DNA from: Alkalilimnicola ehrlichii MLHE-1
GTDB lineage: Bacteria; Pseudomonadota; Gammaproteobacteria; Nitrococcales; Halorhodospiraceae
DNA length: 32,000 bases
Assembly (NCBI RefSeq): GCF_000014785.1
Contig: NC_008340.1
Coordinates: 3,240,001 to 3,272,000 of the forward strand
Reading direction: 5' to 3'
Shown here: piece by piece, positions 1 to 32,000 of the stretch
Numbering within the stretch: the first letter of the stretch is position 1
Layout of the letters: each line of letters begins with the position of its first letter
Program-made: the position numbers and the translations under genes
Notes under the pieces: model-generated
The model's database searches: none
What the model was told of the DNA's origin: nothing
The model's input: the letters and a program-made list of their open reading frames with translations, nothing else

Positions 1-568
1 CGAAGACCTCGTAGAGGTTGCTGACCGGGAAGTAGCCCATGCCCGGGCCGTGGAGGTAGGTCTCCCACCAGCGCACCAGCAGCCCCAGCAGGCCGGCGCC
101 GGCCCCCAGCCAGGTAAAGGCGGTGGCCACCCGGCCGACAAAGGCCCGGTCGCCGCCGCGGCTGAAGGCCAGATCGGCAAAATAGAGGACCGTGGCGCCC
201 AGGAAGAAGACGCACATCCACATGATGGCCGCCTGACTGGAGAGCAGGTAGTTGAGCAGGAAGCTCTCCTGCGCGGCGTTCAGATCAGGGTAGATATTGA
301 CCGCCAGCACCGCCAGCGCGCCGACAATGAGCACGAAGGGCCGGGCCTGCTTCCAGTGCCAGCCCTGGGGGATCAGCCAGGCAACGGTGAGCGCGAGGAT
401 GATCTCCTCGTAATAATTCATGTGCTCGGCGTACTGCAGGTAGGCAGCCAGCCCACCGCCGACACAGGCCAGTGCCCAGATCCAGTCGAAGGGGGTCAGA
501 CTGCGCAGATAGGCCCCGCGCTCGTGTTGTTTCAGCTCGTCGGCCAGTTTCTCCCGGGTGGTGGACAT
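1..568 (-). CDS. ccsA: cytochrome c biogenesis protein CcsA/ResC (System II), N-terminal part, runs off the window start
   Basis: Minus-strand frame is open from the ATG at 568-566 to base 1; it is absent from the ORF track because it has no stop in the window. My translation is MSTTREKLADELKQHERGAYLRSLTPFDWIW...GMGYFPVSNLYEVF: hydrophobic multi-TM with the PVSNLYE motif typical of CcsA/ResC. The ATG overlaps the resB stop (ATGA), the usual resB-resC pairing. Confidence 0.8.
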   Translation of the reverse strand, partial: MSTTREKLADELKQHERGAYLRSLTPFDWIWALACVGGGLAAYLQYAEHMNYYEEIILALTVAWLIPQGWHWKQARPFVLIVGALAVLAVNIYPDLNAAQESFLLNYLLSSQAAIMWMCVFFLGATVLYFADLAFSRGGDRAFVGRVATAFTWLGAGAGLLGLLVRWWETYLHGPGMGYFPVSNLYEVF

Positions 569-2673
569 CAGGTCTTACCCTCCTCGCTGCCCTCGGACGC
601 CGCCAGTCTCAAGCGCAGGTCCAGTTCGTGCGCCAGCTTATCGAATTCCCGGCCAAAGGCCTTGGGGTCGCGCTGCCCCACCCCGGCCAGCAGGATGCGC
701 GTCTGACCCTCACGCCCGTCCCGCGTCACCAGCGCCCAGACCCGCCGGTGGGGGATATAGAACATCAGGAACAGCCCCAGCACCAACATGGCACTCCCAA
801 AATAGACGATCCCGGCACCGGGTGCCCGTCCGATCATCAGCCCTGTCGATTGGATCTGCTCAAACCCGGTAAGTTCCAGGAAGATCGGTGTGCCGTAGGC
901 TGGGAGGGCCGACAGCGCCGCGAGGGCCTCCTCGTAGAAGAGCCGATCGTCCTCGCTCAATCCGCCCAGATCGCTGACCGATTGCACCCCCTGCTCTCGG
1001 GCCACGGCGTCATGATAGGCATTGGTCAGGGTCCGCTCCAACAGCATGTGGGAAAAGTCCCGGAGCAGCGCCTGCTGTTCCGGGTCGTTGGAGCCGGCCA
1101 TCACCCGGGCCTCTATCCCCTCGCTGACCGCCTCGAACCCCTCCTGCAGGAGCTGGCGAATCATCTGCTCAGCCGACATGGCCATCTGCCCGGCAAGCTG
1201 CCGCGCCTGCTCGCGCTCATCCACCATGCCCAGCTCCAGCAGCACATAGCGGGCGGCCGCGGTAGCGGCCTCCCGACGCGGCTCGGACTGGCGCAAATTG
1301 CCCAGGAAGGTCATGAAGCGGTCCAGGCCGCCGTCCGGCCCTGCCGGGATATGCAGGTAGCGGAACGGCTGATTGGCGGAGGGCCGCATGCCGCTGAGAT
1401 AGTAATGGCGCCCATCAATGGTGATGGGGAGCATGTAGTTCTCGAACTCCAGCGTCCGGCCGTCGCGGGTGCGTAAGGCGTAAGAGAAACTCGGCCCCAC
1501 GTTCCGCTGGCGCCGGCCTGACTCCTGCAGCTCGTCCGGCCGGACATTGGTCAGTTCAAAGTCGCGGAACTGCAGGGTGTACTCCTGCCCCGCGACCCCG
1601 ACCCGCGCCTCGGAGAAGACCCTCGCCTCGAGCTCCTCCGGGGCCTCGGAATCGCCCGCAAGGGGCCAGATCCGCAGATCCAGCCTGGAGCCGCCATCGC
1701 CGAAACTGGCTTGGTAGATGGAGTAACCGCGGTACTCCAGCGGCTCATTGACCCGGATGGTCTCATGGAAGGTCTTATCCCGCTCCGGGTCGATGATCTT
1801 CAGGTCGCTCTCATAGGAGCGCGGCTGCCCGCTCGGATAATGCTGGATTCGGAAGTCCTCCACCACGATGGTGAAGGGCAGCTCCTGCACCACGTAGCCG
1901 TCGCGCAGGGGCAGGAAGGTGACATTGGCGGCGCGGCCCTCGGGAATGCTGGTGGTGCCACGGAAGGAGCCCGGCCGCACCGGCAGTTTCTTGCTGTCGT
2001 CGATCTGGGAGACGGGAATATCGTCCCGGGTCTCGATCTGCAGGTTGCCGCGCCACTCGTTCCACTTGAGGAGCAGATCACCGTCGATCAGCCCGCCCAC
2101 GCAAATGACCACGATAGCCAAGTGGGTGAAGATATAGCCCAGCCGATTGCTGCGCCCCTTCATGCCGGCCAGCAGCATCTGCCCCCCGCCGCCCGACTTG
2201 TCGCGGAAGCGGAATCCCTTGTTCTTCAGGGTGCGGGCAGCCGCCTCGCGAGCCCCCTCAGGCGCCAGCGCCAGGGTCCACTCCCGGCGGTTGCTGAGCG
2301 CTCGCAGGGAGGCCTCCTGGTGATGGTCCCGGAAGCGGGTCATCTCCTTCACCACACTCGGGGTGTGGCGGTAGAGACAGACGCTGGTGGTGATGACCAG
2401 GAAGACCAGGATGGCCAGGTACCAACTGGCCGAGTAGACGTCGTAAAGCCCCAGCCGGCGGAAGACCTCGAACCAGAACGGCCCGAAGTCGATCATGTGC
2501 TCGGACCAGGTGCGCTCCTGGACCAGTACCGTGCCAATGATCGAGCCGATACCCAGCGCCACCAACAGGGTGATCGCCAGGTTCATAGACCCCAGGAAAT
2601 CGAGCAGGGTCGCGGAGACAGAGCGCCCCTTGCGGTGGGCGCGACGCGGAGCGGCGGCGTTATTACTGGACAT
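568..2673 (-). CDS. resB: cytochrome c biogenesis protein ResB/Ccs1
   Basis: The 708-aa ORF has an N-terminal TM (LAITLLVALGIGSIIGTVLVQ), a large soluble domain and a C-terminal TM, and sits directly upstream of ccsA. I prefer the ATG at 2673 (MSSNNAAAP); the track start at 2694 is a GTG without an SD. The start is uncertain by 21 nt. Confidence 0.85.
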   Translation of the reverse strand: MSSNNAAAPRRAHRKGRSVSATLLDFLGSMNLAITLLVALGIGSIIGTVLVQERTWSEHMIDFGPFWFEVFRRLGLYDVYSASWYLAILVFLVITTSVCLYRHTPSVVKEMTRFRDHHQEASLRALSNRREWTLALAPEGAREAAARTLKNKGFRFRDKSGGGGQMLLAGMKGRSNRLGYIFTHLAIVVICVGGLIDGDLLLKWNEWRGNLQIETRDDIPVSQIDDSKKLPVRPGSFRGTTSIPEGRAANVTFLPLRDGYVVQELPFTIVVEDFRIQHYPSGQPRSYESDLKIIDPERDKTFHETIRVNEPLEYRGYSIYQASFGDGGSRLDLRIWPLAGDSEAPEELEARVFSEARVGVAGQEYTLQFRDFELTNVRPDELQESGRRQRNVGPSFSYALRTRDGRTLEFENYMLPITIDGRHYYLSGMRPSANQPFRYLHIPAGPDGGLDRFMTFLGNLRQSEPRREAATAAARYVLLELGMVDEREQARQLAGQMAMSAEQMIRQLLQEGFEAVSEGIEARVMAGSNDPEQQALLRDFSHMLLERTLTNAYHDAVAREQGVQSVSDLGGLSEDDRLFYEEALAALSALPAYGTPIFLELTGFEQIQSTGLMIGRAPGAGIVYFGSAMLVLGLFLMFYIPHRRVWALVTRDGREGQTRILLAGVGQRDPKAFGREFDKLAHELDLRLRLAASEGSEEGKT

Positions 2674-2792
2674 GCTTGGTGCGGACCTCGGCACTGAGGC
2701 GGACCGGCCGCAGCCCCCGCGGGTTCAGATAGACCCCCGCCTTGGGGCCGGATTGACGCCACCTGACGGGCGGGTGGTCACGCGCCCGTCGC

Positions 2793-3410
2793 TCAGCGGT
2801 GCAGCCCGGTCATGTATTCGGTGACAGCTTCGATGTCCTCATCGCTCATGCGCGAGGCGATGTCCCGCATCATGCGGTTGGGATCGGAGTCACGCTCCTC
2901 ATCGCGGTACTCCCGCAGGGCCTTGCGCATATACTGGGCGTGCTGCCCGGCAACCCGGGGGTACTGGGCACCCTTTACGCCCTCACCCGCCGGCCCGTGG
3001 CAGGCCATGCAGGCGGCAACACCCTGTCCGGGAATGCCGGCGCGGTAGATCTCACGCCCGCGCTCGACCAGCTCCTCGTCTGCCTCGTGGAACACGGCCT
3101 CCTGGGCCTCGTAGTAGACCGCCAGATCACGGATGTCCTCGTCGGAGAGGCCCGCGGCCTGGGGGGTCATCAGCGGATCCTGACGATCACCGTCACGGAA
3201 CAGCTGCAGCTGGTAGACGATATAGTCGGCAGGCTGCCCGGCGAGCGACGGCCAAGCGGGGTTGTTGCTATTGCCTTGGGCGCCATGACAGGCGACACAG
3301 GTCGCCGCCTTGCGTTCGCCCGCCTCGATATCACCATCAACGGCAAGGGCAGGCAGGCTGACGCCAGCCAGGATGAGGCCGGCAGCGGCCGCAATAAACC
3401 GGTTATTCAT
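2793..3410 (-). CDS. di-heme cytochrome c4
   Basis: Two CxxCH motifs (CVACHG, CMACHG) lie in two repeated c-type domains. Signal peptide MNNRFIAAAAGLILAGVSLPALA starts at the internal ATG 3410, preceded by GAGG. Confidence 0.85.
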   Translation of the reverse strand: MNNRFIAAAAGLILAGVSLPALAVDGDIEAGERKAATCVACHGAQGNSNNPAWPSLAGQPADYIVYQLQLFRDGDRQDPLMTPQAAGLSDEDIRDLAVYYEAQEAVFHEADEELVERGREIYRAGIPGQGVAACMACHGPAGEGVKGAQYPRVAGQHAQYMRKALREYRDEERDSDPNRMMRDIASRMSDEDIEAVTEYMTGLHR

Positions 3411-3538
3411 GGATCCGATCACCTCTGGATGCCTCCGGGCTGGTGCGCACTGATACGACTCAAGGCGCGGACTCAACCTGGGATTGGTTCTGATACTTGT
3501 TGCATGAAGGCCGGTGGCCGACGGATAAACGGCTGATA

Positions 3539-3567
3539 GTTATATCAGTCGCCCGGAAGGCGGTCAA
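3539..3567 (-). promoter_or_regulatory. candidate sigma70 promoter for cytochrome c4 (TTGACC-17-TATAAC)
   Basis: Read on the minus strand: TTGACC (3567-3562), 17-nt spacer, TATAAC (3544-3539). The palindrome CTGATA-GTTA-TATCAG (3533..3548) overlaps the -10. Confidence 0.4.
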
Positions 3568-3580
3568 TCTGGCAGGTGTG

Positions 3581-3613
3581 GAAAACTGCCGCGCCCCACC
3601 CGCGGGGCGCGGC
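3581..3613 (-). terminator. intrinsic terminator downstream of the peroxidase gene
   Basis: 10-bp GC stem GCCGCGCCCC / GGGGCGCGGC (3588-3597 / 3604-3613) with a 6-nt loop, 10 nt after the TAA at 3623. On the minus strand it is followed by AGUUUUCC. Confidence 0.55.
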
Positions 3614-3622
3614 ACATGGTGC

Positions 3623-4630
3623 TTACGGCAGGGCCGGCACCTGGAAGTCCGGCATCTCACCGGTCAGGGACTCCATGAAGGCCACCAGCTCGGCGACGGT
3701 CTCGTCGTCGAACTCGCGGTTCAGCATCTCACGGCCCATCACCTGAGTGGCCTCCTCCAAGGTCTCCACCCCACCGTTGTTGAAGTAGGGGTAGGTCACC
3801 GCCACATTGCGCAGGGTTGGGGTCTTGAAGGCAAACCGGTCGGCCTCCTCGCCGGTGACCAGGTAACGACCCTCATCGGTGGAGCCCGGCACCTGAATGC
3901 GGTGGAAGTTGCTGTCGGTCAGCGCGGGCCCGCGGTGGCAGGCGATACAGCCGTTGTCCACAAAGGCGGCCATACCGCGCTTCTGCTGGTCGGTCAGCGC
4001 ATCCAGGTCACCCCGCAGGTAGCGATCGAACGGCGAGTTCGGGGTATTCAGGGTGCGCTGGAAGCTGGCCAGGGCCTTGGCGACGTTATCCGCTTTGATC
4101 GGCTGGTCATCGCCCGGGTAGGCCGCCGCGAACTTCGCCTGGTACTCATCGAACTCCTTGAGCCGCTCCAGGGCTGCGTCCAGGTCCATGGCCATCTCGA
4201 TGTCTGCCTCGATCGGCCCCAGGGCCTGACCCTCCAGGTCCGGCTCGCGGCCGTCCCAGAACTGGGCCTCGAAGAAGCCGGAGTTGAGCACCGTGGGGGT
4301 GTTACGCTCGCCTACCTGGCCCTCGTGACCCACCGCCCGCGGAATGCGGTCGGCCCAGCCGAGCGCCGGGTTGTGACAGGTGGCACAACTGATAACACCG
4401 CTGGACGAGATGCGCGGCTCGAAGAAGAGCATCTTGCCCAGTTCGATCTTCTCCTTGGTCAGGGAGTTATCCGCCGGAATCGGCGGCAGCGCGGGCAGTG
4501 GCTCGAACCGGTCGGCATACTGGCTGTAGAAACCGTCTTCCGCACTGGCGGTGCTGGCGGCAAAGGCCAGAATGCAGCCCATTCCCAATGCCGGGATCGC
4601 CTTGCGGAGGTGTGTCCCCAGGCTTGTCAT
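3623..4630 (-). CDS. ccp: di-heme cytochrome c peroxidase (CCP/MauG family), periplasmic
   Basis: Has a signal peptide, two heme motifs (CATCHN, CIACHRG) and the FKTPTLRNV family motif. A strong RBS AAGGAGG precedes the ATG at 4630. Confidence 0.85.
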   Translation of the reverse strand: MTSLGTHLRKAIPALGMGCILAFAASTASAEDGFYSQYADRFEPLPALPPIPADNSLTKEKIELGKMLFFEPRISSSGVISCATCHNPALGWADRIPRAVGHEGQVGERNTPTVLNSGFFEAQFWDGREPDLEGQALGPIEADIEMAMDLDAALERLKEFDEYQAKFAAAYPGDDQPIKADNVAKALASFQRTLNTPNSPFDRYLRGDLDALTDQQKRGMAAFVDNGCIACHRGPALTDSNFHRIQVPGSTDEGRYLVTGEEADRFAFKTPTLRNVAVTYPYFNNGGVETLEEATQVMGREMLNREFDDETVAELVAFMESLTGEMPDFQVPALP

Positions 4631-4675
4631 AGTGCGCCTCCTTATCTGTTGACGCTGGCGTGGTGAACCCCTTTG

Positions 4676-4699
4676 CAGAGCATCAAGTCAAATGCTCTG
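4676..4699. promoter_or_regulatory. perfect 8-8-8 inverted repeat (CAGAGCAT-N8-ATGCTCTG) in the divergent ccp/msrP region; candidate operator
   Basis: Read directly: CAGAGCAT at 4676-4683, ATGCTCTG at 4692-4699. It lies in the only AT-rich stretch of this intergenic region. Confidence 0.35.
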
Positions 4700-4742
4700 T
4701 AATTGTTCCAAAATGAAGGTACGGTAGGTATTAGTAGCTTAC

Positions 4743-4765
4743 AACTGAGCGAAATACTCAGTTTT
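4743..4765 (+). promoter_or_regulatory. leader stem-loop with U-tract upstream of msrP
   Basis: AACTGAG (4743-4749) / CTCAGTT (4757-4763) with a 7-nt loop, followed by TT; about 35 nt upstream of the msrP ATG. Confidence 0.3.
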
Positions 4766-4799
4766 GCCGTCGATCAATTCTCTTGCTGGAGTGCCCGCC

Positions 4800-5747
4800 A
4801 TGGCCCGCTATCGCTATCCGAAGATCCCGGAATCAGAGATCACCCCGGAACCGCTCTACCGGGCCCGGCGCCGGTTTTTCCGCCAGGGCGTCGGCTTGGC
4901 CGTCGCGGCCGCGGCACCGGGGCTGCTGCTGCGCCCGGCCGCCGCCTGGCAGGGGGCTCTGGACGAGGCCCCCGGCAGCGGGCTGTCCACCGACGAACCG
5001 CTGACGAGCCTGGATGACATCACCTCCTACAACAACTTCTACGAGCTGGGCACGCGCAAGCGCGACCCCTCGGACTGGGCCCATCAGCTCCAGACCGACC
5101 CCTGGACCCTGAGTATAGAAGGCGAGGTGAATAAGCCAGGGGAATTCGACCTGAGCGATGTCATCCGGCCGGATGAACTGGAGCAGCGCATCTACCGCCT
5201 GCGCTGCGTGGAGGCCTGGTCCATGGTGATCCCCTGGGTCGGCTTCGAGCTGCGTAAGCTGCTGGAGCGCCACGAGCCCACCGACCGCGCCAAGTACGTG
5301 GTCTTCGAGTCCATCCACGACCCGGACAACCTGCGCGGCCAACGTCGCGGCATCATCGACTGGCCCTACCGTGAGGGGCTGCGCATGGATGAGGCGATGC
5401 ACCCGCTCACCCTGCTGGCGGTGGGGCTGTACGGCAAGCCCATGCCCAACCAGAACGGCGCGCCCATCCGTCTGGTGGTGCCCTGGAAGTATGGCTTCAA
5501 GAGCATCAAGTCCATCGTGCGCATCCGCCTGCAGGAGGAACGTCCGGTCAGCGCCTGGGAGGCGATGTCACCGGAGGAGTACGGCTTCTACGCCAACGTC
5601 AACCCCCACGTCGACCACCCCCGCTGGTCGCAGGCTCGGGAGCGCCGGATCGGGGAACCGGGGCGGCGGGAGACCCTGATGTTCAACGGCTACGAGGAGG
5701 AGGTCGCCCACCTTTACGAGGGCATGGACCTGGAAAAACACTTCTGA
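4800..5747 (+). CDS. msrP: protein-methionine-sulfoxide reductase catalytic subunit MsrP (YedY), molybdopterin, Tat-exported
   Basis: Collinear with E. coli MsrP as I recall it ([57 protein letters not shown]). Tat motif [11 protein letters not shown] at 4800; the track start at 4764 is a TTG. Confidence 0.9.
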
Positions 5748-5748
5748 T

Positions 5749-6348
5749 ATGGATCATCAAAAGACCGCCATCCACGGCTTCCGTGTACTGGTCCTGGTGG
5801 CGTGCGCCACGCCGGCCCTGTGGCTGGTCTGGGCCTGGTTCAACGCCGGATTGGGGGCGAACCCGGCGGAGGCCGTGGTCCACTTCACCGGCCGCTTCGG
5901 GCTGGCGCTGCTGCTGGCCACCATCGCCTTGGGGCCCGCCTTCCGACTCAGCGGCTGGGTGGGGTTCATGGTCGCCCGCCGGCAGTTGGGGCTTTGGGCC
6001 TTCTTCTGGCTGGTGGCCCACGCCCTGGCCTGGATGGGGTTGGATCAGTACTGGGACTGGCCCTGGATCTGGCAGGACCTGTGGGGGCTGGAGTACATCC
6101 GCTACGGACTGGCGGGCCTGGTACTGCTCGTGCCCCTGGCCCTGACCTCCTTCCGGGCCGCCCAGCAGGCCCTAGGCAGGAGCCGCTGGCAGTGGTTGCA
6201 CCGGCTGGTCTACCTGTCCGCGGCGCTGGGGGTGGTGCACTTCTGGATTCTCACCCGGGCCGATTACCGGGATGTGGTGATCTACGGGGCCGTGCTGGCC
6301 GCCCTCGCCGCCTTCCGCCTCGGCTGTGCGGTCGTGGACCGGCGCTGA
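5749..6348 (+). CDS. msrQ: MsrQ (YedZ) heme-binding membrane subunit
   Basis: 199-aa polytopic membrane protein starting 1 nt after the msrP stop, the canonical msrPQ pair. Confidence 0.85.
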
Positions 6349-6394
6349 TGAGGATCGGCTTGGCGCCCGCGGCGGGCTGGGGGACAATGGCCCC

Positions 6395-7015
6395 ATGAAT
6401 CCGATCTATTTCCAGGCCCGCTTTCTCACCAGTGCGCCGGACCTGCGCCGCATGCCGCCCGACCAGGGCCGGGAGGTAGCCTTCGCCGGCCGCTCCAACG
6501 TGGGCAAGTCGAGCGCCATCAACACCCTGACCAATCAGAAGTCGCTTGCCCGTACCAGCAAGACCCCGGGCCGCACCCAGTTGATCAACGTCTTCCCGAT
6601 CACCGACGAGGCGGCGTTGGTGGACCTGCCCGGCTACGGCTACGCCAAGGTGCCCGCCGCCGTGCGCCGGCGTTGGGATCAGGTGCTGCCGGAGTATCTG
6701 GCCGGCCGCCGCGCCCTGCGCGGCGTGGTGCTGGTAATGGATCTGCGCCACCCGCTCACCGACTTCGACCGCCAGATGTTGGACTGGTGCGGCCATATCG
6801 GGGTGCCGCTGCACGTCCTGCTCACCAAGGCGGACAAATTCAAGGCCGGGGCGGCGCGCAACCGGGGGCAGAATGTGGGCCGGCAGCTACGCGCCGAGTG
6901 GCCCGGGGTGACCTGGCAGATCTTCTCGGCCAGCAAACGGATGGGCGTGGACGAGGCCCACGCGCGGCTGGATGAATGGCTGGGCCTGGGCCCCGCCGCG
7001 GGGGAGGGCCGCTGA
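6395..7015 (+). CDS. engB: ribosome biogenesis GTP-binding protein EngB/YihA
   Basis: G1 motif [22 protein letters not shown], and TKADK (G4). N-terminus [14 protein letters not shown] starts at the internal ATG 6395. Confidence 0.9.
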
Positions 7016-7035
7016 GCAGCCCGCCCGCCGGCGGG

Positions 7036-7692
7036 TCAGAATCGGTAACTGAGCGCCACCGAGATGACCGGATAGTACTTCAGGTCTTCCAGGTCGTCCT
7101 CGAGGCTCTCTTCCTCTCTGCGGACATCCTCGCGGAACTGTTCTTCCAACACCGGGTTGTTGGTGGTCCCGTCCAAGCGGACTCGCGGGGAGCCGGTGAA
7201 CAGGACGCCGATATCGGACGAGAAGGACAGCCGGCCGCCGGCCAGCGCATTGCCCCAACCGATACCCAGGTAGGGGGCAAACCTGCGCCAGTCCACCTCG
7301 GCATCCAGACGCGCATCGTAGACGCCCTCGCCGATCGGCAGCCCTTCCTCCTGGGCCGAGCCGCGGAACTCGTTGCCGTTGTAGAACCCGCCGGCGCTGA
7401 GCCGGAAACGCCCCCCGAAGGGGTACCAGTCCGCCAGCACCCCGGCGCTGCGCACCTTCAGGGTGCCGTCATATTCAATGTCGTCCTCTTCCACATCGGT
7501 ACTGTAGTCGAGCCCCGATACCGAGGCGCGCAGGTTGACCCGGTCACTCACCCCCAGGGTGCCCTCCAGACCCAACCCCGTGGTGCCGGCCTTTACGCCG
7601 ACGGCGAACGGGCCAGCCGCATGGCCGGTACCCGCGCTGAACAACAGGACCAGGGCGAGGGCAATGCCCCCGACGGCGCGGCGTTTTTTCAT
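7036..7692 (-). CDS. putative outer-membrane beta-barrel protein (family not recognised)
   Basis: Signal peptide MKKRRAVGGIALALVLLFSAGTGHA from the ATG at 7692, alternating beta-strand pattern, terminal ...ALSYRF aromatic residue typical of OMPs. An acidic segment (EEESLEDDLEDL) precedes the last strand. Confidence 0.6.
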   Translation of the reverse strand: MKKRRAVGGIALALVLLFSAGTGHAAGPFAVGVKAGTTGLGLEGTLGVSDRVNLRASVSGLDYSTDVEEDDIEYDGTLKVRSAGVLADWYPFGGRFRLSAGGFYNGNEFRGSAQEEGLPIGEGVYDARLDAEVDWRRFAPYLGIGWGNALAGGRLSFSSDIGVLFTGSPRVRLDGTTNNPVLEEQFREDVRREEESLEDDLEDLKYYPVISVALSYRF

Positions 7693-7782
7693 ATCGTCTC
7701 TTCCCGATAACGCGAAAGGTTTAATCTTTCGCATCATAAGCGGGTTCGCCATGCCCGATCCAGGGGTCAGCACGGCCGGGGG

Positions 7783-7831
7783 AAAACGCACAAAGAAAAG
7801 GACCCCGGTCCCTGGGGGGAGGGAACCGGGG
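7783..7831 (-). terminator. intrinsic terminator (minus strand)
   Basis: Minus-strand RNA is CCCCGGUUCCCU-CCCCCC-AGGGACCGGGG: an 11-bp stem with one bulge (7803-7813 / 7820-7831), followed by UCCUUUUCUUUGUGCGUUUU. Confidence 0.6.
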
Positions 7832-7920
7832 CCAAGCTTGACCCGGCCTTGGGGCGAGCCGGGTGCAGAAGCCCGCTAGAAGAGGAGGGAAGCGGGCGGC
7901 GCCAGCGTCGGCGCTCATTG
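7783..7920 (-). ncRNA. candidate small RNA or structured dsbB 3' UTR with a C/U-rich (anti-SD-like) loop
   Basis: Four consecutive hairpins on the minus strand: 7898-7915, 7871-7897, 7841-7864, and the terminator at 7803-7831. The second presents the loop UUCCCUCCUCUUCUA. No ORF or start codon explains the region. The 5' end is not defined. Confidence 0.25.
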
Positions 7921-7990
7921 ATTAAGACTAGCCCGGCCGCAAAAAGTTTCCCGGCCGGCGAAAAAAATTTGGCCCGAGTGGGGTTCGCCC

Positions 7991-8479
7991 TTATGCCCGC
8001 CGGGCGAGCACGGCATACAGCCCCAGGGCGCCAAGGGCCAGGTACCCCACCAGGGTCCAGCCGGGCAGGGGCACACCCAGCACCGCGTCCACCTGGGTGC
8101 AGTCGGTGGTGCCGGAGAGGATCTCCAACAGCACCTCCCACCAAGGCAGAAACTGGGCCAGCACCTCGGGCGACATACCACAGCTGACGGCATCGGGGTT
8201 GGCCTGAATGTAGAGATGGCGCAGGGCGATGATCACGCCGGTCAGGGCACTCAGGCCCAGGGCGCCGGCCAGCGGCCAGCGGCCCCAGCCCCGGGGGAAG
8301 TACACCAGGCCCACTAGCGCCACCAGCGACATCAGACCGAAGACCCCCCGCTGCACCCAGCAGAGCGGACAGGGGGGCATGTCCGCCAGGTATTCCAGCC
8401 CCAGCGCCCCCAGGTTCAGCAGCAGTGTGAGCACCAGGAGCAAAGCAAGCCCCCGGCGCCGGAGCAGCCAGTCACCCAT
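7991..8479 (-). CDS. dsbB: disulfide bond formation protein DsbB
   Basis: Four-TM protein with CPLCWVQR (first Cys pair) and a second periplasmic Cys pair (SCG...DCT). ATG at 8479 (MGDWLLRRRGLALLL). Confidence 0.85.
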   Translation of the reverse strand: MGDWLLRRRGLALLLVLTLLLNLGALGLEYLADMPPCPLCWVQRGVFGLMSLVALVGLVYFPRGWGRWPLAGALGLSALTGVIIALRHLYIQANPDAVSCGMSPEVLAQFLPWWEVLLEILSGTTDCTQVDAVLGVPLPGWTLVGYLALGALGLYAVLARRA

Positions 8480-8548
8480 ACGCGCCCCCTGCGGCGACGC
8501 CGGTCTGCGACCCCGCCATCCCACCCCGGTTGCCCGGCCAGTGTTTCA

Positions 8549-11287
8549 TCAATGGGCCCCCTCCCAGTCGTCGGCCACGCCCACATCGACCTCCAGCGGC
8601 ACGGCCAGTTCCCCGGCCGCCTGCATGCGCTCGCGCAGCCCCTCCGCCACCGCCGGCACGTCCGCTGCCGGCACCTCCAGCACCAGTTCGTCGTGGACCT
8701 GCATGACCATACGCGCCTTGGAATGCGCCTCCGTCAGCCAGGCGTCCACCGCCACCATGGCGCGCTTGATGAGATCGGCCGCGGTGCCCTGCATCGGCGC
8801 ATTGATGGCGGTGCGCTCGGCATACTCCCGGCGCTGGCGGTTGCGGGCATTGATCTCGGGCAGGTAGAGCCGGCGACCGAACAGCGTCTCCACGTAACCG
8901 CGTTCACGGGCCTCGGCACGGGTGCGGTCCATGTACTCTTTGACCCCGGGGTAGCGCTCAAAATAGCGGTCCACGTAGGCCTGGGCCTCGCCGCGCTCGA
9001 TGCCCAGCTGCCGGGCCAGGCCGTAGGCGGACATGCCGTAGATCAGACCAAAGTTGATGGCCTTGGCCGCCCGCCGCTGCTCGCCGCCCACCCGTTCGGG
9101 TGCGAGACCGAAGACCTCGGCGGCGGTGGCGCTGTGGATGTCCGCACCCTCGGCGAACGCTTGGCGCAGCCCCTCATCCCCCGACAGGTGGGCCATGATC
9201 CGCAGCTCCACCTGGGAGTAGTCCGCCGCCAGCAGCTTGCAGCCGGGCTCGGCGACGAAGGCCTTGCGGATGCGCCGGCCCTCGGCGGTACGCACCGGGA
9301 TGTTCTGCAGGTTGGGATCGGAGCTGGACAGCCGCCCGGTGGCGGCCACCGCCTGATGATAGCTGGTGTGCACCCGGCCGGTCTTCGGGTGGATCAGCCG
9401 CGGCAGCTTGTCGGTGTAGGTGGTCTTCAGCTTGGCCAGACTGCGGTAAGCCAGGATCAACCGCGGCAGCTCGTAACCGCGTGCCGCCAGCTCCTCGAGC
9501 ACCGACTCGGCGGTGGAGGGCGCCCCCTTGGGGGTCTTCTGCAGCACCGGCAGGCCCATGCGTTCGAACAGGATCTCCTGAATCTGCTTGGGGCTGGAGA
9601 GGTTGAAGGGTCCTTCCGCCTCCTCGTGGGCGCGTTGTTCCAACGCGGCCATGCCCTCGGCCAGTTCCGTACTCTGCTGCTCCAGCAGTGCTCGGTCCAC
9701 CTTCACCCCGTGACGCTCCATGCGCGAGAGCACCGGCAGCAACGGCATTTCGATAGCGTGGAACACCTGCACCAGCCGTCCCTCGGCCTCGAGCCTCGGA
9801 TAGAGCGTCTGGTGCAGACGCAGGGTGATATCGGCATCCTCCCCGGCATAGCGTGTGGCGGTCTCCACCGCCACCTGGGCGAAGGGGATCTGCTTGGCGC
9901 CCTTACCGCAGACATCCTCGTATTTCACGGTGGCACGGCCCAGGTACTTGAGGGCCAGGGAGTCCATATCGTGACGGCTGGCGGTGGAGTCCAGCACGTA
10001 GGACTCGAGCATGGTGTCGTAGGCCACACCCTCCAGGTGGATGTCGTAGCGGGCCAGCACGCTCATGTCGTACTTGAGGTTCTGCCCGACCTTGGCGCGG
10101 TCCGGGTCCTCGAGCAGCGGCTTGAGCGCGGCCAGCACCCGGTCGCGGTCGAGTTGCGTCGGGGTATCGGGGCCTTCATGGGCCAGCGGGACGTAGGCGG
10201 CCTCACCCGCCCCCACCGCCAGCGCCACCCCGACGATCTCGGCATCCATGTAGTTGAGGCTGCTGGTCTCCAGGTCGAAGGCGAACAGCTCGGCTGACTC
10301 CAGCCGGCGCAACCAGTCGTCGAAGGCATCCGCGTCGTCCACGGTGTGGTAGCGGGCGTCGTCACCCTCGCCGGCGCCACCGGCCGCGCCCGGCCCGGCC
10401 GGGGCCACCTCGCCGCCGCTGTCGCCGTCACCATTCAGCAGCTCGCGGAGCAGCCGGCGGAACTCATACCGCTGGTAGTACTCGCGCAGTCGCTCCACGT
10501 CCGATTCGCCGGGTTTCAGGTCCTCCGGGCGCTGGTCCAGGTCCAGGTCGCAGCGGATGGTGGCCAGGTCCTCGCTCAACGCCAGCTCGTCCAGGTGCGC
10601 GCGCAGGCTCTCCCCCACCTTGCCCTTGACCTCATCGGCGCGGGCCTTGAGGGCGTCCAGCGAGCCGAACTGATTGAGCCACTTGGCAGCGGTCTTGGGG
10701 CCGACGCGGGGGACACCGGGGATGTTGTCGGAGCTGTCCCCGACCAGGGCCAGGTAGTCGATGATCCGCTCCGGCGGCACGCCGAACTTCTCCTTCACCC
10801 CGGCCTCGTCCAGGCGGGTGTCGTTCATGGTATTGAGCAGGGTGACCTGCTCGTCCACCAGCTGGGCCATGTCCTTATCGCCGGTGGAGATGACCACCGG
10901 CTGACCGGCCTCAGCGGCCTGCCGGGCGAGGGTGCCGATGACGTCGTCGGCCTCCACGCCGGGCACCTCCAGCAGCGGCAGGCCCATGGCGCGGATAATG
11001 TCCTTCAGCGGCTGGATCTGGGCGCGCAACTCGTCCGGCATTGGCGGGCGGTGGGCCTTGTACTGATCGAACAGCTCGTCACGGAAGGTGCGCCCGGGGG
11101 CGTCGAAGACCACCGCGATCCGCTCCGGCCGGTAGTCGTCGAGCAGCTTGCGGACCATGTTGAGCACGCCGTACATGGCGCCGGTGGGTTCACCGTCTTT
11201 GTTGGTGAGCGGCGGCATGGCGTGGAAGGCCCGATAGAGGTAGCTGGAGCCGTCCACCAGAATCAGGGGCTTGCGGGCGTCAGACAT
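8549..11287 (-). CDS. polA: DNA polymerase I
   Basis: 912 aa from MSDARKPLILVDGSSYLYRAF (5' nuclease). Has the 3'-5' exo motif FDLETSSL and pol motifs DYSQVELR, RRAAKAINFGLIYG and QVHDELV. RBS AGGAGA lies 5 nt before the ATG at 11287. The 1266-aa track ORF is an upstream read-through artefact. Confidence 0.95.
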   Translation of the reverse strand: MSDARKPLILVDGSSYLYRAFHAMPPLTNKDGEPTGAMYGVLNMVRKLLDDYRPERIAVVFDAPGRTFRDELFDQYKAHRPPMPDELRAQIQPLKDIIRAMGLPLLEVPGVEADDVIGTLARQAAEAGQPVVISTGDKDMAQLVDEQVTLLNTMNDTRLDEAGVKEKFGVPPERIIDYLALVGDSSDNIPGVPRVGPKTAAKWLNQFGSLDALKARADEVKGKVGESLRAHLDELALSEDLATIRCDLDLDQRPEDLKPGESDVERLREYYQRYEFRRLLRELLNGDGDSGGEVAPAGPGAAGGAGEGDDARYHTVDDADAFDDWLRRLESAELFAFDLETSSLNYMDAEIVGVALAVGAGEAAYVPLAHEGPDTPTQLDRDRVLAALKPLLEDPDRAKVGQNLKYDMSVLARYDIHLEGVAYDTMLESYVLDSTASRHDMDSLALKYLGRATVKYEDVCGKGAKQIPFAQVAVETATRYAGEDADITLRLHQTLYPRLEAEGRLVQVFHAIEMPLLPVLSRMERHGVKVDRALLEQQSTELAEGMAALEQRAHEEAEGPFNLSSPKQIQEILFERMGLPVLQKTPKGAPSTAESVLEELAARGYELPRLILAYRSLAKLKTTYTDKLPRLIHPKTGRVHTSYHQAVAATGRLSSSDPNLQNIPVRTAEGRRIRKAFVAEPGCKLLAADYSQVELRIMAHLSGDEGLRQAFAEGADIHSATAAEVFGLAPERVGGEQRRAAKAINFGLIYGMSAYGLARQLGIERGEAQAYVDRYFERYPGVKEYMDRTRAEARERGYVETLFGRRLYLPEINARNRQRREYAERTAINAPMQGTAADLIKRAMVAVDAWLTEAHSKARMVMQVHDELVLEVPAADVPAVAEGLRERMQAAGELAVPLEVDVGVADDWEGAH

Positions 11288-11321
11288 TAAGGTCTCCTGG
11301 CGAGTCAATCGGCACATTTCC

Positions 11322-11430
11322 GGGTCAGCGGGGTGTGGACGCGGGGGTGGGTGTTCCCGGGGGCCTTCGAGCGCGCACCCCTTCGGGGTGCCCGGGAACA
11401 CCCACCCCCGCGTCCACACCCCGCTGACCC
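11322..11430. repeat. 109-bp palindromic element: perfect 40-bp inverted arms and a 29-nt centre carrying the core GCGCACCCCTTCGGGGTGCCC
   Basis: Arms 11322-11361 and 11391-11430 are exact reverse complements, checked base by base. The core is at 11373-11393. Confidence 0.9.
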
Positions 11431-11539
11431 TGCCGTTGCCGGCAATGCTACCACCTCCCGGCCCGAATGGTGGCGGCATCCCACAGCGGGTCGCCACTGC
11501 GGTTATGATAGGGGGACACGCACCCGGCGCGGAGCAGCC

Positions 11540-12265
11540 ATGGACCAACACGAGCTCTTCGGTAACGGCAGCCTCAACCCGCTCAACGACTCCCTCATGA
11601 GCCGCGAGTCCTGGAAGATCTTCCAGATCATGGCGGAATTCGTCGAGGGCTTTGAGCGGCTGTCCCAGATCAAACCCTCGGTGAGCGTCTTCGGCTCCGC
11701 CCGTACGGCGCCGGATCACCCCTATTACAAGCTGGCCGAGGACCTCTCCCGGGCACTCTCCGACGCCGGCTTCTCGGTGGTCAGCGGTGGCGGGCCGGGC
11801 ATCATGGAGGCCGCCAACAAGGGCGCCCATGGGGGCAAGTCGCCCAGCATCGGGCTGAACATCCAGCTCCCCCACGAGCAGTCGGGCAACCCCTACCAGG
11901 ACATCAGCCTCAACTTCCGGCACTTCTTCAGCCGCAAGGTGATGTTCGTCAAGTACGCCTCCGCCTACGTGGTCCTGCCCGGCGGATTCGGCACCCTGGA
12001 CGAACTGGCCGAGATCCTCACCCTGGTGCAGACGGGGAAGACACGCCGCATCCCTATCATTCTGGTGTACAAACCCTACTGGCAGGGCCTGGTGGACTGG
12101 TTCCGCGACACCCTGGTGGCCGAGGGCGCCATCAACGCCGAGGACATGGACCTCTTCCAGGTGCTCGACGAGCCCACTGAGGTGGTGGACGCCATCTTCG
12201 CCCACTATGAGGACCGCGGTTTCGAACCCTCCCGCCGGGAGCGCGAGATGCTGCTGGACCTCTGA
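11540..12265 (+). CDS. LOG-family / TIGR00730 Rossmann-fold nucleotide-binding protein (nucleoside 5'-monophosphate phosphoribohydrolase-like)
   Basis: Motifs VSGGGPGIMEAANKGA and VVLPGGFGTLDELAEILTLVQT. ATG at 11540 (MDQHELFG); the track start at 11333 lies inside the palindrome. Confidence 0.8.
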   Translation: MDQHELFGNGSLNPLNDSLMSRESWKIFQIMAEFVEGFERLSQIKPSVSVFGSARTAPDHPYYKLAEDLSRALSDAGFSVVSGGGPGIMEAANKGAHGGKSPSIGLNIQLPHEQSGNPYQDISLNFRHFFSRKVMFVKYASAYVVLPGGFGTLDELAEILTLVQTGKTRRIPIILVYKPYWQGLVDWFRDTLVAEGAINAEDMDLFQVLDEPTEVVDAIFAHYEDRGFEPSRREREMLLDL

Positions 12266-12347
12266 CCATCCCGCCGGCATACGGCCGGGACACCCTGCCG
12301 GCACGAGGCCCGCAGCCCCATTCAGGACACACCGCGAGGAGCAGGAC

Positions 12348-12725
12348 ATGAACGCAGCCGCTATCCGCCCACGTCAGCGCCCGCCCACCCACCTCTTGCT
12401 TGCGCTGGGCCTGGGCACCGCCCTCGCCCTGGCAGGCCCCGTCAGTGGGGAGGAGGAGGGCCCGATTGTCACACCGCCGCCGGCGCCGGAGGAGCTCACC
12501 GAGGGCGAGCCGATCGAGCCCACGGTCCGCATCATCCGCCGGGAGTGGGCCACCATTGAGGAGTTCTCGATCCAGGGTCAGATCTACGCCGTGCGGATCA
12601 CGCCGGTGGTGGGCCCCCCCTACTACCTGATCGACACCGACGGCGACGGGGTGCTCAACCACCGGGCGGAGTACGACCCGCTGCGCGAGCCCAAGATCCA
12701 CCGCTGGGAACTGCTGCGCTGGTAG
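12348..12725 (+). CDS. small secreted conserved hypothetical protein (I recall this polA-linked family as DUF2782; unverified)
   Basis: ATG at 12348 after GAGGAG. Signal peptide ...LLLALGLGTALALAGPVSG, and the C-terminal block YAVRITPVVGPPYYLIDTDGDG. Confidence 0.6.
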   Translation: MNAAAIRPRQRPPTHLLLALGLGTALALAGPVSGEEEGPIVTPPPAPEELTEGEPIEPTVRIIRREWATIEEFSIQGQIYAVRITPVVGPPYYLIDTDGDGVLNHRAEYDPLREPKIHRWELLRW

Positions 12726-12740
12726 GCTGGCCGGCGGTGC

Positions 12741-14918
12741 TCAGCCCACCAGCCTGAGGTTGGCGTAGGCAGCCACCAGCCACTTGGCCCCCGCCCGCGC
12801 GAACTGCACCTGGATCCGCGCCGAGGGCCCCTGCCCCTCGAGCCGCAACACCACCCCCTCGCCGAAACGGTCGTGGCGGACCCGGCTGCCGAGGGTGATC
12901 CCATCCACCGGCTCCGACTGCATGGCCGCGGCGGTGGCGCCGGGACGGGTCACCTTCATCCGCGCCCGCACCTCCTCGATATAATCGGCCGGGATCTCCT
13001 GGATAAAGCGGGACGGCATGCCGTAGTTGTCCATCCCGTGCAGCCGCCGCTTTTCGGCGTAGGCCAGGTACAGGCGCTCGCGGGCACGGGTGATCCCCAC
13101 GTAGGCGAGCCGTCGCTCCTCCTCCATGCGCCCGGGCTCCTCGGTGGACATCCGGTGCGGGAACAGCCCCTCTTCCAGCCCGACCAGAAAGACCACCGGG
13201 AACTCCAGGCCCTTGGCCGAGTGCAGGGTCATCAACTGCACGCAGGGCTGCCCCTCCTCCCCCTGGGCCTCGCCCGCCTCCAGCGCCGCGTGGGTGAGAA
13301 AGGCGGTGAGGGGGGTCAGCCCCTCGTCGCGCTCGTATTGTTGCTCGAAGTTGCGCGCCGCGGTCACCAGTTCGTCCAGGTTCTCCCGCCGGGCCTCGCC
13401 GCGGTCACTGCCGTCCGCCTCGGCGTCCCTGCGCAGCCCGCTGGCAACAATCACCCGATCCATCTGCTCGTGCAACGGCAGAGTCGCCGTCTCCTCCTCC
13501 AGCCGGTCCAGCAGCTGCAGGAAGCCCTGCACCGCATTGCCGGCGCGGGCACTGATGCCACCGGCCCGGATGATCCGGACGGCCGATTCCCACAGGCTCG
13601 CGTCGGCCGCCCGGGCCCCCTCGCGGATCTGATCCAGCGTGCGGTTGCCAATGCCCCGCCGGGGGGTATTGATCACCCGCTCGAAGGCGGCGTCATCGTG
13701 GCGGTTCATCAGCAGGCGCAGATAGGCCAGGGCATCGCGAATCTCGGCCCGGTCGAAGAAGCGCTGGCCGCCGTACACCCGGTAGGGCAGGCCGCGGGCC
13801 AGGAGGCTCTCCTCGAAGGCGCGGGACTGGGCGTTGGAGCGGTAGAGGATGGCGAAATCGTCACGGGCATAGCCCTCATCGAGCAGGGCGGCGATGCGGT
13901 CGACCACGTAACGGGCCTCGTCGGTCTCGTTGAAGGCGGCGTAAAGCTGGATCGGGTCACCCCGGCTGCCCTCGGTCCATAGGTTCTTGCCCATGCGCCC
14001 GCCGTTATGGCTGATCAGCGCGTTGGCGGCGTTGAGGATGGTCTCCGTGGAGCGGTAGTTCTGCTCCAGCCGGGTGATGCTCACCTCGCCGAACTCGCGG
14101 GCGTAGCGGTGGATGTTTTCCACCCGGGCCCCGCGCCAACCGTAGATGGACTGATCGTCATCGCCGACCACGAAGACATCGCTGTCCTCCCCGGCCAACT
14201 GCTGCAGCCAACGGTACTGCAACTGGTTGGTGTCCTGGAACTCGTCCACCAGCAGATGGCGGAAGCGGGCGCGGTAGTGGGCCAGCAGGTCGGGCCGGTC
14301 GCGGAGCAGCTCGAAGCTGCGCAACAGCAGCTCCGCGAAGTCCACCAGGCCGGAGCGACGGCAGGTCTGCTCGTAGGTCTGGTAGACCTGCCAGACGGCA
14401 AAGCGGAACGGTTCCCCGGCGTCCGCCTGGATGTCGGCGGGCCGCAGCCCCTCCTCCTTCCAGCCATTGAGCACGCCGCGCACCTGCCGGGGCGGATAGC
14501 GCTTCTCGTCGAGCTCCATGCCGCGCATCACCCGCTTGATCAGCCGGAGCTGGTCGTCGCTGTCGAGGATCTGGAAGGTCTCCGGTAGCCCGGCATCCGC
14601 TGCGTGCATGCGCAGCAGCCGGTGCGACAGGCCGTGGAAGGTGCCCACCCACATGCCGGCGGTGCGGATGCCGAGCAGCTCACCGATGCGGTGGCGCATC
14701 TCGGCGGCGGCCTTGTTGGTGAAGGTCACCGCCATGATGCCGAAGGGGGAGGCGCCCTCCACCCGCACCAGCCACGCCGCCCGGCGGGTGAGCACCCGGG
14801 TCTTGCCGCTGCCCGCACCGGCCAGCACCAGGGAACGGCCGAGCGCGGCGCAGACCGCCTCGCGCTGGGCGTCGTTGAGATCGGCTATCAGGTCGGAGAC
14901 GTCGGCTTCGGCTTCCAT
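12741..14918 (-). CDS. uvrD: DNA helicase II UvrD
   Basis: 725 aa from MEAEADVSDLIADLNDAQREAV. Walker A GAGSGKT, DEFQDTN, and a C-terminus GSRVRHDRFGEGVVL...KWLVAAYANL matching the E. coli UvrD tail. The 813-aa track ORF reads upstream through the palindrome. Confidence 0.92.
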   Translation of the reverse strand: MEAEADVSDLIADLNDAQREAVCAALGRSLVLAGAGSGKTRVLTRRAAWLVRVEGASPFGIMAVTFTNKAAAEMRHRIGELLGIRTAGMWVGTFHGLSHRLLRMHAADAGLPETFQILDSDDQLRLIKRVMRGMELDEKRYPPRQVRGVLNGWKEEGLRPADIQADAGEPFRFAVWQVYQTYEQTCRRSGLVDFAELLLRSFELLRDRPDLLAHYRARFRHLLVDEFQDTNQLQYRWLQQLAGEDSDVFVVGDDDQSIYGWRGARVENIHRYAREFGEVSITRLEQNYRSTETILNAANALISHNGGRMGKNLWTEGSRGDPIQLYAAFNETDEARYVVDRIAALLDEGYARDDFAILYRSNAQSRAFEESLLARGLPYRVYGGQRFFDRAEIRDALAYLRLLMNRHDDAAFERVINTPRRGIGNRTLDQIREGARAADASLWESAVRIIRAGGISARAGNAVQGFLQLLDRLEEETATLPLHEQMDRVIVASGLRRDAEADGSDRGEARRENLDELVTAARNFEQQYERDEGLTPLTAFLTHAALEAGEAQGEEGQPCVQLMTLHSAKGLEFPVVFLVGLEEGLFPHRMSTEEPGRMEEERRLAYVGITRARERLYLAYAEKRRLHGMDNYGMPSRFIQEIPADYIEEVRARMKVTRPGATAAAMQSEPVDGITLGSRVRHDRFGEGVVLRLEGQGPSARIQVQFARAGAKWLVAAYANLRLVG

Positions 14919-14959
14919 GGTTTCGGTCCGGTACAGAGGGTATAGAGTCGGCGGATGGG

Positions 14960-15176
14960 GGCGTTGCGGTGGGTCGGTGCCGGGGGGCGTGGTCCCGTCG
15001 GGCCTCCGATGGCGCACCCCTTCGGGGTGCCCTGCGCTACTCGGGAAAAATCGGCGCGCGTGAACTCGCTTCGCTCGAACAAGCACGCGCTTCATCCGAT
15101 TTTTCCCTGCGTTGCTCGGTGCGCCAAAGTCGGCCCGACGGGACCACGCCCCCCGGCACCGACCCACCGCAACGCC
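14960..15176. repeat. 217-bp compound palindromic element: perfect 45-bp inverted arms, the same 21-nt core, and nested inner inverted repeats
   Basis: Arms 14960-15004 and 15132-15176 are exact reverse complements, checked base by base. Core at 15012-15032. Inner IR GGGAAAAATCGG (15043-15054) / CCGATTTTTCCC (15096-15107). Innermost pair GCGCGTG (15056-15062) / CACGCGC (15084-15090). Confidence 0.9.
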
Positions 15177-15199
15177 GCTCACGGGCGATCAGGGGCCTG

Positions 15200-16141
15200 C
15201 TAACCGGCGGCCGCAGGCTCGATGGGGCGGGCCTGCTCCTGCACCACCCGGAGGTCACGGATGGCCGCCGCCACTGCCTCCAGGGTGCTGGCGCGGGCGG
15301 CCCCCTTGCGCCAGTAAAGCCCGATGGTACGGGTAGGGACCGGCGGGGAAAAGGGCAGCAGCTTGACCGCCGACTGGTTGGGGATCTCGCAACCGGCCTG
15401 TCCGGCCAGACGCGGGAGCAGGGTCATTCCCACGCCGGCCGCCACCATCTGGCGCAGGGTCTCCAGGCTGGTGGCCCGGAAACAGCTGGTGCCGCCGGCA
15501 TCGCCGGCCAACTGGCAGACCTCCAACGCCTGATCGCGCAGGCAGTGCCCCTCCTCCAGCAGCAGCAGCTCATCCTCCGGCAGGGCCTCCGGACGCGGTG
15601 CACGCTTCGCCTCGGCCAGGGCATGATCGGCAGGCAGGGCCAGCACGAAGGGCTCTTCGAAGACCGCCACCGAGGCCAGGTCATCGCCCGCCACCGGCAT
15701 GGCCATCAGCGCCCCGTCCAGCTCCCCCTTGCGCAGCCGCTCCACCAGCAGGGCGGTGCGCTCCTCGTAGAGCAGCATGCGCAAGCGCGGCCAGGCCTCA
15801 GTGGCGGTGGCCACCAAGTGGGGCAACAGATAGGGGGCGAGGGTGGGGATGGCCCCGAGGCGCAGCTCCCCGGTCATGGGCTCGGCGGCCGCCCGACAGA
15901 GTTCGACGATGTCGTCCACTTGGTTGAGGACCGCCCGGGCCCGTGCCACCACCTCCTCGCCGGTGGGGGTGAGCAGGACCTGGCGGGTACCGCGCTCCAC
16001 CAATTGCACCCCCAGGTACTCCTCCAGCTTCTTGACCTGGGCGCTGAGGGTGGGCTGGCTGACAAAACAGGCCTTGGCGGCGCGGCCAAAGTGGCGCTGG
16101 TCGCCCACGGCGACCAGATAACGCAAGTCCCTGAGGTTCAA
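15200..16141 (-). CDS. oxyR: LysR-family hydrogen peroxide sensor OxyR
   Basis: MNLRDLRYLVAV...FVSQPTLSAQVKKLE aligns with E. coli OxyR from residue 1. Redox cysteine context EEGHCLRDQAL plus a second Cys, and FRATSLETLRQMVAAGVG. The start codon is TTG at 16141-16139. Confidence 0.85.
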   Translation of the reverse strand: MNLRDLRYLVAVGDQRHFGRAAKACFVSQPTLSAQVKKLEEYLGVQLVERGTRQVLLTPTGEEVVARARAVLNQVDDIVELCRAAAEPMTGELRLGAIPTLAPYLLPHLVATATEAWPRLRMLLYEERTALLVERLRKGELDGALMAMPVAGDDLASVAVFEEPFVLALPADHALAEAKRAPRPEALPEDELLLLEEGHCLRDQALEVCQLAGDAGGTSCFRATSLETLRQMVAAGVGMTLLPRLAGQAGCEIPNQSAVKLLPFSPPVPTRTIGLYWRKGAARASTLEAVAAAIRDLRVVQEQARPIEPAAAG

Positions 16142-16143
16142 TG

Positions 16144-17976
16144 CTATTCCACCGTAACCGATTTGGCGAGGTTACGGGGTTGATCGACATCAGTGCCCCG
16201 CAACACCGCCACATGATACGCCAGGAGCTGAAGGGGGACGGTAAAGACCACCGGCGCGATCAGCGGATGGCAGTGGGGCACCGCCAGGACGCGGGTGTCG
16301 TCGTCCTCCGCGTAGCGCACGTCGCTGTCGGCAAACACCATCAAGGTCCCGCCGCGGGCGCGTACCTCCTGCAGATTGGACTTCAGTTTCTCCACCAGGT
16401 CGTCGCGGGGGGCGATGGCCACCACCGGCATCTCGGCGTCCACCAGGGCCAGCGGGCCATGCTTCAGCTCCCCCGCCGGGTAGGCCTCGGCGTGGATGTA
16501 GGAGATCTCCTTGAGCTTGAGCGCACCCTCGAGCGCCACCGGGTAGTGTAGCCCCCGCCCCAGAAACAGCGCGTGCTGGCGCTCTACCAACAGCTCGGCC
16601 AGGCGGGCAACGGGGCCGTCCAGCTCCAGGGCCTGCTCCAGGGCACTGGGGAGGCTGCGCAGGGCGTTGACCATATCGGCAGCATCGTCGGCGTTCAGTT
16701 GTTGATGGCGACCGAGGGCGATCACCAGCAGGAGCAGGGCCACCAACTGGGTGGTAAAGGCCTTGGTGGACGCCACCCCGATCTCCGGGCCGGCGCGGGT
16801 CATCAGCACCAGGTCGGACTCCCGGACCAGCGAGCTCTCCGGCACGTTACAGATGGCCATGGTCGCCAGGTAGCCAAGGGTGCGCGCCTCGCGCAGGGCG
16901 GCCAGGGTATCGGCGGTCTCCCCCGACTGGGAGATGGCGACGAAGAGTGTCCCCGGCGCCACCACATGGCGGCGGTAGCGGTACTCACTGGCCACCTCCA
17001 CGTCACAGGGCAGTCCGGCGTGCTCCTCGAACCAGTAACGGGCCACCAGCCCCGCATGGTAGCTGGTGCCGCAGGCGATAATCTGAACCCGCTGCACCTG
17101 CGGGAAGAGCGTCGCGGCCCGCGGGCCAAAGCTGGCCTCCAACACCTCATGGTCGGCCAACCGCCCTTCCAGGGTTTCCGCCACCACCGCCGGCTGCTGG
17201 TGGATCTCTTTCAACATGAAGTGGCGGTAACCCCCGCGCTCGGCGGCATCGGCGCTGAGTTCCGATTGCCGCACCGGGCGGTCCACCACACGGCGGTGCT
17301 CATCGTAGATGACGAGGCTGTCGCGGCGCAGGTCGGCGACATCGCCCTCTTCCAGGAAGATGAACTGGCGCGTTACCGGCAGCAGGGCCTGGACATCGGA
17401 GGCGATGAAGTGCTCGCCGATCCCGATCCCGATCACCAGCGGGCTACCGCGACGCGCCGCGACCAGACGGCCGGGTTCGTCCCGGCAGATCACGCCCAGG
17501 GCGTAGGCGCCATCGAGCAGCGAAAGGGTGTCGAACACCGCTGCCAGGAGATCGCCCCGGGCGCCGATCTGCTGGTCGATCTGCTTCACCACCACCTCGG
17601 TATCGGTCTCCGATTCGAACCGGTGGCCGGCCTGTTCCAGCGCCTGACGCAAGGGCTCGTGGTTCTCGATAATGCCGTTATGCACCAGGGCTAGGCGCTC
17701 GCCGGACATGTGGGGGTGGGCATTGCGATCCGACGGCGCGCCGTGGGTGGCCCAACGGGTGTGGGCCAGCCCGGTGGGACCGGCCAGCGGGCGCTCGGCC
17801 AGCCGTTCGGCGAGGCTCGCCACCTTGCCCAGGGCCCGCTCCCGCTCGATATAGCCCTCCCGGTCCTGGACCGCCAGGCCGGCGGAGTCGTAGCCCCGGT
17901 ACTCCAGGCGTCTCAGCCCCTCCAGCAGGATGGGGGCCACATCACGTTGGGCGACAGCGCCGACAATGCCACACAT
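16144..17976 (-). CDS. glmS: glutamine--fructose-6-phosphate aminotransferase
   Basis: 610 aa. MCGIVGAV Ntn-amidotransferase N-terminus, two SIS domains, C-terminal ...NLAKSVTVE. Confidence 0.97.
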   Translation of the reverse strand: MCGIVGAVAQRDVAPILLEGLRRLEYRGYDSAGLAVQDREGYIERERALGKVASLAERLAERPLAGPTGLAHTRWATHGAPSDRNAHPHMSGERLALVHNGIIENHEPLRQALEQAGHRFESETDTEVVVKQIDQQIGARGDLLAAVFDTLSLLDGAYALGVICRDEPGRLVAARRGSPLVIGIGIGEHFIASDVQALLPVTRQFIFLEEGDVADLRRDSLVIYDEHRRVVDRPVRQSELSADAAERGGYRHFMLKEIHQQPAVVAETLEGRLADHEVLEASFGPRAATLFPQVQRVQIIACGTSYHAGLVARYWFEEHAGLPCDVEVASEYRYRRHVVAPGTLFVAISQSGETADTLAALREARTLGYLATMAICNVPESSLVRESDLVLMTRAGPEIGVASTKAFTTQLVALLLLVIALGRHQQLNADDAADMVNALRSLPSALEQALELDGPVARLAELLVERQHALFLGRGLHYPVALEGALKLKEISYIHAEAYPAGELKHGPLALVDAEMPVVAIAPRDDLVEKLKSNLQEVRARGGTLMVFADSDVRYAEDDDTRVLAVPHCHPLIAPVVFTVPLQLLAYHVAVLRGTDVDQPRNLAKSVTVE

Positions 17977-18029
17977 GGTGATCTCCGGTACGGACAGCTA
18001 ACAGGGCGTTCACAACGGGGCGGGGCCGT

Positions 18030-18065
18030 GGAACCGGCGCCCGGAGCGCTCCGGGCGCCGGTTCC
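18030..18065 (-). terminator. perfect 16-bp hairpin downstream of the usp gene (no U-tract)
   Basis: GGAACCGGCGCCCGGA-GCGC-TCCGGGCGCCGGTTCC, 25 nt after the usp TGA (18091) and 54 nt before the glmS ATG. Confidence 0.4.
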
Positions 18066-18090
18066 GGGCGGACCGGGACAGGGCCCGGGC

Positions 18091-18921
18091 TCAGCGCGTC
18101 CAGAGCGGTGCGTTGCCCGGAACCACCAGCACGGAACTGGCGACGTTACGGCAAATCTCCTGGGCCGTATCACCCAGCATGAGCTCTTTGTGGGGGGCGT
18201 TGCCGCGCTTGCCGATCACCACCAGGCTGGCATGCTCCTCGCGGGCAACGCGGCTGATGACCCGGGCGGGGTCACCCTCTTCGGTCCGCACCGCCACGTC
18301 CGCGCCCTTGGCCCGAGCCTGGTCGGCCAACGACCGGAGACGATCGGCGGCGTCCGCCGGCGCCTCCTCCTCGCTGACCTGAAGCAGGGTGAGCTTGCGG
18401 TTGCCGGGACCACCGGCCAGCTCCAGGGCGTGGGTCTCCGCCCCTTCGGCGCGCTTGGAGCCGTCGGTGGCCAACAGGATATGGGAGAACAGGTCGCTGA
18501 TCGGGGTGTCGTCCTTTGGATCCAGGCGCTCGATAAGCGTCGGGATGGAGGTGCGGCGGACCAGCTCCAGCACCGTGCTGCCGTGGAAGAACTCGCGCCA
18601 CAGGCCCTCGCCGCGGGAGGCCAGCAGGATCAGGTTGGCCTTGGCCCCCATGGCCACCTTGACCAGCTCCTGAGCCGGGTGACCCACCGGCGACTCGATA
18701 TGGACCCGGAAGCCTTCCTTCTCCAGGTCCTCCTGCTTTTGTTTCAGCCGGCGCCGGGCCTCGGCCTTGTGCTCGTCGCTGAGCTCCTTGGGCTCATCCA
18801 CCCGCAGGACGTCCACCAGGGTGAACTCCTTGGCGCCCATTTCCCGCAGCTCGGAGAGGCTGTCGAGCAGGGGCTTATAGGAGGACGAAAAATGAACGGC
18901 GACGACGGTATGCTCAAACAT
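18091..18921 (-). CDS. tandem-domain universal stress protein (UspA family)
   Basis: Two USP-like halves, each ending in a G-x2-G-x9-GS/GD-type segment (SRGEGLWREFFHGSTVLELV and GKRGNAPHKELMLGDTAQEI). RBS GGAGAG. Confidence 0.8.
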   Translation of the reverse strand: MFEHTVVAVHFSSSYKPLLDSLSELREMGAKEFTLVDVLRVDEPKELSDEHKAEARRRLKQKQEDLEKEGFRVHIESPVGHPAQELVKVAMGAKANLILLASRGEGLWREFFHGSTVLELVRRTSIPTLIERLDPKDDTPISDLFSHILLATDGSKRAEGAETHALELAGGPGNRKLTLLQVSEEEAPADAADRLRSLADQARAKGADVAVRTEEGDPARVISRVAREEHASLVVIGKRGNAPHKELMLGDTAQEICRNVASSVLVVPGNAPLWTR

Positions 18922-18996
18922 GCGGACTCTCCTTCAAGGCTGTCACGGTGTTGCCACCGGCTCTGTCATTATCTTTGACGGTGGTCACGGCGGGCG

Positions 18997-20388
18997 TCAA
19001 GCGTCACTCCCCTCGCCCCGGTCGGGGCGCTGTCCGGGGCGGCGCCAGCCGTGGATACTCCGCTGAGCGCTACGGGCCACGGTCAGGGCCTCGTCCGGCG
19101 CATCCCGGGTGACCGTCGAGCCGGCCCCGATGGTGGCGCCCCGCCCGACCCGCACCGGCGCGACCAGCTGGGTGCCCGACCCGATAAAGGCGCCATCGCC
19201 GATCTCTGTGCGGTGCTTGCTATGACCGTCGTAGTTGCAGGTAATGGTGCCCGCACCCACGTTCACGTCCCGACCCAGCTCCGCGTCGCCCATATAGCTC
19301 AGGTGGTTCACCTTGCTGCCTGGCCCGATTCGCGCGGCCTTGGTCTCGACAAAGTTGCCCACCTTGGCGCCATCGGCCAGGTCCGTCCCGGGACGCAGGC
19401 GAGCAAAGGGCCCGATCCGGCAGTTTCGGCCTGCCGTGGCGCCGTCCAGTACGGAGTGGGCCTCGACGCGGGTGCCGTCACCCAGGGCGACGTCTCTCAG
19501 GACGCAATGGGGTCCGATCTCAACCCCGGCCCCCAGTTCGACCCGACCTTCGAGAACGACCCCAACGTCGATCCGGCAGTCCTCGCCGGCGGCGAAATGA
19601 CCCCGCAGGTCGAATCGGTCTGGGTCCAGTATAGTCACGCCGGCACGCATCCAGTCTTCGGCCTGCCGCCGTTGCCAGACCCGCTCCGCGGCCGCGAGCT
19701 GGACGCGGTCGTTGACTCCCTGCACCTCCGCCGGATCCGCCACCGGGTAAGCGGCCACCCTGACCCCGTCGGCCACCGCCATGGCGATTACGTCGGTCAG
19801 GTAGTACTCCGCCTGGGCGTTGTCATTGTCCAGCCGCTGCAGCCAGGCCTTCAATCGGCCGGCCGGGGCAGCCAGCAGGCCAGTGTTGCATTCCGTGACC
19901 CGGCGCTGGGCGGCGGTAGCGTCCTTGTGCTCCACCACGCCGGTGACCGCGCCGTGGCCGTCGCGCAGCACGCGGCCGTAACCGGTTGGATCCGGGAAAT
20001 CCACGCTGAGCAGCCCGAGACCACCGTCGGCCTCGGCGAGCAGCGCCTGCAGGGTCTCGGGCCGAACCAGCGGCACATCCCCGTAAAGCACCAGGACCTG
20101 ATGGTCGTCTGGAATCGCCGGGATCGCCTGCTCGACGGCATGACCGGTCCCCAACTGCGGCTCCTGCACCACCCAGCGCACGGGCCAGTCGGCGTGGGCG
20201 GCCTGTACCGCCTCGGCACCGTGCCCATGCACCACGTGCACGGCTTCGGGCTCCAGGGAGAAGGCGGTACGCAGGACATGGTCGAGCATGGGTCGCCCCC
20301 CCACCGGGTGGAGGAGCTTGGGGTAACGGGAGCGCATGCGGGTACCCTTACCCGCAGCCAATACGACAATACTCAGGGCCTGTTCCAT
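18997..20388 (-). CDS. glmU: bifunctional UDP-N-acetylglucosamine pyrophosphorylase / glucosamine-1-phosphate N-acetyltransferase
   Basis: LAAGKGTRM motif and C-terminal left-handed beta-helix hexapeptide repeats. ATG at 20388 (MEQALSIVVLAAGKG); the alternative TTG at 20397 is used by the track. Confidence 0.93.
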   Translation of the reverse strand: MEQALSIVVLAAGKGTRMRSRYPKLLHPVGGRPMLDHVLRTAFSLEPEAVHVVHGHGAEAVQAAHADWPVRWVVQEPQLGTGHAVEQAIPAIPDDHQVLVLYGDVPLVRPETLQALLAEADGGLGLLSVDFPDPTGYGRVLRDGHGAVTGVVEHKDATAAQRRVTECNTGLLAAPAGRLKAWLQRLDNDNAQAEYYLTDVIAMAVADGVRVAAYPVADPAEVQGVNDRVQLAAAERVWQRRQAEDWMRAGVTILDPDRFDLRGHFAAGEDCRIDVGVVLEGRVELGAGVEIGPHCVLRDVALGDGTRVEAHSVLDGATAGRNCRIGPFARLRPGTDLADGAKVGNFVETKAARIGPGSKVNHLSYMGDAELGRDVNVGAGTITCNYDGHSKHRTEIGDGAFIGSGTQLVAPVRVGRGATIGAGSTVTRDAPDEALTVARSAQRSIHGWRRPGQRPDRGEGSDA

Positions 20389-20410
20389 GGTTCTCAACGT
20401 TCGGGCCTCG

Positions 20411-20442
20411 GATACAGAAAGCCCCGGCGACAGGCCGGGGCT
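20411..20442 (-). terminator. intrinsic terminator of the atp operon
   Basis: Minus-strand RNA is AGCCCCGGC-CUGUC-GCCGGGGCU (20420-20442) followed by UUCUGUAUC; 26 nt after the atpC TAA. Confidence 0.6.
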
Positions 20443-20467
20443 CGGTTAGCGCGAGGCGGGCAATCCC

Positions 20468-20890
20468 TTACCGCTTGGCGCGACGACGCAGCCGCTCCAG
20501 GGTCTGGAGCTGCGCCATGGCCTCAGCCAGCTCCGCCTGGACATGGCTGTAGTCCTCGCCCGCCTTGCGGTTGGCCAGGGCCTCTTCCGCCCGCCGCTTG
20601 GCCTCCTGGGCCGCGGCCTCGTCCAGGTCGCGGGCCCGGGCCGCGGTGTCGGCCAACACCGTGACCTTGTGCGGCTGGACCTCGATGATGCCGCCGGAGA
20701 CGTAGAAGAAGCGCTCTTCGCCGTTCTCGTCCTGGACCCGCACCTCGCCCGGCCGCAGCTTGGTCAGCAGCGGGGCGTGGCGGGGGGTGATGCCGATATC
20801 ACCCTCCCGTGCGGGCGCCACCAGCATCTTGGCCTCGCCGGAGTGGATCGCCTGCTCCGCGCTGACGATGTCCACGTGCAATGTACTCAT
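20468..20890 (-). CDS. atpC: F0F1 ATP synthase subunit epsilon
   Basis: 140 aa, in the position after atpD; typical N-terminal beta-sandwich plus C-terminal helical hairpin sequence. Confidence 0.93.
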   Translation of the reverse strand: MSTLHVDIVSAEQAIHSGEAKMLVAPAREGDIGITPRHAPLLTKLRPGEVRVQDENGEERFFYVSGGIIEVQPHKVTVLADTAARARDLDEAAAQEAKRRAEEALANRKAGEDYSHVQAELAEAMAQLQTLERLRRRAKR

Positions 20891-20917
20891 GGGCGGTACC
20901 CCGCTAACGCCGGTGGA

Positions 20918-22318
<1,401 letters not shown>

Positions 22319-22384
22319 TCACCAGCGACTGCGCGTTGGCAACCCTGGGTCTGTATTGCTAAGAAACCTGTTTACACCTGGTGG

Positions 22385-23248
22385 TTACACCGCGTTCGCG
22401 CCGGCCACGATCTCGGACAGCTCCTGGGTAATCGCCGCCTGGCGGGCCTTGTTGTAGACCAGCTGGAGGTTATCGATGATCTCGCCGGCGTTGTCAGTGG
22501 CGCTCTTCATGGCGACCATGCGAGCGGCCATCTCACAGGCGACGTTCTCGACCACCCCCTGGTAGACCTGCGACTCGATGTAGCGCATCAGCACATCGTC
22601 CAGGAGCTCGCTGGCACTGGGCTCATAGATGTAGTCCCAGTTCTCGAGCATCTCTTCCTCGTCCACCGGCTCCACCGGGAGCAGGCGGCGGGTCGCCGCC
22701 TCCTGGCTCATGGTGTTGACGAAGTCGTTGTGCACCAGATAGAGACGGTCGATCTTGCCCTCGGTATAGGCATCCAGCATCACCTTGATCGGGCCGATCA
22801 TGTCCTCCAGGTGCGGCGTGTCACCGAGGCCGCGTGTATCGGCCAGGGTGGACGCGCCCAGGCGCCCGAAGAAGGCGGCGGCCTTCGCGCCAAAGGTGCA
22901 GAAGTCCACGCCAACGCCCTGCTTGTCCCACTCCCGCATCTGCTGCAGCACCGACTTGAACAGGTTGACGTTCAGGCCACCGCACAGACCGCGATCCGTG
23001 GAGATAACGACCAGCCCCACCCGTTCCACCTTCTCCCGCTCCTCCAGGAACGGGTGCCGATAGTCCGGATTGGCGCCGGCCAGATGGCCGATCACCTGGC
23101 GCATCTTCTGGGCGTAGGGGCGCGTGGCCTCCATGCGCTCCTGGGCACGGCGCATCTTCGACGCCGCGACCATCTCCATGGCCTTGGTGATCTTCTGAGT
23201 GTTCTGGACACTCTTGATTTTGGTGCGTACTTCTTTTGCGCCGGACAT
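22385..23248 (-). CDS. atpG: F0F1 ATP synthase subunit gamma
   Basis: 287 aa, [34 protein letters not shown]-terminus, C-terminal [12 protein letters not shown]. Confidence 0.97.
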
Positions 23249-23278
23249 GCGCTCACCTACTCGGGCTGTCGGTGGAGA

Positions 23279-24820
<1,542 letters not shown>

Positions 24821-24832
24821 CTTGCTACCTCG

Positions 24833-25372
24833 TCAATGAGCCATCGCGCTGGAAAGGCGAGCGAGTTTGCCGCGAACGGAACCATCGATGGTGAGGTCCC
24901 CGGCCTGGATCAGCGCGCCGCCGATCAGGGCCTCGTCAGTGCGGCAATGGAGACGGACCTTGCGGCCCAGCCGCTTCTTCAGCGCGCCCGCGATCTGGTC
25001 CTGCTGCTCCTTGGTGAGTTTGCTGGCGGATGTCACCTGGACGTCCACCACACCCTCGGCCTCTGCGCGCAGGTGTTCGTATAGCGCGGCGATTTCCGGA
25101 AGCAGGCCAAGCCGACCATTATCGGCCAGCAACTGGACCAGGTTCTTGCCCTCTTGGCCCAGGGTGTCCTCACCAACCGCGTCCAGGAGCAGACCGATGA
25201 GCTGTTCGCGGGAGACCCGCGGGTTGCCCACCAGCGCTGCCACTTGATCGTCGGCGGCGACCGTGCCCAGTGCCTGGAGGCGCTTGGACCAGGTGTTACG
25301 GGTCTTGGCGTCCTTGGTCAGTTCGAAAACCGCCTTGGCGTAAGGTCTTGCCAGTGTGGTCTGCTCGGCCAT
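24833..25372 (-). CDS. atpH: F0F1 ATP synthase subunit delta
   Basis: 179 aa, [18 protein letters not shown]-terminus, operon position. Confidence 0.93.
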
Positions 25373-25384
25373 GCTGACTCCGCT

Positions 25385-25855
25385 TTAAAGCTGCTTCACC
25401 AGATCGTCGATGAGGTCCTTGTGGGCCTTGGCGTCGATCTCGCGCTTGAGGATCCGGCTACTGCCAGCCACGGCCAGGTTCACCACTTCCTTGCGCAGGG
25501 CGTCGCGGGCCTGGGAGATCTCGGTATCGATCTCGCTGCGCGCCTGGGCCAGCACCCGTTCCGCCTCCTGACGGGCCTCCTCACGGGCCTGCTCGACCAG
25601 TTCACTCTGGCGCTTGTTCGCCTGAGCGATGACCTGGCTGGCCTGCTCGCGGGCCTCCCGGAGCATCTTGTCGACCTCGGACTTGGCCTGGTCGAGCTCC
25701 TTCTGGCCGCGCTCGCCGGCCGCAAGCCCATCAGCGATCTGCTTCTGGCGGTCGGCCATGGCCGTCTGGATCGGCGGCCAAACGTATTTCATCGTGAACC
25801 AGACGAACAGTGCGAAACTGATCATCGGGCCCCAGAAAGTGGCACCAAAGTTCAC
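25385..25855 (-). CDS. atpF: F0F1 ATP synthase subunit b
   Basis: 156 aa with a single N-terminal TM (KYVWPP motif) and a long charged helix. GTG start preceded by GGAGGAGG. Confidence 0.93.
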
Positions 25856-25906
25856 GCTGTCACCTCCTCCGTTTTGGGCGTCAGAAGCAGGGTTGCAGGG
25901 GCTGAA

Positions 25907-26227
<321 letters not shown>

Positions 26228-26301
26228 TTAAAGGTTGTCTTTGGGCGCCCCGCGGGACTCAGGACGGTACGCCCCTGACTCGGTTAATCGAGGCCGCGGC
26301 C

Positions 26302-27506
<1,205 letters not shown>

Positions 27507-27563
27507 GGGACCGTACCCGCCGATTCGTATTCTGGATGCAGGCCAGTGTTGCCAGGTCGGCGG

Positions 27564-27592
27564 AGTATATCGGTGCTGCCCCCCTCGGTCAA
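27564..27592 (-). promoter_or_regulatory. candidate sigma70 promoter of the atp operon (TTGACC-17-TATACT)
   Basis: Minus strand: TTGACC (27592-27587), 17-nt spacer, TATACT (27569-27564); about 58 nt upstream of the atpI ATG. Confidence 0.5.
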
Positions 27593-27658
27593 ACGATGCA
27601 CGGCGCCAAGCGCCGGATTACAGGAATAATTAAAACTAAGGGTATTGTAGCGGCAATT

Positions 27659-28522
27659 TCAGCGGATGCGGTCAAGAATCCCGTCCAACTCATCCAGGCT
27701 GCTGTACTGGATCACCACCTTGCCGCGGCCGCGGACACCCTGCTGAATGCGGACCGGTGCGCCGAGGCGGCGGGTGAGGTCGTCCTGGAGGCGCCGGACG
27801 TCCGGGTCCTCCCGAGGTGGTTCACGGGTCTGATCGGCCTCTTCCTGCAGGCGGCGGACCAGGGCCTCGGTCTGGCGCACCGAAAGCCCGCGCTCGGCCA
27901 CCTGGCCCGCCGCGCGCGTCTGGATATCCCCCTTCAGGGCGGCGAGGGCGCGGGCATGCCCCATCTCCAGTCGGCCCTCGCCAATCAGGGCCTTGACCGG
28001 CTCGTTGAGCTCGAGCAGGCGCAGAAGGTTGGTGACCGCAGCGCGGGAGCGCCCCACCGCCTCCGCGACCGCCTGGTGGGTCAGACCGAATTCGTGGACC
28101 AGGCGCTGCAACGCGGTGGCGGCCTCAAGCGGATTGAGATCCTCACGCTGCAGATTCTCAATGAGGGCCACGGCCACGGCGGCCTCGTCGGGGATGTCGC
28201 GCACGATGGCCGGGACGGTCTCCAGCCCGGCAAGCTGGGCGGCGCGCCAACGCCGCTCGCCGGCGACGATCTCCCAGCGCTGCTCGGCCAGCGGCCGCAC
28301 CACCAGTGGCTGCACCACGCCCTGGGCCTGGATGGAGTCCGCCAGCTCCTGCAGGGCGGCGGGGTCAAAGGCGGTGCGCGGCTGGTAGCGGCCCCGCTCC
28401 AGGCAGTCCAAAGGCAGGTCGCGCAGTTCCGCGCTGGCCCGCCCGGCCTCACCGGCGTCGTCTTCGGGCAATCCCAGCAGGGCATCCAGGCCCCGGCCCA
28501 GCCCTCGTTTCTTGGCACCCAT
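27659..28522 (-). CDS. parB: chromosome partitioning protein ParB
   Basis: 287 aa, ParB box GERRWRAA, HTH region, C-terminal dimerisation segment. Confidence 0.93.
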   Translation of the reverse strand: MGAKKRGLGRGLDALLGLPEDDAGEAGRASAELRDLPLDCLERGRYQPRTAFDPAALQELADSIQAQGVVQPLVVRPLAEQRWEIVAGERRWRAAQLAGLETVPAIVRDIPDEAAVAVALIENLQREDLNPLEAATALQRLVHEFGLTHQAVAEAVGRSRAAVTNLLRLLELNEPVKALIGEGRLEMGHARALAALKGDIQTRAAGQVAERGLSVRQTEALVRRLQEEADQTREPPREDPDVRRLQDDLTRRLGAPVRIQQGVRGRGKVVIQYSSLDELDGILDRIR

Positions 28523-28527
28523 GGTGG

Positions 28528-29361
28528 TTAGTGTCCCGTCCCGGAAGTACGTTGCAGTCCGTCGCCGCCCTGGGCCACGGTGGGCACGGGCCCGGCACTA
28601 CGGTGGCGGCGGACCAGTTCGCTGGCCAGTGCCATATAGGCCAAGGCACCGCGCGAGGAGCGATCATAATGCAAGGCGGGCAGGCCGTGGGAGGGGGCCT
28701 CGGCGAGCCGCACGTTGCGCGGAATCAGGGTCCGGTAGACCTGGTCGTCGAAATGGCTGCGCAACTGCGCCCCCACCTGGTTGGCCAAATTGTTGCGCGG
28801 ATCGAACATGGTGCGGAGCAGGCCGTCGATACTCAGGTCGCGGTTGGCGGAGGCCTGGATCCGGCGGATGGTATCCAGCAGCGCCGTCAGCCCCTCCAGG
28901 GCGTAATACTCGCACTGGATGGGGATGAGCACACCGTCCGCCGCCACCAGCGCATTCACGGTCAGGATGTTTAGTGACGGGGGGCAATCGATCAGGATGT
29001 AATCATACTCCCCGACGACGGCGGCCAGCGCTCGGCGCAGGTACTGCTCGCGTTGCTCGGACTCCATCAGCGCCACTTCGGCGGCGGTCAGGTCGCCGTT
29101 GCCGGGGAGCAGATCAAAGCCGGTCTCCTTCAGCCGCATCCGGCAGTCGGCCAGCGGGCGTTCGCCCAGCAGGGCATCGTAGCCGACGCCGCCCTCGCGG
29201 TTCTTGTCGACACCGCACCCCACCGTGGCGTTGCCCTGGGGATCGAGATCGACCAGGAGGACGCGCTGTTTGTTGGCGGCCAGGGAGGCCGCCAGATTGA
29301 CACAGGTGGTGGTCTTGCCCACCCCGCCCTTCTGGTTGGCTACCGCAATGATGCGTGTCAT
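28528..29361 (-). CDS. parA: chromosome partitioning ATPase ParA/Soj
   Basis: Deviant Walker A NQKGGVGKTTT; 277 aa. Confidence 0.93.
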   Translation of the reverse strand: MTRIIAVANQKGGVGKTTTCVNLAASLAANKQRVLLVDLDPQGNATVGCGVDKNREGGVGYDALLGERPLADCRMRLKETGFDLLPGNGDLTAAEVALMESEQREQYLRRALAAVVGEYDYILIDCPPSLNILTVNALVAADGVLIPIQCEYYALEGLTALLDTIRRIQASANRDLSIDGLLRTMFDPRNNLANQVGAQLRSHFDDQVYRTLIPRNVRLAEAPSHGLPALHYDRSSRGALAYMALASELVRRHRSAGPVPTVAQGGDGLQRTSGTGH

Positions 29362-30020
29362 GGATTCGCTTCCTCAGTGGCTGACACCGCCGGGGCGGTC
29401 CAGGTCAGCAGATGGCGCTGCCCGGCGACGCCGGGGACATCCAGGGCCGTCAGGGTACAGCCGCGCAGGGAGCGCGGCAGCGCCGCCAGTTCCTCTTCGG
29501 GCAGCCGCCCCTTCATCGCCAGCACCCGACCACCGGCCCGGCACAGGCGCAGGGCCTCGGGGACATAGCCGGACAGCGCGGCAAAGGCACGGCTGACCAC
29601 GGTATCGAAGGGTTGGCCAGGCCGGTAATCCGCCAACCGCGCCTGGGCAAACCGCAGCCGGTGGAGGCCGAGCTCCAGGGCCACCTGCCGGGTAAAGCGC
29701 TGCTTCTTGCCATTGCTGTCCAGGAGGGTGACGGTCAGCCCGGGCCGGGCCAGGGCCAGCGGGATACCGGGCAGCCCGGCGCCGCTGCCGACATCCAGCA
29801 GTGAATCGCCCTCAACGTACGGCAGGATGCTCAAGCTGTCCAGCAGGTGGCGGTGCAGCATCTCCCCGGGGTCGCGAATGGCGGAGAGGTTGTAGGCCCG
29901 GTTCCAGCGTTCGAGCAGGCGCAGATAGGTGATCAGCGCCTCGGCGGCACCCTCGGGGAGCGTCAGGCCCAAACGCTCCACACCGGTGTGGAGGGCCGGG
30001 AGCAACGGGTCGCCGGCCAT
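29358..30020 (-). CDS. rsmG: 16S rRNA (guanine527-N7)-methyltransferase RsmG (GidB)
   Basis: SAM motif LLDVGSGAGLPGIPLA. Position between mnmG and parA. The start abuts the mnmG stop (TGAATG). Confidence 0.92.
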   Translation of the reverse strand: MAGDPLLPALHTGVERLGLTLPEGAAEALITYLRLLERWNRAYNLSAIRDPGEMLHRHLLDSLSILPYVEGDSLLDVGSGAGLPGIPLALARPGLTVTLLDSNGKKQRFTRQVALELGLHRLRFAQARLADYRPGQPFDTVVSRAFAALSGYVPEALRLCRAGGRVLAMKGRLPEEELAALPRSLRGCTLTALDVPGVAGQRHLLTWTAPAVSATEEANP

Positions 30021-31910
<1,890 letters not shown>

Positions 31911-32000
31911 GGGAAATCAGGGCGTGGTTGCGGACAGGCTGCAATTATCACGCCGGCGGCTGCTCCGGTTCAACCGCTGTGAACCGGAGGCGTTCTTGTG

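Follow-up and report, generated by a model that had tools for sequence, protein, structure and literature searches.

The intergenic region between polA and a LOG-family gene of Alkalilimnicola ehrlichii raises the question of why a long perfect palindrome stands directly in front of a DNA polymerase gene, and whether it is a dedicated control structure or has another origin. The window analysed here, a 32,000-nucleotide stretch of strain MLHE-1 (NC_008340.1, positions 3,240,001 to 3,272,000), is an atp–glmSU–parAB–mnmG region, with parAB, gidB and mnmG called from position and ORF length; a region of this gene order flanks the replication origin in many gammaproteobacteria. An inverted-repeat search of the window recovered the palindrome (E1) as originally predicted: two 40-nt arms at 11322–11361 and 11391–11430 are 100% complementary (40/40 pairs) and enclose a 29-nt spacer. 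The GC hairpin GCACCCC-TTC-GGGGTGC that had been placed in its centre was found at 11375–11391 on the plus strand. With up to three mismatches allowed, the arm sequence matches two sites only in the window, against none expected from 100 shuffles. A 40-bp perfect helix is predicted for both strands; the RNA fold has an energy of -125.6 kcal/mol (z = -12.9), the DNA fold one of -68.7 kcal/mol (z = -13.6).

On the left, polA (8549–11287, minus strand; Pfam DNA_pol_A, 5_3_exonuc_N and DNA_pol_A_exo1) starts with an ATG at 11287–11285, and its ribosome-binding site AGGAGA lies at 11298–11293. The left foot of the palindrome is 34 nt from this ATG, and the claim that little beyond the ribosome-binding site fits into the gap is borne out. 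On the right, the LOG/TIGR00730-family gene (11540–12265, plus strand; Pfam Lysine_decarbox/LDcluster4) encodes a protein 100% identical to its A. ehrlichii MLHE-1 counterpart; a TATGAT motif at 11504–11509 precedes it, within a block that is kept in Alkalispirillum mobile. The inverted repeat is also present in independent data: assemblies of read sets SRR32708590 and SRR32701048 at k = 31 break exactly k-1 = 30 nt into each E1 arm, indicating that it is no artefact of a single assembly. These contigs end inside the arms, and the centre of E1 is read from the window sequence alone. The start of contig L011, 3 nt inside the right foot, was considered as an RNA 5' end and dropped, the library type not being given.

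A rho-independent terminator scan returned no site in 11200–11600 and none in 14850–15260, around a second palindrome (E2) described below, and a T tract follows neither the E1 nor the E2 arm. A sigma-70 consensus scan found no two-hexamer promoter at the E1 region and none in the E2 core on either strand. Inspection by eye near the repair genes yielded no convincing LexA box, sigma-32 or sigma-54 motif.

The probable origin of E1 emerged from comparison with E2, which occupies 14960–15176 on the plus strand, 3.6 kb from E1. This second element is 217 bp long; its 59-nt arms (14960–15018 and 15118–15176) are 93% complementary and stand 99 nt apart, and a core extends over approximately 15012–15124. 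It lies 23 nt past the lysR stop codon and 41 nt upstream of the uvrD ATG (14918). The E1 spacer (11362–11390, plus strand) aligns with E2 14999–15027, the GC hairpin of E1 has an exact copy at 15014–15030, and the two elements have in common the 33-nt block GGGCCTyCGAnnGCGCACCCCTTCGGGGTGCCC. The spacer is thus recognisable as a family-core remnant, in which the inner end of the stem (GGCC), the internal loop's 5' strand (TTCGAG), one half of a helix termed P2, the 5' one (CGCGCACC), and the side hairpin can be made out. We therefore consider it highly probable that E1 derives by internal deletion from a hairpin-forming intergenic repeat of about 215 bp, belonging to a family that is small, lineage-restricted and, as far as found, undescribed. 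What the original prediction missed is that the palindrome is no unique, purpose-built structure; it proves to be a derivative of this repeat shortened by 106 bp, with a full-length copy nearby in the same window.

A core covariance model built from eight copies scored 12 full-length copies at 140–166 bits, among them E2 at 148.6 bits, and E1 at 20 bits. Besides E2, the full-length relatives comprise a copy (E3) that precedes ruvB by 33 nt in the same species, a further two from a second A. ehrlichii strain, two from metagenomes of soda lakes and six from a pair of Ectothiorhodospiraceae MAGs; one copy added by the model lies 2.2 kb from the first in a single MAG contig. In the DNA reached, there are at least three loci in A. 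ehrlichii and at least five in one MAG. Weak model matches in L014, L015, L016 and L040 all fell within coding sequence and were rejected as members. Elements of the family measure 109–235 bp and have no conserved ORF. At the three known A. ehrlichii loci, 33–41 nt separate the element from the start codon of the downstream gene, which is polA, uvrD or ruvB; this link to repair genes was seen post hoc (n = 3), and MAG copies adjoin the unrelated housekeeping genes adk/ppa, queF/smc, tsaD/plsY and moaD as well as an Nramp gene.

The rarity of the family was apparent from searches with the 21-mer GCGCACCCCTTCGGGGTGCCC. In 596 Gb of species-representative genomes it occurred at six loci, five of which are family members: four loci in one Ectothiorhodospiraceae MAG, one in a related MAG and one in a Blastocatellia MAG. 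The Blastocatellia locus (L001) consists of the 21-mer hairpin alone, every other motif being missing, and was rejected as a member. A metagenome collection contained two loci, both family members and both from soda-lake samples, and no matching genome carried the 21-mer more than one to four times. No plasmid or phage sequence matched the family by blastn, and 16 IMG/VR pattern matches were set aside as chance hits within coding DNA or as lacking every other motif; descent from a phage or plasmid was rejected on these searches. Rfam gave no gathering-score match in the whole window and none at E <= 10 over 14900–15250. Transposase domains were absent from the 29 window ORFs and six flanking ORFs scanned, and no recombinase was found in the window or the fetched loci. 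The literature searched contained nothing on these sequences, nor on palindromic repeats in Alkalilimnicola. As far as found, the family is an undescribed one that ranges over Alkalilimnicola, Alkalispirillum and another Ectothiorhodospiraceae lineage.

Full-length elements are built to one plan: an asymmetric, conserved core of 113–116 nt between locus-specific, perfectly Watson–Crick arms of 35–59 bp. Inside the arms lies an asymmetric and conserved internal loop, TCCGAT / AAAGTC in the Alkalilimnicola type; in the MAG type, three unpaired nucleotides (AAA) bulge from the 3' strand. The 8-bp helix P2 (GGCGCACC/GGTGCGCC) follows, then the side hairpin Pa (GCACCCC-TTC-GGGGTGC), whose stem is unchanging across all ten aligned full-length copies, then an imperfect helix formed from two copies of CTGYGCTRCTCG, and after it helix P3. 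This rod of helices ends in the invariant apex GAACTCGCTTCGCTCGRACA. P3 covaries, with GGAAAAATCGG/CCGATTTTTCC in one subfamily replaced by CCCGAAAGGGGG/CCCCCTTTCGGG in the other. Over ten copies, 97% of cells in the core pairing are paired, against 34–54% in slid controls, and eight pairs have changed on both sides; the number of independent covariation events is small because only two subfamilies contribute. A core-encoded peptide was rejected, as neither a start codon nor a conserved frame is present and compensatory changes favour a structural explanation. On its 3' side P2 reads GGTGCGC[CA]AAA, which resembles a XerC arm by comparison with the dif sequence, yet it is not followed by anything like a XerD arm, and the copies of the MAG subfamily depart from the pattern; the likeness of GGTGCGCNNAA to a XerC arm was accordingly judged a matter of chance.

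The second A. ehrlichii strain (CP184336), whose coding DNA is 1.8–3.9% different from the window, provided a direct comparison for E1. Its polA–LOG spacer carries a full-length 215-bp element (arms 6677–6734 and 6834–6891) with the core on the opposite strand. When the core was flipped and the strain-2 spacer aligned with that of E1, a single 106-nt gap was obtained, with ends at GGGGTG|CCCTGCG...GCAAGGCGGC|CCCGGGAAC and CCC/GCCC microhomology. The E1 spacer equals the flipped element base for base up to the deletion junction (GGGGTG|CCCGGG, 11390–11391), which is flanked by this microhomology in the full-length form. The two elements are otherwise identical except for a single mirrored substitution in the arms (left arm, T>C; right arm, A>G). 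One 106-nt gap with no other spacer difference identifies E1 as the derivative that arose by internal deletion. Gone are the rod, the apex and P2's 3' half; still present are both arms, Pa, P2's 5' half and the loop strand on the 5' side. Because the stump is oriented opposite to the sister-strain core, the inter-arm segment must have been inverted in one of the two lineages. At orthologous sites, orientation was inverted in one of four comparisons, E2, E3/L007 and L003/L004 being unchanged; the evidence for inversion concerns one locus in two genomes, between strains and not within a single population.

On these alignments, E1 is a member of the family that was truncated recently and also inverted. 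The window strain has lost 106 bp bounded by CCC microhomologies, and with them the greater part of the core and one side (3') of the 8-bp helix; arm, 29-nt stump and arm remain. Since E1 is without the conserved core, whatever role the family has was probably lost with it, and what persists in the polA 5' leader region may be a passive sequence that forms a very stable hairpin or is prone to cruciform extrusion.

How the element came to lie at polA is indicated by Alkalispirillum mobile, in which the region is fully syntenic and without long palindromes; UvrD and RuvB are 94% and 97% identical, respectively, to those of the window organism. The polA/LOG spacer measures 146 nt in A. mobile and 252 nt in the window, and the lysR/uvrD spacer 71–89 nt and 281 nt. 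Filled and empty sites align in their flanks right up to the arm ends, with no target-site duplication at the E1 or E2 junctions when the filled sites are compared with the A. mobile empty sites. The original prediction of no target-site duplication and no transposase thus held in the empty-site alignment and the domain scan alike. Comparison with the empty site shows that insertion into the polA–LOG spacer postdates the divergence from A. mobile and took place approximately 27 nt ahead of the polA ATG. E2 occurs in strain CP184336, whereas the syntenic spacer of A. mobile does not contain it, and more distant relatives are also without E1 and E2. The ruvB copy is older, being common to the A. 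mobile-like populations L007 and L008. Presence or absence at this locus in relatives, the check originally proposed, gave a divided answer: a full-length element in CP184336 and an empty site in A. mobile. Two further ideas were rejected. Arms copied from local target DNA found no support, as the E2 arm matched the empty-site spacer no better than did shuffles or the arms of unrelated copies (p = 0.24; E1 arm, p = 0.56). The 251-aa gene at 7036–7791, considered as a rearrangement marker, is unrelated to the 251–254-aa genes that intervene between polA and LOG in distant relatives.

Arms and cores evolve in different ways. Among ten full-length copies, 466 of 469 arm pairs are Watson–Crick, three are mismatches and none is G–T, yet complementarity between arms of different copies averages 0.43. 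Paralogues share only the inner 10–12 bp of their arms, and within a lineage the outer arms are not significantly similar in five of seven tested pairs (E1 versus E2, p = 0.37; E1 versus E3, p = 0.28). Between the orthologues E3 and L007 the core is 8% different and the arms approximately 25–30%; between L003 and L004 the core differs at 5 of 116 positions and the arms at approximately 30%. Both arm sets are perfect in each of these pairs, and each arm change must therefore have been mirrored on the other side. Arm hypermutation was discarded as an explanation, since four-fold sites (23–34%) and flanks (approximately 23%) of the E3/L007 pair are equally diverged. Uncompensated arm changes occur in L008 (n = 4) and in the strain-2 E2 (n = 1), indicating that correction is not instantaneous and that mirroring takes time. 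Mirrored changes, two in number, likewise distinguish the strains at an unrelated 36-bp palindrome (18030–18065).

A roughly neutral rate, strict Watson–Crick pairing and the same behaviour in an unrelated palindrome together point to correction at the DNA level and not to selection on an RNA helix. We infer that arm perfection is kept by one arm correcting the other: each arm may serve as template for the opposite one when the DNA is replicated, either by strand switching within the hairpin or by gene conversion. A precedent is offered by quasipalindrome mutagenesis in E. coli, in which a template switch copies one arm from the other and turns imperfect inverted repeats into perfect ones (PMC7202029). 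Cores, for their part, differ at 0–1 of 113 positions between paralogues of one genome and at 4 of 113 between the orthologous E2 cores of the two strains. Three of these four sites (CAT versus TTC) are common to the paralogues of each genome, which indicates gene conversion between copies approximately 86 genes apart by accession numbering. Core likeness would be maintained by purifying selection together with gene conversion between copies.

Whether E1 nevertheless acts on polA depends on where the polA transcript begins. A 15-nt block, GCAATGCTACCACCT (11442–11456, minus strand), is identical at 15 of 15 positions in A. mobile amid diverged spacer DNA; on the polA strand it reads TGGTAGCAT, a possible candidate for an extended -10 element beyond the palindrome. 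The insertion point lies between the ribosome-binding site and this block. Insertion between the ribosome-binding site and an ancestral control region implies that a polA transcript from there would carry the hairpin in its leader, and in this respect the empty-site comparison backs the original prediction that the leader must cross the hairpin. If TGGTAGCAT is the promoter, the polA mRNA would start approximately 8 nt before the hairpin. A folded polA-sense RNA with E1 reaches -123 kcal/mol (z = -12.3) and leaves the ribosome-binding site unpaired. One could thus suppose that E1 is a candidate cis-regulatory hairpin of polA, its leader duplex being cut by RNase III or shielding the 5' end and so setting mRNA stability or translation. 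An RNase III substrate needs roughly 20 bp or more of unbroken double-stranded RNA within a transcript; if transcribed, E1 would offer the predicted 40-bp helix. The room for the ribosome-binding site alone between foot and ATG, the position of the element relative to the conserved block, the strong fold with a free ribosome-binding site and the recurrence of the 33–41-nt spacing at polA, uvrD and ruvB speak for this proposal, as do the Correia/NEMIS elements of Neisseria, repeat hairpins in mRNAs that are cleaved by RNase III. However, A. mobile manages without the element at both polA and uvrD, the sister strain has the 215-bp form at polA, the arms lack the G–U pairs of selected RNA helices, and the promoter and terminator consensus scans were empty. 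With the site empty in A. mobile and in a different form in the sister strain, the 109-bp structure as such is not conserved. The interpretation originally offered is supported as to geometry, but it missed that E1 belongs to a repeat family and that the sister strain has the whole element with the core in opposite orientation; on balance we regard a regulatory role as rather unlikely.

Readings that assign a function to the family as a whole fare less well. Structured non-coding RNA, with E1 as its pseudogene, would account for the covarying core helices such as P3, with eight pairs changed on both sides, for the sequence conservation of the apex and internal loops, and for conserved G–U pairs in the core on one strand. 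It is nevertheless distinctly unlikely: Rfam was empty even at E <= 10, no promoter or terminator signal was found, and a perfect duplex of 45–59 bp would be an RNase III target and not a stable RNA. Moreover, no G–U occurs in 469 arm pairs, the strand is ambiguous because the opposite strand folds 3–11 kcal/mol better in most copies, and the covariation comes from two subfamilies only. The family might also be an invertible, inverton-like DNA switch or a folded-DNA recombination site, with E1 a deletion-locked switch. Inverted arms would let the asymmetric core flip, and its orientation, or cruciform extrusion, would affect the adjacent polA, uvrD or ruvB. The different core orientation at polA–LOG in strains 2–4% apart fits such a switch, as do purifying selection on the core at orthologous sites, the placement 33–41 nt upstream of all three A. 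ehrlichii start codons, and a loop with bulged AAA beside an 8-bp helix, which bears a resemblance, and only that, to attC or CTX attP. Yet only one of four orthologous comparisons was inverted, and ordinary recombination between perfect inverted repeats of 40–59 bp suffices for inversion without any function. The scan found no promoter in the core on either strand, no recombinase is nearby, the MAG copies stand by unrelated housekeeping genes (adk, ppa, queF, smc, tsaD, plsY, moaD), and the repair-gene link is post hoc with n = 3; we think a switch very unlikely. Much the same holds for the broader conjecture of a new class of host-used chromosomal hairpin or cruciform, with a selectively conserved core made uniform between loci through gene conversion, complementarity-only arms and invertibility, that would serve structure-sensing or orientation-dependent control of repair genes and of which E1 would be a recently disabled copy; it, too, is a long shot. 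Least credible of all is that the 109-bp form is an artefact, the genome holding the 215-bp element and the centre having been lost in E. coli clones or by assembly collapse. In its favour, clone libraries in E. coli do not keep long palindromes stably, the full form is present in the sister strain, and the independent short-read contigs end within the arms without covering the centre. Against this, E2, with 59-nt arms and a 99-nt spacer, is intact in the same window, and simple collapse would not give a clean deletion with junction microhomology and inverted orientation.

The reading of E1 as an internally deleted repeat copy thus explains the palindrome before polA: it would be a decayed repeat element and not a dedicated operator or terminator. 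The family is an intergenic palindromic repeat, ordinary in kind and unusual in design and evolutionary behaviour. Its orthologous, paralogous, empty-site, deleted and inverted states form an unusually clean record of how a long perfect palindrome persists. Should the core have a host function, its presence before three repair genes would amount to a regulatory or structural device of a new kind; if it has none, the family would still be a mobile or duplicative element whose mechanism works without duplication or the need for conserved ends.

Comparison with known systems places the family more precisely. A rho-independent terminator does not describe E1 or E2, as there was no terminator call and no T run at either. 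With attC and CTX attP sites the family has in common a conserved asymmetric loop and bulged bases beside a short conserved helix; it differs from attC and Xer-type sites in having no R/L-box consensus, no cassette array or dif, and housekeeping-gene surroundings. Like an inverton, it has an inverted-repeat-flanked segment that occurs in both orientations (polA–LOG, window versus CP184336), whereas its neighbourhood contains neither an invertase nor an integrase gene and the sigma-70 scan was empty over the invertible part. REP/REPIN sequences are likewise extragenic hairpin palindromes that form within-genome populations, a REPIN being an inverted pair in one long hairpin. They are, however, units of 20–40 nt with conserved sequence, a 5' GTAG-type motif, tens to hundreds of copies and RAYT transposases, while the present family has copy-specific arms of 35–59 bp and, as its conserved unit, an asymmetric core of 113–116 nt. 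MITEs resemble it in being small, non-coding, multi-copy, hairpin-forming and polymorphic for presence at syntenic sites. Here, by contrast, terminal inverted repeats are not conserved among copies, the E1 and E2 sites have no target-site duplication, the scanned ORFs contained no parent IS or transposase, and the core is under in-situ purifying selection and homogenised by gene conversion.

There is also a likeness in kind to the Correia/NEMIS elements of Neisseria and the ERIC elements of enterobacteria, which are small (100–160 bp), non-coding, intergenic palindromic repeats, often situated between promoter and start codon and co-transcribed with their neighbours. They form long hairpins that can be processed by RNase III (Correia) or RNase E (ERIC), and full-length and internally deleted forms exist side by side. 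There is no sequence similarity to either, and the design is opposite: Correia and ERIC elements keep their terminal inverted repeats and vary inside, whereas this family conserves its core and has arms peculiar to each locus, which reverses the usual logic of bacterial palindromic repeats by leaving the arms free. Correia elements also show a TA duplication and hundreds of copies, compared with no duplication and two to five copies per genome in the DNA reached here. For the arms themselves, quasipalindrome correction (PMC7202029) predicts mirrored changes such as those seen in E1, in E3/L007, in L003/L004 and in the palindrome at 18030–18065. That process was observed at reporter hotspots; in this family it would act as the long-term upkeep of natural arms of 35–59 bp.

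A full-length member of the hairpin-forming intergenic repeat family, E2, spans 217 bp at window positions 14960-15176, with 59-nt arms enclosing an asymmetric centre of 99 nt. It lies upstream of uvrD, whose ATG is 41 nt away, and a lysR-type gene stops 23 nt before it. Of two relatives compared, the second A. ehrlichii strain carries E2 and Alkalispirillum mobile lacks it. A third family copy, E3, was located 33 nt upstream of ruvB in A. ehrlichii CP183314 (L037, positions 3749-3969), with dinB directly beyond; the soda-lake metagenome contigs L007 and L008 carry copies orthologous to E3. At all three known Alkalilimnicola loci, the gene preceded by a family copy is a DNA-repair gene, namely polA, uvrD or ruvB.

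A separate perfect palindrome of 36 bp without a spacer (GGAACCGGCGCCCGGAGC-GCTCCGGGCGCCGGTTCC, window 18030-18065) lies in the interval from the stop codon of usp to the start of glmS, and it has no sequence kinship with the family of E1 (the internally deleted copy between polA and the LOG-family gene) and E2. At this site, the second A. ehrlichii strain carries a version with 14-bp arms, the changes being two mirrored and two single, and in A. mobile the palindrome is reduced to no more than a short, imperfect hairpin.

For E1, E2, E3 and the 36-bp palindrome, Logan k = 31 contigs (L010, L018, L019, L038 and L042) end exactly 30 nt into each long palindrome arm, and contig ends therefore flag long inverted repeats. 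Contig L011, from run SRR9436229, begins 3 nt, not 30 nt, into the right foot of this element in the case of E1 (its positions 1-3 corresponding to window 11428); this start could reflect either a fall in coverage or the end of an RNA.

Within the polA-LOG spacer, comparison with A. mobile revealed two conserved blocks. The first, GCAATGCTACCACCT at window 11442-11456, is a possible extended -10 element on the polA strand; the second, at 11480-11525, surrounds TATGAT (11504-11509), a possible -10 element for LOG.

A minus-strand sequence at window 7410-7426, GTACCCCTTCGGGGGGC, differs from the side hairpin Pa by two mismatches; it falls within an ORF (7036-7791, 251 aa) with no Pfam match and probably arose by chance. 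The 3' half of the 8-bp core helix P2, GGTGCGCCAAA or GGTGCGCAAAA (window 15118-15128 and L037), resembles the arm of dif that binds XerC, GGTGCGCATAA; next to this half-helix comes a 6-nt loop with mismatches. We rejected its assignment as a XerC arm: no XerD-like arm follows it, and the subfamily from metagenome-assembled genomes (MAGs) does not fit.

One MAG contig, L006, bears two full-length family copies in the same orientation (737-884 and 2970-3117), spaced 2.2 kb apart and having only the inner 12 nt of arm sequence in common. E1 and E2 are clustered in a similar way within the window.

Follow-up and report, generated by a model that had tools for sequence, protein, structure and literature searches.

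A dispersed palindromic DNA repeat with a conserved centre and site-specific arms between oxyR and uvrD of Alkalilimnicola ehrlichii

REPINs are REP doublets that form hairpins and are mobilized by RAYT transposases, and classical MITEs possess terminal inverted repeats that are conserved between copies, usually together with target-site duplications. The palindrome arms of REP and REPIN elements are described as the conserved family sequence and as carrying a GTAG/CGTC tag (PMC3733652). Transcripts of Correia and ERIC/IRU elements form long duplexes, which RNase III or RNase E can cleave (PMC10969869). In this study, we analyzed a palindrome between oxyR and uvrD in a stretch of 32,000 nucleotides of Alkalilimnicola ehrlichii MLHE-1 (contig NC_008340.1, positions 3,240,001 to 3,272,000; hereafter the window). 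Like REP, BIME and REPIN elements, it is part of an interspersed, intergenic, non-coding and hairpin-forming family with many copies per genome, which may lie inside operons, shows no target-site duplication and is present or absent at the same site in related genomes. With Correia and ERIC/IRU elements it shares the form of a palindromic repeat of 100-250 nt that is inserted between or within operons. However, whereas REP, BIME and REPIN elements conserve the sequence of the palindrome, here conservation concerns a 115-nt centre with an invariant tip and every site has arms of its own, and no GTAG/CGTC tag was evident when the arm ends were read by eye. Presence/absence polymorphism at orthologous sites is a feature held in common with MITEs, but the outer ends vary from one site to the next and are not bordered by target-site duplications. 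Such an architecture, a conserved centre within locus-private inverted repeats, is unusual and is the reverse of that of REP, REPIN and MITE elements.

The original prediction, which was made from the window alone, described a compound palindrome filling the spacer between oxyR and uvrD on the same strand, with perfect 45-bp outer arms, three nested pairings in the centre and 42 nt between its foot and the uvrD ATG. We found 45 of the 45 arm pairs and all three nested pairings, which, together with the gene coordinates (Table 1), bore out this description; the second member of the GGCGCACC/GGTGCGCC pair was located one base away from its predicted position, at 15118-15125, and the gap to the uvrD ATG measured 41 nt. 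On the other side, 23 nt separate the palindrome from the stop codon of the upstream gene, whose product has homologues named OxyR or hydrogen-peroxide-inducible genes activator. A repeat search extended the arm pairing to 59 nt at 93% (14960-15018 with 15118-15176). The stability of the palindrome is far beyond chance: folding of either strand gave -187 kcal/mol, with z-scores of -13.7 and -12.1, and none of 200 shuffled sequences was as stable. Among the smaller features, DR1 was conserved in all copies and, in the RNAalifold pairing, contained one pair compensated between clades (A-U / G-C), and an unpaired AAAG, GAAAG or AAAT occupied the position of the right junction in every full copy as well as in a distant relative (L111).

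Table 1. Coordinates of the palindrome, its parts, the second family copy and the flanking genes in the window
Feature	Position	Strand	Remarks
Outer arm, left (45 nt)	14960-15004		site-specific; pairs perfectly with 15132-15176
Left junction internal loop TCCGAT	15005-15010	+	between arm and P1 stem
Conserved core (about 115 nt)	15011-15125	+	common to all nine full copies
P1 5' half GGCGCACC	15011-15018	+	pairs with 15118-15125; overlaps alternative hairpin H1
H1 side hairpin GCACCCC-TTC-GGGGTGC	15014-15030	+	sole piece of the core kept in truncated copy B
DR1 CCCTGCGCTACTCGG	15030-15044	+	direct repeat of DR2, opposite it across P2 as internal loop or imperfect helix
P2 5' half GGGAAAAATCGG	15043-15054	+	pairs with 15096-15107
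P3 5' half GCGCGTG	15056-15062	+	pairs with 15084-15090; not conserved in MAG copies
Apical motif AACTCGCTTCGCTCGAACA	15063-15081	+	minus strand TGTTCGAGCGAAGCGAGTT, containing AGCG-A-AGCG
P3 3' half CACGCGC	15084-15090	+	pairs with 15056-15062
P2 3' half CCGATTTTTCCC	15096-15107	+	pairs with 15043-15054
DR2 CCCTGCGTTGCTCGG	15105-15119	+	direct repeat of DR1
P1 3' half GGTGCGCC	15118-15125	+	pairs with 15011-15018
Right junction internal loop AAAGTC	15126-15131	+	
Outer arm, right (45 nt)	15132-15176		pairs perfectly with 14960-15004
Element B, second family copy, truncated	11322-11430		between polA and LOG-family gene
LysR-family OxyR-like regulator, upstream gene	15200-16141	-	HTH_1 and LysR_substrate domains
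uvrD, downstream gene	12741-14918	-	same start called in sister genome

The oxyR-uvrD palindrome belongs to a dispersed family of hairpin repeats, and the idea of a dedicated regulator is not supported. Nine full copies were compared: the source copy, two in a sister Alkalilimnicola genome (L196) and six in two MAGs, one from Ectothiorhodospiraceae and one related to it; nhmmer matches within the family had E-values of 1e-29 to 1e-35. The sister genome has full copies at both the oxyR-uvrD and the polA-LOG site (A' and B'), in opposite orientations. Element B of the window consists of perfect 40/40 arms (11322-11361 and 11391-11430) around a 29-nt remnant; compared with the full copy B' at the same site, about 100 nt of the core are absent and the remnant is inverted, between identical arms. 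Presence of the element is polymorphic as well: in L198, a relative whose OxyR is 84% identical, the two genes are separated by only 71 nt, whereas the spacer measures 281-283 nt in genomes with the element. The empty spacer, aligned to the arms and flanks as a test for ancestral arms, gave no significant match, this only empty site being too diverged to align. In a relative of 90% identity (L199) the left arm was slightly diverged, and a search for UvrD N-terminal homologues, meant to recover its other arm, returned only matches of at most 69% identity.

All copies were intergenic, with two in the 32 kb of the source, two in L196 and two within 6.4 kb of one MAG contig (L075). Some lay between tandem genes, others between divergent ones (in the window, polA and the LOG-family gene; apparently also at a MAG locus, L074) and others between convergent genes with stop codons inside the palindrome (L051, L072 and L058, of which L051 and L072 have both flanking TGA codons within it); the six MAG copies had convergent and apparently divergent neighbors. 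A tally from the ORF lists revealed no orientation bias relative to neighboring genes. In no copy did the 12 nt that border the arms on the outside contain a direct repeat, nor was there a target-site duplication at the boundaries of a compact variant with seven different flanks. A scan of the genome collection with the 19-mer of hairpin H1 detected family members only among its Ectothiorhodospiraceae and Pseudomonadota MAG matches, the other matches being for the most part UUCG-type hairpins with no relation to it, such as those in Pseudanabaena and Blastocatellia, and a BLAST search of the element against plasmids gave no match.

Cores of the Alkalilimnicola pair were 96-99% identical to one another, as were those of the MAG group. 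Between these clades the core was less similar, and P2 (GGGAAAAATCGG/CCGATTTTTCCC in the window) was replaced by a different but likewise complementary sequence in the MAG copies (CCCGAAAGGGGG/CCCCCTTTCGGG); an inner stem of L058 also showed a C-G to T-A change relative to L051. Column-wise counting of covariation in the MAFFT alignment was dropped, as P2 was out of register by two columns between the clades, and complementarity is given per copy instead. At a site shared by two species (L072 and L058), only 5 of 118 core positions differed (4%), compared with about 25% of the third codon positions in the flanking genes. Within L196, copies A' and B' were identical across the shared core, and the window copy differed from A' by four clustered bases. 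Judged from these alignments, the cores behave as a family and not as site lineages, with a single cluster of four linked differences as the basis for within-genome homogenization.

The arms of the nine copies were 35-59 nt long with 0-1 mismatch each (one or two mismatches in about 430 arm base pairs), and their sequences could not be aligned between sites except for the proximal 15-25 nt or so. At the site shared by L072 and L058, 10 of 35 arm positions had changed and all of these changes were compensated, a level to be compared with the above-mentioned 25% or so at flanking third codon positions. Between element B and B' we found one compensated pair (T/A to C/G) at a four-fold-site divergence of about 4-11%, and between the oxyR-uvrD copies of the same two genomes the left arm was identical and the sole arm difference was one C to T transition in the right arm of L196. 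Arm sequences change at roughly the neutral rate, and yet the two arms of a copy remain perfectly complementary. Mismatches of G.U type in 43 family hairpins numbered 29 on one strand and 30 on the other, with no excess on either. The perfect complementarity of the arms and the essential lack of wobble-type mismatches point to a process at the DNA level rather than to selection on RNA structure.

Two general processes are known to act in this way, namely quasi-palindrome correction by intramolecular template switching (Ripley 1982; Lovett laboratory) and arm-to-arm gene conversion, as in human Y-chromosome palindromes. Both resemble the present case in that arms stay identical while their sequence drifts; unlike it, they are mutational processes and not families of elements, and we infer their operation here from the pattern of compensated change. 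These repeats would provide a natural case of concerted arm evolution, in which the correction and growth of palindromes can be measured directly in wild genomes, and they raise the question of how their carriers tolerate palindromes of 200-240 bp.

Based on these observations, we give roughly even credence to a reading in which the element is a non-autonomous, interspersed palindromic DNA repeat, MITE- or REPIN-like in behavior but different in architecture, in which templated correction from one arm to the other keeps the arms perfect. The selected unit would be the core of about 115 nt with some 15-25 bp of proximal stem, folding as an imperfect hairpin tipped by the invariant AACTCGCTTCGCTCGAACA. 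Copies of it would be gained, lost, deleted and flipped at intergenic sites whatever the orientation of the genes, and the long outer arms would belong to the site and not to the family. Once a hairpin is in place, template switching during replication or arm-to-arm conversion might copy or revert each new arm mutation, and copying across the base of the stem might extend the palindrome outward into neutral flank until a constraint is reached, such as a stop codon, a ribosome-binding site or a promoter. Mobility would be supplied in trans, and the invariant tip is probably the contact point of a trans-acting protein on single-stranded or extruded DNA. Several facts fit this reading less well: no target-site duplication was seen, the outer ends are not conserved, unlike those of any classical MITE, and the strong purifying selection on the core (4% against about 25%) could mean a function beneficial to the host instead of selfish persistence. 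The invariance of the tip across phyla is also hard to square with a fast-evolving transposase as partner.

The 18-nt tip was used to scan metagenomes, followed by nhmmer and a test of flanking complementarity, by which about one fifth of the matches were hairpin elements. Long, locus-specific hairpins with the apical motif (AACTCGCTNCGCTCRAACA) at their tip occur in many phyla, in contigs from metagenomes and prophages that range from 31% to 77% GC: significantly complementary, locus-specific arms flanked it in 22 of 123 metagenome contig occurrences, and about 30 viral or prophage occurrences likewise lay between such arms. A compact variant was found with at least seven different flanks, and one variant, which had no BLAST match in phages and plasmids, was located inside the late operon of a P2-like prophage. 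In many distant relatives an A-rich tract adjoins the hairpin on the motif strand, so that the hairpin of the opposite strand is followed by a U-rich tract. No shared partner gene was noticed beside the distant members on reading the translations, the neighbors being ordinary-looking housekeeping ORFs, and full-text literature searches for the tip motif and for repeats of Alkalilimnicola or Ectothiorhodospiraceae returned nothing relevant. The one non-hairpin match that was checked (L208) fell in the coding sequence of a LysR-type regulator, and a Spiroplasma-like viral group was irrelevant, having the motif within an ORF. An oriT, suggested by Geobacillus and Acinetobacter plasmids with MobQ relaxases, was dropped because the plasmid occurrences were unstructured, iteron-like repeats of TCGCTNCGCTC and not hairpins. 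Judged from sequence, an ECF-sigma promoter, rrn boxA, XerCD/dif, integron attC, retron msd and IS110 bridge RNA did not fit either.

An alternative for the tip, which we consider unlikely but worth weighing, is that its loop serves as a single-strand initiation signal of the phiX174 or ColE1 type, that is, a PriA primosome assembly site or an sso-like signal. An exposed or extruded hairpin would then present AGCG-N-AGCG on a fork-like stem and recruit a universally conserved host protein for priming or restart, because of which the loop could be invariant across phyla. Such a signal might serve the host, as a point of restart or priming, or the element, in complementary-strand synthesis, and would be compatible with mobility. 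The complement of the tip reads GAGCG-N-AGCGAG, and AGCG-N-AGCG occurs once in the 5386 nt of phiX174 (0.04 expected per strand), at 2357 of the viral strand in the F-G intergenic spacer. In 1980, Shlomai and Kornberg reportedly placed the n'/PriA recognition hairpin in this spacer. Near the origin of ColE1/pMB1 plasmids, in the ssiA region, GACCGAGCGCAGCGAGTCAG, present in 3648 plasmid records, is a match at 14 of 15 bases. In ssoA of pT181, the CS-6 region (TTAGCGAGTT) and the loop variant GCGTAGCGAGTT have 9 nt in common. A review describes the pas as a fork-like hairpin located at the origin of the complementary strand (PMC5778457), and in ColE1 the RNA/DNA switch is followed immediately downstream by ssiA (n'-pas) (PMC3167613, PMC5935869).

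Single-strand initiation signals resemble the element in forming hairpins, in being orientation-specific on single-stranded DNA and in sharing a short motif with the tip complement, AGCG-N-AGCG for phiX174 and ColE1 or TAGCGAGTT for the CS-6 region of pT181, the latter only in family variants with A at the variable position. However, they are single-copy parts of phage and plasmid replicons whereas the element is a chromosomal repeat, the likeness extends over 9-15 nt only, and the motif was defined partly post hoc. The ColE1 motif lies in a predicted stem and not in a loop, in an 81-nt piece that folds no better than shuffled sequences. In ssoA, an RSB box (TTATGCCGAGAAAATTT) in the stem accompanies CS-6 (TAGCGT/A) in the loop of a hairpin of about 160 nt (PMC4598088, PMC5703833), but the element, read by eye, showed no RSB box, and the loop in the window is GAAGCGA, not TAGCGA. 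Moreover, PriA is currently held to recognize a fork-like structure and not a sequence (PMC5778457), and with the two L196 copies in opposite orientations no fixed relation to the direction of replication is evident. We would attach a similarly low probability to the broader proposal that the chromosomal hairpins with a compact AGCG-N-AGCG tip found across phyla are dispersed, possibly mobile PriA or priming-signal hairpins, to which those of Ectothiorhodospiraceae add site-specific arms that correct themselves by template switching. If it held, a plasmid and phage replication signal of the 1980s would be linked to widespread, unannotated repeats of bacterial genomes, with a natural system for the growth and correction of palindromes; the near invariance of the 19-nt tip on hairpins from 31-77% GC genomes and prophages may reflect such a connection to primosome or single-strand-origin signals.

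For the case of co-transcription, the original prediction had proposed an intercistronic oxyR-uvrD structure that could terminate, insulate, process or stabilize the transcript; such a cis-acting RNA structure, retained there for this purpose (with processing by RNase III), now seems improbable. If the two genes are co-transcribed, their mRNA must contain a near-perfect duplex of about 59 bp, and the shared strand, the 281-nt spacer, the predicted RNA fold of -187 kcal/mol and the retention of the element at this site in three related genomes are in line with such a role. Among described repeats, the inverted repeats of Correia elements are sites of RNase III cleavage, and ERIC alters mRNA stability (PMC10969869). 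The predicted lack of a convincing sigma70 promoter between palindrome and uvrD agreed with our scan of 14700-15400, although a consensus promoter scan is weak evidence in a genome of 69% GC and uvrD may have a promoter of its own. The same region contained no terminator-like site on either strand; the minus-strand sequence after the arm is CCCATCCGCC, without a U-tract, and the palindrome is therefore not an intrinsic terminator. The suggested likeness to REP/BIME elements held in one respect, in that the palindrome is a copy of an interspersed, intergenic palindromic repeat family, and a device dedicated to oxyR-uvrD is not supported. Comparison of the spacer among relatives, which the original prediction had proposed, showed the gene pair kept without the element in L198, and the copies between divergent and convergent genes, in both orientations, as well as the perfect complementarity at the DNA level with no wobble signature, also speak against a dedicated device. 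On the best reading, the DNA repeat would influence the oxyR-uvrD transcript, if at all, only as a side effect: it puts a long duplex within this and other transcripts, and a read-through transcript would incidentally carry a plausible RNase III substrate or roadblock.

Finally, the core could be a small structured RNA gene, its long arms serving as processing stems like the RNase III stems that flank rRNAs and its tip pairing with or binding a conserved cellular partner. The strong purifying selection on the core, the compensated inner stems between clades and the A-rich or U-rich tract beside many distant hairpins would suit such a gene, and the complementary strand folded more stably in 35 of 42 elements. 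This strand-specific folding advantage was considered as a sign of a functional RNA strand and rejected, as the near-equal counts of G.U-type mismatches undermine it and the asymmetry reflects purine-rich unpaired regions. An RNA gene is, in our view, very improbable, given that Rfam 15 at gathering thresholds had no match in the window and 10 related loci (gathering and permissive scans together covered the window and 12 related loci, the permissive ones yielding only spurious GC-rich miRNA-precursor matches well below threshold), that neither a promoter nor a terminator was detected, that copies have no preferred orientation relative to neighboring genes, that compact variants stop exactly at the base of the hairpin and so leave no room for a promoter, and that the centre can flip between the arms.

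The oxyR-uvrD palindrome is not an assembly artefact, because CP184336.1, a complete genome of independent origin, has it too and contigs from three further samples reach its arm. These short-read contigs stop inside the arm, and hairpin elements of this family break short-read assemblies. As a separate observation, two ORFs of 813 and 1266 aa are spurious N-terminal extensions generated by such elements.

Analysis of the oxyR-uvrD spacer revealed that the palindrome at 14960-15176 is real and extraordinarily stable. As originally noted, the segments 14960-15004 and 15132-15176 are perfectly reverse-complementary (45/45), and a repeat search extended the arm pairing to 59 nt with four mismatches (14960-15018/15118-15176). 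The nested pairings GGGAAAAATCGG (15043-15054)/CCGATTTTTCCC (15096-15107) and GCGCGTG (15056-15062)/CACGCGC (15084-15090) were confirmed, and the pairing that we call P1, GGCGCACC (15011-15018)/GGTGCGCC (15118-15125), exists as well, apart from a coordinate that had been given one base off. The predicted folding energy was about -187 kcal/mol on both strands (z = -13.7 and -12.1), in a window whose GC content is ~67-70%. No sigma70-like promoter was detected in 14700-15400, in agreement with the earlier failure to find one near uvrD, and no intrinsic terminator was detected in the same interval.

The explanation for this element lies outside the coordinates considered originally. The palindrome belongs to an interspersed hairpin repeat family characterized by a selected core, an apical motif (tip) that is invariant across phyla, and site-private arms; we infer that correction at the DNA level keeps the arms perfect. 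First, a whole-window repeat search identified a second perfect palindrome (copy B; arms 40/40, centre 29 nt) that has 52 nt in common with the oxyR-uvrD element at 79% identity, including the hairpin GCGCACCCCTTCGGGGTGC. Second, we examined the syntenic 21 kb of a sister Alkalilimnicola genome (CP184336.1; locus L196), whose OxyR shares 98% identity with the window protein. At its oxyR-uvrD site the element was present with the same arms bar one base. Its polA/LOG site contained a full-length element with the arms of copy B, and thus copy B is a derivative with ~100 nt deleted. A single compensated pair (T/A to C/G) distinguishes the arms of the two genomes at this site, and copy B has its 29-nt centre in the opposite orientation to L196, flipped between the arms. 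The oxyR-uvrD spacer was compared further among relatives, which had been suggested as a check: short-read contigs of a 90%-identity relative end within a slightly diverged left arm, and in L198 (OxyR 84% identical) the gap is only 71 nt and the element is absent.

All oxyR-bearing short-read (Logan) contigs (L001, L197, L199-L201) end 27-34 nt into the left arm; the palindrome breaks de Bruijn assemblies. Mechanical minus-strand ORFs cross both palindromes: one of 813 aa (12741-15182) lengthens uvrD by 88 codons, and one of 1266 aa (8549-12349) crosses copy B and lengthens polA by 354 codons. The two elements could lead gene callers to wrong start codons.

When one genome per species was scanned for the side hairpin H1, six further copies were found, five of them in the MAG of an uncultured Ectothiorhodospiraceae member and the sixth in a related MAG. 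A core of ~115 nt was common to all nine full copies (nhmmer E = 1e-29 to 1e-35). Its P2 stem is GGGAAAAATCGG/CCGATTTTTCCC in Alkalilimnicola versus CCCGAAAGGGGG/CCCCCTTTCGGG in the MAG, with an additional compensated change (C-G to T-A) at MAG locus L058. The arms of full copies are 35-59 nt long with 0-1 mismatch each, and their sequences are unrelated from site to site except for the proximal ~15-25 nt. Copies were located between tandem, divergent and convergent gene pairs; at MAG loci L051 and L072, both TGA stop codons fall within the palindrome, at its limits.

Features of the window and parts of the family core, the latter in order along the motif strand
Feature	Position	Strand	Description
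LysR-family OxyR-like regulator	15200-16141	minus	flanks palindrome
uvrD	12741-14918	minus	flanks palindrome
Copy B	11322-11430		between divergent polA start (ATG 11287, minus) and LOG-family gene start (ATG 11540, plus)
Core part 1		motif strand	P1 (GGCGCACC / GGTGCGCC); alternative side hairpin H1
Core part 2		motif strand	direct repeat CCCTGCGCTRCTCG ... CTGYGYTGCTCGG, its two units opposite each other across next stem
Core part 3		motif strand	stem P2
Core part 4		motif strand	apical sequence GAACTCGCTTCGCTCGAACA
Core part 5		motif strand	unpaired AAAG; 3' junction with arms

Core and arms appeared to evolve in different ways. L072 and L058 are one site in two genomes, with flanking genes ~25% different at third codon positions. 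Their cores differ at only 5 of 118 positions (4%), so the core is either under purifying selection or refreshed from other copies. By comparison, 10 of 35 alignable arm positions (29%) differ, all matched by a change in the opposite arm; the arms thus drift in sequence at roughly the neutral rate and stay perfectly complementary. Stepwise compensatory selection should have left more than the one or two mismatches seen among the ~430 arm pairs of the nine copies, and wobble-type mismatches are not tolerated, which together point to a process templated at the DNA level, presumably template switching within the hairpin or conversion from arm to arm. The flipped centre of copy B shows that the two arms interact. 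The window and L196 differ at 3.5-11% of four-fold sites and at 3 of 170 arm bases. The four differences between their cores lie in a cluster, and both L196 copies have the same core sequence; this pattern is suggestive of exchange between copies, although one event could account for it.

With regard to the level of action, in 35 of 42 elements the complement of the motif strand had the more stable fold. Stem mismatches showed no excess of G.U on either strand (29 vs 30), so that purine-rich unpaired regions, not wobble pairing of the RNA type, account for this asymmetry. Orientation independence, the flip, the perfect arms and the absence of promoter or terminator are more in keeping with a DNA-level element than with an RNA gene or dedicated mRNA signal. 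Any transcribed copy should still have consequences at the RNA level; RNase III acts on Correia elements, and ERIC elements change how mRNAs decay (PMC10969869). The effects on an oxyR-uvrD transcript proposed originally are possible as side effects. The likeness to REP/BIME elements drawn there holds for repeat-like behavior, in which the family resembles REP, REPIN and MITE; however, those defining traits of such families that were tested, namely arms or terminal inverted repeats conserved between copies, and target-site duplication, were absent. No Rfam family matched the window copies or the wider-family elements.

This wider family was identified by scanning metagenome contigs with the 18-nt tip motif, followed by nhmmer and a flanking-complementarity test, which showed that the matches are not all due to chance: in 22 of 123 contig occurrences (contig GC 31-77%), the motif caps a pair of arms that are locus-specific and significantly complementary. 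The only non-hairpin match checked (L208, 2001-2024) is coding sequence, the ...IASLEQSL... segment of a LysR-type regulator, and similar coding matches probably explain part of the non-hairpin database matches. Loci L111 and L176 repeat the full core plan (P1-like stem, AAAG bulge, internal-loop direct repeats, A/T-rich P2 and tip), and a Ralstonia megaplasmid and prophage-like contigs have a variant that shares the tip and whose stems are fully compensated. A P2-like prophage (L212, 6161-6421) carries a variant between head-completion (gpL-like) and small-terminase (gpM-like) genes, within a late operon that apparently stays undisrupted. A degenerate scan of viral contigs (AACTCGCTNCGCTCRRACA) yielded >120 matches, about 30 of them hairpin-tipped. 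Orientation relative to neighboring genes was unbiased among family elements. An identical compact variant of ~170 nt, consisting of an A/T hairpin, CAAAAGATC and a long hairpin bearing the tip motif, had at least seven different flanks (L091, L108, L138, L175, L167, L089, L133). Sequences like Tn3-family terminal repeats (AACTCACGTTAA) lie ~40-90 nt outside it, which suggests that it is nested in another miniature element.

Full-text literature searches for the tip motif gave nothing. Its complement, GAGCG-N-AGCGAG, is 14/15 identical to a ColE1/pBR322 ori-proximal segment (GACCGAGCGCAGCGAGTCAG) found in 3648 plasmid records, the region where ssiA, an n' primosome assembly signal, has been placed (PMC3167613; PMC5935869). 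In phiX174 (5386 nt), where we had predicted the motif beforehand, AGCG-N-AGCG occurs exactly once (0.04 expected per strand), on the viral strand at position 2357 within the F-G spacer. Shlomai and Kornberg reportedly located the n'/PriA recognition hairpin in this spacer in 1980. The CS-6 region of pT181 ssoA is TTAGCGAGTT. These resemblances to the ColE1 segment and the unique phiX174 motif would fit a primosome or single-strand-initiation type of signal at the tip; however, the matching stretches are short, the ColE1 copy lies outside any loop, in a piece without significant folding, and fork-like structure, not sequence, is what PriA is now believed to recognize (PMC5778457). We treat such a role as a hypothesis of low probability. 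The pBR322-like plasmid pAK51 (L332) has AGCG-N-AGCG twice more (5619 and 4414; 0.1 expected) on the strand of the ori-proximal site, one of them opposite tet(C).

Apart from the hairpin repeat family, the motif was also observed in other settings. About nine same-strand copies of GA.ACTCGCTTCGCTCG(G/A)ACAGGCGA lie in ~2 kb of C/A-rich non-coding sequence in L100 (7269-9360), and similar ones in L076, L110 and L092, all without flanking hairpin arms, a different use of the same motif. The Acinetobacter plasmid pXBB1-3 (L205, 1800-2024) has four unstructured TCGCTNCGCTC(A/G)A copies between repM and a MobQ relaxase gene, which look iteron-like. In Geobacillus plasmids (L202), one copy right after a small hairpin lies upstream of a putative MOBQ-type relaxase gene (translated N-terminus; record typed MOBQ, gene unannotated). 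Finally, a repeated small hairpin in a Blastocatellia MAG (L019, L036, L052, L056), CCGGGGGTCG-TCGTCGCTTCGCTCC-TCGACCCCCGG, has the motif's central CGCTTCGCTC in its loop and may be distantly related to the family.
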